IMG/VR virus record: IMGVR_UViG_3300042698_000029
Location: 1 to 64,000 of that record
Source: a virus
Reading direction: 5' to 3' (one strand)
Length of the DNA: 64,000 nucleotides
The notes beneath the pieces were generated by a model, which worked only from the letters and a program-made list of their open reading frames with translations, ran no database searches and was not told the origin of the DNA. How positions within the stretch are numbered: position 1 is the first letter of the stretch; the number at the start of each line of letters is the position of its first letter. Below are positions 1 to 64,000 of this stretch, piece by piece. A program made the position numbers and the translations under genes.

Positions 1-45
1 TTCAGCGACTTGATGCCACTACCCTAGGCAATGCGCACAAACACA

Positions 46-82
46 AACAGGTGCGGCCCTTGTGATAAGGACCACACCTGTT
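46..82 (-). terminator. Intrinsic terminator-like hairpin
   Basis: AACAGGTG...CACCTGTT stem followed by TTTGTGTTTG on the minus strand. Confidence 0.55.
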
Positions 83-188
83 CGTACAGCTCCGCGCTAG
101 CCGGTCAGTGGACGAACTCCTCGTCCTCCTCGGCCCCGATGCCGAGCGGGCCGTCCGGCTCTTCGTCGTCCCGCGCGTACTTCACGTG

Positions 189-455
189 TCAGCCGGTGGC
201 GGCCGGAGCTAGAACCAGGCTGGGGTTCTTCTTGAAGAAGGCGTCCAGAGCCTCTTCGGCCATCTTGACGTAGGCCGGGTTGACGAGTGTGCCGTCGGAG
301 AAGTCCTTCTGCACACCCTCCACGTTGTGGAACGTCAGACGGGGGAAGTCGTCCTCGTCGTCCGGGTTCTCGAAGTTCACGAACCCGGCGTACACCTGGC
401 CAGTCTTCTCGTCGTAGATACGGGGCTCGACGCTGGTCACCCGAAGCTCGGCCAT
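189..455 (-). CDS. hypothetical phage protein
   Basis: 88 aa ORF, GGAGG RBS. Confidence 0.75.
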   Translation of the reverse strand: MAELRVTSVEPRIYDEKTGQVYAGFVNFENPDDEDDFPRLTFHNVEGVQKDFSDGTLVNPAYVKMAEEALDAFFKKNPSLVLAPAATG

Positions 456-541
456 GATTCCTCCTGGGAAATTTTTGGGGTAGTCCTGAAACTACCCTGG
501 GGAGGGCTCCCGAAGGAACCCTCCCCAGTGTGAACTCGGTC

Positions 542-829
542 TCACTCCAGACCGGCAGCCTCACGCCTCCTCGTCCGCTCCTGCGCGGCGGCGAGACGCT
601 CTTCCCACGTCTCCCCGAAGTGGACCGTGACGTCCTTCGGGCTCGTCCACGTAGCCGCCTCCGGCACGCAGTTGTCCCGCAGGCCCGAACCGAACCGAGC
701 GGGGCAGTCAGGGTGGTGATTGTCTCCGATCCGGCTCATCCCAAGGCCCTTGAACAAGGCCACCTTGTCCTTCGCGCTGAGCGCCTTCACCTCAGCAAGC
801 AGCTCTTCCAGCGACGTCGGCAGCGACAT
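542..829 (-). CDS. hypothetical protein
   Basis: Start trimmed to MSLPTS; overlaps upstream stop. Confidence 0.65.
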   Translation of the reverse strand: MSLPTSLEELLAEVKALSAKDKVALFKGLGMSRIGDNHHPDCPARFGSGLRDNCVPEAATWTSPKDVTVHFGETWEERLAAAQERTRRREAAGLE

Positions 830-1107
830 CACTCCACCCCCTTGACGACCGCCACCACGGAGACTTCGATCTGACCGCCGGTGATCGGGCCAACCGACGT
901 CCACAGGAGCGCGGCCAGCTTCATGACCTCCTCGGGGTCCACCAGGTCCGTCTCGAAGTCGATGTCGGACTGGGCACTCGACCCGAAGCCCGTACCCCCG
1001 CCGACTTCCCGGATCTTCCCGTGGGCGGCCTCCACCAGCCGGTCGGCCAGTACTCCCCGGTCCTCCGGGTCCATCGCCGTGACGCTCATGTAGATGCTGA
1101 TCGCCAT
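829..1107 (-). CDS. hypothetical protein
   Basis: Tightly packed ORF, GGAG RBS. Confidence 0.7.
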   Translation of the reverse strand: MAISIYMSVTAMDPEDRGVLADRLVEAAHGKIREVGGGTGFGSSAQSDIDFETDLVDPEEVMKLAALLWTSVGPITGGQIEVSVVAVVKGVE

Positions 1108-1108
1108 G

Positions 1109-1333
1109 TCACGCCACTCCCTTCCAGTCGCTCGGCAGCTGACCGCTCGCCGACAGCCGCTCGTCCAGCTCGGCGAAGGTGGCCAGCATGTCCCCGATGT
1201 GGCCGTAGTCCCCGCTCCGGGCCTGCGTGGTCAGTCTGCGCATCTGCACGAGCAGCTGGTCGGCGTCCATCGTGCACGGGACGCCGACGGGGGTAACCAG
1301 ACTGCGGCGGACCTCGTTGCCTGCGTCCCTCAT
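1109..1333 (-). CDS. hypothetical protein
   Basis: Start trimmed to MRDAGN, TGATG coupling. Confidence 0.65.
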   Translation of the reverse strand: MRDAGNEVRRSLVTPVGVPCTMDADQLLVQMRRLTTQARSGDYGHIGDMLATFAELDERLSASGQLPSDWKGVA

Positions 1334-1725
1334 CAGAACCGCACCCCATTCCAGCTCAGGTCGCCCGCGTCCAGGTCCTTCAAACGCTGCTTCGCGTAGA
1401 TCGCGGCCTCTTCCACCGACTTGAAGGTGGTGTAGTCGCCTACCTGCGTGTACTGGAGACCCGACCACTCCTCGGTCGAACCGGGGTCCTCGACGTTGCG
1501 GCAGATCCGGTACTCGAACTCCTCCTCGATCCCCAGCTCGTGACCCCCCTCGACGGCGTCGTTCTCGTAAGTCGCGGCGGAGATGGAGACGTCGATCAAG
1601 CAGCCGGGCTTGCGGGGGTGCTGGAACCGGCGGCTGAAGAACTCGCCGACCCAGTTGTCCGGCGCCATGCCTCCGCTCACCATGGAGTCCTTCTCGGTCC
1701 AGCCTTCGTATTCGTTGGGGTCCAT
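1333..1725 (-). CDS. acidic hypothetical protein
   Basis: 130 aa, GGAGG RBS. Confidence 0.75.
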   Translation of the reverse strand: MDPNEYEGWTEKDSMVSGGMAPDNWVGEFFSRRFQHPRKPGCLIDVSISAATYENDAVEGGHELGIEEEFEYRICRNVEDPGSTEEWSGLQYTQVGDYTTFKSVEEAAIYAKQRLKDLDAGDLSWNGVRF

Positions 1726-1832
1726 TTTCTGTTGCCTCCCTTTCCCCAGCGGCGCCGGGGGTCCTTACGGGGTTGACAGGTACAGGTCAGTGAATTCGAA
1801 GAGACTCTTCGAAGAGTCCCTCCACGTTCTGC

Positions 1833-2105
1833 TCACCGCTGCTCCTCCACCGCCCTCTTGATGAAGACCGCGAGAGCCTCCGACCAACCGACGATCGGCT
1901 GGATCTTCTCCGGTTCGCCCTGCGCCTTCTGCCAGGTGTCCGAGTCGATGCGCTGGGACTCCAGCTTCACGACCTGGTAGATGCCGGTGTCGTACTCCAG
2001 CAGCGCGATGCCTTGAAGGATGTCACCCTCCCGGCCCGGCGCCAGCGTCACCCATGCGGCCACCGCGCTCTTGTTCCAGCGCTTCGGCCCCGTCTTGAAC
2101 CTCAT
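1833..2105 (-). CDS. hypothetical protein
   Basis: TGATG coupling to upstream gene. Confidence 0.7.
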   Translation of the reverse strand: MRFKTGPKRWNKSAVAAWVTLAPGREGDILQGIALLEYDTGIYQVVKLESQRIDSDTWQKAQGEPEKIQPIVGWSEALAVFIKRAVEEQR

Positions 2106-2446
2106 CAGAACTCCTCTCCGGCCATCTCAGGGATGACCGCTGTGATGCGCTCGTAGGCCCACTGACGGGCCTCCTTGTCCGTGGCCCGGTCGATGAGATC
2201 GGACCAAGTCCACACGTTGTTGTCGCCGTGACGGTCGTACTCGTCGCGGACCGTCTCCCACACCTCGGCCAGCGTCAACGACGCCGGGACTCCGCCATCC
2301 CCCTCGTACCGGTCACGCCAGTACTTGGAGCACAGTCCGTCGATCATCGAGGCCAGGCCCATCGCGCGCTCGGACCGCATGTGGACCTTTTTGACGACCT
2401 TGCCGGTGTCTCGGTTGGTGTGATTCCAGATCGTCGGCGGCTTCAC
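2105..2446 (-). CDS. hypothetical protein
   Basis: GTGA overlap with upstream gene. Confidence 0.7.
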   Translation of the reverse strand: MKPPTIWNHTNRDTGKVVKKVHMRSERAMGLASMIDGLCSKYWRDRYEGDGGVPASLTLAEVWETVRDEYDRHGDNNVWTWSDLIDRATDKEARQWAYERITAVIPEMAGEEF

Positions 2447-2793
2447 GTGCGATCCTCTTCGTTCTTCAGCTCGTACGTCAGAGCCGGAGCCTTCGAGTTG
2501 TTCAGGCGGAACAGGCGGGCCGCGATCCGGTCTACGTACGCCTTCCGCGCCAGGTCCCCGCTGACGTACGGGTCGGATACGTTCGTCGGGCTGCCGACGT
2601 CACCGTGCACGTCCTCGCTGATGTCGCAGACGAGGAAGCGCTGCTGCGCATTGTCCCACGCCAGCATGACGATCTTCCAGCCTCCCTCGGGGTTGTCGAG
2701 GAGGTGGAACGCGTCCACCGTCCAGTCCAGGGGCACATTCAGCCCCAACAGGTCGAGAATGTTCTTGGTCTCGTACATGAGGATCTCCTTCAC
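2443..2793 (-). CDS. hypothetical protein
   Basis: Operon packing; true start may be MYETK. Confidence 0.7.
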   Translation of the reverse strand: MKEILMYETKNILDLLGLNVPLDWTVDAFHLLDNPEGGWKIVMLAWDNAQQRFLVCDISEDVHGDVGSPTNVSDPYVSGDLARKAYVDRIAARLFRLNNSKAPALTYELKNEEDRT

Positions 2794-2856
2794 GGTCGTC
2801 GGGCACTGGGCGCCACCCCCTTGCAGAGATGGCGCCCCGAACCCCGGCCGGGACGG

Positions 2857-3405
2857 TCAGCCCTGGATGTCCTCCAGATCGACAGCGGCGTCCAACTGGG
2901 CCGCGTCGTAGCTCGCCCACCACTCCGGGTCCAGCGCCCGCTCGACCTTGTTCTCGTAGAACTTGCCGAGCCTCCAGCCTTCGTTGCGGTCCCCGGCGAG
3001 CGAGGCGCCGATCACCTTGATGGCGATGGCCACACCGGCCAGCGTTCCCGTCGGCCAGTTGAAGCCGTGCGCGTTGTCCTGGTACCGGTACGGGTGGTCG
3101 TCCCACCGGCCGTGCTCGCTCGTGCAGTACGGCTGGAAGGCCGCCAGCAGCTCTTCCTTGTCGTGGTGACGGGCGACAGGGTTCGGGTTCAGGTACGACG
3201 GAACCCGCTTCGCGGTCGGCCAGATGAACATGGCGCCCCGGGTGTGGTCCATGTACAGCGTCCACTCCCCGCCGTCGCCCGCCGGGTTGCCGGTGGTGAG
3301 CTCCGGGTCCTCTCCGGCGGCACCGGGCTCGAAGGGCCAGAAGCTGGTCGGCGCGATGCCGTTCTTCTTGACGTACTCGAAGACGGTTCCTCGGCTGATT
3401 GCCAT
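2857..3405 (-). CDS. hypothetical protein
   Basis: 182 aa, typical codon usage. Confidence 0.75.
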   Translation of the reverse strand: MAISRGTVFEYVKKNGIAPTSFWPFEPGAAGEDPELTTGNPAGDGGEWTLYMDHTRGAMFIWPTAKRVPSYLNPNPVARHHDKEELLAAFQPYCTSEHGRWDDHPYRYQDNAHGFNWPTGTLAGVAIAIKVIGASLAGDRNEGWRLGKFYENKVERALDPEWWASYDAAQLDAAVDLEDIQG

Positions 3406-3469
3406 GAGTTGTTCCCCTTGGATCGTGTGGTGCGGTGGGTAGCTGTGATCTCAGCGGCCGGGAAGGCCT

Positions 3470-3826
3470 TTACAGAATTGATCCGGTGGCGGTGTACCAG
3501 GTGTCCCGAACCGTCTCGATCTTCTTGATTTCCCGGAGGGCGATCTCCAACAGACGCCGGACCGAGTCCTGCACAGGCTCGCCGATCCAGTCCTCCTCCC
3601 ACTCGTCCTCGAAGATCAGGAGCGGGGAGCAGAAACGGACGCCATTGACGATCAGAATGAGCATGACGTTCCCGTCCCCGGACGGCAGCGTCTCCAGAGT
3701 GTGGGGGAGAACCCTACTGCTCTCGGCGGCCTCGATCACCGTGTCGAACCAGTCGAAGTCGATCGACGGTTCGCCCCGGAGTTTGCCCGCGTCCATGACC
3801 CGATCGATCTCGCTCATGGTGAACAT
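3470..3826 (-). CDS. hypothetical protein
   Basis: GGAGG RBS. Confidence 0.7.
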   Translation of the reverse strand: MFTMSEIDRVMDAGKLRGEPSIDFDWFDTVIEAAESSRVLPHTLETLPSGDGNVMLILIVNGVRFCSPLLIFEDEWEEDWIGEPVQDSVRRLLEIALREIKKIETVRDTWYTATGSIL

Positions 3827-3906
3827 TCAGTCCTCCCCTTCTTCCTTCTTCGCTTCCAGCTGCCGGATCACGGCGAACCAGGACTCCAGGATTTCCCAGG
3901 CGTCCA

Positions 3907-4239
3907 TCACCCCTCCATTCGGATCTTCCAGAAGGTGTCGAACTCCTCCTTGGACTCCGGCATGTCGGTGATGATCACCCCATCCCGGATGACGGCGATG
4001 ACCTCCTGCCAGGGCCGGGCCCATTCGACCACCAGGGTCTCCGTCTTGGCCGGGGCGTGCGCGCAGGGCGGCGCGAAGCGGACCCAGAAGTCCCGCTGCC
4101 GCATCGTCGGGTTGCTGCCCCAGCCACGGTCCGCGACGCCGGGGAACTCGGTGAGGAGCTCTCCGGCCGTCGCCACACGCCACTCCGCCATGGGCGGGTC
4201 GAAGTCGTCGGCCCATTCATCGGGCATGGTCCAGCTCAT
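3907..4239 (-). CDS. hypothetical protein
   Basis: AGGAGG RBS. Confidence 0.7.
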   Translation of the reverse strand: MSWTMPDEWADDFDPPMAEWRVATAGELLTEFPGVADRGWGSNPTMRQRDFWVRFAPPCAHAPAKTETLVVEWARPWQEVIAVIRDGVIITDMPESKEEFDTFWKIRMEG

Positions 4240-4247
4240 GTCTCCTC

Positions 4248-4499
4248 CTAGTCGAGCTGAGCGGCTACGTTCTCCAGGATCATCACGATCGACAGGCCCG
4301 TACCCATCCGGATAACGCTCGACGGAGACCCGTCGGGGTTCTTCACGGTCAGGCCATTCGCGTGCAGGCCGAAGGCCATGCCCCGGTCTCGCATGTCGAT
4401 GAGTTCGTTCTCCATCATCTTGCGGACGGCCTCGACCAGCTCGGGATTCTTTGCGAGCCCCCTGATCTGATCCGCGAAGGTCTTCTCCCCGGCGCTCAT
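4248..4499 (-). CDS. hypothetical protein
   Basis: Start MSAGEK, ATGA overlap. Confidence 0.7.
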   Translation of the reverse strand: MSAGEKTFADQIRGLAKNPELVEAVRKMMENELIDMRDRGMAFGLHANGLTVKNPDGSPSSVIRMGTGLSIVMILENVAAQLD

Positions 4500-4771
4500 C
4501 GGGTCAAGTCTTCGATCATGCGGACCCACGTCTTGAGGATGCCGAACCCGTCCACGTAGAACAGGACGCCAGTCTTGGCGTGGAAGTCCCGGCGGCTGTA
4601 CCCCGGGACGGTGATCTCGGCGGCCGGAAACTCCGCCACGTGCATCAGCACGCCTTCGTCCTTGAACATCCGGAACGTCAGGTCGGGGGAGTCCCCCTTC
4701 TGCTCGATGCGGGCGTGGTACTTCTTGCCGTCCTCGCTGATGAGGTCGATGCCGAGCTGCTGTGTGGTCAT
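4496..4771 (-). CDS. hypothetical protein
   Basis: GGAGAGG RBS. Confidence 0.7.
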   Translation of the reverse strand: MTTQQLGIDLISEDGKKYHARIEQKGDSPDLTFRMFKDEGVLMHVAEFPAAEITVPGYSRRDFHAKTGVLFYVDGFGILKTWVRMIEDLTR

Positions 4772-4810
4772 GACTGCATCCTCTCCCTTATCGGATTGCT
4801 GCGTACAGAG

Positions 4811-4842
4811 AAAGGGGGTGTGACATCAGCCACACCCCCTTT
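4811..4842 (-). terminator. Intrinsic terminator-like hairpin
   Basis: AAAGGGGGTGTG...CACACCCCCTTT stem, T-rich tail on minus strand. Confidence 0.65.
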
Positions 4843-4858
4843 GACCTGCCAGTCTGTG

Positions 4859-5098
4859 TCAGTTGCCGTCCTGCGAAGCCCAGAAGTTGACGACCCTCTT
4901 CAGGTCCTCGTAGAGGTCCAGGGTCTGCTGCTCCGTCAGCTTCGCCGACTTCCCCTCGGCGGAACCCGGCGCACACGGAACCAGCTCGTCCGTACCGTCC
5001 ACCTCTTCGAGGTTGCGAAGGTAGACGCGCCGGGAAGTGGGGCCTCCGGTCTGCTGGACCCCGACCCGGTCACCCTTGTCGATCTCGCTGTGGTGCAT
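4859..5098 (-). CDS. hypothetical protein
   Basis: Start MHHSEI, GGAGG RBS. Confidence 0.65.
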   Translation of the reverse strand: MHHSEIDKGDRVGVQQTGGPTSRRVYLRNLEEVDGTDELVPCAPGSAEGKSAKLTEQQTLDLYEDLKRVVNFWASQDGN

Positions 5099-5100
5099 GA

Positions 5101-6033
5101 CTACCTCCTCCTCTTCTGCGCCCGCTGCCGGGCCTCGGCGATCACGGTCTCGGTGTCCTTGCCCTCCTTGGCGCCGACCGCCCGCGCCACCTTGTTCAGG
5201 TCCCGGTGGCCGCCACCGTTGCCCCGCCAGTCCTCGAACTGGTCGGTCAGCCACCCCCGGGCCGCGTGCAGGGTCTCCAGGGTGTCGAAGAACTCCTGCT
5301 CCGGCACGTCCACGAGCTGGCCGTTCCGGAGCTGCTTCTGGTGAGCCTTCTTCGTCCACGTGTAGACCCGCAGCGGAACGCCGCCCTCGTCGGAGATTGC
5401 CTTCGCGGCCTTCTTCGCGGCCAGCTCCGCCTTTCGTTCGGCCGCCGCCTTGCGGGCCGCGTCCCGGTCGATCTCCTCCGGCGTGAACATCACCGACTTC
5501 GGAGCGTTCTTGCCCACCGGCGCCGACGGGTAGCAGATGGTGCAGGCCCGGTGACCAGCCGCCCTGACGATCTCCTCCTCGGTCTTGCCGGAGTAGACGG
5601 TCATCCAGGAGAACCGGGTCCGCTCTTCGCCCTTGTGGCAGGAGGAACAGTTCTGCGAGGAGTGCACGTGCCCGTCGGTGACCAGGAACGCCCGCGTCCA
5701 GCCGCCGCGCCGCGCGAACTCGGCATCCAGTATGGCCTGCGGACCCTCGATCAGGTCGGCGATCTCCCGGTCCACCTTCGCCAGGTCCCGCTGTTCCTGC
5801 TTGCCGGTGCCCTGCGTCTCCAGCTTGGTCAGGGCCTCCCCGAAGGTCATCGTCCAGCGACCGGTCCGGTAGTCCTTGCTGGCACCGGCCGCGTACAGGA
5901 TGCCGGTCACCGCATGCAGCCGGTTCTGCTCCAGCCGGTGCTCCTCCTCGTAGACGTTCGCGAAATGCTCATCCACGTCCGTCGGCGTCAGGTACTTCAG
6001 CTCGGCGGCGGACGGTATGGGCTTGAGGCTCAT
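5101..6033 (-). CDS. hypothetical protein with putative Zn-binding motifs
   Basis: GHVHSSQNCSSC and ACTICYPSAP motifs; start MSLKPI. Confidence 0.75.
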   Translation of the reverse strand: MSLKPIPSAAELKYLTPTDVDEHFANVYEEEHRLEQNRLHAVTGILYAAGASKDYRTGRWTMTFGEALTKLETQGTGKQEQRDLAKVDREIADLIEGPQAILDAEFARRGGWTRAFLVTDGHVHSSQNCSSCHKGEERTRFSWMTVYSGKTEEEIVRAAGHRACTICYPSAPVGKNAPKSVMFTPEEIDRDAARKAAAERKAELAAKKAAKAISDEGGVPLRVYTWTKKAHQKQLRNGQLVDVPEQEFFDTLETLHAARGWLTDQFEDWRGNGGGHRDLNKVARAVGAKEGKDTETVIAEARQRAQKRRR

Positions 6034-6350
6034 GCCTGCGTCTCCTCGGTAGCTGTGATGAGGCCCAGATCCTGGGCGATGTTGATGCGGAAGGAGGTCC
6101 GGCGGGCCCAGAGGACCCCTAGATGACCCCGGTCCATCTTCCAGGCCACGCCGACCGGCCACAGTTCGTACGCGACACCGTCCGGATAGACGTCCTCGCG
6201 CTTATGGCTCTGGGGGAAGTCGGGGTAGAGCGCGGGGTCCATGTGCGCGACGACCGTGTAAACGCCGGGCGCGTGTGCCGAGCCCTGGTAGTACACCCAC
6301 GTCCCGAGAGTCACCGGGCCATCGCTAGGCACGTAATCCGTCTTGTCCAT
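6030..6350 (-). CDS. hypothetical protein
   Basis: GGAG RBS, ATGA overlap. Confidence 0.7.
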   Translation of the reverse strand: MDKTDYVPSDGPVTLGTWVYYQGSAHAPGVYTVVAHMDPALYPDFPQSHKREDVYPDGVAYELWPVGVAWKMDRGHLGVLWARRTSFRINIAQDLGLITATEETQA

Positions 6351-6442
6351 ACGTCAGTTCTCCCTGCCGTCCTTGCTGCGGAGTCCTTCGAGTACGTCAC
6401 GTCGGTAGCCGGTGACGTCAGTGGGGTTGGACTGCCCTATCT

Positions 6443-6503
6443 GCCCGTACCGTACGGACTCCCCGCACCCTCCCGAAGGAGGGCCGGAGACAGCCGTGCG
6501 GGC
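6443..6503 (-). repeat. Structured intergenic element, copy 1
   Basis: 23 bp GCCCGTACCGTACGGACTCCCCG identical to 13749-13771; nested stems. Confidence 0.7.
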
Positions 6504-6505
6504 CG

Positions 6506-6868
6506 TCAGCCCTTGAGGACGGAGATCTGCTTCCAGTCGGCCTGCCGGGACTGGGTGGCCGCCTCGTGGATCTCCGTCAGCAGCTCCACCACCTTCGTCA
6601 GGACGAAAATCACGCCGCTCTGCTTGGTGGAGTCGTGGGGCTCGATGAACTCCCGCACGCCGATCGGCGGCGTGACGATGGTGACCTCGTCGGACAGGGC
6701 CAGCGTCAGAAGAATGCTGAAGTCGTCGGGCTGCATCCACCCGACCGCCCGGGATAACACCTCCTCAGAGATGGCCTGGTCGATGACCTCAGAGACCTCG
6801 TAGGGAGCCAGGTCTCGGCCGAAGCCGCCTCGCACGACGATCTGGTTGATCTTGTAGGGGTCGAACAT
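6506..6868 (-). CDS. hypothetical protein
   Basis: AAGGAG RBS. Confidence 0.7.
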   Translation of the reverse strand: MFDPYKINQIVVRGGFGRDLAPYEVSEVIDQAISEEVLSRAVGWMQPDDFSILLTLALSDEVTIVTPPIGVREFIEPHDSTKQSGVIFVLTKVVELLTEIHEAATQSRQADWKQISVLKG

Positions 6869-6869
6869 G

Positions 6870-7121
6870 TCAGTTCTCCTTCTCGTCGTTGTCGCCGAGG
6901 TTCATGGCGATCAGCTGATCCCGCAGGCTTCGGGCCTGCTTCTTGTTCAGGTTCAGCGTCTCGGCCGAGGTGGACCCCTCGCGGATCTCCCACGGCGGTG
7001 CGACCGGGTGGAACAGGTGCAGACCGCCGTTGTGGGCTTGGAAGATGTGGTTCACCTCGACGGAGTCGTACCGCCGGTTGAACTTGGCCACGGGTACCGC
7101 AGCCGGGTCCTCGTTGCTCAT
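6870..7121 (-). CDS. hypothetical protein
   Basis: ATGA overlap. Confidence 0.7.
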   Translation of the reverse strand: MSNEDPAAVPVAKFNRRYDSVEVNHIFQAHNGGLHLFHPVAPPWEIREGSTSAETLNLNKKQARSLRDQLIAMNLGDNDEKEN

Positions 7122-7831
7122 GCCTTTCCCTCCCTGACCTTCTTCTGGCAGCGCAGCACCGCGCTACGCAGCTCCTTCACCGGCACCCGGGTCTCCCTAA
7201 GGATCCGGCCATCCCACACGGGCTCGGGATAGATCGGGCGTAGCAGTTCTCCGGGCTCCCTGTGGACTTCCACCCCTCCCCGCCCGACCGTCCAACGGAC
7301 GAGAGGGGTGGCGCTCTTGTACGACTGGCCGTCCTCGTCGGGCCACTGCACATCCACGATCTGCGCCTCCAGGGCCAGACCGGGGAATGCGTGCGCGATG
7401 CGCCGCCAGTCATCCGTGATCTCTTCGACGGACGGCCATTTCGACAGGAGCCCCACTCCGGCGGTGCCCACGTTCCCCGACCAGTCGACCCAGCCGTTCG
7501 CGCCGGTGATGCACGCCGACAGAATGCAGTCGTTCCATACGTACTGGGTGCCCAGCGATCCGATCTCCTCGGAGACCCTTTCCCAGGTGTTCCATTCAGC
7601 GCTCAGCCGGGCCTGCCAGTCGGCCTTGCCTGACTTCAGTTCCTCCCGCAGGGCCTTCCTGTACAGCTCGGAGAACCCGAACGCATCCCGCACCAATCGA
7701 CTTGCCCGGGTGTCGTGGCTGGACAGACCGGGAAGCCACATGGTCCGAACGATGACCTCTCCGGCCAGCTCGGGGTTGATCCGGGGCCCTTTGACCAGTA
7801 GACGCGGCCACTTGGGCAGATCCCCGTTCAC
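7118..7831 (-). CDS. hypothetical protein
   Basis: 237 aa, GTGA overlap, GAGGAG RBS. Confidence 0.75.
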   Translation of the reverse strand: MNGDLPKWPRLLVKGPRINPELAGEVIVRTMWLPGLSSHDTRASRLVRDAFGFSELYRKALREELKSGKADWQARLSAEWNTWERVSEEIGSLGTQYVWNDCILSACITGANGWVDWSGNVGTAGVGLLSKWPSVEEITDDWRRIAHAFPGLALEAQIVDVQWPDEDGQSYKSATPLVRWTVGRGGVEVHREPGELLRPIYPEPVWDGRILRETRVPVKELRSAVLRCQKKVREGKA

Positions 7832-8085
7832 AGCTTCTCCTCGGTGATCCAGAACGTCCAGCCGTTCACTTCCAGCCGCTGACCGGGCATCAGGCCGTCC
7901 ATCGTCTCGGCGGCACTAGCGACCCGGGAGGTCAGCGACTCGTTGTCGTACGCGATCTTCGCCGCGAAAAGCGAAGCGATCCACCACGTCCGGCACGGCA
8001 GGGGTTCGTTGCTGTCCACCACCTCTCCGTCCAGTCGCGCTCGGGCCGTACGCCCCTCGGGGGCCTCCCAGTTGAGTACGTACAC
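7828..8085 (-). CDS. hypothetical protein
   Basis: GTG start (VYVLNW) after GGAGGAGG. Confidence 0.65.
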   Translation of the reverse strand: MYVLNWEAPEGRTARARLDGEVVDSNEPLPCRTWWIASLFAAKIAYDNESLTSRVASAAETMDGLMPGQRLEVNGWTFWITEEKL

Positions 8086-8104
8086 TGTTTCCTCCTCCGG
8101 TGAT

Positions 8105-8611
8105 TCAGGCGGGGTCGAGCAGAGACCGGCAGGTACGCAGGTACTCCATGAGGTCCAGCTGATCGTGCGCTCGGTACTGGATCTCCTCGTCATCGGCTCC
8201 GGTGTAAGCCGCCAGGATCCGGGAAGCCGTCTGAAGATCGTGCAGGAACGACTCGGCGGGGCGGGCTTCACGCCCCTCCGCCGCTTCCTGCATGGCCCAC
8301 ACGATGTTGTGCTTGGCCACCAGTACCGCAGACAGCAGCCGGACCTCGAACATCCCGGCAGCCTGGACAGACGCCGTCCGGCGGCTGATGCGCCACGCCG
8401 TCCCCAGCGCCGAAGCCTGGTGGAAGATGTCGTCCTCCGGACTGTACTGGGTGCCGTATGTGGACCGCAGGGACATCTTCTTCTCGAACTTCTCCCGGGC
8501 CTCGTCCAGGAAGCCGGAGAGGAACTCGGCGAAGCCTTCACGCCACGGCGCCCCGCCCAGCGGGGGATTGAAATCCCCGTGACGCCTCGTGTACCCCAGG
8601 TAGTCGTTCAC
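8105..8611 (-). CDS. hypothetical protein
   Basis: GTG start (VNDYLG), GTGA overlap. Confidence 0.65.
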   Translation of the reverse strand: MNDYLGYTRRHGDFNPPLGGAPWREGFAEFLSGFLDEAREKFEKKMSLRSTYGTQYSPEDDIFHQASALGTAWRISRRTASVQAAGMFEVRLLSAVLVAKHNIVWAMQEAAEGREARPAESFLHDLQTASRILAAYTGADDEEIQYRAHDQLDLMEYLRTCRSLLDPA

Positions 8612-9027
8612 TGCTTCGGTGCCCCTTCCACGGTCGCTGATTCGTAGCCGGACCGAAGCAGCCCCTCGGCACGGGCCAGTTCTTGCGCCCGGTACCGTCC
8701 CTCGGTCTCCCACTTGGCGCGGATCGCCACGTCGATCTGGCGGTGCACCGCCATGAGCTGACCGGCAATGTCCTCGGGGATCTCCCGGTCCGTGGCGTGA
8801 GCCCAGCCCAGGGCGCCCCCGATGTAGTAGGCGCAGGCTTCCCGTGCACCCTGGCCGCCGACCCATTCCTGGGCCTTGTGGTAGTCGTTGTAGCGGGTGC
8901 CGTGCCCCACCGACGCGGCGGCCGGATGCATCTTGAACCGGTCCCCGGTGAAATAGGCCACGGATGCGGCGAGTTCGTTGACCAGCTTCGGTGTGAACTT
9001 CACGTCACTCCTCCTGTTGTTGACCAC
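8608..9027 (-). CDS. hypothetical protein
   Basis: Start may be the internal GTG (VKFTPK) after AGGAGG. Confidence 0.7.
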   Translation of the reverse strand: MVNNRRSDVKFTPKLVNELAASVAYFTGDRFKMHPAAASVGHGTRYNDYHKAQEWVGGQGAREACAYYIGGALGWAHATDREIPEDIAGQLMAVHRQIDVAIRAKWETEGRYRAQELARAEGLLRSGYESATVEGAPKQ

Positions 9028-9066
9028 TACTTTGCCCTTATCGGGTCGTGCCGTACAGACAAGAAA

Positions 9067-9095
9067 GGGGTGACCTCCATCACAGAGGTCACCCC
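9067..9095 (-). terminator. Intrinsic terminator-like hairpin
   Basis: GGGGTGACCTC...GAGGTCACCCC stem followed by TTTCTT on minus strand. Confidence 0.65.
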
Positions 9096-9111
9096 AGGGT
9101 CGTGCAGCCGG

Positions 9112-9345
9112 TCAGCGCGGTAGTTCGTTCAGGTAGAAGGAGAAGCCGGTCACGGTGATCTGATCGTTCTGGAGCTCCCCGGACCTGGTCAGCTCCCGCA
9201 CGGTGTGATTCACCGCGTCCCAGTACAGGTCCTCTGTCGAGCTCTTCGAAGGGTTCACCGTCAAAGTGAACTCCACGAGCCTCTTCTCCACTCCTCCTCT
9301 GACCTCGGTCTCCACCTTGACCAAACAGAAGTATTCACGCTCCAT
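9112..9345 (-). CDS. hypothetical protein
   Basis: GGAGGAG RBS. Confidence 0.7.
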   Translation of the reverse strand: MEREYFCLVKVETEVRGGVEKRLVEFTLTVNPSKSSTEDLYWDAVNHTVRELTRSGELQNDQITVTGFSFYLNELPR

Positions 9346-9356
9346 GACTCTCCTCC

Positions 9357-9674
9357 CTACAGCTCGACCTGCTTCATGTACCTGGGGTGGAGCTCCAGGT
9401 ACTCATCCCACGGGGAATGAACCAGCAGCCGCGACGGGTACATCAGCTCGGTGTACTCCTTCGCCCACTGCTCCACCGTCTTGCCCAGCGGGATGCACTT
9501 CTGGTCCATCTCCCACAAGGCGATCACGTCCGTGTCCTCACGCATGACCTCGAACCTCATCCTCTCCAGGAGGTCCGCCCTCAGCTTTCCCTGCCTCACC
9601 GTATGACGGTCGGCGCGGAGGTACCCGTCCGGGTCCGAGTTCAGCAGCGCGGCCACGTACCACACGGCGGCCAT
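9357..9674 (-). CDS. hypothetical protein
   Basis: Start MAAVWY, TGATG coupling. Confidence 0.65.
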   Translation of the reverse strand: MAAVWYVAALLNSDPDGYLRADRHTVRQGKLRADLLERMRFEVMREDTDVIALWEMDQKCIPLGKTVEQWAKEYTELMYPSRLLVHSPWDEYLELHPRYMKQVEL

Positions 9675-9988
9675 CAGTTGAACACCACCAGGTACTCGCC
9701 GAACGGGATCTTCCCCTCGGCCGCCATGAACGAGAGCACGTCGTCCGGCAGACCGTTCGCGCCGCTCCCCCGCTCCCCGTTCAGCCATCGGGTGACGGCC
9801 TGCGTGTCGTAGTCCCCGAGCTTTTCCAGCGCCCGCACCAGGTGGACGGTCTCGGACGTCGGGTTGCAGAACAGCTCGTCTGCTACGTCGCCGTGGACGG
9901 CCGCGTCCGGGTAGTGGTGGTCGATGAACCAGGTCAGATCCTGCGCCCGTACCTCGTGGATCTCCTTGATGTTCATGTCCAGGTCCAT
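9674..9988 (-). CDS. hypothetical protein
   Basis: AAGGAG RBS. Confidence 0.7.
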   Translation of the reverse strand: MDLDMNIKEIHEVRAQDLTWFIDHHYPDAAVHGDVADELFCNPTSETVHLVRALEKLGDYDTQAVTRWLNGERGSGANGLPDDVLSFMAAEGKIPFGEYLVVFN

Positions 9989-10005
9989 GATCTTCTCCTT
10001 CGGTT

Positions 10006-10338
10006 TCAGGTGAGGGCGGAAAGCGGACGAACGTCCGGATCCACCTTGTCGTCGTACTCGTTGCGTTCACACGCGCAGTTCAAGCCGTGGCGCAGAAACT
10101 CTCCACACCCCGGCGCCGCGCACCACTCGTCGGAGTCGGACTCCCCGAGCGTCGTCACGGACACGAACACGTTGTCGCCCAGCGGGTAACCGATGACCAT
10201 CGCCCGTTCCCGCTCGACTACCTTGCCGGGAACTCCCAGAGAACGGAGCACCGTGGCGGTACAGGAGTACTCTCCGCACGTGGGGTACACGGTCTCGGTA
10301 CAACCGTTGTCCTCCACCAGGACCAGCTCGTGGCTCAT
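10006..10338 (-). CDS. Cys-rich hypothetical protein
   Basis: Several Cys pairs; operon packing. Confidence 0.65.
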   Translation of the reverse strand: MSHELVLVEDNGCTETVYPTCGEYSCTATVLRSLGVPGKVVERERAMVIGYPLGDNVFVSVTTLGESDSDEWCAAPGCGEFLRHGLNCACERNEYDDKVDPDVRPLSALT

Positions 10339-10341
10339 CCC

Positions 10342-10563
10342 TTACTCCCTGATCTCGTTGGGACCGGCCCTGTAGCCGATCACGGCTATGCCCACCCCGG
10401 GGTGCCGGGCCTGGATGCGCTCCAGTGCCTCTACGAAGAGCTGCTCCTCCGTGGTCTGTCCCGGGACCATCATCAGCGTCCCGTAGCTGTGCCCGTACCC
10501 GCCAGCGGCCGTGTGATAGGCCATCCAGTAGAACCACCGGATCGACCCAACTTGTTTTGCCAT
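10342..10563 (-). CDS. hypothetical protein
   Basis: GAGGAG RBS. Confidence 0.7.
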   Translation of the reverse strand: MAKQVGSIRWFYWMAYHTAAGGYGHSYGTLMMVPGQTTEEQLFVEALERIQARHPGVGIAVIGYRAGPNEIRE

Positions 10564-10572
10564 CGGATCTCC

Positions 10573-10860
10573 TCAGCAGGTGCAGGGCTCGGAGCCGACA
10601 CCCGTGCAGCACGTCCCGGAGCACCCTCGGCAGTCGTCGCTCCGTTCGGGATCCACGGAGTCCAGGCCGTCCACGAGAAGCTCCAGGTCCTCGCGGCAGA
10701 GGTTCAGCGGCGGCGTCCGGAGGTCGGAATCCATGACCCGCAGGTCCAGGATGAACGTGGCACCTTCCCGAGCCTCCTCCATCAGCCGCCGGATCCGGGC
10801 CAGCCGGTACTCGCGGTAATGGACGTCCTTCGTCCCATCCCCGATGTCCCTGAAGCTCAC
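10573..10860 (-). CDS. hypothetical protein with Cys-rich C-terminus
   Basis: CRGCSGTCCTG...CTC; GTGA overlap. Confidence 0.65.
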   Translation of the reverse strand: MSFRDIGDGTKDVHYREYRLARIRRLMEEAREGATFILDLRVMDSDLRTPPLNLCREDLELLVDGLDSVDPERSDDCRGCSGTCCTGVGSEPCTC

Positions 10861-11129
10861 TGTGCCGCCTCCCTCAGCCTGCGCAGCTCCCCAAAGGACG
10901 GGATGGACTCCGAAGAGCGGACCGCCGGAAGCAGCCGCACCTTGATTTCGTGCTCCCGCGAGAACTCCTTAGCGTCCTCCTCGCTGTCGGGGTGGACCTG
11001 TACAGAAGTCCGGCGGACTGCCTCGTTCAAGCTATCCGCGTACCGCTGAGCTTCCACGGGGTCCTCAATGACGATCACGGGGTAGAGGATGTCCCGGCCG
11101 GTGTACAGCAGGCTCCAGTTCTCAGCCAT
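10857..11129 (-). CDS. hypothetical protein
   Basis: AAGGAG RBS. Confidence 0.7.
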   Translation of the reverse strand: MAENWSLLYTGRDILYPVIVIEDPVEAQRYADSLNEAVRRTSVQVHPDSEEDAKEFSREHEIKVRLLPAVRSSESIPSFGELRRLREAAQ

Positions 11130-11427
11130 GGATCTTCTCCTTCTGCCAGTTCGTAAGGGCCTCTCGGACGGCGTCCTGAACCCGCAGGAGCTCGGTACCC
11201 CCGGCGTCGGAGTAGCGGGCCAGGAAGTTCTCCAGGGCTGTCGCTCCGCTCTGCCGGTAGTGGTCCCACAGCCACTCCCACCGGATACCCGGCTTCTTGG
11301 GCGGCAGCCACGCGGTCACGTATTGCCGTTCGTCCGCCACCAGGATCAGGCAGCGGTCCCCGAGCATCTCGGAGTGCAGCACCGTGCTTCCGTTGAGCAG
11401 GGCGCCGTTCTTGATCCGCGATTCCAT
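11122..11427 (-). CDS. hypothetical protein
   Basis: Start MESRIK, GGAGG RBS. Confidence 0.7.
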   Translation of the reverse strand: MESRIKNGALLNGSTVLHSEMLGDRCLILVADERQYVTAWLPPKKPGIRWEWLWDHYRQSGATALENFLARYSDAGGTELLRVQDAVREALTNWQKEKIHG

Positions 11428-11507
11428 GCTTTTCCTCCCCTTGTCCGTACGTCCACGGCAGGGACCAGGAACGTGATCTCCCTGGTCCCGCCGGTAGACA
11501 GACGCCC

Positions 11508-11720
11508 CTAGCGGAGTCCCGCCCTGACCTGCTGAACCAGCCGGTAGACCACGTCCCTGGCGGTCTCCCAGCCGAGACCCCCGCCCACCAGCTGACGGTG
11601 CCGGGGGTCCTGGATGGCCACCAGGCACTCACTCATGCCGTACAGGTAGCCCTTACGCCACTCGTCCGACATCTCGCCGGGGTCGATCGCGTACTGCTCG
11701 GGCACCGGGCGCGGACTCAT
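11508..11720 (-). CDS. hypothetical protein
   Basis: Start MSPRPV, ATGA overlap. Confidence 0.65.
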   Translation of the reverse strand: MSPRPVPEQYAIDPGEMSDEWRKGYLYGMSECLVAIQDPRHRQLVGGGLGWETARDVVYRLVQQVRAGLR

Positions 11721-12097
11721 GCCGTGGCTCCCCGTCGCTCGGCCTCGTACAGTTCCTTCTGGAGTCGGTCCCGCTTGATCATGGCGCGGAACTGCTGATC
11801 GTTCTTGGGGGTGACCCGGGCGCGCATCCCGATGCGCCGGTAGATCGCGTCGGAGTGAATCGGCACCAAGGGGTAGCTGCCGTCCTCGGCCTTCCACCGG
11901 AGGAAGAAGCCGTTGACCTCTTCCATCTCCCGGAGTCGGGTCACCACCTTGGAGAAGGTCTTCTCGGTGACCTCGCCGATCCCCATCCCGAGCAGGGCGA
12001 AGGCCAGGGCCGTCGTCACCTCCCGCTCCTCCGGGTCTTCGGCGAGCTCCCTCCAGTTGCGTACGTCCTGGATCGTCCAGTCCTGACCGCGTTCCAT
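11717..12097 (-). CDS. hypothetical protein
   Basis: AAGGAGG RBS. Confidence 0.75.
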   Translation of the reverse strand: MERGQDWTIQDVRNWRELAEDPEEREVTTALAFALLGMGIGEVTEKTFSKVVTRLREMEEVNGFFLRWKAEDGSYPLVPIHSDAIYRRIGMRARVTPKNDQQFRAMIKRDRLQKELYEAERRGATA

Positions 12098-12107
12098 GCC
12101 ATCCTCC

Positions 12108-12296
12108 TTATGCGTTCTGCGGTTGCTTGCTGAGATAGACCTTCGCGATGGGCCAGGACCGCTGGGCTCCCGCCTTGCGGACCAGGGGCTTGCCGCTCTT
12201 GCTGTATCCCGTCACGGTCCCGGCAGCCAGCTTGCAGCCGGGCCGCATGATCCACACGAAGGACCCTTCCGGGTAGTCGACGGTGTCGGCGTCCAT
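12108..12296 (-). CDS. small basic hypothetical protein
   Basis: GGAGG RBS. Confidence 0.65.
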   Translation of the reverse strand: MDADTVDYPEGSFVWIMRPGCKLAAGTVTGYSKSGKPLVRKAGAQRSWPIAKVYLSKQPQNA

Positions 12297-12301
12297 GGCG
12301 G

Positions 12302-12766
12302 TCAGGCCTCCGTCTTCTTGTTGAAGACGAAGATGCTGTGGATCAGTCGCTCGCCCGGGAAGTCGGCGTCCCCGTACCAGACCACCGTTTCGCCGTGGCC
12401 GTTCGCATCGGCCTTGTCCCGGATCTCCTTGATCAGCCGCTCGCCGACGAAGTTCTCGGCCGCTTCGCGCTGGCTCGGCGGGAAGTCGAACCGGATCATC
12501 AGGCTGTTCAGCTCGTCCCCCTCCTCGTCCTGCGCCGCGAGCTCGGCGAGGTCGTTGTACGACGTCCAGCCGCGTGCCAGGATGTCTAGGACGTCACCGG
12601 TGGCAAACAGGTGGGCCGCCCCGAACTCCCGCCAGGCCACGAGGGCCGCCGCGTAGATCACCTCCCGGGTGACGTCTGCGCCCCAGGAAAAGCGGCTGTA
12701 GTCGGCGTCCTCCATGAGCTCGGCGATGCCCTCCACGTAAGCCGTCATCATCTGCTGCATGTCCAT
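12302..12766 (-). CDS. acidic hypothetical protein
   Basis: 154 aa, operon packing. Confidence 0.75.
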   Translation of the reverse strand: MDMQQMMTAYVEGIAELMEDADYSRFSWGADVTREVIYAAALVAWREFGAAHLFATGDVLDILARGWTSYNDLAELAAQDEEGDELNSLMIRFDFPPSQREAAENFVGERLIKEIRDKADANGHGETVVWYGDADFPGERLIHSIFVFNKKTEA

Positions 12767-12769
12767 CCC

Positions 12770-12952
12770 CTAGACTCGTCGTTCGATCATGCAGAGGCTG
12801 ATGGCCTCTGCGTAGAAATCCCTGATGCGTCCCAGCCGGACCGGATCCATACCCTGCAACTCCGTCTTTTTGTGGGCGTCGGGGGAGATCCGGAACTCCC
12901 GCTCGAACTTAATGATCGTTTCGATCAGGACCTCGGGAGTAGGCTGGTTCAT
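12770..12952 (-). CDS. hypothetical protein
   Basis: 60 aa, operon packing. Confidence 0.6.
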   Translation of the reverse strand: MNQPTPEVLIETIIKFEREFRISPDAHKKTELQGMDPVRLGRIRDFYAEAISLCMIERRV

Positions 12953-13045
12953 GGCCAGATCCTAGAGCGTCCCGAAGGGGATCCGGAAGATATCCCGGAC
13001 CCCCTTCGGGTGTGTTCCCTCTCACATCCCAAGAATTTCTGAAGG

Positions 13046-13390
13046 TTAGCCCTCGTTCTCCCGGGCTTCCCGTTCTTCGGCAGCGGTGACTTCCCGCTCG
13101 ACCTGTTCAGTCCAGGAGGAACCCTCCCGGACGGCTTTGACCAGCTCTCGGTAGCTGCCTGCAACCTTGTTCAGTACGTCCGGGCTGCGGTCGGTGTAGT
13201 GGGCCAGACAGTTGACCAGACTGGTCAGCTCTCCGAGAGCCAGCCAGAGACTGAGGGTCTCTTCGCCCTTCTTCTGTTCCTTGTTCAGCCGGTGGTAGTG
13301 CAGATGCTGGAAGTTGATCTGCCGGATCAACCAGGATTCGAAGTCCCGGATGTCCTTCGTCTGTGGCAGCGGGTCGCTGGGCATGCCCAT
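13046..13390 (-). CDS. hypothetical protein
   Basis: Start MGMPSD. Confidence 0.65.
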   Translation of the reverse strand: MGMPSDPLPQTKDIRDFESWLIRQINFQHLHYHRLNKEQKKGEETLSLWLALGELTSLVNCLAHYTDRSPDVLNKVAGSYRELVKAVREGSSWTEQVEREVTAAEEREARENEG

Positions 13391-13394
13391 CCCC

Positions 13395-13691
13395 TCATCG
13401 CAGGTACTTGTGCTCGTCCTTCTCCAGGTAGGCGGAGCCGTCCTCGAAGAACTTGACACCGTCCCCGTCGCCGTTGACCTCCGCCAGGATCGCGTCGCAG
13501 TCGGACGGAGCCTCGTAGCACTCGTTGATCACGGCCCAGGCCTGTCCGGCGCCGTGGACCACCGCCGCGTACTGGTCCTGCTCCGCCGCCGCCGTACCGG
13601 TCAGTACCCCGATCATCACAAGAGCCAGCGCCGCCGTGACAAACAGCGCCACACGCAGCGAAACCGGAAGCTTGCCGAAGTCGCGGAACAT
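13395..13691 (-). CDS. membrane-anchored or secreted hypothetical protein
   Basis: N-terminal hydrophobic helix; AAGGAG RBS. Confidence 0.7.
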   Translation of the reverse strand: MFRDFGKLPVSLRVALFVTAALALVMIGVLTGTAAAEQDQYAAVVHGAGQAWAVINECYEAPSDCDAILAEVNGDGDGVKFFEDGSAYLEKDEHKYLR

Positions 13692-13748
13692 TGTTTCTCC
13701 TTCAGGTTGATCCCGAGTCGGATGTGCCGTCCGAGCCGAGAGACGATA

Positions 13749-13814
13749 GCCCGTACCGTACGGACTCCCCGAACCGCCGAGTGTTCCCGGCGGTCGGAGA
13801 CTCCGATCACGGGC
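13749..13814 (-). repeat. Structured intergenic element, copy 2
   Basis: Shares the 23 bp block and CGGAGAC with 6443-6503. Confidence 0.7.
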
Positions 13815-13817
13815 CGG

Positions 13818-14081
13818 TCAGCCAGCGATCTCCTTGATCTGCTCCAGCTGGTCCCGCAGCCGCTCCACCTCGGCGGACAAGCTTCCGACGATCCGGGTCA
13901 CGGTCACCGTGGCGTTGTTAACGTGATTCATGTTCAGACGGGCGTCCTCCGCCTGGTTCTCCAGGAACTCCAGCGCCTTGCGGACGGTTTCCCGTGCCCG
14001 GGAGGGATCCATGCCCTGGGTGAGCCGGTCGTGGCGGTTCTCGAATGCGTCCGTTCCGATCCGGAAGTTGATAAGCGGCAT
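13818..14081 (-). CDS. coiled-coil hypothetical protein
   Basis: Start MPLINF, GAGGAGG RBS. Confidence 0.7.
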   Translation of the reverse strand: MPLINFRIGTDAFENRHDRLTQGMDPSRARETVRKALEFLENQAEDARLNMNHVNNATVTVTRIVGSLSAEVERLRDQLEQIKEIAG

Positions 14082-14083
14082 GA

Positions 14084-14404
14084 TCAGTACCTCCTCGGGG
14101 CGGAGAAGACGAACGACTTGGCGGCCTGCCGTACACCGGCCCGGGTCCGGCTCGTGGTCCCGGTGGGCGTGTAGTAGAGGGTCACGGTGGACCCTTCGAT
14201 CCCGAGGTCCTCCTCCCAGGAGAACTCCATGGTGAAGAACTTGCGGCCCTGGCTCGCCCACGGCTGCCGGGGCCGCAGAGTGAACCCCTGCTCGGTGATG
14301 TTCTCGATGGCCACGCCGGTCCGGCCGTCGTTGGTGTAACCGTGGTCGATGATCCGTACCGTCCACTCGGTGGTGATCGCGGCCTTGAGCTCTTCCAGTG
14401 TCAT
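14084..14404 (-). CDS. hypothetical protein
   Basis: GAGGAG RBS. Confidence 0.7.
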   Translation of the reverse strand: MTLEELKAAITTEWTVRIIDHGYTNDGRTGVAIENITEQGFTLRPRQPWASQGRKFFTMEFSWEEDLGIEGSTVTLYYTPTGTTSRTRAGVRQAAKSFVFSAPRRY

Positions 14405-14417
14405 GATCTCTCCTCGT

Positions 14418-14687
14418 TCAGCGCTTGAAGAACATCGAGTTGAAGCCGATGGCGGCCAGGTCGTATTCGAACCGCCACCGCTCCCCTTCCTTGCGCCGGA
14501 TGGTCTGGGACAGGACCGTGGCGTACGTCAGGACGTGCTCCTCCGACCCATCCACGCCCCCGGCCACCACGGTCATCCACTCCCCGTGGGACTTGACCAG
14601 CCACAGTCGCATCGATCCGGTGCCGCCCGAGTCGACCACTTTCTCGATCATCCGCCCGGTGATCTGCGGGCCCTGCAAGTTGTCCAT
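14418..14687 (-). CDS. hypothetical protein
   Basis: Start MDNLQG. Confidence 0.65.
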   Translation of the reverse strand: MDNLQGPQITGRMIEKVVDSGGTGSMRLWLVKSHGEWMTVVAGGVDGSEEHVLTYATVLSQTIRRKEGERWRFEYDLAAIGFNSMFFKR

Positions 14688-14795
14688 GAGCTTTTCCCTC
14701 CCGTCACAGCTCCCGAGGACCGGAAGCGGGCGGCCGGACACGGAAGACGGACTGCACCAGTCCCCTTGCCGTGTCCCACCGGTCCGCTGCCGGGC

Positions 14796-14981
14796 TCAGC
14801 CCTTGAACTCCCGGGGGTCAACCCCCCGCTCCCTCAGCTGCTCCCGCTGGCGTTCGTGAGCCCGGATGTGAGCCAGGTAGTCCGAGAGATTCTGCTCTCC
14901 CCAGAACGCCGACGGGAGCCCCCTGTGGCTTCCACTGGGGTCGTGCCAGTGCCGGGGCTCCCGGCCCGTGATAGCCCCCAT
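14796..14981 (-). CDS. hypothetical protein
   Basis: Start MGAITG, AGGAGG RBS. Confidence 0.6.
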   Translation of the reverse strand: MGAITGREPRHWHDPSGSHRGLPSAFWGEQNLSDYLAHIRAHERQREQLRERGVDPREFKG

Positions 14982-14983
14982 GA

Positions 14984-15400
14984 TCAGACCTCCTGGCCGC
15001 AGTCGAAGTTCTCGCACGACAGGTCGTCGCAGTCAGGGTTGTTGCACTGATCCGGGTAGACCGCGCCCCTCTCGATCTCCTCCCAGACTTCGGCCAGGTT
15101 CTCGTCGGCCGGGATGCGCCAGGCGTCGACCTCCCCCTGGCTGTCCTCGTGCAGGATCACCCGTTCGTCAGCGAACAGGACGTGGTGGCCGTTGCCGTAC
15201 TGGGCGTCGCCGCTCGTGGCCCCATTGCCGTCCAGGGACCACACCCACGCGATGAACGCCGCCACGCTGGTGTGCTTGGAGCCCAGCTCCTCGCCCACCG
15301 GGTACTGTTCCGCGTCCTCCCCGGATGCGACCAGGACCTTGACGTCGCCCTCGGTCAGGACCTTGCGCTCGAACATGTCGTCCGTGATCCCGTAGGCCAT
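14984..15400 (-). CDS. acidic hypothetical protein
   Basis: Start MAYGIT, GAGGAG RBS. Confidence 0.7.
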   Translation of the reverse strand: MAYGITDDMFERKVLTEGDVKVLVASGEDAEQYPVGEELGSKHTSVAAFIAWVWSLDGNGATSGDAQYGNGHHVLFADERVILHEDSQGEVDAWRIPADENLAEVWEEIERGAVYPDQCNNPDCDDLSCENFDCGQEV

Positions 15401-15402
15401 GG

Positions 15403-15966
15403 TCAGTTCTCCTCGTTGTCGTAGTGCTTGAACTCGTCCAGCGCCGCTGACTCGGCGTATGAGTAACCGATGTAGCCGTAGGAGTCGTGCTCCGTCCCCC
15501 ACGTGGTGAGCTCCCCGTCGCTGCCGTCCGCAGGGGTCCAGGTGAACGAATTCTCGATGACGAAGCCGTATACCTCCCCGGCGGCCCACGCCCGGTACTC
15601 GTCCCGCTCGCACTTCAGGTACCCGGCCGGGTCCGTCGTCTCCGTGAACTGCGCGGGCATCATGTACCAGACCGCGTTCGCCCCGTCGTGCGGCCGGTCG
15701 TCCAAAGTCACCGCCCCGTGAAAGATGCGAGCCCATCGCGTGAAGATCTTCACGGCCTGGTCGTAGCGGTGCCCCTTCACGCGGTCCCAGCCGTCCGAGA
15801 GGGGTCCGGGCCTCTCGTCCACGTCGATGAACCGGGTCCCGGGAGCGGTCACCGCGTGGCACAGGGTCTTCCGATTGGTGCGCGGGTTGACCTCTCCCTG
15901 GAAGGGGTCATCCACCAGCCGGACCCGGTACTGGCCGTTCTTGGAAACCTTCAGGATCTCGTCCAT
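15403..15966 (-). CDS. hypothetical phage protein
   Basis: Start MDEILK, AAGGAG RBS; YRAWAAGEVYG and SYGYIG motifs. Confidence 0.75.
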   Translation of the reverse strand: MDEILKVSKNGQYRVRLVDDPFQGEVNPRTNRKTLCHAVTAPGTRFIDVDERPGPLSDGWDRVKGHRYDQAVKIFTRWARIFHGAVTLDDRPHDGANAVWYMMPAQFTETTDPAGYLKCERDEYRAWAAGEVYGFVIENSFTWTPADGSDGELTTWGTEHDSYGYIGYSYAESAALDEFKHYDNEEN

Positions 15967-15977
15967 GATCTGCTCCT

Positions 15978-16262
15978 TCACTGCACGTCTATGCGCGCGC
16001 CTACGTAACTGGGGTGGATCTCCCGCCAGTGCGCCTGACAGCACCGGGGGTGGTTGTTGCGAGCGTGCTGGCAAGCGGGTGCCACCCGGATCCGGCCGCC
16101 CAGACCCGAAGGTCCCGGCGGCCTGGCCGCGATCCCCTTGTACGTCAGGACCGTGCCCGTCCCGTCTGCGTCTTCCAGGACGACAGGCGAACCGGGATAG
16201 AGCACCGCGCCGGTCTCTACGTGGACCAGCAGAACTTTCGCTTCACGCCGCTGTGTCGGCAC
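15978..16262 (-). CDS. hypothetical protein (paralog of 18261-18518)
   Basis: GTG start after GGAGG; LV..ETG...PG and RE..PS...ARI motifs. Confidence 0.65.
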   Translation of the reverse strand: MPTQRREAKVLLVHVETGAVLYPGSPVVLEDADGTGTVLTYKGIAARPPGPSGLGGRIRVAPACQHARNNHPRCCQAHWREIHPSYVGARIDVQ

Positions 16263-16276
16263 GGTGCCCCCTCCGA

Positions 16277-16537
16277 TTACTTGTTGAAGATCCGGAGGAG
16301 TCCCTCCAAGAGCTTCAGCGCCTGCCCCCGTTGCAGCTCCAGCGGGAACGCGCCGACCTCCCCGGACACCCCCGACAGCATTGACTCGGGGAGGTCGTCC
16401 GGGTCGTGCACAAACGCACGGAACTCCCCGTCGTCCTCCTCGCCTCCCAGGCGCTCCACGAGAGAAAGGTTCTCGATGAACACACTCCCGTTTCGGGCCT
16501 CCACCACGGGATCGGGGCCACTCCACACACTGCTCAT
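16277..16537 (-). CDS. hypothetical protein
   Basis: Start MSSVWS. Confidence 0.6.
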   Translation of the reverse strand: MSSVWSGPDPVVEARNGSVFIENLSLVERLGGEEDDGEFRAFVHDPDDLPESMLSGVSGEVGAFPLELQRGQALKLLEGLLRIFNK

Positions 16538-16629
16538 CCGACCAACATCCTTCCTATTTCGCCCCGGCGGGACGCGGGAACACATCACCGTGCTGGCTGA
16601 CGTGCTCCCGTGCTCCTCCGGACCGCCGG

Positions 16630-17004
16630 TCAGTACCGCGAGGGACGACCGGTCCCGGCGATGCCGCCCATGAGCAGCTCCACGCCCGTGTCCACGCCGG
16701 AGTCCCGGGTCCACATGCGCAGCTCGTTCGCGACGTACTCGTCCGCCGTGTCGAAGAACAGCGGCATACCGTCGTCGTCCAGGTCACCGCTGGTGCTGAT
16801 CAGGTGGACCGATCCCGTGTTGCCGTCGTTGTCGGCCCACGTCCCGCCGAGCCGCCACTCGGCCATGATGTCCCCCGAGTGAGCTTCGAAGAACTCCCGG
16901 TCGAGTACTTCGATGTAGGGGGTGTCCGGGTTCCACAGCGCCACCCACATGTCCGTGTGCGCGCTTCCGACCTCGTTCTCCCCGCCATTCACGTACAAGC
17001 CCAT
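16630..17004 (-). CDS. acidic hypothetical protein
   Basis: 124 aa. Confidence 0.7.
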   Translation of the reverse strand: MGLYVNGGENEVGSAHTDMWVALWNPDTPYIEVLDREFFEAHSGDIMAEWRLGGTWADNDGNTGSVHLISTSGDLDDDGMPLFFDTADEYVANELRMWTRDSGVDTGVELLMGGIAGTGRPSRY

Positions 17005-17125
17005 GATCTTGTTCCCTTCGGTTGGCTATCTCAACTTATCGTTTCGAACTGTCCTGACAACAGGACACCGGGGCGTGATGTAGCTCACGCCCCGGTGTCC
17101 CGGGTTGATCAGCCGGTCTCCGTGA

Positions 17126-17419
17126 TCAGCTCTCCTTCTCGATCATCGTGCAGTGCGAGCCGAACGCGTCGAACACGTTGACTTCCGTCTCGTAGCTGTG
17201 GCGGGGCACGTAGACCGTGGCCACGACCCCGTCGATCTCCCGCAGCACCCCGCTGTAGCGCCGGTAGTGCCCGTACAGGTTGGGGAATTCCATGGACATC
17301 GTCCGGCCGATGTACGGCTTGAGGGACTCCGCTATCTCCTCGGCCGACCGGCCGTGCTGCGTCCGCAGGTAGACCGTCCCGTCGTCCGATTTCAGTGTGG
17401 TGATGTTCTCCACCGCCAT
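17126..17419 (-). CDS. hypothetical protein
   Basis: Start MAVENI, TGATG coupling. Confidence 0.65.
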   Translation of the reverse strand: MAVENITTLKSDDGTVYLRTQHGRSAEEIAESLKPYIGRTMSMEFPNLYGHYRRYSGVLREIDGVVATVYVPRHSYETEVNVFDAFGSHCTMIEKES

Positions 17420-17829
17420 CACGCCCCGTCCAGGGCGGTACTGGCGACCATGCACCGGCGCCGGACCCACTTCATCAGCGGGATCATCTCCCGGCCGTCG
17501 ACCGACCACGACGGCACGCCACTGTCCAGGCACAGCCCGTGGTGGTCCTCGCGCCCGTCCAGGAAACCCATCGGGCCGCCGAGCGTGAAAGCGCCCATGC
17601 ACTGGCCCTGCTGCGGATCCCGGGTGCGGTGTCCCGAGTGGCTGACGATCTTCGAGTTCAGGTCCCACGGCTGGTACCGCTGGTCGTAGAAGATGATCTC
17701 CCCGCGCCGGACGTCGTCCTTGTCCCGGGCCAGCGGGATCAGGACCACCCGGATCGGGTTGCCGTGCGTCCCGAGCACGTCGATGGTGTACTCCGGGCCG
17801 TCGGGCCCGTACGTCGGTTCAGCAGTCAT
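17419..17829 (-). CDS. hypothetical protein
   Basis: FYDQRY and GLCLDSGVPSWSV motifs. Confidence 0.7.
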   Translation of the reverse strand: MTAEPTYGPDGPEYTIDVLGTHGNPIRVVLIPLARDKDDVRRGEIIFYDQRYQPWDLNSKIVSHSGHRTRDPQQGQCMGAFTLGGPMGFLDGREDHHGLCLDSGVPSWSVDGREMIPLMKWVRRRCMVASTALDGA

Positions 17830-17859
17830 GGTGTGATCTCTCTTCCGTTCCTGTACCGG

Positions 17860-18183
17860 TCAGAACTGGATGGAAGGGCGGTACTGGGCGATGACCTCCC
17901 GGAGGAAGTCGACCACCCGTTCCCGTCCCTCCAAATCCCGGGGCTGTCCGAACGTGTCCCAGCCGACCGGGGACTGGTCCCTGATCAGCTCGATCCCCTC
18001 CGCCCAGTGGAACCCCGATCCCGGGCACCGCAGGCTGATCCCGAATCGGTCGCAGGGCCACCACTGAACGATCCGGTCTCCCCGGTCGTTGGTCCCCAGG
18101 TCTTTGACCTTGACCCCGGCCGGGGCGTTGTTCAGCAGGTCATCCAGCAGGTCATCCAGCAGGTCATCCAGCAGGTCACTCAT
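17860..18183 (-). CDS. hypothetical protein with N-terminal LLDD repeat
   Basis: GAGG RBS; 12-bp tandem repeat. Confidence 0.7.
   Translation of the reverse strand: MSDLLDDLLDDLLDDLLNNAPAGVKVKDLGTNDRGDRIVQWWPCDRFGISLRCPGSGFHWAEGIELIRDQSPVGWDTFGQPRDLEGRERVVDFLREVIAQYRPSIQF
18133..18178. repeat. 12-bp tandem repeat (CAGCAGGTCATC, about 3.8 copies)
   Basis: Seen directly; encodes DLLDDLLDDLLDDLL. Confidence 0.9.
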
Positions 18184-18260
18184 GATCTGTTCCTCTCGGT
18201 TGGCGACACCACGCCGACCCCCGGGCGGTCCCGGGGGCCGTCGTGACGCTTACCAGCCGG

Positions 18261-18518
18261 TCACTCCCCGACGAGCTCGATGCGGGCTTCCAGTACGGAG
18301 GGGAAGTACTCCCGTTCCAGCTCCTTGACGACGTTGTGCAGGTTCAGGAACCGCTCCTTGACCACGATCTTGCCGCCCTTCCCGGGTTCGGGGAGACGGG
18401 AGACGTACTGAAAGATCACTGTCTCCTCCCGGAACGTCACCACCTGGTCCCCGGGCTGGATTTCCTCTCCCGTCTCCTCGTTCACCAGTCGTGCGACCTG
18501 CGGTCCGTACTTCGGCAT
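18261..18518 (-). CDS. hypothetical protein
   Basis: Start MPKYGP. Confidence 0.7.
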   Translation of the reverse strand: MPKYGPQVARLVNEETGEEIQPGDQVVTFREETVIFQYVSRLPEPGKGGKIVVKERFLNLHNVVKELEREYFPSVLEARIELVGE

Positions 18519-18547
18519 GACTTCCCTTTCTGTCGTCCCGACGGTCT

Positions 18548-18964
18548 CTACGCGGCGGCCGGAAGAGCCCACGTGTCCGGCTTGCCGCTGAGAACGACCG
18601 CACCGTCCCGGCCGTCCAATGTGCGTGGCGCCCCCTTGCCCAAGTACTTGATCGCCTGCGCGATGGTCCGCTGGTGACGAGTGGTCCGGGTGCTGTAGTG
18701 CTGAAGGGACACCACCCACCGGCCGTCCCCGAGCTCCCACGCGATCGGCGTCAGGAAGCTGTACACCACCCGTACCGCGCCGCGTACACTCTCCCGTTCG
18801 GCCGGGATGTTCATCAGCCCCAGGCCCCCGCCGAGGCCACTCGGAGCCCCCGCCACGACCCACAGTTCGGCTGCCTTGCTCCCGTCCCGCTTGCGGTTGA
18901 CCGGACCTCCGGCCGCCAGAGCGGACGCGAAAGCCCCGGGGTCGTTGACGTTGACATACGGCAT
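18548..18964 (-). CDS. hypothetical protein, TPIAW motif
   Basis: VVYSFLTPIAW...W...YSTRTTRHQ; AAGGAG RBS. Confidence 0.75.
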   Translation of the reverse strand: MPYVNVNDPGAFASALAAGGPVNRKRDGSKAAELWVVAGAPSGLGGGLGLMNIPAERESVRGAVRVVYSFLTPIAWELGDGRWVVSLQHYSTRTTRHQRTIAQAIKYLGKGAPRTLDGRDGAVVLSGKPDTWALPAAA

Positions 18965-18983
18965 GTGATTCTCCTTGTTCAGG

Positions 18984-19385
18984 TCAGACCTGCGTGACCG
19001 GCTCGATCCCCTGCGACGCCAGGGCTCGGATGATGTTGTTGCGGAACGTGGCGGTCGTCGTGCTGTAGTTCTTGACCTTGCGCTTGTCCACCCGGCTTAC
19101 CGGGCAGTCCTCTGCCGGGACGTCGGGCACGATCCACTCTCCCGACGGCAGCCGCCACGCGATCGGCGTTTCGTAGTGCTTGACGACGTACGCCGCTCCC
19201 GCCGCCGACTCCCGGAACTGCTCCGGCAGCAGGCCCATGTCCATCTCGTCCAGTCCCGGGCACGGGAAGCCGAGCACGTTCGCCCCCTGCCACGACGTCC
19301 CGTTCATCAGGTCCAGGATGTACGCGCTCCCGTCGGTGGTGGGGAGGATGCGAGCCTTGCGGAAGCCATCGGTGTTGACGTTCAC
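18984..19385 (-). CDS. hypothetical protein, TPIAW motif (paralog of neighbour)
   Basis: YVVKHYETPIAW...W...YSTTT; GTG start. Confidence 0.7.
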   Translation of the reverse strand: MNVNTDGFRKARILPTTDGSAYILDLMNGTSWQGANVLGFPCPGLDEMDMGLLPEQFRESAAGAAYVVKHYETPIAWRLPSGEWIVPDVPAEDCPVSRVDKRKVKNYSTTTATFRNNIIRALASQGIEPVTQV

Positions 19386-19442
19386 GGTGTGTTCCTTCCG
19401 AGCCGATAGCCGACCGGCGGACGCCGGACCGGGGTACTGCGA

Positions 19443-19523
19443 TGAGACGGCAGGGGATTCGAACCCTGCTCCGGCTTGCGCCGAGCCATACCGCTCCGGA
19501 CTTCCCGGTATGACTGCCGTCCC
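19443..19523 (-). ncRNA. tRNA-like structured element without a canonical anticodon arm
   Basis: Acceptor-like GGGACGG/CCGTCTC-A stem, GGGTTCGAATCCC T-arm, 8-bp stem and GCAA tetraloop hairpin. Confidence 0.55.
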
Positions 19524-19536
19524 GGTCCTGGATTGA

Positions 19537-19764
19537 TCAGTGGAACGTGAAACAGAAGTGGTACTCGATCTCCCCGGACTTGCACGCCGCCCCGGAGGAG
19601 ACGACACCATTGGTCGTCTTCCCGAGCTCCCGGGCCCACCGGCGAGCTTCCCCGAGTGCCAGTACCGACGCCTGCCGCTCCTCGGCCGACGTCGTTCCCG
19701 TGGTGACGTACACCCAGTGGATCCCGTACTCGGGGTAGTGGCGATCCCGCGTGATTTCCGCCAT
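19537..19764 (-). CDS. hypothetical protein
   Basis: Start MAEITR, GGAGGAG RBS. Confidence 0.7.
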   Translation of the reverse strand: MAEITRDRHYPEYGIHWVYVTTGTTSAEERQASVLALGEARRWARELGKTTNGVVSSGAACKSGEIEYHFCFTFH

Positions 19765-19778
19765 GACGTCTCCTCCCG

Positions 19779-20087
19779 TCAGCTCTTCTTCACCGCCGCC
19801 GGGCGCCTGCCGACGCCGGTCACGAGGTCCCATCCGTCCGCGTGGAGCTCCGCGACCTGTTCGCGTCCCGCCGGGGTGAGGGTCAGGTCCGCGTGCTCCC
19901 TGCCGTCGATGAGACCCTCGTTCAGGAGCTTGAAGATCACCGCCGGGCGCGGGTTGGACTTGGTGCCGTGCCCGCGCTCCGGCGAGGCCATTCCGACGGG
20001 GCTCATCGCGTTGTACCAGGAGACTCGCACGTGCGGAGACTCCACCATGAGCAGGATCTCGATCGCGGTATTGGACAGCTTGGCCAT
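19779..20087 (-). CDS. hypothetical protein, possible winged helix
   Basis: KLLNEGLI...LTLTPAGRE motif; AAGGAG RBS. Confidence 0.7.
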   Translation of the reverse strand: MAKLSNTAIEILLMVESPHVRVSWYNAMSPVGMASPERGHGTKSNPRPAVIFKLLNEGLIDGREHADLTLTPAGREQVAELHADGWDLVTGVGRRPAAVKKS

Positions 20088-20191
20088 GGGATCTCTCCTT
20101 GATCGGTTACAGGGTCAGTCGCGATACTGCGCAAAGGTGGTACACGCTCCCGAGTGCCGGTGGACGGTCCCGGGAGCGCTGGGGTGGTGCG

Positions 20192-20389
20192 TCAGGCGCG
20201 GACGGCCGACAGCGTGCCCGGAATGGGGTTACGGTCGTCCTCGTCGGGGCCCGCCGTCATCTCCACCGGACTGAACTGGGGGGTCAGCCGTCCCGACGGG
20301 TTCCCGCAGTTCCCGCACGCCCCCGACGAACACGAGTGGTTCAGCTCGCCGGTCATCGGCACCGGGCGTTCCAGCGTCATAGCGGTCAT
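20192..20389 (-). CDS. small hypothetical protein
   Basis: Start MTAMTL after AGGAAGG. Confidence 0.45.
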   Translation of the reverse strand: MTAMTLERPVPMTGELNHSCSSGACGNCGNPSGRLTPQFSPVEMTAGPDEDDRNPIPGTLSAVRA

Positions 20390-20476
20390 GATCTTTTCCT
20401 TCCTGCTCCCGTCCGAACCGTTCGGACGATGCGCGCCCCGGGCTGCGTACTCCCGGGACCGCATCGAACGAAGGGG

Positions 20477-20908
20477 TCAGACCACGCGGGTTACCGCTCC
20501 CTTGCAGTTCTTGCACGTCACGCTCGGGATGTTGACCGTCACCGTGTCGTACTCCCCGAGCTCCCCGCACGCGGTCCGGCTCTCGCCGTAGTGCACCGGC
20601 ATGACCGGCCGCTCCACGCACACCAAGTCCTTACCGGTGACGTAGCCGCTGGTCCCGTCCGTGTAGAACAGCTCGAACGTCCCGGGGTCCGCGTCCACCG
20701 TGACCCGCTCCACCCGGTCCAGGGTCCTGAACCGGGACAGGTAGCCGTGCTCCCGCCCGTGCAGCTCCGGCCGCCGTGCGCGTCCCGTGGCGGTACGGGT
20801 GCACCAGTCCGCGTCAGCCACCTGCCGCCCCAGGGTGCGCCGGTAGTCCTGCGGGTCGTTCAGTCGGTCGAAGACTTCCACCGGCCAGAGGTACTCAAAG
20901 GTGCTCAT
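20477..20908 (-). CDS. hypothetical protein with C-terminal Zn-finger-like motif
   Basis: H...TACG...VTCKNC. Confidence 0.7.
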   Translation of the reverse strand: MSTFEYLWPVEVFDRLNDPQDYRRTLGRQVADADWCTRTATGRARRPELHGREHGYLSRFRTLDRVERVTVDADPGTFELFYTDGTSGYVTGKDLVCVERPVMPVHYGESRTACGELGEYDTVTVNIPSVTCKNCKGAVTRVV

Positions 20909-20935
20909 GATCGTTTCCCTTCCCGTTGTCACTGA

Positions 20936-21304
20936 TCAGTCGGTGTGCGGCTGGACGCGTCCCAGTCCGGCGAGGCACCCCAACAGCCGGGCCGCGCGGT
21001 CCAGGCCCACCCCGTCCCACACACCGGCCGCCGGATCCGTGCACCACTCCGGCAGGTTCCTCCCGGGTACGTCCGTCTTCCAGGACGGCTCCTCCGTCCA
21101 GTTCGCATCGAAAGGCTCCGTGAACCGGACGGCTTCCACCCGGGCGTTCCCGTTGGGGTAGACCCGCGTGATGCGCAGCCCCCACCCGTTGCCCAGCCAC
21201 ACGCGCGGAAAGCTCCCGGGCCGGTCCTCCCCGCCGCACACGGTGGGTGTGACCCCGTCCACCGGAACCAGTGCCAGATGACCGGCGAACTGCATGCGGT
21301 CCAT
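20936..21304 (-). CDS. hypothetical protein
   Basis: GAGGAG RBS. Confidence 0.65.
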   Translation of the reverse strand: MDRMQFAGHLALVPVDGVTPTVCGGEDRPGSFPRVWLGNGWGLRITRVYPNGNARVEAVRFTEPFDANWTEEPSWKTDVPGRNLPEWCTDPAAGVWDGVGLDRAARLLGCLAGLGRVQPHTD

Positions 21305-21389
21305 GTGATCTCCTCGTGTTCATCCCGTCCCGTCGACAGGTGGGAACGTCCCCGGATCCCGCCGGGGGCGCTCCCGTCCGCATACGGGA

Positions 21390-21710
21390 TCAGGCGCCGG
21401 GCGCCGGAGACAGCGGGTGGTCACCCGTGTACCGGTCCACACTCATCTCGTTGTCGAGATGCCGCTGAACACACGCGTCATAGGACTCGCTGAACTCCAC
21501 GAGGACCACTGAGTCCCCCTGGACGGTTTCCATCCCCGGACGCCGCCGCGCGTACGCGTAGACCTCCCCGCCGCTGTAGCGGTAGATGTCCACGTACAGG
21601 AGCGTCCCGCACCGGCCCGTGTGGACCCGGTGACCTTGCATGCGCTCGCCCGTCGGTTCCCCCTTGACCCGGGGTTCCGTGTCGACGTGTACCCGTCCCG
21701 TGGTCCTCAT
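21390..21710 (-). CDS. hypothetical protein
   Basis: Start MRTTGR, ATGA overlap. Confidence 0.6.
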   Translation of the reverse strand: MRTTGRVHVDTEPRVKGEPTGERMQGHRVHTGRCGTLLYVDIYRYSGGEVYAYARRRPGMETVQGDSVVLVEFSESYDACVQRHLDNEMSVDRYTGDHPLSPAPGA

Positions 21711-22204
21711 GATCCGCTCCTCTCCCGCTGGTGCTCGCCCCAGCTCTTGCCGTGTGTGATCTTGCCGTCGACGTCCATGAACATGTCCCGCTCCCCCTCG
21801 TCCCGGCAGGCGTTCATCAGACGCTCCCGGGCCGCGTGCGTGTCGGCGTCCAGACCCCCCGACGTGTACCAGTCCCCGAACCCGACCCCGTGGCCGCTGC
21901 GGTCCATCCAGAACAGCTCCCCGCCGCGCTCCGCCCACTGGTCGGGGTCGTAGCCGTACTCCCCGGGGTACAGAGCGAGGTCCGCCGCGTGCGCGTCGAA
22001 GAACTCCCGCGCGTCGGCTTCCAGCCGTTCCAGCGTGTCCGCACGCAGATCGTCGCGGGTCAGGCTGACCGGTTCGTGATCCCCGTCACAGCCCCCGTTG
22101 CACTCGGCCGCAATCCCGCAGTGGTCCGCGATCTCCAGGAGCGCCCGGTCCACGTACGCCCCGGTGAACGTCTCGCGATGCTCTTCCAGGTACCTGGAAT
22201 CCAT
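21707..22204 (-). CDS. highly acidic hypothetical protein
   Basis: FWMDRSGHGVGFGD motif; about 23% Asp+Glu. Confidence 0.75.
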   Translation of the reverse strand: MDSRYLEEHRETFTGAYVDRALLEIADHCGIAAECNGGCDGDHEPVSLTRDDLRADTLERLEADAREFFDAHAADLALYPGEYGYDPDQWAERGGELFWMDRSGHGVGFGDWYTSGGLDADTHAARERLMNACRDEGERDMFMDVDGKITHGKSWGEHQRERSGS

Positions 22205-22319
22205 GATCTTCCTTCCCTCGTGTGCCGATGCCCTGTCCGGCCACCGGGACGCCCCGCTCTTCCCGTCGGAGTGCTCCCGGTAGCCGTTCCCGCCCCGCGC
22301 GCCGCCGTTCAGCGGCGGA

Positions 22320-22970
22320 TCAGTCCCACAGAGTCGCGCGGGCCAGCTGCTCGTTGATCACGCGCGCCCGCACCCCGTCCGGGTCGGTCCGCTCCTCGTG
22401 ACGCGAGATCGTCCTCACGTACTCCGCGCGAATGACGTCCTCGGACACGGACGGGCTCCCGTTGTCCAAGATCACGTAATCCCGGTAGTCCTGGTGCAGG
22501 GGGACCGCGACCGCCCGGACGTTCGCCGCACCCGACAGCCCCTTGCCCCCGCCACCCGTGACGGCACGCGCCGGAAGCATGACCGACCCGACAAAGAACC
22601 CCTTGGCGGCGTTCGCGCGCAGACGCCTGCGCCAGTCCTGCGCCCGGGAGGGGTTGAGCCAGCGTCCGAGGTACCCGTTCGCGTCCACCATGCGCCACGC
22701 GTCCCCGAACTCCCCTTCCACCTGCCGTGCGTTGATCAACACCCCGTGGCGGTCGAAGAGAGCGGGGAAGCGGTGGTAACCGTTGTCCCGCATGATCTGC
22801 GCCGCGAGCCGGTCCACCTCTCCCATGACCCCGTGAGCCCACTGGGAGGCAAACCCGTCCGTGTCGCACCGCTCGAAGGACTCCTGAGCCTTGGCCGTGT
22901 GCGCCGCCGCGCGGTCCCGCAGTTCGTCCGGCGTCCCGCCCGGCATGTCCGAGGGGTTGATTCCCGTCAT
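22320..22970 (-). CDS. hypothetical phage protein
   Basis: Start MTGINP; ESFERCDTDGFASQWA motif. Confidence 0.75.
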   Translation of the reverse strand: MTGINPSDMPGGTPDELRDRAAAHTAKAQESFERCDTDGFASQWAHGVMGEVDRLAAQIMRDNGYHRFPALFDRHGVLINARQVEGEFGDAWRMVDANGYLGRWLNPSRAQDWRRRLRANAAKGFFVGSVMLPARAVTGGGGKGLSGAANVRAVAVPLHQDYRDYVILDNGSPSVSEDVIRAEYVRTISRHEERTDPDGVRARVINEQLARATLWD

Positions 22971-23087
22971 GATCTCCCGCTTTCTTATCGGATCGAGTTC
23001 CGGTGAGAACTCTCCGGCGGACACGTCCCACTGTGAGGCGAGACGCGTCCCCCGGGCAATCACCACCGGTGGTGATTCACGTCACAA

Positions 23088-23429
23088 CTAGCCGGACACT
23101 CCGGCCGCCGTGTCCTCCGCCCGCTTGCGGCATTCGAACCGGAACACGCACCGCTCACTCACCGGATGAGCGTCCCGGTGCAGGTTCCGCCGCCCGTCCG
23201 GATGTAACGGGGTCCGGTGCGTCAGACGCTGGCCAGCGTCGGCCCCGGTCAGCCATTCAACCGTTACCGAACCGTCCACGTGGGCCAGTACCGGGACGTA
23301 CGTCCCCGCCCAGTAGTGCGACGCGTACTCGACCCCGAGGACGTGACCCGTTCCCGCGATCACTCCCGGACGCGCGTCCGGCGGACCCTGTACCGGTCGC
23401 CGGGTGCTCCGGTGGATGTGAGTGGTCAC
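23088..23429 (-). CDS. hypothetical protein
   Basis: GTGA overlap. Confidence 0.55.
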   Translation of the reverse strand: MTTHIHRSTRRPVQGPPDARPGVIAGTGHVLGVEYASHYWAGTYVPVLAHVDGSVTVEWLTGADAGQRLTHRTPLHPDGRRNLHRDAHPVSERCVFRFECRKRAEDTAAGVSG

Positions 23430-23647
23430 GCGTGGCTGCCGACCGCGATGCGGGCGCCCGGCGTGGGGCGGTCCGTGGTCCCGTCGGCGTACCGCAGGAT
23501 GATCCCGCCCCGGTCCATGTCCAGCTCGGCGAGCGTGCGCGGAGCCGTGGTGTGCGTCCCGTCCGCCGTGGCCAGTGCGACGGGCCTCCCCGCCATCATG
23601 TCGCAGACGCTGAAAGCCTGACCGGGGGTGAAGATCGTAAAGGTCAT
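23426..23647 (-). CDS. hypothetical protein
   Basis: Start MTFTIF, GAGGAG RBS. Confidence 0.65.
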   Translation of the reverse strand: MTFTIFTPGQAFSVCDMMAGRPVALATADGTHTTAPRTLAELDMDRGGIILRYADGTTDRPTPGARIAVGSHA

Positions 23648-23782
23648 GATCGTTTCTCCTCGTGTGATCTTGTTTCGACCGACCGCAGGATGTTCCTGCG
23701 CATCCCGGGGCACCGTGTGCCCGATACCCCGGGAAAGCTCTGTGTGCAGTACCGTGCGCCGTCGCGAGAGGCGTACCGGAGG

Positions 23783-25564
23783 TCAGATGACCCGGGACCC
23801 CGCACGGTCGCTGAAGTCCCGGCCCGTGCCGTAGACGACGTTCCCGAACTGATCGGCGCGGGAGCCGTCATCGACCCTGCGCCGCCCGAACGCCCGTGCC
23901 TGAGAGACCGCCACTCCCCGGGCGTGCGCCGCGCGCTCCGACCGTGCCTTACGGGCCGCCGTGGCGCGCTTCGCAGCAGCCTTCCCGCCCCCGTACAGCC
24001 GCGCCCGCTCCTCGCGCGTCAGAATTGCCTTGAGGGACGCGGGCAGCGCTCCCATCGCGTAGACGTAATCCCAGCCGGTGATCCTGCCACCGTCCGGCCC
24101 GGTCACCATCCCGCCGAGCCTCTCCGCGATGTTCCGGCTGATGACCATGGTCACAAACCGCTTACCGCCCGGAGCCGCATCGTGCGTGGCCGTGAATTCA
24201 ACCGTGTTCCACAACCGCGCCCGACCGTGCGTCAGATCCTCGCGCTCCGCCGTACGCCGCTCGGTACGCTCCTCCGCCGTATACGGGGACCGCGCACCCT
24301 TGGCCCGTGCGCCCGTCCGGAACTCCCCGCGCGCCCGGTCAAACGGAAACCGCTTCTGTGCAGCGTCCGTATCCGCCATGCGCCGGAGCGTGGATTCCGT
24401 CCGGGGAATCCGCACCACGGAACCCGAGGGGAGTTCCACCATGCGAGGCAGGGTCATGCGCTCCGCAATCGCCGGAGCGGTGACCGACGTGTGATCGGTC
24501 AGACCGGATCCCGAATCCACCGGCGCGAACCTTTCCGCATCGGGCAGGGACGTCCCGCGCATGATCGCACCCATGACCAGCGGCCGGATTTCCGGGGCGA
24601 GCGGGTCCGACTCGTTGAAGATCGTCTCCCGGCACCCCTGACACGAGACACTGTCCCGGTCCTCGGCGGGGCGCCTCCATTCGGCCGGTGAGAGCACCCC
24701 GGTACGGCAGACCAGCATCATCCGGCCGTAACGGTCCAGTGCACCCGCGTGCACCGGCCCACCCTTCCCGACGACCAGGAGCGAACCGTCCCCGACCGTC
24801 GCCCCGTGCGCCCCGAGCGTGAGCGTGAGCAACGGCAGGACCCTTCCCAGCCACGCCGCACGGGAGTTCGCCCGGTCCTGCGCGTCGGTCCGCTCCCCGT
24901 ACCGGTCCACGTTCGCGGGTGCCTTGGACGTGAGCACACCCTTGGGCGCCGTGGTCCCGCGCAGTGCCTTGAACACAGCCGCGCAGTTCCCGCACCACTG
25001 GATCCCGCCCGCCCCCGCATCCGTCATGTGCGGCGCGTACCGGGTCACGGTCCCATCCTCCCCGCGCATGTCCGGCACGGACCCGTCACCCTCCCCCGCC
25101 GCTCCCCGCAGGGCTACCTCCGCATCCCAACCGCCGACCGCCTCACCGCACGCCGCGACCCACTGGACCACATGGCGCGTGCTCTTGTTCTTCCCCCGGC
25201 CACTGGTCACCGCGACCGTGCTCCACACGGTCGTGTCCGGGATGCCGTGCATGCGCTTCCCCTTCCCCTTGCGCCCGGCGGTCCACCCCACCGCCGCGAC
25301 CGTGTGCGGGACGTCAAGGGCAGTGTCCGGGGTGAGAGACTCCACCGCCGGACCCGTTCCCGCGCACCCCTTGCACGTGGGTACCGCGTCGGCCCCTGCC
25401 GGGGCCCACGGGATGACGTCCGCCCCGCCGACCGCCCGCCCGCATCCGGCCGCCGCGTACATGAGCGGTCGGGGGTCCGGGTGGAGTTCCGTAACCGGGT
25501 GATGCGTGCGGGTGATGCGGTGCGTGTCCCCCGCAATGCGGATCACGTCGTTGACCTTGAACAT
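23783..25564 (-). CDS. large hypothetical protein with repeated Cys motifs
   Basis: 593 aa, GGAGGG RBS; TCKGC, WCGNC, SCQGC. Confidence 0.7.
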   Translation of the reverse strand: MFKVNDVIRIAGDTHRITRTHHPVTELHPDPRPLMYAAAGCGRAVGGADVIPWAPAGADAVPTCKGCAGTGPAVESLTPDTALDVPHTVAAVGWTAGRKGKGKRMHGIPDTTVWSTVAVTSGRGKNKSTRHVVQWVAACGEAVGGWDAEVALRGAAGEGDGSVPDMRGEDGTVTRYAPHMTDAGAGGIQWCGNCAAVFKALRGTTAPKGVLTSKAPANVDRYGERTDAQDRANSRAAWLGRVLPLLTLTLGAHGATVGDGSLLVVGKGGPVHAGALDRYGRMMLVCRTGVLSPAEWRRPAEDRDSVSCQGCRETIFNESDPLAPEIRPLVMGAIMRGTSLPDAERFAPVDSGSGLTDHTSVTAPAIAERMTLPRMVELPSGSVVRIPRTESTLRRMADTDAAQKRFPFDRARGEFRTGARAKGARSPYTAEERTERRTAEREDLTHGRARLWNTVEFTATHDAAPGGKRFVTMVISRNIAERLGGMVTGPDGGRITGWDYVYAMGALPASLKAILTREERARLYGGGKAAAKRATAARKARSERAAHARGVAVSQARAFGRRRVDDGSRADQFGNVVYGTGRDFSDRAGSRVI

Positions 25565-25696
25565 CGTTCGTTCCCTCCGTCGCCCGGGGGCTGTTCCCGC
25601 CGGGGGATGTGGTGCGGCTGTGCGGCATTTCAGAGCGGGCCCCGTACCGGGTGGGGTGGCACGGGATCCGCTCTGACGCGCCTACAGGGGGTGGGG

Positions 25697-25906
25697 CTAC
25701 CGGTAGTCAGGGCCCGTGCAGTCGTCTCCCTGCGCGCACTCCGGTACCGGGGTCTCGCCGTTCACGGACACCCATCCGGGCGCCACGGTGGTGATCACGT
25801 TCGGCTCTACCCGCTCGCCCCGGTGTTCGGGGGAGATCAGGGCGAGCGCCACGGCGTACGCGGTGAGAATCGCCGCGATGGCCACGGCGTACAGGGTTTT
25901 GGTCAT
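25697..25906 (-). CDS. small membrane-anchored protein
   Basis: N-terminal TM helix; GGAG RBS. Confidence 0.6.
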   Translation of the reverse strand: MTKTLYAVAIAAILTAYAVALALISPEHRGERVEPNVITTVAPGWVSVNGETPVPECAQGDDCTGPDYR

Positions 25907-26032
25907 GGTTCTGTCTCCCGGGAGAGGTACCGCGCGGAAAGGTCTGTGCGTCCCGCTACCGGCCGCCGGGCCCCGGACGTATCCCGGGGCCCGTAGCGGC
26001 GTGCGAGGCTGTGAGAGGCGTACAGGGGCGCG

Positions 26033-26479
26033 TCAGTACCGGCGGGTAAGCGCCAATACCAGCGCCATGGACCCATCCCACGTGGCGTAGGTCCCGGCCC
26101 GGCGGTTGTCCGACACGTGCGAACCGAGCGGCGCCCGGCAGGTGTACGCCGTGACGATCACCTCGTACGGCTGCACGTGATCCGGCCGGTACACGATCAC
26201 GGCGAGGTCACCCGCCCATGCGCCGGAAACGATCTCCCCGTACGCCTTCACCTCGTAGCCGTTGACCCACCCCAAACCGGCGCGGGCCCCGGTCGCCGTG
26301 CGGGTGAAGCGGGGAGCGTCATCCGTTCCCTTGGCCAGGGATACCGTTCCCGTGGACCGGGCCGACCCCGTGGCCACGGATACCAGCGGCGGACGGGCCC
26401 CGTTCGGGTTGAGGATCACCCGTCCGCCCGGAACGGTGGCGGGTACGGCCGTGGTCATCCATGCGGGAAGGTTCGTCAT
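26033..26479 (-). CDS. hypothetical protein
   Basis: AGGAG RBS. Confidence 0.65.
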   Translation of the reverse strand: MTNLPAWMTTAVPATVPGGRVILNPNGARPPLVSVATGSARSTGTVSLAKGTDDAPRFTRTATGARAGLGWVNGYEVKAYGEIVSGAWAGDLAVIVYRPDHVQPYEVIVTAYTCRAPLGSHVSDNRRAGTYATWDGSMALVLALTRRY

Positions 26480-26586
26480 GATCGTTTTCTCCTGTGTGAT
26501 CTTGCTCTGTCATGTGCCTGCCACGCCCCGGGGTGTGGGGACCCCGGGGCGGTACCGCTGACCTGCTGTGGGGGGTGGAGCGGGTC

Positions 26587-27522
26587 CTACTGCGCGGAGG
26601 GCAGAGCGGCGGTGGCGTCCGCCCGCCACGGCGCCACGGCCTTGCGGAACGTGTGGCGCACACCCCGAGGCAACCGGTCACCCTGGCACTTGGGGTTACC
26701 CGACAGGAACGCGTACGCATCCCGCAGCAGCTTCCGCGCCGCGTGCATGATCCGATTCGCATCCCCGTCCAGCGCGCCGAGCGAGTTACCGGCCCCGTCC
26801 GCGTCCGCCTGCATGGCGACACAGAGCGCGAAGTCCCTGGCCAATTCGGCCGCCGCACCATCCCGCTGAGCACGGGTCATCTTCGCGGCGTCCGACTTCA
26901 CCTGAGACCACTTATTGATCATGGCCCCCACCTTCACCGCGATGTCCGCGACCGCGTCCCCCGGGGCCACCACCGGGGCCGGAGCAACCGGGTCCGACTC
27001 CTCCGCCACCGGCGCGGGGGCGGGCTTGGCCTTACGGGTGCGCCTGGCCTTGACGGGAGCGGGGGCGACGTCCGGGGTGTCCTGCGTGTCCTGCGTGTCC
27101 GTACCGGCCGTGACCGGGGGCGCCACAACCGGACGGATCTCCATATCCGCCATGGCACCCGTGAGCTCCGCCCGCAGTTCCGCAATCGCTGCCTTGTCAG
27201 CCTTCGAGCGGCCCGACCGCTTACCGATCACGTCCGCAACCCGGCTCATGTGAGCCTCGCAGGACACCCCGTCCGCATCGAACAGCGGAAGGTACAGCGC
27301 GTGCAGCGTCTGGCCCGTGGTCTCATCCGGCACGTTGCCGTCCGCGTGAGAGGAGAGGAGCGCCCCCGCCACCATCCCGAACGCCGCGCGGTCGCTCTTG
27401 CTCCCCTTGAAACCCGCCGCGAATCCCGCGAACCAACCCGCCGTTTCCGGGGTGATGTGCAGCGCGTACCGCGCCTCACTGTTGGCGATTTCTTCCGTGG
27501 TCATGCTGTCCGTGAGTGCCAT
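26587..27522 (-). CDS. hypothetical protein, first gene of the leftward arm
   Basis: Start MALTDS after AAGGAG; central Pro/Ala-rich linker. Confidence 0.75.
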   Translation of the reverse strand: MALTDSMTTEEIANSEARYALHITPETAGWFAGFAAGFKGSKSDRAAFGMVAGALLSSHADGNVPDETTGQTLHALYLPLFDADGVSCEAHMSRVADVIGKRSGRSKADKAAIAELRAELTGAMADMEIRPVVAPPVTAGTDTQDTQDTPDVAPAPVKARRTRKAKPAPAPVAEESDPVAPAPVVAPGDAVADIAVKVGAMINKWSQVKSDAAKMTRAQRDGAAAELARDFALCVAMQADADGAGNSLGALDGDANRIMHAARKLLRDAYAFLSGNPKCQGDRLPRGVRHTFRKAVAPWRADATAALPSAQ

Positions 27523-35094: not shown

Positions 35095-35319
35095 ATGATG
35101 ACGGTGCATGTGCGGGTGCTGGGTGGCCCGTTCTTCGACTTGATGTTCTGGCCCGGAGACACGGTGGGCGATCTGCGGCGGATGATGGAGGAGGCAACCG
35201 GTATGCCGATGGAGGCTCACCGGCTGTCGTTCCAGAGCAGGCAGCTCGATGACGACACGCGGCTGCTGGTGTCTTACGGCGTGACGGAGGCTTCGCTGGT
35301 GGTGGCCGTGCTGTATTGA
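35095..35319 (+). CDS. ubiquitin-like protein (eukaryotic ubiquitin-type beta-grasp)
   Basis: Manual alignment to ubiquitin: 22 of 72 identical with one insertion; GGAGG RBS. Confidence 0.85.
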   Translation: MMTVHVRVLGGPFFDLMFWPGDTVGDLRRMMEEATGMPMEAHRLSFQSRQLDDDTRLLVSYGVTEASLVVAVLY

Positions 35320-35378
35320 GCGCGTGCCGCGCATGTCTGGTGTGCCCCGATTGACCGGGATGTGGTCTCTTGGGGTAC

Positions 35379-37781
35379 ATGACCGATTGGGAACTGGGGA
35401 TCGCGGCGGGTGTGGCCGCGCACATGCGGCAGGTGGAGCAGCGCGCGGTATGGGCCGAGGATCCGGTTCGCTGGGCGAAGGACGTGCTCGGAGTCCACCT
35501 GTGGTCCAAGCAGGCGGAGATCGCCCGCTCGGTGGTGGAGAACAAGAAGACCGTGGTGGCTTCGTGCCACGGCACCGGCAAGGCCCTGGATCCCGCGACC
35601 CCCCTGCCGGTGCCGGGCGGGGGTTTCAAGGCCATCGGAGACGTCGGCGTGGGGGACGTCGTATGCGGGTCGAACGGCATGCCGGTCACGGTCACAGCGG
35701 TCACGGGCGTCCATGTGGCGGACCGGTGGCGGCTGACGTTCGTCTCCCCGGCCGGGGCCTCGCGCATCGTGGCGTCGGGGGACCACGTGTGGCCGGTCCT
35801 GGACGGGCAGGACCAGGCGAGGATCGCGGTGGAGTGCGAGCGCCGGGGCATCGCGGGCAACGACTTCTCCGCGTGGCAGCACCGGGCCCGAAACGTCAGC
35901 ACTCGCGAGCTCATCCGGATGCTGAAGGGCGGTCAGATGCCCTTGGTCCCGGGAGAGGACACCTTTACCGGCAGGGTGAGGCCGCTCGATTTCTCAGGAG
36001 CCCCCGCTCTGCTGGACATGGTGCGGGAGCGGGGCGTGTGCGACCGGACGGGGATGTGGTCGCTGCTGTGGATGACGACCCCCTCGTCCGGGATCGCCCC
36101 GGATCCGCACGACGAGGTGCGCCGGGCCCTGACCGCTGCCGGGGTCAAGACGATCGCCTCCTGCAAGCGGGACACCACGGCGAAGTACTGGACGCTCTCG
36201 GCGATGGGGGATCCCCGGCTGCTGCCTGTTCTGCCGTCCCTGGACGACCGGGCCCTGGCGCGGCTGAGGTTCATGGCCCAGTCGGGGAAGAAGACGGCCC
36301 CGGACTATGGCGGGTGGAGGCTCACGGAGGCCTTGCAGCTGGAGGAGGGGGATGTCTGCTGCATCGAGGTGGACGCCCCGGACCGGCTGTACCTGGCGGG
36401 CAGGGAGCGGGTGCCGACCCACAACTCCATGATCGCTTCGGTGCTGACGTGCTGGTGGGTGGCGACCCGGCCCAGGAACGACGTGATCGCGGTCAGTACG
36501 GCTCCGACCTACGCCCAGGTCAACAAGATCATCTGGGAGGAGATCCGCAAGCACCACGCTACCGCGAAGACACGCGGGACTCCCCTGCCCGGCCGGGTGA
36601 CGCAGTCGGACGAGTGGAAGGACGACGACGGGCGCGTGCTGGGCTTCGGCCGCAAGCCCATGTCGGGGGACCGGCACGGCTTCCAGGGTATCCACCGCGA
36701 GTTCGTGCTGGCCGTGATCGATGAGTCCTGCGGTGTCCCTGAAGAGGTGTGGACGGGTGTCGAGGCCATCACCACCACCGACGGCTGCCGGATCCTGGCC
36801 ATCGGAAACCCCGACGACCGCAACACCGAGTTCGGCCGGGTGTTCCTCCGCCCGGAGCTGGCGGCCGACTGGAACCGCATCAAGGTGCCAGCGTCCTCGA
36901 CCCCCAATTTCACGGGCGAGAAGGTACCGAGCCTGCTGCGACGTGTGCTGGTGTCCCCGCAGTGGTGCGAAGAGCGGCGCCGCGACTGGGGTGAGAAGGA
37001 CGCCCGCTACATCGCCAAGGTGACAGCCGAGTTCCCCGCCACGAGTCAGTCGTCGCTGATCGGCCCTCACCTGATCGAAAGCGCCTTCGAGGATGTGCCC
37101 GCGCAGGAGCGCCGCAACGTGCTGAGGATCGGAGTCGACGTCGCGCGCTTCGGACCGGACTCCACGATCGTAGTCTCCTACTGCGGCCGGACGGCCCGGG
37201 TCGAAGACGCCTGGCACGGCACGGACACGACGTCATCGGCCTACCGGGTGCTGCGGATCGCCGAGGAGTGCAGGGAACGCCTGGACGCCCAGTGGACGGA
37301 GATCCGGGTGGACGCCGTAGGCCTCGGCGCCGGTGTGGTCGATACCCTCAACGCGCGCTCGGTCCTGCTGAAGGAGCCGTGGTTCACCGTGTACGAGATG
37401 CACGGCAGTGCAGCCCCTCCGGCGGACCTGGGCGGCTCGGTGCACGGCTACGGCAACGCACGTGCGTACTGGTACGACCAGCTGCGGCAGAACATCGGCA
37501 ACCAGACGGTGAAGGTCGAGGAGAACCAGACCATCAAGGACGATCTGGCGATCGTCTACTACGTGATGAAGAACGGCCGCATGTTCATCATCTCCAAGGA
37601 GGAGATGCGGACCAAGCACGGCCGCAGCCCCGACTACTCCGACGCCCTGGTCTACGCGACAGCGCCGGTGTTCGGCGGTATGGCCACCGGATCGCTGGTC
37701 TCGGAGGACGCGGCCGACCTGGCCGAGGAGCCCGAGGACGCCCATGACTTCAAGCGTGACCTCTCTATCTCCCCCTACTGA
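35379..37781 (+). CDS. terL: terminase large subunit with intein
   Basis: Walker A SCHGTGK/S split by intein; Walker B VIDE; IGNP; RuvC-like GVDVARFG and SPDYSDA. Confidence 0.95.
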   Translation: MTDWELGIAAGVAAHMRQVEQRAVWAEDPVRWAKDVLGVHLWSKQAEIARSVVENKKTVVASCHGTGKALDPATPLPVPGGGFKAIGDVGVGDVVCGSNGMPVTVTAVTGVHVADRWRLTFVSPAGASRIVASGDHVWPVLDGQDQARIAVECERRGIAGNDFSAWQHRARNVSTRELIRMLKGGQMPLVPGEDTFTGRVRPLDFSGAPALLDMVRERGVCDRTGMWSLLWMTTPSSGIAPDPHDEVRRALTAAGVKTIASCKRDTTAKYWTLSAMGDPRLLPVLPSLDDRALARLRFMAQSGKKTAPDYGGWRLTEALQLEEGDVCCIEVDAPDRLYLAGRERVPTHNSMIASVLTCWWVATRPRNDVIAVSTAPTYAQVNKIIWEEIRKHHATAKTRGTPLPGRVTQSDEWKDDDGRVLGFGRKPMSGDRHGFQGIHREFVLAVIDESCGVPEEVWTGVEAITTTDGCRILAIGNPDDRNTEFGRVFLRPELAADWNRIKVPASSTPNFTGEKVPSLLRRVLVSPQWCEERRRDWGEKDARYIAKVTAEFPATSQSSLIGPHLIESAFEDVPAQERRNVLRIGVDVARFGPDSTIVVSYCGRTARVEDAWHGTDTTSSAYRVLRIAEECRERLDAQWTEIRVDAVGLGAGVVDTLNARSVLLKEPWFTVYEMHGSAAPPADLGGSVHGYGNARAYWYDQLRQNIGNQTVKVEENQTIKDDLAIVYYVMKNGRMFIISKEEMRTKHGRSPDYSDALVYATAPVFGGMATGSLVSEDAADLAEEPEDAHDFKRDLSISPY
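35583..36425 (+). mobile_element. Class 3 intein (281 aa)
   Basis: Starts ALDPATP, ends PTHN/S; W in DHVW, C in VCCIEV and T in PTHN form the WCT triad. Confidence 0.9.
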
Positions 37782-37830
37782 CCGTTCATGTCCCACCTGT
37801 ACGGGTATGACCCTAAGTAGACTGAATGGC

Positions 37831-38001
37831 ATGACTCGTACCGAAGACAGCAGTACGTCCGGAACGCTGTACGAGGCCCTCGCCGGGCTCCGCGACAGGG
37901 TGGACGAACTGGAGCGCGCACTGGCTTCCCTGCGCCGTCAGCGGCCCCGCAACGGCGACGGGACGTGGATCCACCCACTGAGCGGGCCCCTGCGGGCCTG
38001 A
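37831..38001 (+). CDS. small coiled-coil protein
   Basis: ATG 7 nt after TAGACT. Confidence 0.55.
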   Translation: MTRTEDSSTSGTLYEALAGLRDRVDELERALASLRRQRPRNGDGTWIHPLSGPLRA

Positions 38002-38023
38002 CTCGCGAAGAGAAGAGCACCAC

Positions 38024-38290
38024 ATGGAAAACTCCGGGTTCTGGCAGCGCACGCTCGACTGTGCGCTTCTGCTGTTCATCCTCGGCGTCATCGGTCTGAA
38101 GGTCGCCGACATCGTCAAGGTCATCTGTGTCGACTGGGGGCAGATCTTCACGGTCGCCGGGATCCTGGCCTTCATCGCGGTGCTGATCTGCGCAGTGCGC
38201 AACGCCTTCGCGGACGACGAGGACGAGATGCCGACTCTCCGCGACCACTCCGCATCGTCTCCGAAGACCGGGAAGGGCGGCGGCAAGTAG
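38024..38290 (+). CDS. 2-TM membrane protein (holin-like?)
   Basis: Two hydrophobic helices, charged C-terminal tail. Confidence 0.6.
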   Translation: MENSGFWQRTLDCALLLFILGVIGLKVADIVKVICVDWGQIFTVAGILAFIAVLICAVRNAFADDEDEMPTLRDHSASSPKTGKGGGK

Positions 38291-38634
38291 TGTTCCCCGA
38301 CACTCAGTCGGTGACGGTCGTCGGGTCCTACACCGGGCCCGACGGCCTGCCGCTGTCCGGCTTCGTCTACTACAGCGCCACTCAGGACCGTGTGCTGTCG
38401 GGCGATCCGGGCGTCCTGGTCCGCTGCGAGGGCCGCATGGAACTCTCGGAGACCGGTGAGGTCCGGGGCAAGTGGCTCAACCCCCACGCCTCCGGAGTCA
38501 GTCCGGGCGGCTGGGACTACAAGGTGATCGAGGCCTTCCACGGGTGCGACACCAGCCGGTACACGGTGTCGATCCCGGAGGACGCGTCCCCTACGGAGGA
38601 GCTCGACATCAACCTGCTGCCCAGGGTTGTGTAA
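38290..38634 (+). CDS. hypothetical virion-associated beta-rich protein
   Basis: TVVGSYTGPDGLPLSGFV...PGGWDYKVIE pattern; coupled to upstream stop. Confidence 0.65.
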   Translation: MFPDTQSVTVVGSYTGPDGLPLSGFVYYSATQDRVLSGDPGVLVRCEGRMELSETGEVRGKWLNPHASGVSPGGWDYKVIEAFHGCDTSRYTVSIPEDASPTEELDINLLPRVV

Positions 38635-38709
38635 ACCGCCTGAAAAGACACGTTGTGTCCTCTGCCTTCCGATTTACGCTGACAGGGAGGAACGGGGAGG
38701 GAGACCGCC

Positions 38710-38961
38710 ATGCCGGAGGACTACGTGTCGGGCCGTGACGTCTTCAGCCTGGTGATGTCGATCGACACGAAGGTGACCACCCTCCTTGCCGACGCTGAAC
38801 ACCTGGAACGCCGCGCGGAGGAGGACCGGGAGGCAATGGAGAAGTTCGCCGCCGAACTGGACACCCTCAAGAGCCGCTTTTACCTGCTGATGGTGGCCAC
38901 GGTGCTGGTCTCGGCGGGCATTGCGAAGTGGAGCGATCTGCTGGGGTTGTTCGCGAAATAG
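38710..38961 (+). CDS. coiled-coil protein with C-terminal TM (XhlA-like architecture)
   Basis: GGAG RBS; C-terminal hydrophobic helix. Confidence 0.65.
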   Translation: MPEDYVSGRDVFSLVMSIDTKVTTLLADAEHLERRAEEDREAMEKFAAELDTLKSRFYLLMVATVLVSAGIAKWSDLLGLFAK

Positions 38962-39009
38962 GGTTGTGTCCGTATTGGACGGGGTTTGCAGGGGATTAAC
39001 CTGTATGGC

Positions 39010-40704
39010 ATGACACAGGTACCCGGGGACACCACCGCGCAGACCCTGCGGGCCATCGAGGAGATGGATGCCGAGCAGGCGTCCGCCCTCATCGAGACGC
39101 TGTCGCTCAGGAACGAGACGCTGCTCACTCAGCTCCAGGAAGCCGGGGAGTTCGGCACCGCGCAGCTCGCCCTGGAGGACATGGGCTGGCGCCCCCTGCT
39201 CGGGGTCTCCGACGGAGCCAACTGCTTCACCCTGCGCAACCTCCACGACATCAGCGAGCTGTGCCGGGCCGTGGCGACCATCAACCCCCTGGTCGGCCGG
39301 GGCCTGGAGGTCCGGGCCGGGTACGTGTGGGGGCCCAGCGTGAAGATCGTGGCGGAGGAATTCCTGCCGAAGCCCGGCCGCCCCCGGACCGTGAACACCA
39401 CCCCTCGGCTGCCGGACGGGCTGGAGGACGTGCTGACCGGCGCACAGGCACAGTGGGAGATCGACCAGAGTGCCGCGTGCGACGGCAACCTGTTCTTCCT
39501 GATCGACCGCAAGAACCAGACGGTGCAGCGGATTCCGCTGGAGAACATCACCGACGGCGTCAGCCAGCGGGGCAACCGCGAGCGGCTCATGTACATCCGG
39601 CGTACCTGGGACGACTACGACCTGGAGCAGATCCCCATCAGGGTGGACCGGCTGCCCATCACCAAGCCGGGCCCGGACCGCCGGGGCCTGGGGATGACCT
39701 GGGACCAGGCCAGCTCGCCGCAGAACGTGGTGTCGAGTGCCTATCGCACCACGTGGTATCCGACGCAGTACGTGACCGGCTCGGTCCGCTCCTCCATCAA
39801 CGGCGAAGAGGTGGACCGCAGCAAGGTCATGATTCACGCCGCGTTCAACCGGAAGATCGGGTGGCGCTGGGGGGTGCCCGATGTCCTTCCGGCGGTGTGG
39901 TGGACGAAGGCGTACAAGGAGTTCCTGGAGAACTCGGCCATCCTGACCAAGGCGTACGCCCGGTTCGCGTGGAAGATCACCAATGACAAGTCCCGCAACG
40001 TCAAGCGGACGGCCGCCGCCCTTGCGGCCACTCCCCAGCGGGATCCGGCCACCGGTGTCCCCATGCAGGTCGGTGCTTCCGCCGTGCTGGGAGCGGGACA
40101 GGACCTCTCCGCCATTCAGCGCAACACCAGCGTGGACTTCGATGCGGGGCGCCCGCTCGCCGCGATGATCGCCGCTTCTCTGGGCGTGCCGCTTCCAGCG
40201 CTGACGTGTGACCCCACGACCGGCACCCGCTCCGCGACGCAGACCTTGGACACGTCCACGGTGCTGGTCATGAAGGCCCGGCAGAAGACCATGGACGAGA
40301 TCCTCAAGACCGTCTTCAAGGCGCTGGGGCTCAAGGTCAAACTCCGGTGGCCGGAGATCAACGACGAGCCGGTCCACCGACGGGTGCAGGCCATCGACAT
40401 GTCCGCGCGTCTGGGTGTTCTGAGGGCCTCCGAGACGCGGGCCATGGTCATCGACGCCTGGGGCGACAAGTGGGACGACTTCACCCTTGAACCGCCGACC
40501 CTCAACGAGCTGCCGTGGGCCATCCGGCCCAAGCCGGTCGTCGCACCGGCGCGTACACCCGGCAGCCGGACCCAGCGCGCGGTGGCCGGGGCTGCGGGGA
40601 ACACCGGCACGGGCAGTGATGCGCCGCGTCAGCCGGACCCGATGAGCAGGGGCGACCACGAACTCAGGGACGAAGGAACTCAGGAGCACACGCGAGAAGC
40701 CTGA
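39010..40704 (+). CDS. portal protein
   Basis: Position and size; DGNLFF and RWGVPD motifs; ATG 7 nt after TAACCT. Confidence 0.85.
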   Translation: MTQVPGDTTAQTLRAIEEMDAEQASALIETLSLRNETLLTQLQEAGEFGTAQLALEDMGWRPLLGVSDGANCFTLRNLHDISELCRAVATINPLVGRGLEVRAGYVWGPSVKIVAEEFLPKPGRPRTVNTTPRLPDGLEDVLTGAQAQWEIDQSAACDGNLFFLIDRKNQTVQRIPLENITDGVSQRGNRERLMYIRRTWDDYDLEQIPIRVDRLPITKPGPDRRGLGMTWDQASSPQNVVSSAYRTTWYPTQYVTGSVRSSINGEEVDRSKVMIHAAFNRKIGWRWGVPDVLPAVWWTKAYKEFLENSAILTKAYARFAWKITNDKSRNVKRTAAALAATPQRDPATGVPMQVGASAVLGAGQDLSAIQRNTSVDFDAGRPLAAMIAASLGVPLPALTCDPTTGTRSATQTLDTSTVLVMKARQKTMDEILKTVFKALGLKVKLRWPEINDEPVHRRVQAIDMSARLGVLRASETRAMVIDAWGDKWDDFTLEPPTLNELPWAIRPKPVVAPARTPGSRTQRAVAGAAGNTGTGSDAPRQPDPMSRGDHELRDEGTQEHTREA

Positions 40705-40789
40705 GAAACACCTTGTATCCCTTGTGTCCGAATAGCCCCGGATTCAGGCTATGGTAGGGATTGATCGAATCATCTCGTAAAGGTGCGAT

Positions 40790-41866
40790 GTGTCCACGAC
40801 TGTCCTTACTGAATCGGCGTCCTTGGCCGAAGCGGGTTCCAAGGGCATCTGGCGTTCGCGGATCATCGCTGCCGATGTCCAGGGGAGCTCCGGCTACTAC
40901 CCGGCGGGCGTGCTACGCCGGGACGGCTCCACGGCCTTTCCCTCCGGAACTCACGTCTACCTGGACCACCCCTCCTCTTCCGAAGAGCAGGACCGGCCGG
41001 AGCGCAGCGTGCGCGACCTCGCCGGATACCTGGTCGAGGACGCGAACTTCGAGGACGGCCCCGACGGGTCCGGCCTGTTCGCCCGGGTGCAGTTCCTTCC
41101 TCACGTGAGGGAGCTCATCCGGTCCATCGCCGGTCACGTCGGCCTGTCCATCAGGGCGGCCGGAGAGATCGATGAAACCCCAACCGGTCGTGTCGTCCAG
41201 AGCATCAAGCACGGGCTCAGTGTCGACGTCGTCACCCGCGCAGGAGCGGGAGGAAGGCTCATCACCATGACTGAGTCGACCAAGCCGGACTCCCCTCCGG
41301 CCGAGCAGGGCGCAACCACGCCCCTGGCGGAGGGAGCTGCGATTCCCTCCACGCTGGGCGGTGGTTCCCTGCTCAGTGAAGTCGCCGCGATGCGCGAGTC
41401 CTTCACGGACCGCATCGAGCAGCTCTCCATCGAGGTCGCCCGCATGGGCCACCAGCTGAAGGAGAGCCAGCAGAAGGCCGCGCAGCGCGAGGCCGAGGCG
41501 AAGGCCGCGTCCGAGGCCCTGACGTTCCTCAAGGAGCGCCAGCAGGCCGCAGACGCACTCACCGCAGAGACCAAGCAGGTCGGCCAGGTGGTCGGCACGC
41601 TGATGGAGGCAAAGCTGCCTCTGCCGTCCCTGGTGCGCCTCGCCCAGAGCTACGTGCCGGGCCAGGACCTCCACGCTGCGATCCAGCAGGAGAAGGACTA
41701 CCTGAAGAAGGTCATCCGCGAGTCCGAGCGAGGCGAACTCAGCCGCTCCGAGGGCTCCGGTCTCGGTCTCGTCGAGTCCATGGGCGGTGGCAACTCCGAC
41801 ACGTTCGGCGGCGGCTCCGACCAGGACTACGCCGACCTGGAGAACGTGCTGGGAGGGCGGTTCTGA
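40790..41866 (+). CDS. capsid maturation protease / scaffold fusion
   Basis: GSSGYYP, YLDHP, VGLSI, SVDVVTRAGAGG; coiled-coil C-terminus. Confidence 0.85.
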   Translation: MSTTVLTESASLAEAGSKGIWRSRIIAADVQGSSGYYPAGVLRRDGSTAFPSGTHVYLDHPSSSEEQDRPERSVRDLAGYLVEDANFEDGPDGSGLFARVQFLPHVRELIRSIAGHVGLSIRAAGEIDETPTGRVVQSIKHGLSVDVVTRAGAGGRLITMTESTKPDSPPAEQGATTPLAEGAAIPSTLGGGSLLSEVAAMRESFTDRIEQLSIEVARMGHQLKESQQKAAQREAEAKAASEALTFLKERQQAADALTAETKQVGQVVGTLMEAKLPLPSLVRLAQSYVPGQDLHAAIQQEKDYLKKVIRESERGELSRSEGSGLGLVESMGGGNSDTFGGGSDQDYADLENVLGGRF

Positions 41867-42342
41867 TGGCTACCAACGAAATCTACAAGTACGGCCAGTG
41901 GCTGAGCCTGCCGCTTCCGTTCAAGGGTCTCGACCCGAACGTCAACGCGGACCCGACGCGCAACGGCGACCCGGTCTACATCGGCGGTCTCGTCGGTGTG
42001 GCGCAGGAAGTGGGTGGAGTCTCCTCCACCTACACCATCGGGTCGACCACCATCACCCAGACCTACAACCCGGCCAACCACCTGGAGCCCGGCTGGGCTT
42101 CGGTGGCGCTGTGCGGCGCCTGGGCTTTTTCGGCGGACCAGCAGTCTACGGCGATTCCGCAGTCCACCCCGATCGGCACGATGATCGGCATCACCGCAGG
42201 TGACGCGTCCACCCCGGCGCAGATCCAGGTCGGCGGCGCCAAGGTGTTCGGCTGCCTCGTCGGCTGGACCAAGGACGCCGTCCGCCGCCCCATCGTCAAC
42301 ATCATCCAGACCGGCACTCCGGCCGGTCCGGTCGGATCCTGA
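41866..42342 (+). CDS. head decoration / capsid cement protein
   Basis: MATN...GDPVYIGGLVGVA; lies between protease and capsid. Confidence 0.7.
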   Translation: MATNEIYKYGQWLSLPLPFKGLDPNVNADPTRNGDPVYIGGLVGVAQEVGGVSSTYTIGSTTITQTYNPANHLEPGWASVALCGAWAFSADQQSTAIPQSTPIGTMIGITAGDASTPAQIQVGGAKVFGCLVGWTKDAVRRPIVNIIQTGTPAGPVGS

Positions 42343-42356
42343 AAGGAGGGTGAACG

Positions 42357-43772
42357 ATGGAAACTACTCTTCCCCGCCTGCGGGCCGTGCTCGACGGCGT
42401 TGACCGCACGGACGACTACGAACTGCTGCGGATCGCCGAGAACCACAAGGCACGCCGTGCAGCGATCAAGCAGGCCGCGTACAAGCAGCTCATGGGCATG
42501 CGCAAGCCCACGGAGTTCCTCCAGCTGGTGCGTGAGGCTTCCGACGGCCGCCCTCTGGCCATCGGCAAGCTGCGCGAGGCCGTCTCCTCGGGCGACTTCC
42601 CGCTGCTGTTCCAGAGCATCAGCCAGGCCTCGATGCTCGGCCAGTGGTCCGACCTGCCCCAGCAGTGGCCCGCGTTCTCGCAGCGCACCACCGTCCCTGA
42701 CTTCCGGCCCGCCCGTCTGGTCCGCTGGGACTCCACCCTGGAGCAGCTGCCCGACTCCAACGGCGGCGCAGAGCGTCACGTCCGTGCGCTTCCGCGAATC
42801 CCGGAGCTCACGGAGTACCCGACCTTCAACCTCACCACTGAGGGTCAGGACTACTTCGTCAACAAGTACGGTGCGCGCTTCCCGTTCTCGTGGGAAGCGT
42901 TCCTGAACGACGAGCTCAACGTCCTTCAGCAGCTGCCCGCGCAGATGGCGAAGTGGGCGCGCGACACCGAGGACGTCCTGACCACGGGTGTCCTCGCCAC
43001 GTCGACCGGCCCGAACCCGGACTTCTTCAAGTCGCCCACCGACCCGGGCGCCTGGAACTTCGGCAGCCAGGTCCCGCTGGGCAACTACGTCTCGTGGTAC
43101 ACCGGCGGCGGCAACCAGGTCGTGAACCCGCCGCTGACGCTGGACAACCTGGAGCGGGCGATCCAGTCCATCTCCATGCGCACGATGAACGGCCGCACCG
43201 TCCGGGTGCCGCAGTTCGCGCTCATCGTGCCGCCGTCGCTGTCCCTGACCGCCAACGAGATCGCCCAGGCGACCACGTACATGCGCGTCACCACGGACGG
43301 CGCGGGCAACGAGATCCGCATCAACGTCAGCTCTCCGGTCGCGGGCCGCTTCACGGTGGTCGAGTCGCAGTGGCTGCCGCAGATCGACCGTTCGGCGACG
43401 TCCGCCACCACCTGGTACCTGGTGCCCGCCGGTGGTATGACGGAACGCGGCCCGGCCATTGTGACCGCGTTCCTCCGTGGCTACGAGACCCCCGAGGTCC
43501 GTGCCATGGGAGACACCGGCCAGCGTGTCGGCGGCGGCGAGATCAGCCCCTACCAGGGCTCGTTCTCCCACGACGACATCCAGTACCGCGTCCGCACGAT
43601 CATCGGCGCGGCGGGCATCGACCCGTCGGCGGTGGCCGTGTCCAAGGGCAACGGAGTGGGCACCATCCCGGAGCCCGAGGCCCCGCTCATGGGCGGTATG
43701 AACTTCACGGCCCAGCCGATCGTGGCCACCACGGAGAACGTGGGACGCGCGAGCGGCTCCGCCAAGAAGTAG
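42357..43772 (+). CDS. major capsid protein (Mu gpT-like)
   Basis: SSGDFP, VPDFRP, KYGARF.FSWE...NDEL, LIVPPSL, FLRGYETPE; AAGGAGG RBS. Confidence 0.9.
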   Translation: METTLPRLRAVLDGVDRTDDYELLRIAENHKARRAAIKQAAYKQLMGMRKPTEFLQLVREASDGRPLAIGKLREAVSSGDFPLLFQSISQASMLGQWSDLPQQWPAFSQRTTVPDFRPARLVRWDSTLEQLPDSNGGAERHVRALPRIPELTEYPTFNLTTEGQDYFVNKYGARFPFSWEAFLNDELNVLQQLPAQMAKWARDTEDVLTTGVLATSTGPNPDFFKSPTDPGAWNFGSQVPLGNYVSWYTGGGNQVVNPPLTLDNLERAIQSISMRTMNGRTVRVPQFALIVPPSLSLTANEIAQATTYMRVTTDGAGNEIRINVSSPVAGRFTVVESQWLPQIDRSATSATTWYLVPAGGMTERGPAIVTAFLRGYETPEVRAMGDTGQRVGGGEISPYQGSFSHDDIQYRVRTIIGAAGIDPSAVAVSKGNGVGTIPEPEAPLMGGMNFTAQPIVATTENVGRASGSAKK

Positions 43773-43787
43773 CCGTCACCCATCTCC

Positions 43788-43821
43788 CGCCCGGCCCTGC
43801 TCTTCCCCTGGGGCCGGGCGG
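43788..43821 (+). terminator. Hairpin after capsid gene
   Basis: CGCCCGGCCC/GGGCCGGGCG stem. Confidence 0.5.
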
Positions 43822-43900
43822 GTGGTGTGACGGAGGTTCGTCGTTCCCTTCCGGCCGTCACACCGGGGCGGAAACCGGACACGGAGCCGGTTTCCGCCCG

Positions 43901-44072
43901 TTGAAGTTTGTAGCCTTAATGGGCTACAGTTTTTCGTGTCGGGCAGGGAAGTCTCCACCAGAGTGTGCCCTCTGGATCCTCGCCTACGTAGGAGCCCGCC
44001 TCTTCGTACTCGGGTTTCCGCCGTTTCTCCTTCACAGAAAAACCCCGCCTTCGCGATCAGGCGGGGTTTTTC
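43901..44072 (+). ncRNA. sRNA unit E (promoter, about 135 nt RNA, terminator)
   Basis: TTGAAG-N18-TACAGT; terminator AAAACCCCGCCT/AGGCGGGGTTTT; no ORF with RBS. Confidence 0.6.
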
Positions 44073-44097
44073 GCTGTTAAGGCTCGGTTTTCGCAGG

Positions 44098-44631
44098 TCA
44101 GAAGCGGTCCTCCGTCCATTCGACCAAGGGCGCTGCGACGGGGTAGGACACGACCACGAACATCCCTCCGGGGAGTTGCGAGGCCTGCATGCGGGTGCCG
44201 TCGCCCGGATCCACGGTCAGGACCGACCCGTAGAGGGCCCGGCCGCTCCAGGAGCGATAGGGGTGGACCCACAGACCCCGCGCCCGGAGTCTTCCGAGCA
44301 GTTCGACCGGTGGCCGGGGTTCCTCGTCGGCCCACATGCGGTGGGCGGTCATCAGGGCGCAGGCCGCCGGGTTGCAGCGCGGCATGCCGGTGGCATCGGG
44401 GTCCGGCTTGTTGAGGAGGGCGCACCGGACGGTGATGCCCTCGGTGTTGCGCCAGACCAGGCAGCCGCACGGGGTGAGTGCGTCGGGGGCTGAGTCGGTG
44501 TGCGAAGGCGTGTGGAAGTGGTACTCGGAGGGGCTCCACGATCCGCCGTGGGGCCGGAGATACCAAGAGCCCCGGAAAGTTTCCCGGATTCCGGAGCTCG
44601 TTGTTTTGTTCAGTTGAAACGTGTGTCCCAT
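44098..44631 (-). CDS. hypothetical protein (reverse-oriented within late operon)
   Basis: Start MGHTFQ; Cys/His-rich; ends near the bidirectional terminator. Confidence 0.5.
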   Translation of the reverse strand: MGHTFQLNKTTSSGIRETFRGSWYLRPHGGSWSPSEYHFHTPSHTDSAPDALTPCGCLVWRNTEGITVRCALLNKPDPDATGMPRCNPAACALMTAHRMWADEEPRPPVELLGRLRARGLWVHPYRSWSGRALYGSVLTVDPGDGTRMQASQLPGGMFVVVSYPVAAPLVEWTEDRF

Positions 44632-44851
44632 GTGTTTTTGACGGCGGAGGGTCGTCGGTTTGCTCCGCCGGGACCTCCCCTCTCGTACGGGCGGCGACCC
44701 TTCAGTGTTCGAAGAAGGAGCCCAGAATGGCAGGGGGCTCTCCTTGGAACGTACCGCCGAACCGCTGAGATCACGCTGCAAACGACTGTGACCGTGGTCA
44801 CGCGGTACGCCTGACGCAAATCGGGGCAAGCCGGTACGTAGACTGACTGAT

Positions 44852-45364
44852 ATGGACTTGTACCCCCCGGACTTCTCGACCGAACTCGGGAGACTTCGGG
44901 CACTCATCCCTGACGTCGACCAGAGCGACTTCAGTGACTCGGGGGAGCCCTCGTACCTCTTTTCGGATCAGCATCTGAACGCCTTCCTGGCGCTGTACGG
45001 GTCCAGCACTTCCCAGGTCGGCAAGATCAAGCGTGCCGCTGCATCTGCGCTGACCGCTATCGCCACGTCGGAAGCCTTGATTTCCAAGGTGATCCGCACA
45101 GAAGACCTCCAGACTGACGGCGCCAAGCTGGCCACGGCCCTTCTTTCGGCTGCCGGTCGCCTCAACCGCGAGGCGGAAGATGATGACGAACGGGCAGACG
45201 ACCTCGACGGCGGCGGGTTCGCCATCGTGGACTTCGAGCCCATGCCCCGCGACTACTTCGACAGCTGGTGGCGGGGGTTCCCGGGCAGCTGCGGGTGCGG
45301 CGGCGGTGGGTGCGGTAGCTGCGGGAACTACGGACACGGATCCGGATTCGGAAGGTGGCAGTGA
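44852..45364 (+). CDS. head-to-tail adaptor
   Basis: GRLRALIPD...FSDQHL.AFL...TEDLQTDG motif; position. Confidence 0.8.
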   Translation: MDLYPPDFSTELGRLRALIPDVDQSDFSDSGEPSYLFSDQHLNAFLALYGSSTSQVGKIKRAAASALTAIATSEALISKVIRTEDLQTDGAKLATALLSAAGRLNREAEDDDERADDLDGGGFAIVDFEPMPRDYFDSWWRGFPGSCGCGGGGCGSCGNYGHGSGFGRWQ

Positions 45365-45540
45365 TGCCCTACGACATCGTCAAGCGCAAGGGCAAGTTCT
45401 GCGTCGTGAAGGCCGACGACAACAAGACCATGGGCTGCCACGAGACCCGCGAGGACGCCCTCGATCAGCAGCGCGCGCTGTACGCGGCGGAACGCCGGAA
45501 GGGCCGCCGGGATTTGTCCTCGCCCGTCCGGCGCGACTGA
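45364..45540 (+). CDS. small phage protein
   Basis: MPYDI...CVVK...GCH.T...A..QQRALYA; TGATG coupling. Confidence 0.7.
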   Translation: MPYDIVKRKGKFCVVKADDNKTMGCHETREDALDQQRALYAAERRKGRRDLSSPVRRD

Positions 45541-45577
45541 ACACGACACTTCGGGCATACGGGCATACTCTGGTCTT

Positions 45578-46102
45578 ATGAGCCCGCTGACGAACCGACG
45601 CGCACTGGATCCCCGATGGTCGTGGCACCATCGGTCGGTCGCCGTCGGCCACATGCCGGGCGTCTGCGAGATCTTCCGGCGGACCGGCGACGTCAACGCC
45701 TACAACTGGGACCCCGCCACCGGGGAGATGACCGGCGGAGACCTGGTCCTTCTCTACCGGGGCCAGTGCCGTCTGACCGTGAACAAGGACTGGCGAGCGC
45801 GCATCAAGACTTCGCGCGGCGACACCGGCATCCAGCACGCGGTCCGCATCCAGGTACCGGTGCGTACTTGCCAGCCGATCCACGCCTACGACCTTTTCCG
45901 GATCGTGGACGCCCCCGCCGACCAGGAGCTCACCCACTACGTATTCCATATCCGCAACGTGATGCCGTCGACCAACTCATGGGTGCGCAACTGCCTCGGA
46001 GATGTGGACGTCGCTCACCCCAAGACGCTTCCCTCCCCGGGTACCGCCGAGGTCGTGGAAAACGTCATGGCTCCCGCTAACTGCAACTGCGGAGGTGAGT
46101 GA
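45578..46102 (+). CDS. head-to-tail stopper
   Basis: WDPATG...LYRGQCRL, VQVP pattern; position. Confidence 0.75.
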   Translation: MSPLTNRRALDPRWSWHHRSVAVGHMPGVCEIFRRTGDVNAYNWDPATGEMTGGDLVLLYRGQCRLTVNKDWRARIKTSRGDTGIQHAVRIQVPVRTCQPIHAYDLFRIVDAPADQELTHYVFHIRNVMPSTNSWVRNCLGDVDVAHPKTLPSPGTAEVVENVMAPANCNCGGE

Positions 46103-46515
46103 TGGCCCGGATCGACTTTCAGTACAACTACCGCGTCGCCGACAGCCGGTACCGCTACTACCCCGGAGGCACCCCCAGCGGGGCGTACGACGCGGGACTG
46201 ACGGCAATGCTGATCAACCACCTCAACCTGAGCCGCCGCGACCTGATCCTCAAGATGTCCAACCTGCGGCGCAAGTCCGAGGCGTCCGTCCGCCGTCGCA
46301 GCCGGGTCGACACCGGCGCCATGAAGCGGCAGGTGACCGGCACGGGGGACTTCGGAACGGACGTCCTCAAGATCAGTTTCGGCTGGGAACCGTTCGCACC
46401 CTATTACGCCCCATTCCAGGAATTTGGTACCAGAACGGGCATTACGCCCATGAACGCCGTCGGCTCCACCTACCTGGAAGCGTTGGCCGAGCTACGGCAC
46501 ATGGTGGGCGGATGA
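46102..46515 (+). CDS. neck / HK97 gp10-like protein
   Basis: VDTGAM...YAPFQEFGT...ITPM. Confidence 0.8.
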   Translation: MARIDFQYNYRVADSRYRYYPGGTPSGAYDAGLTAMLINHLNLSRRDLILKMSNLRRKSEASVRRRSRVDTGAMKRQVTGTGDFGTDVLKISFGWEPFAPYYAPFQEFGTRTGITPMNAVGSTYLEALAELRHMVGG

Positions 46516-46651
46516 GAGAGGGCCCGGCTCCCCCGGGAAAGGCTGGCCGGGCCCACGGCGCAGGACACGTTGCACCGGGAGGGTTCGCCAACCCTCCGCT
46601 GCACACCATGCCGTCTGCGGACGGTCCAGGCAAGGAGGTGAGTGACAGGTG

Positions 46652-47290
46652 ATGGATCTGGGACCTTGGCAGGACGACATCCTGAACCGGCTGGAGCAGG
46701 GCATGAACGCCCGCGTGTTCGCCGAGGGGATCCCCATGAACAGCCCGGCCCCGATCGACCCCACAGGACTCATCAAGCCCTTCATCGTTCTGTGGTTCGG
46801 TTCGCTCATCTCGCGTGACCCACTGTCGGAAGACCTGTGCGGCGGGGAGACCTCGGTGCGTGAGGCGGTCTTCATCGTCCAGTCCTTCGCAGGCAACGGC
46901 CGGGCCCTGCTGGCAGTGGAGAACGAGGCGCGCAAACTTCTCACGGGTTACCGGCCCGCCGGGCAGGGGCAGCTCTTCGAAGCGGGGTCGGCATCGGTCC
47001 GCGATCCCTCCAGCGTGGGTCTCGGCATCGACATCCGCTTCTCGAAGCAGAGCATGTGGCACGGCATGGTCAACGCGGGGACGTCCATGGAGATGGCCCT
47101 CTCCGGGTTCACAGCGGCCAACCGTCCGTGTTGCCCGAAGGGGCACCTGTACACGGAGGAGAACACGATCACCGAGAAGCGGGTGAGGCGGGACGGCACC
47201 CAGTCCCAGGCCCGCCGGTGCCGGGAGTGCGTGAACTCCAAGCGGGCCCGGCTGCGCGAAAAAGCTTCTCAGGAACCCACCAGAACGTAA
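46652..47290 (+). CDS. tail terminator with C-terminal HNH-associated Zn-binding extension
   Basis: KPFIVLWFG, LTGYRP; tail CPKGHLYTEENT...RRCREC. Confidence 0.7.
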   Translation: MDLGPWQDDILNRLEQGMNARVFAEGIPMNSPAPIDPTGLIKPFIVLWFGSLISRDPLSEDLCGGETSVREAVFIVQSFAGNGRALLAVENEARKLLTGYRPAGQGQLFEAGSASVRDPSSVGLGIDIRFSKQSMWHGMVNAGTSMEMALSGFTAANRPCCPKGHLYTEENTITEKRVRRDGTQSQARRCRECVNSKRARLREKASQEPTRT

Positions 47291-47320
47291 TATACAAAAA
47301 CAGGGTGGTAGCAGTTTTCT

Positions 47321-47349
47321 TTGACTTTTCCGGGTCGGGGGCCTAGGGT
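47321..47349 (+). promoter_or_regulatory. sigma70/HrdB-type promoter of HNH gene
   Basis: TTGACT-N17-TAGGGT. Confidence 0.7.
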
Positions 47350-47416
47350 GGACGCAAGAAGCCCCCGCGAGAGCTGACCTCCGGGGGCACGGACGAACTC
47401 AAGTAGGAGATCCGTC

Positions 47417-48175
47417 ATGCCTAAGCGTACCTGCTCCGTCGAGGAGTGCGACAAGCCCGTGAGGGTCCAGGGACTGTGCGCCACCCATGCCTACCGAATG
47501 CGTAGGCACGGCACGACAGACGGAACCGGTAAGTGGTTCCGGGGAACGCCGGAGGAGCGTTTCGTCCGTATGGTCGAAGTAGACGAAGTCTCGGGGTGCC
47601 ACGTCTGGACCGGAGCCCTTTCCGACGGGTACGGGTGCTTCAACTTGGGGGACGGGCAGAAGTCCTACCGAGCCCACCGGTTCTCTTACGAGCTGGTCCA
47701 CGGCCCGATTCCGGAGGGCCTCGTCCTGGACCACTTGTGCCGTAACAGGGCCTGCGTACGGGTGGAGCACCTCGAAGCCGTGACCAGCCGGGAGAACACC
47801 CTGCGCGGAGAGAACTTCAGCGCGGTCAACGCCCGAAAGACCCGCTGCCCCCAGGACCACCCGTATGACGAGGAGAACACCTACCTCACTCCAGACGGCG
47901 GGCGTCAGTGCAAGAGGTGCCGTTTTGAGGCAGTACGGGAGCAGCGGGAGTCCGAGGACTTCAAGGAGAAGCGGCGGCAGTACTACACGCCCTCCACGGG
48001 GGTTCGCGGACAGGGGGCCTACCAGAAAGAGCGGACCTCCTGCCCGCAGGATCACGAGTACACCGAGGCCAACACGATCATTGAGAAGCGTAAGAAGCCG
48101 GACGGATCCATTCGTGAGGTCCGCAAGTGCAGGGCCTGCGTGAACGCTTTGAAGGCTGCGCGACGAGCACGGTGA
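47417..48175 (+). CDS. HNH homing endonuclease
   Basis: CHVWTG...GYG...AHRFSYE...DHLCRNRACV..EHLE.VT..EN; two CPQDH.Y repeats. Confidence 0.92.
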   Translation: MPKRTCSVEECDKPVRVQGLCATHAYRMRRHGTTDGTGKWFRGTPEERFVRMVEVDEVSGCHVWTGALSDGYGCFNLGDGQKSYRAHRFSYELVHGPIPEGLVLDHLCRNRACVRVEHLEAVTSRENTLRGENFSAVNARKTRCPQDHPYDEENTYLTPDGGRQCKRCRFEAVREQRESEDFKEKRRQYYTPSTGVRGQGAYQKERTSCPQDHEYTEANTIIEKRKKPDGSIREVRKCRACVNALKAARRAR

Positions 48176-48197
48176 CCCATCCGTAGTACCCACCGCC

Positions 48198-48232
48198 AAG
48201 AAACCCCCAGTCAGCCGACTGGGGGTTTCTTT
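48198..48232 (+). terminator. Intrinsic terminator
   Basis: AAGAAACCCCCAGTC/GACTGGGGGTTTCTT. Confidence 0.8.
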
Positions 48233-48341
48233 ATGTCCGAATTGGTCGGTGCGTACGAAAGAGGGGCATTCCGCGTACTATGAGGTCGAAGTACCCATAG
48301 ATGAGGGTTAGACCTCCGGGACGCGCCCCCTCCAATTGGAG

Positions 48342-48893
48342 ATGATCACCATCGCCAAGAAGCTGCTACCCCCTAACATTACCATCTGGTGGGTACCTGA
48401 GGACCCCACCAGTACCCCACCGAAGCCCGGCATTGCGAACGTCAACGCGCCCACGGCTGCGGAGATCAACGCGGGTACGAACATCTCGTGTGCGATGGTC
48501 GCCGACTTCACCCTCGGGTGGACGGAGCGAGACACGGATGACTCGGCCGGTCTGTGTGACGACGCCAACGTGGCCAACCCGCTCCGCAAGAACTACGAGT
48601 CGACCCTCACCTTCTTCCTGGATGAGAACCGCACCGACTCGACGTCGATCTACAACAAGGTCCAGGACCTGTTCCAGGAGCCGCTTCAGCTGGGCTACCT
48701 GGTGCAGCGCATCCGTAAGAGCCCTGGAACGGTCGGTTCGCCCTCCGTGGCGGTCGCGGGCGACGAGGTCACCGTCTTCAAGTTCCTCTCCGGTGACCCC
48801 AACATCCTCAACGACCCGGCGGCCCCCATCCAGATGGAGGTCGTGTTCTACGCCCAGGGCGTCAGCTCCAACGGCATCGTCAAGGTCGTCTGA
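48342..48893 (+). CDS. major tail protein
   Basis: IANVNAPTAAEINAG..ISC, GYLVQR, AGDEVTVF; start uncertain (ATG 48342 or ATC 48351). Confidence 0.88.
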   Translation: MITIAKKLLPPNITIWWVPEDPTSTPPKPGIANVNAPTAAEINAGTNISCAMVADFTLGWTERDTDDSAGLCDDANVANPLRKNYESTLTFFLDENRTDSTSIYNKVQDLFQEPLQLGYLVQRIRKSPGTVGSPSVAVAGDEVTVFKFLSGDPNILNDPAAPIQMEVVFYAQGVSSNGIVKVV

Positions 48894-49023
48894 GCGCCCC
48901 TGAGAACGGGCCTGGAGCAGCCTCACAGCTCCTCACCGGCAGCGGCCTCCGTGGGCCCGCCGGTGGCCTGAAAGGGGCTCACAACCCCCGTGTAACCCCA
49001 GCACAACCCCCGGAAAAGGAACG

Positions 49024-49800
49024 ATGAGCACCCAGACCGACACCGAGATCGAGATCTCCGACTCGGCCCCCAAGACTCCGCCCACCCCGGCCCCGGCAGG
49101 CTTCCCCACCCCGCTCGGCTGGAACGCCCCCGACCGCGAGACGTTCTCCTTCGACAGCTACGTCCAGGGCCACTCCACCTTCCCCACCTTCGAGCACACC
49201 GTCTACCTCGACCAGGCCAAGGGCCTCGCCCTCCAGACCGCCATCGAGAAGTACGACGAGCTCGCCGAGAAGCGCGGGAAGCTGATCGAAGCGCAGGAAT
49301 CCCCGCGCTCGCGCAGCTCCTCCCTCGTCAGCGACTTCGCCGAGACCATCTCCGTCGACATCGATGAGATCGAGACGTCGATGCGTGCCCTGGAAACCGA
49401 GATGAAGGAGCTGGAGGAAGGCATCAAGAAGACCTCGATGACGCTGACCTTCCAGCTCGACAACATCGACAAGTTGACTTCCGTCGCCCGCAACGCCGAA
49501 CGTGCCTTCATCAAGAAGCACGGCAAGGGCCACGGAGACGACGACTTCAATCACATGTCGATGCGGGCCCGCTATGTCCTGCTCGCACAGTTGGACGAGT
49601 TCTGCATCGGGATCGTCTCCGCCAGCGGCAACCCCATCGAGAAGCCGGGTGCGCAGGGCTTCGCCGTCATGCTCGACCGACTCATCCCCTCCGAGTCGGT
49701 TCGCCTTCTCCAGGCCCTCAACAAGGGGCTCGACTCGTCCGCGACCTGGGCCTCGCGGATCGATGCCGGGTTTCCTGGCGGAGGCGCTGACCTGGGATGA
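49024..49800 (+). CDS. tail assembly chaperone (gpG-like)
   Basis: Between major tail and tape measure genes; AAGGA RBS. Confidence 0.8.
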   Translation: MSTQTDTEIEISDSAPKTPPTPAPAGFPTPLGWNAPDRETFSFDSYVQGHSTFPTFEHTVYLDQAKGLALQTAIEKYDELAEKRGKLIEAQESPRSRSSSLVSDFAETISVDIDEIETSMRALETEMKELEEGIKKTSMTLTFQLDNIDKLTSVARNAERAFIKKHGKGHGDDDFNHMSMRARYVLLAQLDEFCIGIVSASGNPIEKPGAQGFAVMLDRLIPSESVRLLQALNKGLDSSATWASRIDAGFPGGGADLG

Positions 49801-50176
49801 GAACTCCTGGGCCATCCCAGTACTGAAGACCGCCCGGTCCTGGAACGTTCCGCCACTGACTCTGTTCAGCGGCGAGAAGAGCGGATGGGACCTGGAGCAG
49901 AACCGCCTCTTGGCAGTGGCTCTGACGCTGTTCGAGGACGAGACGTGCAAGACGTGCGGCACGCCCGTGTGGCTCGGTCACTCCTCCAACAACGAAGTGG
50001 TCTTCGACGTCAAGACCTCCACCTGCTACGGGTGCGCGGAGATCGACAAGGCCAGAGAAGCGACCTCCAACAAGAGGTCAAAGCCCGGAGAGACGCACTA
50101 CGTGATCCCTCGCAATGTGTGGGAGGACGGCAAGCTCCCGGGCCGGTTCGAAGAGTACCAACGCGGTCTGACATAG
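49772..50176 (+). CDS. tail assembly chaperone frameshift extension (gpT-like)
   Basis: +1 frame ORF with W...P...W and CKTCG.P.W...CYGC, entered at GGG TTT CCT. Confidence 0.7.
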   Translation, partial: FLAEALTWDENSWAIPVLKTARSWNVPPLTLFSGEKSGWDLEQNRLLAVALTLFEDETCKTCGTPVWLGHSSNNEVVFDVKTSTCYGCAEIDKAREATSNKRSKPGETHYVIPRNVWEDGKLPGRFEEYQRGLT

Positions 50177-50198
50177 GGACCGGGAAAGACAGGGCGCC

Positions 50199-53100
50199 GT
50201 GGCAACACAGTTCGACGCTGTTGCCCGGCTGAGCGTTGACCTGCGGGGATTCGCTGCCGCCAGCCGGACCATGACGTCCCAGGGCGGACAGATGCAGAAG
50301 GTCTTCCGGGACCTTCACAACGTCCTCAACCAGGTCGACATCGTAGAGAAGCAGATGGCGGCCGACCTGCGCCGTACGCTGTCCGTCTTCACGGCGGCGG
50401 CCACGGCGGCGGCCAAGTACGCCCAGGCCGTGAAGGTGCTGGCGACCAACGAGGTCACGGCGGCCAACGGCGCCCAGAACATGTCGCGCGCCTTCGAGCA
50501 CCTGCGGACCGCCCTCTCCTCCATCACGGGCCTCAGCGAGAAAGAAGCCGCCCGCCTCCAGCGCACTCTCGGTCTGTACAACCAGATGGCCTCGGCCCTG
50601 CTCAAGGTCAACCAGGCGACGGCTCTCGCCGCCAAGACCACCCAGCAGGCCGGACAGGCAGAGCAGCAGCGGCTGTTGAATTCGGAGCGCCTGGCTGCGG
50701 CGGCTCTGCGTACCGAATCCGCCCAGGCCCGGCTGAACCAGCAGCTGGAACGTCAGCGGTCCATTACGCAGCAGGCGACGGCCGCGCAGACCCAGTTCGG
50801 GACATCCCTGGGCAACACGGGGCGCCTTACCCTCGCTCTGCGCGCCGACCTGTCCGAGCTGGAGCAGGCGTACCGCAAGCTCGTCTCGGGCATCACCCAG
50901 TCGGCCACCGCGTCCATCAGTGCGGCCATCTCTCATGAGGCGGCTTTCGCCCAGGTCATCCGTGTCACCGGAGAAACCGGCAAGGCCGGTGAGGCGATGC
51001 GTAAGGAGTTCGAGAAGCTCACCACCACGCTGCCGGTGTCCTTCGAGGAGCTGGCGAAGATCGGTCAGCTCGCTGCTCAGACAGGTGTCGCCAACGACCA
51101 GCTGATCCGGTTCTCCGACACCGTGGTCCGGTTCTCCGTCACCACGGGTATCGCGTCGGACCAGGTCACGGTGCTGTTCGCCCGTATCGCGGACATGCTG
51201 GACCTGCCGACCAACCAGATGAACAACTTCGCGTCCACGATCCTCAAGCTCGGTACGATCTCGGCCGCCACCGAGAATGAGATTCTGAAGGTCACGCAGT
51301 CCATTGCCTCGGCCGGTCGCGCCTTCGGTCTCTCCACCGAGGAAATCGCCGGTCTGTCCGGGGCGCTGGCCTCCCTGCGTATCCCGCCGGAGTGGTCGCG
51401 CGGTTCGGCGACCCGCATTTTCCGCGACCTCGACAACGCGGCCAACGGCGCCGGAGAGGGCATGAAGGTGCTGGTCGAGGTGCTCGGCATGAGCGCCGAC
51501 GAAATCACCAACCTGCGGCGCAACGACCCCGGCACGTTCTTCCTGAAGTTCGTGGAGGGGATGCAGCAGTTCACCCGCGAGGGGCAGCTGGCGGCAGGCA
51601 CCACCCGGACCATCACCGACGTCATGTCGGACCTCGAAATCAACGCGGTCCGAGACATCGACTTCATCACGCGCCTGGCCAACAACTTCGGCACGCTGAA
51701 GACGCAGACCAACGAAGCCTTCCTGGAGTTCGCGCGGGGAACCGAGCTGACGCGGCAGACCGAAATTGTCTTCGGTACCACGCGGCAGAACATCGACAAC
51801 CTCAAGGACGCTTTCGAGACCTTCATCGCCAAGGCGGGCTCCCCCTTTGCGAAGATCTTGGGGCTTGTCGCCGACCGGCTCACCGTGGCCATCGAGGCCT
51901 TCCAGGAGTTCGGACCCGTCGGCAAGGCGGCCGTCAGCGTCCTTATCGGCATGGTGTCCGTAGGGGCAGCTGTGGCGGCGGCCATCGGTCTGTACCGTAT
52001 GGCGCTGATCAGGACGGCCCGCAGCGTCATCGCCTTCAATCAGGTTCAGCGGGACATGAACGGCCAGGCGCTTAACGGCCGCAACGTGTGGCGTCTTTAT
52101 CGCGAACAGCAGGAGCAGACCCGTCAGTCGGTAGCGTCCAATGCCGCCGCGCAGCGGGAGGCAGCCGCGTCCACGGTTGCGGCTGGACGTGCCACCAGCC
52201 AGTCGGCGGCGGCTACTTCTCAGGTGGTGGCGTCCACCAACGCCGCTGCGGCGGCCACGGGGCGCCTCTCCAGCCAGCTGAGCTCTTCCATGACCCAGTA
52301 CAACCGGGTGACGGCTGCAACTACCGCCCAGGCCGCCGCGCAACGTTCACAGCAGATCGTGCAGAACCAGGCCAGCCGGGCGGTGGCGACGTACGCCGCC
52401 GCATGGACACAGACGGAGCGCGCCCTTCCGAGGGCCACTGCGGCGATTCGCAACGGTACCGCGTCCATGCAGCAGCAACAGCAGGTTTCCCGGTCGGTGG
52501 TCCAGGCCCAGCAGGCCATCGCTTCGTCTGCGGTCCGTACGGCAGATGCCCAGCTCCAGATGGGTATCGCCCAACGGCAAGCAGCGGCGAGCAGTGCCGC
52601 TGCTGCGGCTGGCAGCCGGGGTGTCGCAGCTTCCGCCATCGCGGCGGGTGTGGCGGTGCGAGGAGCCGCTGCGGCCATGAGTGTCTTCAGGCTGGCGCTG
52701 ACCTCCATCGGTATCGGCATCGTGATCACCGCGCTGACTTCGCTGTACTTTGCACTGACCCGGACGAAGGACGCGACACAGGAGGCGGCACAGGCGGGCT
52801 TCGACGCGGCCGGTGGCATGACGGCCTTCGGCGACGCGGTGCGGAAGGACCAGGAGGCCATTTCCAACGGATCGCGGGTCATCGCTACTTACACGGCAGC
52901 GGCCAAGGACCTGTCACTGGAGACTCGGGAGCGCATCAACGCACAGCTCGCGGCGGCCCGGCAGGAGCAGGCCTTCATTGAGGCCGTAGGCGGATCCGTC
53001 GAGGCGCTGAAGGAGCAGGCCAAGGGAACCGGCGCGTCCGCCCAGCAGGCGCAGGGGTACGTCAAGCGCTGGCTGGCCGCTGACGACGTCATCAAGAAGC

Positions 53101-55379
53101 TGACCTCCACCCTGAAGGGCAGCACTTTTGAGATCTCTGAGAACACCCAGGCCCTGGGTGAGTTCGGCGTACAGCAGGCCGTCATGGCCAGCGGAGCCTC
53201 GAAGAACCTGAAGGCCATGGAGGCTCTGCGCGACTTCGGGCCGAGTCTGCGCGAGGCTCTCAGCAAGATGTTCTCGGATCCGGCGAGCGCAGCGGAGATC
53301 CTGAACAAGGAAATCGCGCGGGTCAACAAGGCCATTCTGGACATCAAGGCCCCTGAGGATGCGACGGGCTTCCGCAATGCACGCCGCCTCATTCCTGAGA
53401 ACCTGAAGGGAGACCTCAAGACTCTTGAGGATTACTCCGAGCTTCTGTTGACCATCCAGAAGAACGCCCGGCTCAGTGATGAGGCGGTGCGCGGTGGCGC
53501 TCTGGCCAACCAGGCTTTCGGTACGAGCGCCGAGCGGGGCGGAGCGGCTGCCGATGCCATGGCCAACGGTATGGACGGGGCCACCGAGTCGGCTGAGGAC
53601 CTGAACGCTGCGGCCGGGGATCTGGCGGAGCGTACGTCGAACCTGGCGGCCGCTTTCAACTCGCTCGGCAGTTTCTCCTCCGCCATGACGGCGGCGATGG
53701 ACAAGGCCAAGGGCGCGCAGGAGGGGGCGTCGTCGGCGCAGGGTACAGCGGCCACCAACGCGGAGAAGCTCCAGGCTGCACAGGCCAAGCTGTCCGAGTC
53801 GCTGCGGACGGCGGGCGGGGACGCCGACAAGACGAAGAGCGCCTACGACAACTACAACGAGTCTCTGCGGAAGATCCAGTCTGAGTCCGACAAGACGACG
53901 TCTTCCAACCAGGCGGTACAGGCGTCCTTCAAGTCGATCATGAATGAGCTGGAGGCTGTGGCTGCGGCCCGCCTGGAGCGTGCTCAGAATCTGGTCCGCC
54001 TGTCGGCACGTATCCCGCAGGAGGTCCTTCAGGAGCTGGAGAAGCTGGGCCCGGAGTACTCCTCCTTCATTCAGCAGCTGACGACCAAGTCCGACGAGGA
54101 ACTGAAGAAACTCATTCCGGTCCTGCGCGGGGCGGGTGAGGGGGCCTCGGCGGCCTTCGCGCAGGGCCTGGCACAGGTGCTGCCGCTGGTCGCGGGGAAG
54201 GGCAAGGCGGTCGGTGACGCGGCTTCCATCGCGCTGGCGTCGGCCATCAACCAGGCCATCCAGGGCGGCGGAAACATCACCAAGGCCATTCAGGGAGTTG
54301 TCGACGCCATCAAGACGTCGCAGAAGCTCGACATCCCGTTGGATGTGGCGATCGACTTGCAGAAGACCAAGGGCGACATCGAAGCGGTCAACAAGGTCAT
54401 CCGCGATGCCGTGTCTTCTGGAAAACTGACCGCTCAGGCTTCGGTGACGCTCAAGCTGGACCTTTTCAACCAGACGCTGGCTGAACTCCAGGCCAAGGTG
54501 AAAGACTCCTCGCTGGCCGACATCAACGGCAAGGCGACCCTCAGCGTGGAGCAGTACGACCGCGACAAGGAGCGTCTCCAGAACGAAGGGACGGCCGCCA
54601 CCCTTCAGAACCTGCTCGGCATCGAGGGCCTGGCGGAGCTGAACCCCGAGGGGTACCAGGCGGCCCTCGATCTCCTGAAGCGGCTGAGCCTGAGCACCAC
54701 CGCTTCGAATTCCCTGGGGCCGGAGGGCACGCCCACCATCAACCCGGGTCCTTACGAGCATGACCTGGGCGTACTGACGCAGAAGGGGCAGGACTGGAAG
54801 GCTCTTCAGGACAGGTATCTTCAGCCTCGCCCCTCCATCGACCAGAGCCAGTACAACAAGGACCGGTCCACGATGGAGGGCAATGCGCAGTACACGGGTA
54901 ACGTGATTCAGGCGAACCTGACGCGTACGGCACGAGTGAGTGTTGCCTACACGTACTACGCGACCAACAGCCCCCCGGCTGGCGCGGACCGTGCCCAGGC
55001 CGCCACGGGTGGCTGGATCTCCGGCCCTGGCGGCCCGCGCGCGGACCGGGTGCCGATGATGCTCTCCAACGGTGAGTTCGTGGTCAACGCCCGAGCTGCC
55101 TCGCAGTACGGCTCCCTGCTCCAGGCCATCAACGACTCCGGCCTGCGCGGAGCCAGTTCCATGAGGTTCGGGGACCGTAGCCCGGGAGCGCAGTTCATGA
55201 GCTCCGTCACCCAGCGCCGTCCTGTCGGGGAGTCCCGTTTCCCGCGTCGCACCCAGACTCTCGCCACCGAGCCCCGTACGGTGATCAACGTAAGCAACAC
55301 CTACCCTCAGGCCGAGCCGACCTCCGTGACGGTCAACCGCTCGCTGGCCTACGCAGCGATGCTCGACGGGACGATCTGA
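50199..55379 (+). CDS. tape measure protein
   Basis: 1726 aa Ala-rich helical protein; TP901-like core; C-terminal ATGG.ISGPG...LSNGEFVV. Confidence 0.95.
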   Translation: MATQFDAVARLSVDLRGFAAASRTMTSQGGQMQKVFRDLHNVLNQVDIVEKQMAADLRRTLSVFTAAATAAAKYAQAVKVLATNEVTAANGAQNMSRAFEHLRTALSSITGLSEKEAARLQRTLGLYNQMASALLKVNQATALAAKTTQQAGQAEQQRLLNSERLAAAALRTESAQARLNQQLERQRSITQQATAAQTQFGTSLGNTGRLTLALRADLSELEQAYRKLVSGITQSATASISAAISHEAAFAQVIRVTGETGKAGEAMRKEFEKLTTTLPVSFEELAKIGQLAAQTGVANDQLIRFSDTVVRFSVTTGIASDQVTVLFARIADMLDLPTNQMNNFASTILKLGTISAATENEILKVTQSIASAGRAFGLSTEEIAGLSGALASLRIPPEWSRGSATRIFRDLDNAANGAGEGMKVLVEVLGMSADEITNLRRNDPGTFFLKFVEGMQQFTREGQLAAGTTRTITDVMSDLEINAVRDIDFITRLANNFGTLKTQTNEAFLEFARGTELTRQTEIVFGTTRQNIDNLKDAFETFIAKAGSPFAKILGLVADRLTVAIEAFQEFGPVGKAAVSVLIGMVSVGAAVAAAIGLYRMALIRTARSVIAFNQVQRDMNGQALNGRNVWRLYREQQEQTRQSVASNAAAQREAAASTVAAGRATSQSAAATSQVVASTNAAAAATGRLSSQLSSSMTQYNRVTAATTAQAAAQRSQQIVQNQASRAVATYAAAWTQTERALPRATAAIRNGTASMQQQQQVSRSVVQAQQAIASSAVRTADAQLQMGIAQRQAAASSAAAAAGSRGVAASAIAAGVAVRGAAAAMSVFRLALTSIGIGIVITALTSLYFALTRTKDATQEAAQAGFDAAGGMTAFGDAVRKDQEAISNGSRVIATYTAAAKDLSLETRERINAQLAAARQEQAFIEAVGGSVEALKEQAKGTGASAQQAQGYVKRWLAADDVIKKLTSTLKGSTFEISENTQALGEFGVQQAVMASGASKNLKAMEALRDFGPSLREALSKMFSDPASAAEILNKEIARVNKAILDIKAPEDATGFRNARRLIPENLKGDLKTLEDYSELLLTIQKNARLSDEAVRGGALANQAFGTSAERGGAAADAMANGMDGATESAEDLNAAAGDLAERTSNLAAAFNSLGSFSSAMTAAMDKAKGAQEGASSAQGTAATNAEKLQAAQAKLSESLRTAGGDADKTKSAYDNYNESLRKIQSESDKTTSSNQAVQASFKSIMNELEAVAAARLERAQNLVRLSARIPQEVLQELEKLGPEYSSFIQQLTTKSDEELKKLIPVLRGAGEGASAAFAQGLAQVLPLVAGKGKAVGDAASIALASAINQAIQGGGNITKAIQGVVDAIKTSQKLDIPLDVAIDLQKTKGDIEAVNKVIRDAVSSGKLTAQASVTLKLDLFNQTLAELQAKVKDSSLADINGKATLSVEQYDRDKERLQNEGTAATLQNLLGIEGLAELNPEGYQAALDLLKRLSLSTTASNSLGPEGTPTINPGPYEHDLGVLTQKGQDWKALQDRYLQPRPSIDQSQYNKDRSTMEGNAQYTGNVIQANLTRTARVSVAYTYYATNSPPAGADRAQAATGGWISGPGGPRADRVPMMLSNGEFVVNARAASQYGSLLQAINDSGLRGASSMRFGDRSPGAQFMSSVTQRRPVGESRFPRRTQTLATEPRTVINVSNTYPQAEPTSVTVNRSLAYAAMLDGTI

Positions 55380-56257
55380 TGGCAGTCACTTTCGAGATCA
55401 ACGGCTTCCTTCTGGACAAGAAGGACGTCTGCAAGGTGATGGAGGGCACCGAGTACTCCAGCGCCGTCACCATGAGGCGCCTGAACATCGACTCCCCGGG
55501 CCTGCACGGACAGATCCCCATGTGGATCGACCCCCTGGACGTCTTGAAGGTGACCCTGCGGCTGCGCGTCCTCAAGCCCCGCAAGTCAGCTCAGACCGTC
55601 CTGCACAACAACGTGCGGCTCATCCAGTCCCTGTTCCGGCCGGGCGGGTACCTCGCCTCGCAGTCTTCGATTGTCACGCCGCTCGAAATCATCCGGGACC
55701 GGGACGGCTTGCGGGTGAGGGCCTTCGCGCAGCTGGAGACCATGAGCCAGGCCGAGTACTCGCACACCGGCGGTTTCGCCGACATGACGGTGGTGCTGAA
55801 CATCCCGCGTGGCGTCTGGGAGTCCACCACCAGCGAGGACGTCAGCTTCGCCGCCAACGTGAACGGTCAGGCCTACTCCACGGCGGCCAAGACCGTGCTG
55901 CCCTTCTACCCCCTGGTCCGGGTGGCCGGTCCCTTCACTTCGGTGCAGGTGCGGGATACTCATTCCAACACGGGTGTCCTGTGGACCCGCTCGCCGGGCA
56001 TCTCCAGCGGCAGATTCCTGCTGATCGATCCCTACACGATGGGCGCCTGGGACAAGGCCACCAACGGCTGGGACCCCACCGACCCCGGCACGAACGACGC
56101 GCGCAGCGGCTTGTACGAGATCGGTAACGGTCCTCTGAATGCGACCCGGTCCTACGTAGGGACTACCCCGGTCATTCTCACAGGCATCGACACCAGCATG
56201 CTCGGCGGGTCCGGGGGCACCCCCATCACCCTACGAGGACGATACACGGAGCCGTAA
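55379..56257 (+). CDS. distal tail / minor tail protein
   Basis: Directly after tape measure gene, TGATG coupling. Confidence 0.8.
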   Translation: MAVTFEINGFLLDKKDVCKVMEGTEYSSAVTMRRLNIDSPGLHGQIPMWIDPLDVLKVTLRLRVLKPRKSAQTVLHNNVRLIQSLFRPGGYLASQSSIVTPLEIIRDRDGLRVRAFAQLETMSQAEYSHTGGFADMTVVLNIPRGVWESTTSEDVSFAANVNGQAYSTAAKTVLPFYPLVRVAGPFTSVQVRDTHSNTGVLWTRSPGISSGRFLLIDPYTMGAWDKATNGWDPTDPGTNDARSGLYEIGNGPLNATRSYVGTTPVILTGIDTSMLGGSGGTPITLRGRYTEP

Positions 56258-56258
56258 C

Positions 56259-58943
56259 ATGCCCTACGGAGACGGCGAAAAGGTCTTCGGCCGACTGGTC
56301 GCCTACCTTCCCGACGGGCCTGTTCTGGGCCCGCTGTCCCACCCGATCTCATGGAACGCCTCCGTCCCTTTCAACGACATCGGCGCCCTTGAACTCGTCT
56401 ACCACCCCGAGGCGCCCAACTATGAGTTCCTCCAGCTGTACGGCGGGGAGGTCGCCGTGGAGCTCCGGGTGGACCAGTCGGATTTCTGGGTTGAGCCGCC
56501 CGGATGCCGGTTTCTGAACCTGCGCAGGCACGACGAGACTGCCTCCCGGGACGAGCCGACGCGCTTCTCCATGCCCAACTACGGGTGGCTGCTGCGCAAG
56601 GTCCGCCAGATCGACCTGTCGAAGTTCAACTCTGACGGGGTCCGGCCGTACACGAACGCCACTCCTCCGTGGGCGATGAAGGACATCCTGACGGAGGCGC
56701 AGGCCCGCAGCAACATTCCTGGTCTCGACCACAGCTCTTTCGCGCCTCTTGTCGCCTCCGACGGTGCGGGGTGGATCGAGGGCATGACGATGAGCTTCGA
56801 GATGGGCCAGGACGCCCTGTCCATGCTCGACGCGTTCAGCCGTCAGCGCCTGTGTGACTGGAACTTCTTCAAGCGGGCCCTGAACATCTACAACCCAAAC
56901 ACGTTCCTCACACAGAACGTCTCTTCCACGGTGAAGCTCTTCGACCGGTACGACGTGGTCACGTCGCCAATGGAGTTCACCTACGAGGACATGGCCACCC
57001 GCCTGCTCCAGCAGGGCGACAACGGGGCGGCCCTGGTGGTCACCGACGCCAAGCCGTTCTCCCCGTGGGGCGCGTGGGAGGAGTCGTCCACCGCGTCCGG
57101 TGTGTCCGACCCCTCCGAGCTGACGCGGCTGGCCCAGAAGGACCTCGCATCCAAGTACGACTACAAGACCGAGTACACCAAGGAGGTGATCTTCCGGCAG
57201 AACACCCCCAAGCCGCTGATCGACTTCTACCCCGGCAACCTGATCACCACGAATCAGTCCAACGCCGCCCGCGTCCAGCAGATCACCATCACCTGCGACG
57301 GCCCGCACAAGGCGGTGCGTGGCTCACTGGTCCTCTCCAACCACCCCGACGTGAACCGCATGGTGCCCCGGGAACTGCGCCAGCAGCGGTGGATCAACTC
57401 CTTGATCGGAGGCGGCGGAGTAGGCGGGTCGGCGGCCACCGGCGGCAACGGCATGTTCAACTTCACCCGCGTCGCTCCCTCACCCCCTGCCCCCAACGCA
57501 CCTGCTCCGGCCCAGGTGACGGGTGTGGTCGCCACCAATGGACCCGGCTTCGACTCGATCGGACATCCCGAGGCCCAGATCCTCCTCAGCTGGAATCCGG
57601 TCACCACGGACGCCACCGGTGCGGCGATGAGCCCCGCCTACTACCAGCTGATGATCCAGCCCACCATCTACACCAGCGACCGTCCCATCCCCATGGAGGT
57701 CAGCTCTGCCTCCACGCAGGCCCACGTGGTGGTGGACAACGACGGCAGCTGGAACTACGCGGTGCGGGCGGTGTCCCAGCAAGGCGTGACGGGGGCATAC
57801 TCGGCCACCGGCACTATTGCGGTCACGTGGCCCACCACGAGTCCCCCTACCGCTTCGGCTCCCTCCTTGTTCAGCCTCTCCAACCAGGTCCGGGTCGCGT
57901 GGGACGGACTCGATTCCACGGGAGCAGTTCCCCCTGCCTACGTGAAGTACTACTGCATCGAGAGGTCCACCACTTCTTCCTCCACGGGGTTCGGCGGCCT
58001 GGGTGCCTTGGCGGCTTACGGCCAGGGGTTTGACAACCGCATGCACGACACCCTGAACACCGGCACGGTCGTCTGGTACCGGGCCCGCTTCCGGGACAGT
58101 GCGGGGAACTTCGGTCCGTATTCGTCCGTTGTGAGCACTACGGTGGCGGGTCCGTCAGGGTCCATTCCTGTCGGTTCGCTGAACGCGAACGTCCTTCAGG
58201 ACGGGACGATCACCACAGCGCAGATCGGGACGTCCGCTGTACAGGGTTCCCAGATCGGGTCGTACGAGGTCTACAACGAGAACCTCCTCACAGGGCGCCC
58301 CTCGCGCAACCTCGTCCGGGACTCCAGTGCTTCTACTTTCCAAGGGGCTTTCCGAGCACAGTGCTCGAACTCGGCAACGAACTCGGCTACCCGCTGCCCG
58401 TGGACGTGGACGGCCTCGGTGGGGTGGTCCTCGGTCCTGAGCGCAGGCGGTGAGTACGACAACCGCCTGGTCTTGATCAACAGCGGCAACAAGTTCCTCG
58501 ACGCCACCCCGGGCTCGACCACCCAGGCTCTTCCGAACCTGGACTACGGCTACCTGGTGGATCCGGAGAACGGTCCGCTGAAAATGTCCTTCCGGCAGAA
58601 GATCCAGTCGGCTACGTGGCCAGCGGCGGGCCAGGGGATCAAGATCCAACTGTTTGCCCGGTTCTACACCGCAGACGGGACGGCCATCGGAGGAACAGCG
58701 CAGCTCCTGTACGACGGGCCGTTCCAGAACGTCAATACGCCATCCGGCGGTGGAACGATCGACTACGCCGTGGTGAAGAACAATGTCGGCTTCACGTTGG
58801 GGGGCGGCACCGTTCCGGCAACCAACGACGCGGCCTTCTTCCTGCCCTATTTCCGTGTAACGTCCACGGGTATGAGTGGTCGAGCAGGTGTGCAGGTGCG
58901 CATCACCCGGCCGTTCATCGTGCAGTCCAACGAGACCATCTGA
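56259..58943 (+). CDS. minor tail (Tal/hub) protein with FN3-like domains
   Basis: Position; LSWNPV...YAVRAV and VAWD...WYRARFRD.AGN. Confidence 0.8.
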   Translation: MPYGDGEKVFGRLVAYLPDGPVLGPLSHPISWNASVPFNDIGALELVYHPEAPNYEFLQLYGGEVAVELRVDQSDFWVEPPGCRFLNLRRHDETASRDEPTRFSMPNYGWLLRKVRQIDLSKFNSDGVRPYTNATPPWAMKDILTEAQARSNIPGLDHSSFAPLVASDGAGWIEGMTMSFEMGQDALSMLDAFSRQRLCDWNFFKRALNIYNPNTFLTQNVSSTVKLFDRYDVVTSPMEFTYEDMATRLLQQGDNGAALVVTDAKPFSPWGAWEESSTASGVSDPSELTRLAQKDLASKYDYKTEYTKEVIFRQNTPKPLIDFYPGNLITTNQSNAARVQQITITCDGPHKAVRGSLVLSNHPDVNRMVPRELRQQRWINSLIGGGGVGGSAATGGNGMFNFTRVAPSPPAPNAPAPAQVTGVVATNGPGFDSIGHPEAQILLSWNPVTTDATGAAMSPAYYQLMIQPTIYTSDRPIPMEVSSASTQAHVVVDNDGSWNYAVRAVSQQGVTGAYSATGTIAVTWPTTSPPTASAPSLFSLSNQVRVAWDGLDSTGAVPPAYVKYYCIERSTTSSSTGFGGLGALAAYGQGFDNRMHDTLNTGTVVWYRARFRDSAGNFGPYSSVVSTTVAGPSGSIPVGSLNANVLQDGTITTAQIGTSAVQGSQIGSYEVYNENLLTGRPSRNLVRDSSASTFQGAFRAQCSNSATNSATRCPWTWTASVGWSSVLSAGGEYDNRLVLINSGNKFLDATPGSTTQALPNLDYGYLVDPENGPLKMSFRQKIQSATWPAAGQGIKIQLFARFYTADGTAIGGTAQLLYDGPFQNVNTPSGGGTIDYAVVKNNVGFTLGGGTVPATNDAAFFLPYFRVTSTGMSGRAGVQVRITRPFIVQSNETI

Positions 58944-58952
58944 GAGGTCGCC

Positions 58953-59351
58953 GTGAAGAAGCTCCTCGCCGCCATCACCACGCTGATGGCGGCGACCGCC
59001 CTGACCTGCACCCCGGCCCAGGCCGCGCCTGCCGGGACAACGATGCTCCTCACCGTCTACTCCATGAACGACGGCACGGGCCAGCCGTCCACCAAGCTCG
59101 ACGCCTGGTACCTCGGGTGTTTTCCTCCCGCCGGTACCCATCCCGACTACAAGAAGGCCTGCAAGCTGCTCAGCAAGGTCGACGGCTGGGTAGAGGCCAT
59201 CGAGCGCGACGACCGTGCCTGCACCACCGAGTACAAGCCCGTGATCCTGCGCATCGAAGGGACCTGGAAGGGCCGCGAGCTCTACTGGACCGACCACTAC
59301 GGCAACCGGTGCGAAGCTGCTGCGGCCACCCGGGATCTGTACCCGGTCTGA
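58953..59351 (+). CDS. Streptomyces subtilisin inhibitor (SSI) family protein
   Basis: Signal peptide ending AQA; LGC.PPAGTHP...AC..L; CTTEYKPV; GTWKG; NRC. Confidence 0.9.
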   Translation: MKKLLAAITTLMAATALTCTPAQAAPAGTTMLLTVYSMNDGTGQPSTKLDAWYLGCFPPAGTHPDYKKACKLLSKVDGWVEAIERDDRACTTEYKPVILRIEGTWKGRELYWTDHYGNRCEAAAATRDLYPV

Positions 59352-59358
59352 AATTGGA

Positions 59359-59396
59359 ATCGGGGCGGCAGGGGAATGGGGTCCTGCCGCCCCGAT
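59359..59396. terminator. Hairpin between convergent arms
   Basis: ATCGGGGCGGCAGG/CCTGCCGCCCCGAT. Confidence 0.7.
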
Positions 59397-59416
59397 GAGG
59401 AGCTGCACGTTCCACT

Positions 59417-59911
59417 CTAGCGCCCGGAGCGCACTCGCTGGGGAAAAGCCATACGGCAAGTCGGCCGGTGCCGCCGGTCGAAAAGATGGGTCACACCGTG
59501 CCGCAGAGCGTCGTTCATGTGCTGGGAATTCTTGCCCCGGGCCCGCAGCCCCATGCGTTCCAGGACCGCATCGGTGATCATCATCTTCCCGCCGACCGGC
59601 TCCTGCCAGACCACCTGGTTGTACGGGTTGTCGTCCCTGATCCAGATCTTGACGTGGTCGATGACCTTCTCCGGCGTCGTGTCGGGGATCATCAGTCCCG
59701 GCCGGGTGTGGAACGCCTCCCCCACGAATCCGTGCCGCCCGGGGATCTGGGCCCACTGCTTGAGGGTGTCCAGCGGGGTGAGGTAGTTGGCCGGGTCGTA
59801 GGCGACGGCCGCTGTCTCGACGCGGACCAGCTCACCCTCGGTGGCCAGCAGCAGGGCCAGGCCTGTGGTCGAACCCGGGTCCATGCAGGACAGGTACAGC
59901 GGGTAGGACAT
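59417..59911 (-). CDS. RuvC-like Holliday junction resolvase
   Basis: DPGSTTGLA, GEAF, HMNDALRH. Confidence 0.8.
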   Translation of the reverse strand: MSYPLYLSCMDPGSTTGLALLLATEGELVRVETAAVAYDPANYLTPLDTLKQWAQIPGRHGFVGEAFHTRPGLMIPDTTPEKVIDHVKIWIRDDNPYNQVVWQEPVGGKMMITDAVLERMGLRARGKNSQHMNDALRHGVTHLFDRRHRPTCRMAFPQRVRSGR

Positions 59912-60083
59912 GGTCGCTCCTCGGGTTCGTCGGGTCCGGCAACGCCGGGGTGATTGTGGTGATAACCTCACCTCAGATGAACCGGTGGACCAGCCCCCCT
60001 TGATTCCCCGGTTTGCGCCTTGGATCGGGCGCCTGGAGCTCCGTGCCGCTTCCCACTCCTTTGGGGCACGGAGCTCCCTTCTT

Positions 60084-62117
60084 TCAGGCCGCCATCGCGA
60101 GGTTCTCCTGGTAGGCCTTGTAGTGCTTCTGCCAGGCCTTGCCCTTCTCCTTGTCGTAGCACTCGCCCCAGTTGTCGCCGGGGTTGGAGACGTCGCAGTC
60201 GAAGAAGACGTCGCGCCAGGTGACCCGGAGGCTTTCCTGGACGATCATCGCGACTTCTTCGTAGCGCGCCTTGGGTACGGACAGGACGACCTCGTCGTGT
60301 ACGACCATGAGGAGCATCTGTCGGACCCACAGCGGCATCTGCCGGACGCCGCGCATGATGATCTCCCTGGTGCCCGACTGCCCGTACAGAGCGGGACCCT
60401 GGGTGTGGGCCTGAATCGGGTCGCAGCGCATGGAGCGGCCGAAGCCGTTGTTCAGGATCCAGCCGGACTCCGCCTCCTTGCGGGCCTCGTTGGTCCAGGC
60501 GTTCAGCACCCGGTAGGTCCGGGCCCGCATCTCGAAGTACCGCTCCACAATCTCTCGCGGCAGACCGGTGTTGGCGATGGTCGAGTCGACGCCCATACCG
60601 TAGTTGACGCCGTGGCCGATGGCCTTTGCCTGGTCACGCAGGTACATCATGTTCAGCTGGATGAGCGCTTCCCGGGCCCCGATCTCCCGGGCCAGCTCCT
60701 GGAGCTCCTTGGTGCCGAGCAGGGCGACGGCCACTTCCGCGTGGGCGTCGCGGTCCCCGACGAAGAGCTTCATGTACTCGGGGTCCTGGCTCAAGGCGGC
60801 CATGATCCGCATGTCGCCCTGGGACAGGTCGGAGCACATGATGGCCTCGTCCGGCCGCCGGGGGATGATCAGGCTGCGCTGCTGGAGTCCGGCTCCCCGC
60901 TTGCCCACGTTGGTGATGGAGGGCTGGATGAAGGCAACCCTGCGGCTGACCTGGAGGTCACCGATCTTGGAGTGCACCATGCCGTCGGGACCCGTCTTGT
61001 TGCGGATCTCGGCGAACTTGCGGGACTTGCCGGAGATGACGGTGGCGAGCTGACACATCTCCTGCACTCGTGGGTTGTCCGGGTACAGCTGGCGCAGCCC
61101 GGCCCGGCGCTCGCGCACCTTGCGGATCTGGATGTACGACTCCTTGTTGCGGCTGTCGTACCTCTTTTGCTCCTTCTCCACGGTCACCACCCAGTCACCT
61201 TCGGACAGGGCGTCCTTGGCCGTGGTGACCTTGCCCGTATTGGGCGTGCGAGGAATGTCCTCCGGTGCCACCCCGGCCGCCAGGAGACCGGCCTCGAAGG
61301 CTTCACGCCCGAGGTTCGTCGCCAGAGGAGCTTCACCTGTCTCGGGGATTCCCGGGCACAGCTCCGTGAGCTGCATGCGGGCCTCGGCGACCTTGGCGTT
61401 CTCTTCAGCCACCCGCAGGTCGGCGGTCGGGATGTGGATGCGGCAACCGTGGTAGGTCATGCGGTTCAGGTTGCGGAAGTTCTCCAGCTCGTCACGGGAC
61501 ACACTGCGGTTCAGGTGCCTCCACAGCTTGCGGAAGACGTCCTGGGTGGAGATGAGGTCGCCTTCCAAGTACTCGATCAGCTCCGGGTCCCACCAGGGGA
61601 TCAGGTGGTACGCACCCAGCTCCTTGTACTTGGCGCGCACGGCCCGCTTGGCCGCCTGTGCCTCGCGTCCGGTGAGTCCTTCAGCCGCCTCGGCCGCCAT
61701 CTCCTCGATCACGCGGTTCGACAGGCGCTTGGCGGAGTCGGTCTTGCCCTCGACGCCGACGCGCTCGGCGATGGCCTGGAGGTTGTACAGGACCGTCGGC
61801 ATGGTCTTCGGCGCCGGAGGGTGCTCTTCCTGGGCGAGCACCATGATGTCGAAGGCTTTGGCCATCAGGGCTTCGTAGTTGCCCCCCGCGTGCACGCACA
61901 GGGCCGGGATGTCGAACGCGTAGATGTTCTGGCCGTAAATGATGTCGGCGGCCATCAGAACTTCGAGCAGTTCGGCAGGATCGTTGGTGACGTGCGTGAC
62001 GCCGTCTTCGATCCAGCCGCACAGAACGATGTACGGTTCGGGTTGGTCCCAGACGTAGAGGCGCTCTGCGGTCCCTGTTTCCAGGTCGAAGCCTACGATC
62101 CTCTTCTTCGGGTTCAT
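60084..62117 (-). CDS. polA: DNA polymerase, family A
   Basis: Exo I FDLET; motif A DLSQGDMR; motif B RDQAK...NYG; motif C HDE. Confidence 0.95.
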   Translation of the reverse strand: MNPKKRIVGFDLETGTAERLYVWDQPEPYIVLCGWIEDGVTHVTNDPAELLEVLMAADIIYGQNIYAFDIPALCVHAGGNYEALMAKAFDIMVLAQEEHPPAPKTMPTVLYNLQAIAERVGVEGKTDSAKRLSNRVIEEMAAEAAEGLTGREAQAAKRAVRAKYKELGAYHLIPWWDPELIEYLEGDLISTQDVFRKLWRHLNRSVSRDELENFRNLNRMTYHGCRIHIPTADLRVAEENAKVAEARMQLTELCPGIPETGEAPLATNLGREAFEAGLLAAGVAPEDIPRTPNTGKVTTAKDALSEGDWVVTVEKEQKRYDSRNKESYIQIRKVRERRAGLRQLYPDNPRVQEMCQLATVISGKSRKFAEIRNKTGPDGMVHSKIGDLQVSRRVAFIQPSITNVGKRGAGLQQRSLIIPRRPDEAIMCSDLSQGDMRIMAALSQDPEYMKLFVGDRDAHAEVAVALLGTKELQELAREIGAREALIQLNMMYLRDQAKAIGHGVNYGMGVDSTIANTGLPREIVERYFEMRARTYRVLNAWTNEARKEAESGWILNNGFGRSMRCDPIQAHTQGPALYGQSGTREIIMRGVRQMPLWVRQMLLMVVHDEVVLSVPKARYEEVAMIVQESLRVTWRDVFFDCDVSNPGDNWGECYDKEKGKAWQKHYKAYQENLAMAA

Positions 62118-63052
62118 CTCTCCTCCTCACAGGGGCAGTTGCGCAGGTGCCTCGGACGTTCCTCGTCCAGTGCCCGGATCCCCCACAGCTGTTCCCAGCG
62201 CCGGATGGTGCCATGTGCCTTGGCATCATCGCCGGGACACCCCGGGTCGAGTCCTCCGATACGCATGTGGAACGGTGTCTCGCCTGGTAGCGGGACCGCT
62301 GCCTGGTGGGTTTTGAGCAGCGCCAGAGAGCTTCCCCCGAGCCGCATGCGCGTCTCGGGGTCCAGGTCAAAGCGTGGGTCGAACTCTTTACGGATCCTCT
62401 TGCGATGATAAGAGGCCCAGGGATCCAGGGGTACGACCGCTCCGTGTGAGATGTCGCACTCCTGTGGGTAGAACCATTCGCCTTTCTCCGGCTTTTTCAG
62501 CAGGTCACGGGGTACGCCGGAGATGCGGGAGAGCAGGGCGGCGGGAACCTTGGCGGAGGCGAAGAGGGTGACGGTCTGCCGGTAGGCCGTCATGCCGTCG
62601 GCGGAGGCGTCGAGCAGGTCGCGTACTACCTCCGACGAGCAGGTGCCCAGGACGCGGCTGGCCGGGGCCGAGGGTACGGGGATCATCCACTTGGTGACGG
62701 TGCTGGAGGCGACGCCGGTGAGGGCGGCCAGGTGCGGGGCGGAGAACAGGCGCAGCACGGACAGGACTTCGACGGCCTGGCGGACGGTGTCGCGCGAGGT
62801 GGACTTGCGCTTGCTCATGCGGTGCGCCCACCAGGCCAGGGCCAGGATCTCGCCCAGTTCGGAGCGGGTGTAGCGGTAGGTGTAGTGGGCGTCGTTCTTG
62901 GCGGTCCGGGCCTTCTTTCCCGCGACCGATCCCGGGGCTGTGGACGCCCGCCTGACGGCGTCCTCCATGTAGGTGAGTGTCTGGGGAGGGAGGAGTCCGC
63001 CGAGGGCCTGTGCGACGCGTCCAGAGGCGGTGACGGGCCGGGCCTGCCCCAT
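62114..63052 (-). CDS. hypothetical protein with HTH-like segment
   Basis: LAALTGVASSTVTKW; GGAG RBS; ATGA overlap with polymerase gene. Confidence 0.65.
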   Translation of the reverse strand: MGQARPVTASGRVAQALGGLLPPQTLTYMEDAVRRASTAPGSVAGKKARTAKNDAHYTYRYTRSELGEILALAWWAHRMSKRKSTSRDTVRQAVEVLSVLRLFSAPHLAALTGVASSTVTKWMIPVPSAPASRVLGTCSSEVVRDLLDASADGMTAYRQTVTLFASAKVPAALLSRISGVPRDLLKKPEKGEWFYPQECDISHGAVVPLDPWASYHRKRIRKEFDPRFDLDPETRMRLGGSSLALLKTHQAAVPLPGETPFHMRIGGLDPGCPGDDAKAHGTIRRWEQLWGIRALDEERPRHLRNCPCEEER

Positions 63053-63074
63053 GGCGGACTCCTCCCTCCGACAG

Positions 63075-64000: not shown

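Follow-up and report, generated by a model that had tools for sequence, protein, structure and literature searches.

A tail-less ubiquitin-family protein encoded beside the large terminase gene in a narrow clade of Streptomyces-type phages

What is a ubiquitin-family gene doing among the packaging genes of a tailed phage? Ubiquitin that can be recognised by sequence (Pfam family PF00240) is a distinguishing feature of eukaryotes and of some archaea. A small gene of this kind was first noticed, in a sequence-only reading, in the virus record IMGVR_UViG_3300042698_000029, and its product was suggested to be a non-conjugatable decoy for host conjugation defences or a partner of the protein encoded next to it. 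The complete record is 153,126 bp long, has direct terminal repeats and a G+C content of 65%; the window analyzed here (64,000 nucleotides) is its first 64 kb, and all positions are those of the window unless another locus is named. Its terL and portal DNA is about 73% identical to that of Streptomyces phages Kela, Satis and Frankenweenie (185–200 kb), and by this likeness and the Streptomyces homologs of the neighboring gene n430 (below), the host is probably a Streptomyces-type actinobacterium.

The gene, called Ubl here, occupies positions 35,098–35,319 on the plus strand, a 222 bp open reading frame for a tail-less ubiquitin-family protein of 73 amino acids. An alternative ATG codon lies immediately upstream at 35,095, but every relative of the protein begins with MTV, MNV or MKV, and this first ATG falls at the position of the ribosome-binding-site spacer in the relatives, so the start was set at the second ATG (35,098), which is the more likely of the two. 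The ribosome-binding site itself, GGAGG (35,089–35,093, plus strand), is preserved as GGAG(G/A) 5–7 nt ahead of the MTV-type start at all eight known loci. The third-position G+C content of the frame (GC3 = 0.84) is typical for coding frames of this phage, and gene callers in the public protein collection likewise give the 73-residue product. These features, together with an intact frame in eight lineages, confirm that the reading frame is real. Proteins of the family are acidic (net charge 0 to −4), and the phage protein has no signal peptide.

Assignment to the ubiquitin family, which had been made by eye, is upheld by profile search: the protein matches PF00240 with 35.8 bits (cut-off 25.4; E = 7e-9) over residues 4–73 and profile positions 1–69 of 72. 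A six-frame search of the phage genome found the same family at 34.6 bits, and precomputed annotation places PF00240 on all eight members of the Ubl family. In a phmmer search of the PDB, residues 1–68 matched single-copy ubiquitin with E of about 1e-5, and the local alignment score of the phage protein with ubiquitin lies 18 standard deviations above that of 2000 shuffles. Global alignment to one ubiquitin unit gave the same 22 identities in 72 columns that had been counted by hand and reproduced every substitution then listed, namely K6R, K11P, K27R, K29M, K33A, K48R, K63E and I44S; the LRGG end is indeed missing, as the last residue aligns with ubiquitin R72 and L73–G76 have no counterpart. 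Residues common to the two proteins include M1, V5, L8, G10, G35, F45 and the equivalent of Y59, which belong to the core and the turn. At the position of ubiquitin I44, the Ubl family has Ser, Ala or Trp.

The expected beta-grasp fold agrees with an AF2 model (pLDDT 73.7, built on three sequences), in which elements follow one another in the order beta-beta-alpha-beta-beta-beta (strands 2–7, 12–16, 43–45, 56–59 and 69–72; helix 23–34). VIA-align superimposed this model on ubiquitin variants with Z 5.5 and an rmsd of 2.4 Å over 59 residues, and in a structure search other than Foldseek the best 50 of 48,161 PDB representatives were ubiquitin-like domains with Z 4.0–5.0. Foldseek with the same model returned nothing below E 0.001 in the PDB or BFVD. 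The nearest clusters in a feature search of the ESM Atlas are mostly of PF00240 type, the first of them being “Ubiquitin-like protein 5” at 0.93. The model confidence and Z scores are middling, and both the order of elements and the structural matches fit the fold. The phage Ubl is thus a genuine ubiquitin-family beta-grasp protein.

A word-indexed search of 5.8 billion proteins found seven more clusters of the protein, all metagenomic, which are 42–68% identical and 73–86 amino acids long; the family therefore totals eight clusters, in a narrow clade of uncultivated Streptomyces-type phages. None of the eight members has a terminal GG. Their last three residues are VLY, VRY, YGP, YGS, AGP, VGP, IAP and IGP, and in all eight the C-terminus, which forms no tail and is not conserved, lies at or before the position of ubiquitin R72. 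The two features that had been remarked on together in the window protein fare differently when the seven relatives are compared: the absence of GG extends to all of them, but six of the seven retain lysine. Lysine counts across the eight members are 0, 0, 3, 2, 1, 4, 3 and 4, and some relatives carry it at the positions of ubiquitin K6 and K27. In a phage proteome with 4.1% lysine, the chance of finding none in 73 residues is about 0.05, which is only mildly unusual, and the genome has the high G+C content given above. Because relatives hold lysine and the probability is no lower than this, the lack of lysine in the window protein is incidental to this one GC-rich genome and not a designed or conserved family trait.

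Could a protein with such an end be attached to targets all the same? The window had been said to contain no recognizable E1, E2 or JAB gene, and this holds for the whole of the 153,126 bp record, in which none of the families ThiF, UQ_con, Prok-E2_A, JAB and Prok-JAB found a match at E ≤ 1. Canonical conjugation is implausible, since all members are tail-less and none of these five enzyme families is matched in the phage; the description of the protein as non-conjugatable in the canonical way is borne out to that extent. A cryptic route would have a host protease expose the penultimate glycine of the GP and GS ends for use by a host enzyme, and G-P or G-S ends are reported for six of the eight members. 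The window protein and its closest relative, however, end in LY and RY and have no glycine in the terminal region, the glycine of the other members sits within the last strand (at the position of ubiquitin L71) and not in a flexible tail, and none of the five enzyme families is matched in the phage; we regard cryptic conjugation as barely credible.

The gene order around Ubl is the same in seven lineages: n430 (minus strand), Ubl (plus strand) and terL (plus strand), followed by a small gene, a holin-like gene and more small genes, with the portal gene after these wherever the contig is long enough. The gene terL (35,379–37,781, plus strand; phrog_2, E = 2.4e-22) encodes 800 amino acids from the ATG common to its relatives, with an in-frame TTG at 35,370, and TerL is 89–94% identical between relatives. 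It is interrupted by an intein of 281 amino acids (35,583–36,425, plus strand) that matches the DnaB mini-inteins 6rix and 6bs8 at E 1e-12; the intein follows the Walker A sequence GTGK, starts with Ala and has the boundaries GK/ALD and THN/S. The terminases of the relatives, Kela-type phages included, have similar lengths (789–803 amino acids). Upstream of n430, all related phages have a conserved plus-strand open reading frame of 155–169 amino acids with several CxxC motifs (32,687–33,196 in the window); an earlier terS label for this stretch could not be confirmed, as it has no Pfam or PHROG match. Ubl itself was considered as a candidate small terminase subunit and rejected: it has no PHROG match and only ubiquitin-type Pfam matches, it is acidic, and the slot before terL is lost in one lineage.

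That lineage is L015, and it qualifies the statement that Ubl lies directly upstream of terL, which is correct for seven of the eight lineages. In L015, Ubl and n430 are convergent, with 3 bp between Ubl and the 3′ end of n430, and on its other side n430 forms a directly divergent pair with terL. L017, a more distant phage in which the packaging module is the same and n430 is 46% identical, has no Ubl gene and a 78 bp spacer between n430 and terL. The L015 and L017 spacers, with no Ubl gene between n430 and terL, each represent a single copy of a sequence that is found twice in the window. A left, partial copy of this ancestral spacer (ccattgtgccgg...gcggac; 35,014–35,033) is identical at 12 of 13 positions to the L015 spacer and at 19 of 20 to that of L017. 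The right, full copy of the spacer segment (35,332–35,372), immediately before terL, is that gene's own conserved leader; it is identical at 32 of 41 positions to the L015 spacer and 30 of 40 to the L017 spacer, and is highly conserved in all seven loci with the order n430-Ubl-terL. The spacer segment is thus duplicated on either side of Ubl, as would be expected if a cassette of about 300 bp had been inserted between n430 and terL. This cassette would consist of an upstream motif, the ribosome-binding site and the 222 bp reading frame and would run roughly from 35,034 to 35,331.

The terL leader (35,332–35,378 in the window, 6268–6308 in L015 and 4923–5000 in L017) is conserved as far as the distant L017. 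The ancestral form of this leader contains an inverted repeat, CATGTCC...GGACATG; the leader could serve as an operator or late-promoter element.

The upstream motif travels with the gene. It lies within GGTGGCAGTATGG (35,054–35,072, plus strand), and its conserved 9-mer TGG[CG]A[GA]TAT is present about 35–45 nt upstream of the Ubl start in all eight loci, the relocated copy of L015 included; it occurs once in the 153 kb genome, where 1.6 copies are expected by chance. Judged by this conserved 9-mer, the sequence TGGCAGTAT (35,056–35,064, plus strand) is a putative promoter that resembles an extended −10 element. A consensus promoter scan of 33,100–35,500 called no promoter, the upstream motif included; the same scan recorded a plus-strand hairpin at 33,651–33,668 that is no better than those given by shuffled sequences. 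The patchy presence of Ubl, its relocation in L015, the duplicated spacer and the travelling motif suggest an accessory and not a core gene.

The divergent neighbor n430 (33,692–34,984, minus strand; start set by its homologs) encodes a Ser/Thr-rich protein of 430 amino acids with cysteine motifs and found no match in Pfam, PHROG, PADLOC or NCBIfam. Its family numbers at least 248 clusters (at 90% identity) of about 430–465 amino acids; the members come from many bacterial phyla (among them Streptomyces, Pseudomonadota, Acidobacteria and Chloroflexota) as well as from some large phages, and have in common the cysteine motifs CCPxL, NPNRCHAV and CLDxCDxCEPEL. A resemblance to aerolysin/ETX-MTX2 proteins comes from an Atlas lead of 0.79 and is weak, and the AF2 model from six sequences reached a pLDDT of 39.

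Ubl adjoins n430 in all eight lineages despite the change of order in L015, and in seven of them it directly precedes terL, which brings a partner within the phage into consideration: Ubl could be a small adaptor or chaperone that regulates n430, or TerL and the packaging machinery, through a conserved face. One face of Ubl is indeed conserved, as are the candidate partners n430 and TerL, and tblastn against 50,697 phage records found no match to either Ubl or n430. Yet homologs of n430 stand without a Ubl gene in the related phage L017, in a Streptomyces chromosome (L018) and in an acidobacterial genome (L019), so n430 does not require the Ubl protein. As for the packaging machinery, n430 separates Ubl from terL in L015, terL retains its own conserved leader, the acidic Ubl shows no signature of a small terminase subunit, and its non-synonymous rate is five to seven times that of terL. 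The adjacency to n430 fits a partner within the phage and a shared insertion hot spot equally well. Complex predictions for Ubl with n430, made with alignments of 119 and 8 rows, scored 0.00 and speak neither for nor against binding. On balance, a phage-internal partner seems unlikely.

The rate at which Ubl changes bears on all these readings. Median pairwise identity is 58% for Ubl, against 92% for TerL, 94% for the portal protein and 82% for n430, with dS similar for the four genes. Median dN/dS by the NG86 method is 0.71 for the whole of Ubl, 0.13 for terL, 0.10 for the portal gene and 0.37 for n430. Within Ubl it is 0.47 for the conserved blocks (residues 1–14 and 45–66) and 1.13 for the variable blocks (residues 15–44 and 67–73), where it exceeds 1 in 16 of 28 pairs. 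The conserved half comprises strand 1, the L8-G10-P-F-F turn and the segment from F45 to S66 with the invariant R48 and YGVTE; the 16 invariant columns are M1, V5, L8, G10, F13, T22, V23, G35, F45, R48, Y60-G-V-T-E64 and S66. Strand 2, helix 1, the loop that follows it and the last strand make up the variable half, which changes at a pace near that of silent sites. From this pattern we infer that the conserved half may hold the fold and a putative fixed binding face. The variable half would be under relaxed or diversifying selection, with weak constraint on a minor gene being equally possible.

Such values also raise the question whether Ubl is simply a decaying passenger, a captured ubiquitin gene that drifts under weak constraint and brings the phage little or no benefit. 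The overall dN/dS, its value above 1 in one half, the narrow distribution (eight clusters) and the variable C-terminus are all in keeping with decay. Against it, no copy has acquired a stop codon or frameshift in eight lineages that stand at 42–68% identity, and six of the eight are exactly 73 codons long; the other two are a protein of 80 amino acids, which has a 7-codon insertion, and one called at 86 amino acids, which has a 13-residue N-terminal extension. The invariant columns, the YGVTE block and the lower dN/dS of the conserved blocks, as well as the preserved ribosome-binding site and upstream motif, are likewise at odds with drift, and we judge the passenger explanation decidedly improbable.

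Searches beyond the eight clusters were negative. The related phages Kela and Frankenweenie have no PF00240 match anywhere in their genomes, tblastn with the Ubl protein or with polyubiquitin as query found no ubiquitin homolog in the 50,697 phage records, and the Ubl protein matched no PHROG family. Three pattern scans of IMG/VR (A1, A2 and A3) and one scan of genome contigs (A3) gave no relatives, and a pattern scan of metagenomes returned the known loci only, plus a chance local match (LRLLASYGVTEA) within a bacterial open reading frame of 421 amino acids. In a profile search of 1.8 billion representatives with a three-sequence alignment as query, the best 150 matches were polyubiquitins only, which makes that search uninformative on single-domain kin. 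A PF00240 gene in a tailed phage was not found reported in our literature searches.

The host genome was considered as the source of Ubl and rejected: only one of 201 Streptomyces genomes has a PF00240 match, and that match is SUMO-like and not kin. It is an open reading frame of 114 amino acids (L020, 1381–1725, in Streptomyces genome G112; PF00240, 47 bits) that lies 1.5 kb from a contig end, has the C-terminal sequence QQVGA in place of GG, and could be a transfer or contamination. Near-canonical ubiquitin domains of eukaryotic type (MQIFVKTLTGKTITLEVE...) were seen in four of 401 Actinomycetota genomes (loci L029, 1501–1710; L030 and L033; L031 and L034; and L032, in genomes G369, G396, G303 and G460), and these matched the phage profile because they are ubiquitin and for no other reason. 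At least five of the seven matches carry a C-terminal extension fused to the ubiquitin domain, several are tandem paralogs, and one has a hydrophobic, signal-peptide-like stretch ahead of the domain in the same open frame. Five of the seven have other residues in place of GG (RLRGE, RLQVA, RLRGA, RLRAS and RLRAA), with further chain after them; L032 departs earlier.

The prevalence of conjugation systems in such hosts is relevant to the decoy first proposed. A tail-less Ubl could act as a ubiquitin mimic that ties up an E1, an E2 or a deubiquitinase in a host defence of Bil/Bub or Prok-E2 type, jams that defence and so blocks the tagging of phage proteins, and its helix-1 face might be diversifying in the resulting arms race. 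Prok-E2_A is indeed present in 13 of the 201 Streptomyces genomes, but at 6.5% this target is rare, and Prok-E2_B was found in none of the 201. A ubiquitin fold that has no reactive end would suit a decoy, as would an accessory, cassette-like distribution and the rapid evolution that is typical of arms-race genes. On the other hand, E1 enzymes grip the C-terminal tail of the Ubl, as E1–Ubl complexes show, so the missing tail itself weighs against a decoy. The only bacterial Bil Ubl among the best 50 of the 48,161 PDB representatives (8tyz_B) is no more than 12% identical at Z 4.1, and eukaryote-type ubiquitin and UBL domains are closer. Neither Ubl nor n430 matched a model of PADLOC-DB 2.0 at E ≤ 1, and our literature searches found no published anti-Bil Ubl decoy. 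Altogether, we think it quite unlikely that Ubl jams a defence of this type.

The reading that we favor, tentatively and at a likelihood that falls somewhat short of even, is that Ubl forms a non-conjugated, self-contained accessory cassette whose product binds a partner, most likely a host protein. As the attachment tail is missing, the protein probably acts by plain partner binding; it would stay unattached to targets and act through non-covalent contacts, as do UBL5/Hub1 or integral UBL domains. The gene would then be of the moron type, dispensable for packaging and transcribed from its own host-type promoter, and its product would serve host takeover or counter-defence. This host-binding, moron-type reading is drawn from the patchy distribution, the cassette, the upstream element of its own, the acidity and the fast evolution of Ubl. 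A host partner, although itself rated at a little less than an even chance, is preferred here to the unlikely one within the phage.

Whatever its role, a PF00240 member has been kept intact in eight tailed-phage lineages while one half of it changes near-neutrally. If the protein is host-targeting, it would offer a compact handle on the host–phage interface in Streptomyces-type hosts and a natural case of ubiquitin-fold mimicry outside eukaryotes. If it were a mimic or decoy, it would have no forerunner, either as an anti-defence protein of such a type or as a functional ubiquitin-family gene in a tailed phage. Even a weakly constrained passenger would show that the ubiquitin fold passed into phages and was rapidly eroded in them.

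How does this protein compare with known ubiquitin-like systems? With eukaryotic ubiquitin and the integral (type-2) UBL domains it shares a score above the PF00240 cut-off, 22 of 72 identities and the same order of secondary-structure elements. It differs from ubiquitin in that L73–G76 are absent, I44 is replaced and it is encoded by a lone gene in a tailed phage; its fast evolution also contrasts with the near-invariance of ubiquitin. UBL5/Hub1 has no exposed tail and no di-glycine, binds its partners non-covalently (PMC8431670; PMC4141198) and has a conserved C-terminal di-tyrosine motif (PMC8431670). The phage protein resembles it in its length of about 73 residues and its tail-less end without di-glycine, and the nearest Atlas cluster by language-model features carries the name of UBL5 (above). 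However, YY is found in none of the eight phage proteins (two have one terminal Tyr, and the rest finish with GP, GS or AP). In structure comparison Hub1 (4pyu_A) gave Z 4.5 at 18% identity, and ubiquitin chains gave Z 4.5–5.5 at 19–24%. HIND, the partner motif of Hub1, belongs to the spliceosome and has no equivalent in bacteria.

BfUbb of Bacteroides fragilis, which has no reactive di-glycine end, sets a precedent for a ubiquitin-family protein of eukaryotic type in a prokaryote. This secreted protein is 63% identical to human ubiquitin and kills competitors via a periplasmic PPIase; it is described as acting through target binding and not through conjugation (PMC3352274; PMC5705921; PMC11467351). 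The phage Ubl, in contrast, is about 30% identical to ubiquitin, has no signal peptide and is phage-borne. Baculovirus v-ubi, the ubiquitins of giant viruses and the BVDV inserts are, like it, virus-borne PF00240 sequences, and they are among its weak BFVD matches (none of which reached E 0.001). In eukaryotic viruses, such proteins stay highly identical to ubiquitin and function within the conjugation system of the eukaryotic host.

Bil and Bub Ubls are encoded together with E1, E2 and deubiquitinase and are conjugated through a C-terminal glycine, and many of them hold two or three beta-grasp domains (10.1101/2023.09.04.556158; PMC11601603). They too are beta-grasp proteins, and they act in the conflict between phage and bacterium; the phage Ubl differs from them in having a single domain, no matched enzymes and no reactive end, as well as in the low structure-based identity to 8tyz_B given above. 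Judged from sequence comparison, what is new here is a stand-alone, tail-less member of the ubiquitin family, encoded apart from any match to the five conjugation-enzyme families searched, in a tailed phage.

Follow-up and report, generated by a model that had tools for sequence, protein, structure and literature searches.

Judged from its sequence, the stretch 43901-44072 of the phage DNA analysed here (the window, 64,000 nucleotides in length) is a conserved gene unit, present throughout a clade of large Streptomyces-type phages at a fixed place 3' of the major capsid gene. We propose that it constitutes an independent capsid-linked small-RNA gene whose RNA masks Shine-Dalgarno sites in trans, a reading to which we give about an even chance. 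In the proposed mechanism the host-type promoter TTGAAG-N18-TACAGT would drive a separate small-RNA gene, about 135 nt long, whose transcript would stop at a strong intrinsic terminator; the RNA would pair in trans with AAGGAGA(A) Shine-Dalgarno regions, possibly with those of the host too, the pairing would block ribosome loading, and genes with GGAGA sites would be turned down relative to the structural genes with GGAGG sites. The anatomy of the unit, its conservation, the invariance of the seed, its complementarity to ribosome-binding sites and the bias towards one class of sites were observed directly in the DNA.

Anatomy and predicted fold of the unit

The major capsid protein gene (42357..43772, plus strand), 3' of which the RNA unit is always located, encodes a product that tblastn shows to be 71% identical to the proteins annotated as major capsid proteins in the Streptomyces phages Satis, JustBecause, Kela and others. 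Sequence reading revealed a long GC hairpin of the capsid 3' UTR directly 3' of the stop codon (43773..43834, plus strand), which resembles the Rfam family mraW weakly and below threshold (27.5 bits; gathering score 50), and, with the help of the relatives, a second pyrimidine motif, GTTCCCTTCC (43843..43852, plus strand), the position of which is occupied in relatives by GCCATTCCCC, GTTCCCCTCC or GTTCCTGCC. The hairpin GGGCGGAAACCGG / CCGGTTTCCGCCC (43866..43899, plus strand), likely the terminator of the capsid mRNA, adjoins the promoter; a hairpin is present at this place in every relative, and in the 95%-identical locus L011 its pairing is preserved via A-to-G changes and one compensatory pair.

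The promoter-like site (43901..43930, plus strand) consists of the -35 element TTGAAG (43901-43906), an 18-nt spacer and the -10 element TACAGT (43925-43930), and it is absent from our scan list because it agrees with the consensus at 8 of 12 positions, the scan threshold being 9. The -10 is overlapped by a perfect 7-6-7 inverted repeat, TGTAGCC (43909-43915)-TTAATG-GGCTACA (43922-43928), spanning 43909..43928 without strand. From the promoter and terminator positions a small RNA of about 135 nt is predicted (43937..44071, plus strand), its 5' end being placed from the -10 and its 3' end at the T-run. It would contain the hairpin CCAGAG-TGTGCC-CTCTGG with a C-rich loop (43958..43975, plus strand), which is unchanged in L011, and a 15-nt linker (44022..44036, plus strand) with the invariant UUCUCCUU (44025-44032), the proposed seed; TTTCTCCTTC was found at 44024-44033, before the terminator. 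According to sequence, terminator scan and fold, the intrinsic terminator (44037..44072) is two-way, with A5 at 44038-44042, the stem CCCCGCC/GGCGGGG at 44043-44066 and T5 at 44067-44071; it is listed by the scan for Rho-independent terminators, and its folded stem of 14 pairs is followed by U5. Thus the promoter, the inverted repeat over the -10, the CCAGAG hairpin, the pyrimidine stretch and the terminator of the original prediction are all present in the sequence. The GC3 frame plot and sequence reading place a convergent gene at 44098..44631 (minus strand, 177 aa from the ATG at 44631), with its stop 26 nt beyond the terminator and no match to a Pfam family. A plus-strand reading frame at 43936-44493 was rejected, as it has no GC3 signal and crosses the terminator.

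The predicted RNA folds with -54.3 kcal/mol (z = -3.25; 1 of 200 shuffles folds equally well) and shows no coding signal in GC3. Its body forms two hairpins, and UUCUCCUU stands in the single-stranded linker, where it is unpaired in both the minimum-energy and the centroid folds, with an unpaired probability of 0.91. Across the whole window no Rfam 15 family, including 6C (RF01066) and RsaE (RF01820), matched at its gathering score, and in a permissive search of 43760-44110 the RNA itself never exceeded 22 bits against thresholds of 50-60, the same being true of Satis. With a promoter-like site and a terminator, no GC3 coding signal and a seed complementary to several ribosome-binding sites, the unit may be assigned to the class of small-RNA genes.

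Taken alone, neither the promoter pattern nor the palindrome is above chance: the window has two copies of TTGAnn-N17-18-TAnnnT, where 100 shuffles average 2.36, and it contains 104 perfect 7-bp inverted repeats spaced by 2-10 nt, where 20 shuffles average 64.6. The unit is regarded as more than chance because it is conserved in relatives, and the RNA fold also stands out. The palindrome had been proposed to be an operator, which was not borne out: its paired half-sites occur once in 153 kb, and the repeat is kept only in L011 and is absent from L005 and other lineages. A repressor operator is therefore not supported, as the repeat is neither conserved across the lineages nor present in further copies, and repeats of this size are common in the window (the above 104). 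The protein at 32087, the proposed regulator, gave no Pfam match at E <= 0.01. The 20 unchanged bases of the palindrome in L011 are unremarkable at the divergence of this locus.

Conservation in relatives and kinship with other small RNAs

The same layout 3' of the capsid gene was recognized in all three cultured relatives inspected (Satis, JustBecause and Frankenweenie), and the unit was present in 28 of 28 further loci ascertained by capsid homology, with capsids 67-95% identical and at least 450 nt of downstream sequence; five further capsid-homology loci were left out as too short. The order shared by the 28 relatives is a hairpin, a TAnnnT promoter, a variable body of 90-135 nt, the octamer UUCUCCUU and a lineage-specific hairpin. 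Together with the window these loci represent 24 distinct sequences, in which the motif stands 197-340 nt past the capsid stop. The octamer UUCUCCUU and the heptamer TTCTCCTT are unchanged throughout the 29 distinct 3' modules, and the heptamer is always followed by a strong hairpin, which occurs in 25 different sequences with 55-nt folds of -24.8 to -34.3 kcal/mol. Automatic detection found TAnnnT with a -35-like hexamer 17-19 nt upstream in 20 of the 24 distinct relatives; in the remaining ones the -10 was assigned by eye (TATGGT in L006, L007 and L014, TACATT with ambiguous spacing in L005). The -10 element and the hairpin are thus kept in 24 of 24 distinct capsid-ascertained relatives. No match was obtained when 43700-44200 was compared with phage records by blastn, the RNA body being too diverged.

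The DNA 3' of the unit is a variable region with differing genes in both orientations. Among 34 distinct contexts the next gene lies on the plus strand in 18 and on the minus strand in 8, had no strand call in 7, and in 1 the sequence was too short; in the window it is convergent to the RNA unit. Since the strand of the next gene varies between contexts, the RNA unit is independent of it.

Searching by pattern gave 52 matching viral contigs, 29 of them without a capsid homologue, and most of these 29 were rejected as ribosome-binding sites of minus-strand genes or AT-rich noise. A group of 10 loci (55-58% GC) and L068 have a similar layout and were excluded from the members, because the 'promoter' of L049 overlaps a stop codon. 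A scan of this genome for a CU motif with a hairpin and four or more T returned the RNA unit and one doubtful site (65431-65456); in Satis the same scan picked up two sites that do not convince and overlooked the Satis unit, and its reach is limited for this reason. A looser unit scan was uninformative, as any 50 nt at this GC content folds below -20 kcal/mol. The matches listed from a pattern scan of bacterial genomes were taxonomically scattered, with no host look-alike found among them, and the one Streptomyces match inspected was an apparent coding sequence without the hairpin.

The window also holds a tandem array of four small-RNA genes (A-D, 33171-33675), which has in common with the capsid-adjacent RNA a host-type promoter, a short folded RNA, a CU-rich motif and a terminator. 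With units A-C the likeness does not go beyond this common build. Unit D shares more: in D and in the L011 version of the capsid-adjacent RNA a hairpin is followed by the CU motif and CAGG, and the pattern CCAGA.{0,2}TG.{0,2}CCCTCTG, although derived from these two copies themselves, has no copies in the 153-kb genome other than those at 33588 and 43958 (mean 0.03 in 100 shuffles). The predicted sharing of a hairpin with sRNA D was hereby confirmed, and the comparison supports the view that the capsid-adjacent RNA would be kin of sRNA D. Unlike the array, the capsid-adjacent RNA is solitary, lies 10 kb off in the structural module and is linked to the capsid gene in all relatives.

Complementarity of the seed to ribosome-binding sites

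The octamer UUCUCCUU shares CUCCUU with the 3' tail of the 16S rRNA and is exactly complementary to AAGGAGA(A), which precedes the non-structural genes of the phage more often than any other ribosome-binding site. According to a crude gene caller of our own, used in place of curated annotation, AAGGAGA stands at 30 RBS-like positions, all outside the structural module and 28 on the minus strand, and GAAGGAGAA stands at 12. The four leftward starts named in the original prediction (6868, 9988, 11129 and 13691) indeed have GAAGGAGAA-type sites 4-7 nt upstream, and the reading as a self-contained unit with a pyrimidine stretch complementary to leftward non-structural ribosome-binding sites is supported by the conservation of the unit in all testable relatives. 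The ratio of AAGGAGA to AAGGAGG is 28:10 in this phage, 29:9 in Satis and 4:5 in a 300-kb Streptomyces sample; the counts of GAAGGAGA in these three are 20, 17 and 0, respectively. The seed of the capsid-adjacent RNA is matched by 30 sites, against 1-15 for the other small RNAs of the window (five compared). The predicted duplex energy with the seed region is lower for minus-strand genes (-15.2 vs -13.4 kcal/mol, p = 0.0009), whereas with the 16S tail the same gene groups do not differ (p = 0.16). As regards that tail, GGATCACCTCCTTTCT occurs 7 times in a Streptomyces genome, and the Rfam SSU model ends at the single copy checked.

The original prediction suggested that leaderless late mRNAs could be spared, which is not supported: the capsid gene has GAAAGGAGGG 7 nt upstream of the ATG, and GGAGG-type sites are present at other structural genes. 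As the structural genes have leader ribosome-binding sites, any sparing must rest on GGAGG versus GGAGA. GGAGG sites are also able to pair with the seed through G-U. Any CU-rich stretch pairs with any Shine-Dalgarno site, hence complementarity as such is not specific, and the seed match is set apart from ordinary Shine-Dalgarno pairing in statistical terms only. A general preference for A-rich spacers might suffice to explain the A after GGAG. No conserved single target was found, since this genome lacks homologues of the genes that follow the four best Satis sites (GAAAGGAGA).

The two bases flanking the core vary in step with each phage's own ribosome-binding sites in three complete genomes. 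Where the seed is UUUCUCC, AGGAGAAA makes up 7/17 sites in the window and 10/25 in another genome (G001), compared with 2/26 in Satis, the seed of which is CUUCUCC (Fisher p = 0.005). At the other flank the ratio of GAAAGGAG to GAAGGAG is 1:26 with a seed ending in UUC (window), and 6:25 and 11:34 with seeds ending in UUUCC (p = 0.04). This co-variation amounts to two events, because three complete genomes were usable, the L004, L005, L006, L018, L027 and L094 types being short contigs. The predicted accessibility of the seed also differs between lineages: its unpaired probability is 0.91-0.95 in the window, L004, L006, L007 and L014 types, and 0.43-0.59 in Satis-type RNAs, whose predicted fold pairs the 5' half of the pyrimidine tract with the internal AAGAAGGAAC. 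The consensus fold of the Satis type has 40 pairs, 9 of them with compensatory changes, and leaves only CCUU free.

Transcription of the unit, its timing, pairing in vivo and repression by the small RNA are inferred. Two soil metatranscriptome runs (7-8% of the sampled words) yielded contigs 90-95% alike that cover the capsid gene up to 43916, and none over 43941-44400; as they derive from relatives whose RNA body is too diverged to align, these runs say nothing either way.

Alternative explanations and related systems

The RNA might be real and act as a decoy, in which case the invariant stretch would copy the 16S 3' tail and bind or soak up a factor recognising that tail, candidates being an initiation factor, ribosomal protein S1, or a ribonuclease or toxin, of host or phage origin, with the anti-Shine-Dalgarno region as its cleavage site. 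Some MazF toxins cleave at UCCUU in the 16S tail, the stretch has CUCCUU(UC) in common with the tail GGAUCACCUCCUUUCU, its strict 8-nt invariance amid otherwise changing lineages would suit a fixed partner, and the largely structured tract of the Satis type is a poor fit to antisense use. No candidate partner was identified, however, the 16S stretch is a free 3' end while the stretch here is upstream of a hairpin, and a fixed host factor does not predict that the core flanks track each phage's own ribosome-binding sites; we therefore consider the decoy unlikely. The same low probability is given to the unit having no dedicated function, that is, to a module boundary at which a stray promoter happens to lie between the terminators of the capsid gene and of the convergent gene, with any RNA as by-product. 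Such a boundary would agree with the variable DNA 3' of the unit and its genes in either orientation, with the two-way terminator also serving the convergent gene, with the chance level of promoter pattern and palindrome in the window, and with the cassettes known in T4-type phages, as far as PMC2839356 describes them. Yet from a by-product one would not expect that 29 of 29 distinct modules agree in an 8-nt pyrimidine stretch when their bodies and hairpins differ, nor that TAnnnT is retained at the right place in all lineages, and the unit is single-copy rather than a dispersed cassette.

An extended capsid 3' UTR, arising by read-through of a weak first terminator and acting in cis on the capsid ribosome-binding site or on message stability, as in the icaR 3'UTR-5'UTR case, would account for the unit being strictly tied to the capsid gene in every relative, for the poor U-tract of the first hairpin (GUUGAAGUUUG) and for the second conserved pyrimidine motif in the capsid 3' UTR proper; the seed even pairs with the capsid site AAGGAGGG if G-U is counted. 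We hold it to be quite unlikely in view of the conserved -10 element between the capsid terminator and the RNA body, the capsid sites (GGAGG/GGGAGG), which match the seed more poorly than those of 30 other genes, and the lack of a consistent co-variation of motif and capsid site as seen by eye in five lineages. That the unit is a leader or attenuator controlling the next rightward gene is very unlikely: a plus-strand gene does follow the terminator in 18 of the 34 distinct contexts (e.g. Satis gene 30), but at least 8 contexts, and the window as well, have a convergent gene there, no alternative pairing of the anti-terminator kind came to light, and the spacer before Satis gene 30 has its own promoter-like site. 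Hardly any credence is given to the conserved motif being the ribosome-binding site (GGAAAGGAGAA) of a tiny opposite-strand gene, since the minus-strand start codon found 5-13 nt after GGAG in 18 of 24 distinct units is missing in the other 6, the window included, and the peptides of 18-56 aa are unrelated between lineages, with the frame shifting even between the close relatives L001 and L002.

As for known systems with which a small RNA masking Shine-Dalgarno sites can be compared, Actinobacteria, the phylum of the presumed host, are reported to be without Hfq, and the 6C sRNA lives in this same phylum. In the account given in PMC6486639, 6C (RF01066) is alike in being chaperone-independent, in belonging to high-GC Gram-positives and in binding many mRNAs via exposed C-rich stretches; it is, however, a host RNA with C-rich hairpin loops, whereas the phage RNA has a linear CU-rich stretch before its terminator. 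Neither the sequence nor the structure of 6C was matched in the window RNA, and the only match lay in the capsid 3' UTR of Satis (19 bits against a gathering score of 47, E = 3.1). RsaE/RoxS of the Firmicutes, LhrC and the RNAIII-type RNAs are host-encoded and respond to metabolism or stress, with CCCC or UCCC as their motif. The phage RNA carries UUCUCCUU instead of the CCCC/UCCC of the RsaE/RoxS type and has no Rfam match; likeness to these RNAs, the RNAIII-type UCCC ones included, lies, so far as PMC6158497 reports, in trans action and in unpaired C-rich motifs that pair with the G-rich Shine-Dalgarno regions of many mRNAs. T4 RegB (and RegA), as portrayed in PMC1702504, has the same logical target, the GGAG ribosome-binding sites of one temporal class of the phage's own mRNAs, but RegB is a protein endoribonuclease cutting GGAG while the phage RNA would mask the site, and the hosts and phage lineages are unrelated. 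The PeSL cassettes of T4-type phages similarly border a hyperplastic region and combine a sigma-70-like promoter with a terminator stem-loop, and in the description of PMC2839356 they exist in many dispersed, near-identical copies that drive shuffling. Unlike PeSLs, the capsid-adjacent unit is single-copy and encloses a conserved RNA with an invariant motif; a blastn-short comparison of 43773-44097 with its own genome gave only chance matches of 11-15 nt, which argues against a cassette of this type.

More tentatively, and with clearly less confidence than in the masking of Shine-Dalgarno sites itself, it may be suggested that this phage clade carries an RNA copy of the ribosome's mRNA-docking tail. 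Sites of the GGAGA class would fit this RNA better and the GGAGG sites of structural genes would fit the ribosome better, making up a global, sequence-coded switch of ribosomes from the non-structural messages to the structural ones, with seed and sites co-evolving.

The small RNAs of lytic phages are poorly known; we found no paper on the capsid-adjacent RNA, and none describing small RNAs of Streptomyces phages in the searchable literature. The cultured relatives (Satis and JustBecause, on S. lividans) allow direct testing of the proposal. If it is true, translation in Streptomyces, a genus of industrial importance, could be reprogrammed through a simple handle, a single 8-nt seed. Should one class of ribosome-binding sites indeed be masked by this RNA, the protein-based shut-off of early messages in T4 would have a counterpart made of RNA, and the preference of these phages for AAGGAGA sites, which are hardly used by the host, would be explained.

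A predicted small-RNA gene behind the capsid gene

In the window (66% GC; parent virus record 153,126 bp) the major capsid gene is the ORF 42357-43772. Its product shares 71% identity with the capsid proteins annotated in seven Streptomyces phages (184-200 kb; JustBecause, Kela, Quantum, Satis, Kradal, EhyElimayoE and Frankenweenie). The stop codon of the gene is separated by 325 non-coding bases from a convergent minus-strand gene ending at 44098. The capsid gene is directly followed by a long GC hairpin (43773-43834), and the capsid 3' UTR proper continues with the pyrimidine motif GTTCCCTTCC (43843-43852) and a second hairpin (43866-43899). The small-RNA unit begins with a -35-like TTGAAG (43901-43906), an 18-nt spacer (43907-43924) and a -10-like TACAGT (43925-43930), where a perfect 7-6-7 inverted repeat (43909-43928) covers the spacer and the -10. 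The predicted transcribed body, from about 43937, contains the hairpin CCAGAG-TGTGCC-CTCTGG (43958-43975), a second hairpin (43988-44021), a 15-nt unpaired linker with TTTCTCCTTC (44022-44036) and a terminator (44037-44072) with A5 5' and T5 3' of the stem. Every sequence element listed in the original prediction for 43901-44072 is present. The predicted 136-nt RNA folds with -54.3 kcal/mol (z = -3.25), a value equalled by one of 200 shuffles; a coding signal, a tRNA and an Rfam family were looked for in the unit and none was found.

The surroundings showed three further features. The first hairpin (43773-43846) matched the actinobacterial mraW motif of Rfam with 27.5 bits (gathering score 50, E = 0.0009), which is probably a chance likeness of long GC hairpins. 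The pyrimidine motif of the capsid 3' UTR is conserved as well: comparison of the relatives' loci L004, L006, L008, L010, L018 and L027 revealed GCCATTCCCC in several of them, inside a hairpin loop in L008, and the motif might serve as a second seed or act in cis on the capsid message. Additionally, the 13 bases CGGTTTTCGCAGG 3' of the terminator (44085-44097) recur at 33155-33167, after the hairpin preceding the promoter of sRNA A, a member of the tandem array of four small-RNA genes (A-D, 33171-33675); this match is at chance level (blast E-value 0.59).

Taken singly, the promoter and the inverted repeat are not above chance, and the case rests on the relatives. The promoter agrees with the consensus at 8 of 12 positions and is absent from the list of the promoter scan; for the looser pattern TTGAnn-N17-18-TAnnnT the window has two occurrences (2.36 expected), and for perfect inverted repeats of 7 bp with short spacers it has 104 (64.6 in shuffles). 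In Satis, JustBecause and Frankenweenie a gap of 328-377 nt follows the capsid gene, and the same order could be read from the sequence in all three: a hairpin, ..TATCTT, about 125 nt ending with TTTCTTCTCCTTTCC, a GC hairpin and a T-run. Capsid-homology searches yielded 7 IMG/VR and 23 metagenome loci with capsids 67-95% identical. A pyrimidine run with TTCTCCTT was present in all 28 loci having 450 nt past the capsid stop (5 loci were too short); together with the window these represent 24 distinct sequences, with the motif 197-340 nt 3' of the capsid stop. Scanning viral contigs with a motif-plus-hairpin pattern brought in 23 more loci with the capsid homologue upstream; these are biased by the pattern itself and were used for diversity only.

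The 52 loci in total comprise 29 distinct 3' modules, and TTCTCCTT is invariant in all of them; the three bases after it are T or C, mostly C, and C. Behind the motif stand 25 different hairpin sequences (-24.8 to -34.3 kcal/mol). A TAnnnT preceded at a distance of 17-19 nt by a -35-like hexamer (mostly cTGGC/T) was detected automatically in 20 of the 24 units; by eye, L006, L007 and L014 carry TATGGT, and L005 carries TACATT with unclear spacing. From promoter to motif the body varies too much for blastn, which returned no match. Constant ends and an unchanging 8-nt core, together with a freely varying body and a hairpin that preserves its pairing through sequence change, give the unit the look of a small RNA with a seed (44025-44032), and on this comparative evidence it is likely a real, conserved small-RNA gene. 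Contigs 90-95% alike to window 42402-43916, including the capsid gene, were found in two soil metatranscriptome assemblies (X1, X2), thus relatives of the phage are present in soil RNA libraries, where DNA carry-over is possible. No transcript of the RNA was detected in them: their contigs left 43941-44400 uncovered, a part in which the relatives' RNA bodies would be too diverged to align.

Palindrome, probable sister RNA and neighbouring genes

In the closest locus, L011 (capsid 95% identical), 15 nt stand in place of 48 nt of the body, and no change is seen in the palindrome, the first RNA bases, the CCAGAG hairpin, the seed or the terminator. L011 has also lost the T-run behind the palindrome, which is therefore not a terminator. 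At the divergence between the window and L011, 20 unchanged bases are unremarkable; the palindrome is absent from L005, the next relative, and from all other lineages compared, and its paired half-sites occur only once in 153 kb. Being single-copy and shared with L011 only, it gives no support to the operator proposed earlier.

The proposed sharing of a hairpin with sRNA D was confirmed: the common pattern occurs in the genome only at 33588 and 43958 (shuffle mean 0.03). The sequence 3' of the hairpin reads ..TTCCTTTGCAGG in D and ..TTCTCCTTCACAGG in the L011 form of the present RNA; D and the present RNA are probably paralogues. sRNAs A-C resemble the unit in build only.

In 34 distinct contexts the next gene lies on the plus strand in 18 and on the minus strand in 8, with no call by the script in 7 and too short a sequence in one. 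A general leader or attenuator role was ruled out because of this varying orientation. The window is among the seven, and there the frame plot and the sequence indicate a convergent 177-aa ORF (44098-44631, minus strand), the ATG of which (..gtcaaaaacacATG) lacks a preceding Shine-Dalgarno motif; the Pfam search gave no match. Quite different genes occupy this position in relatives, which marks this part of the head module as a variable island. A minus-strand micro-ORF behind the mirror-image GGAAAGGAGAA was also rejected, as a start codon is missing at this place in 6 of 24 units and the peptides change frame between close relatives.

The putative seed and the ribosome-binding sites

GGATCACCTCCTTTCT occurs 7 times in a Streptomyces genome to which a stray hit had led (reversed control 0), and the Rfam SSU model ends at it in the one copy checked; a passage of PMC6288834 reports the same 16S tail for many bacteria. 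The RNA core and this tail share CUCCUU(UC), the core starting with U-CUCC and the 16S with C-CUCC. No extended ribosome-binding site is commoner in the window phage than AAGGAGA, the exact complement of the core: 30 such sites lie 3-11 nt before start codons of GC3-rich ORFs; 28 are on the minus strand, and the structural module has none. The predicted complementarity to leftward genes is borne out by these sites, among which are all four genes originally named. Counting sites placed like ribosome-binding sites, by crude calls, gave 28 AAGGAGA, 10 AAGGAGG and 20 GAAGGAGA in the window phage, 29, 9 and 17 in Satis, and 4, 5 and 0 in a 300-kb Streptomyces sample. AAGGAGA and GAAGGAGA are strongly favoured by this phage (G000), Satis and G001, a third complete phage genome, and nearly missing in the sample of G002, from the host genus.

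The strand bias reaches significance in both phages: 28:2 for AAGGAGA and 6:5 for AAGGAGG in the window (p = 0.0096), and 130:42 for GGAGA and 67:54 for GGAGG in Satis (p = 0.0004). With the seed region, minus-strand genes form duplexes of lower energy (p = 0.0009); with the 16S tail the energies do not differ (p = 0.16). Matching sites number 30 for this RNA, the most for any of the window's five small RNAs, and 1-15 for the others. Structural genes carry GGAGG-type sites and the capsid gene GAAAGGAGGG, therefore late messages are not leaderless, contrary to the earlier suggestion that such mRNAs would be spared. At 47321-47416 the structural module contains a second promoter-like site (TTGACT, 17-nt spacer, TAGGGT) in a 44% GC gap, then a hairpin leader and the gene starting at 47417.

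Co-variation was compared in three complete genomes with different seed flanks: the window phage (GUUUCUCCUUCAC), G001 (CUUUCUCCUUUCC) and Satis (UCUUCUCCUUUCC). AGGAGAAA makes up 7 of 17, 10 of 25 and 2 of 26 AAA+AAG sites, respectively, that is, many more where U precedes CUCC (window, G001) than in Satis with C (p = 0.005). The ratio of GAAAGGAG to GAAGGAG is 1:26, 11:34 and 6:25; GAAAGGAG is nearly absent in the window, where the seed ends with UUC, and more frequent where it ends with UUUCC (p = 0.04). Both differences run in the direction which pairing predicts, a hint from two events, three genomes and crude site calls. Against simple antisense action stands the Satis-type consensus fold: of its 40 pairs, 9 show compensatory changes, and it joins GUUUCUUCU to an internal AAGAAGGAAC and UCCG to CGGA at the terminator base, leaving only CCUU open; the unpaired probability of the Satis-type seed is 0.43-0.59. 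Furthermore, any CU-rich stretch can pair with any Shine-Dalgarno site, and a search for a conserved single target brought out none. On balance the chances appear about even that the RNA acts by pairing with Shine-Dalgarno regions, chiefly those of the phage's own GGAGA-class genes.

Look-alikes and known systems

Viral contigs of unrelated phages with 52-58% GC (L049, L052, L066, L067, L069, L072, L076, L086, L092 and L068) carry a short hairpin GGAGGCCCGG..CCGGGUUCUCC, then UUUCCUUUC and a terminator, flanked by a 240-aa gene and a long plus-strand ORF; in L068 TTGACT-N17-TATGAT stands just upstream of the unit. These are similar in design, nevertheless their membership is doubtful, as the TATAAT of L049 overlaps a stop codon. 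In G000 itself, outside the window, the scan for the CU motif plus terminator gave one further match (65410-65456, plus strand), TCTCCTTCCC with an 11-bp hairpin and then a T-run behind it, between two minus-strand genes.

A PeSL-type cassette, as outlined in part of PMC2839356, was rejected because the unit is single-copy. Literature searches on Streptomyces-phage small RNAs, phage anti-Shine-Dalgarno RNAs, actinobacteriophage non-coding RNAs and phage Satis brought up nothing on this RNA. By function the nearest kinds would be 6C of Actinobacteria, described in a section of PMC6486639 with C-rich loops, many targets and no need of a chaperone, and RsaE/RoxS of Firmicutes (from a portion of PMC6158497); neither family's model matches. 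Similar logic is found in T4 RegB, which according to an excerpt of PMC1702504 inactivates early mRNAs at GGAG: RegB is an enzyme, whereas here the effector would be an RNA.
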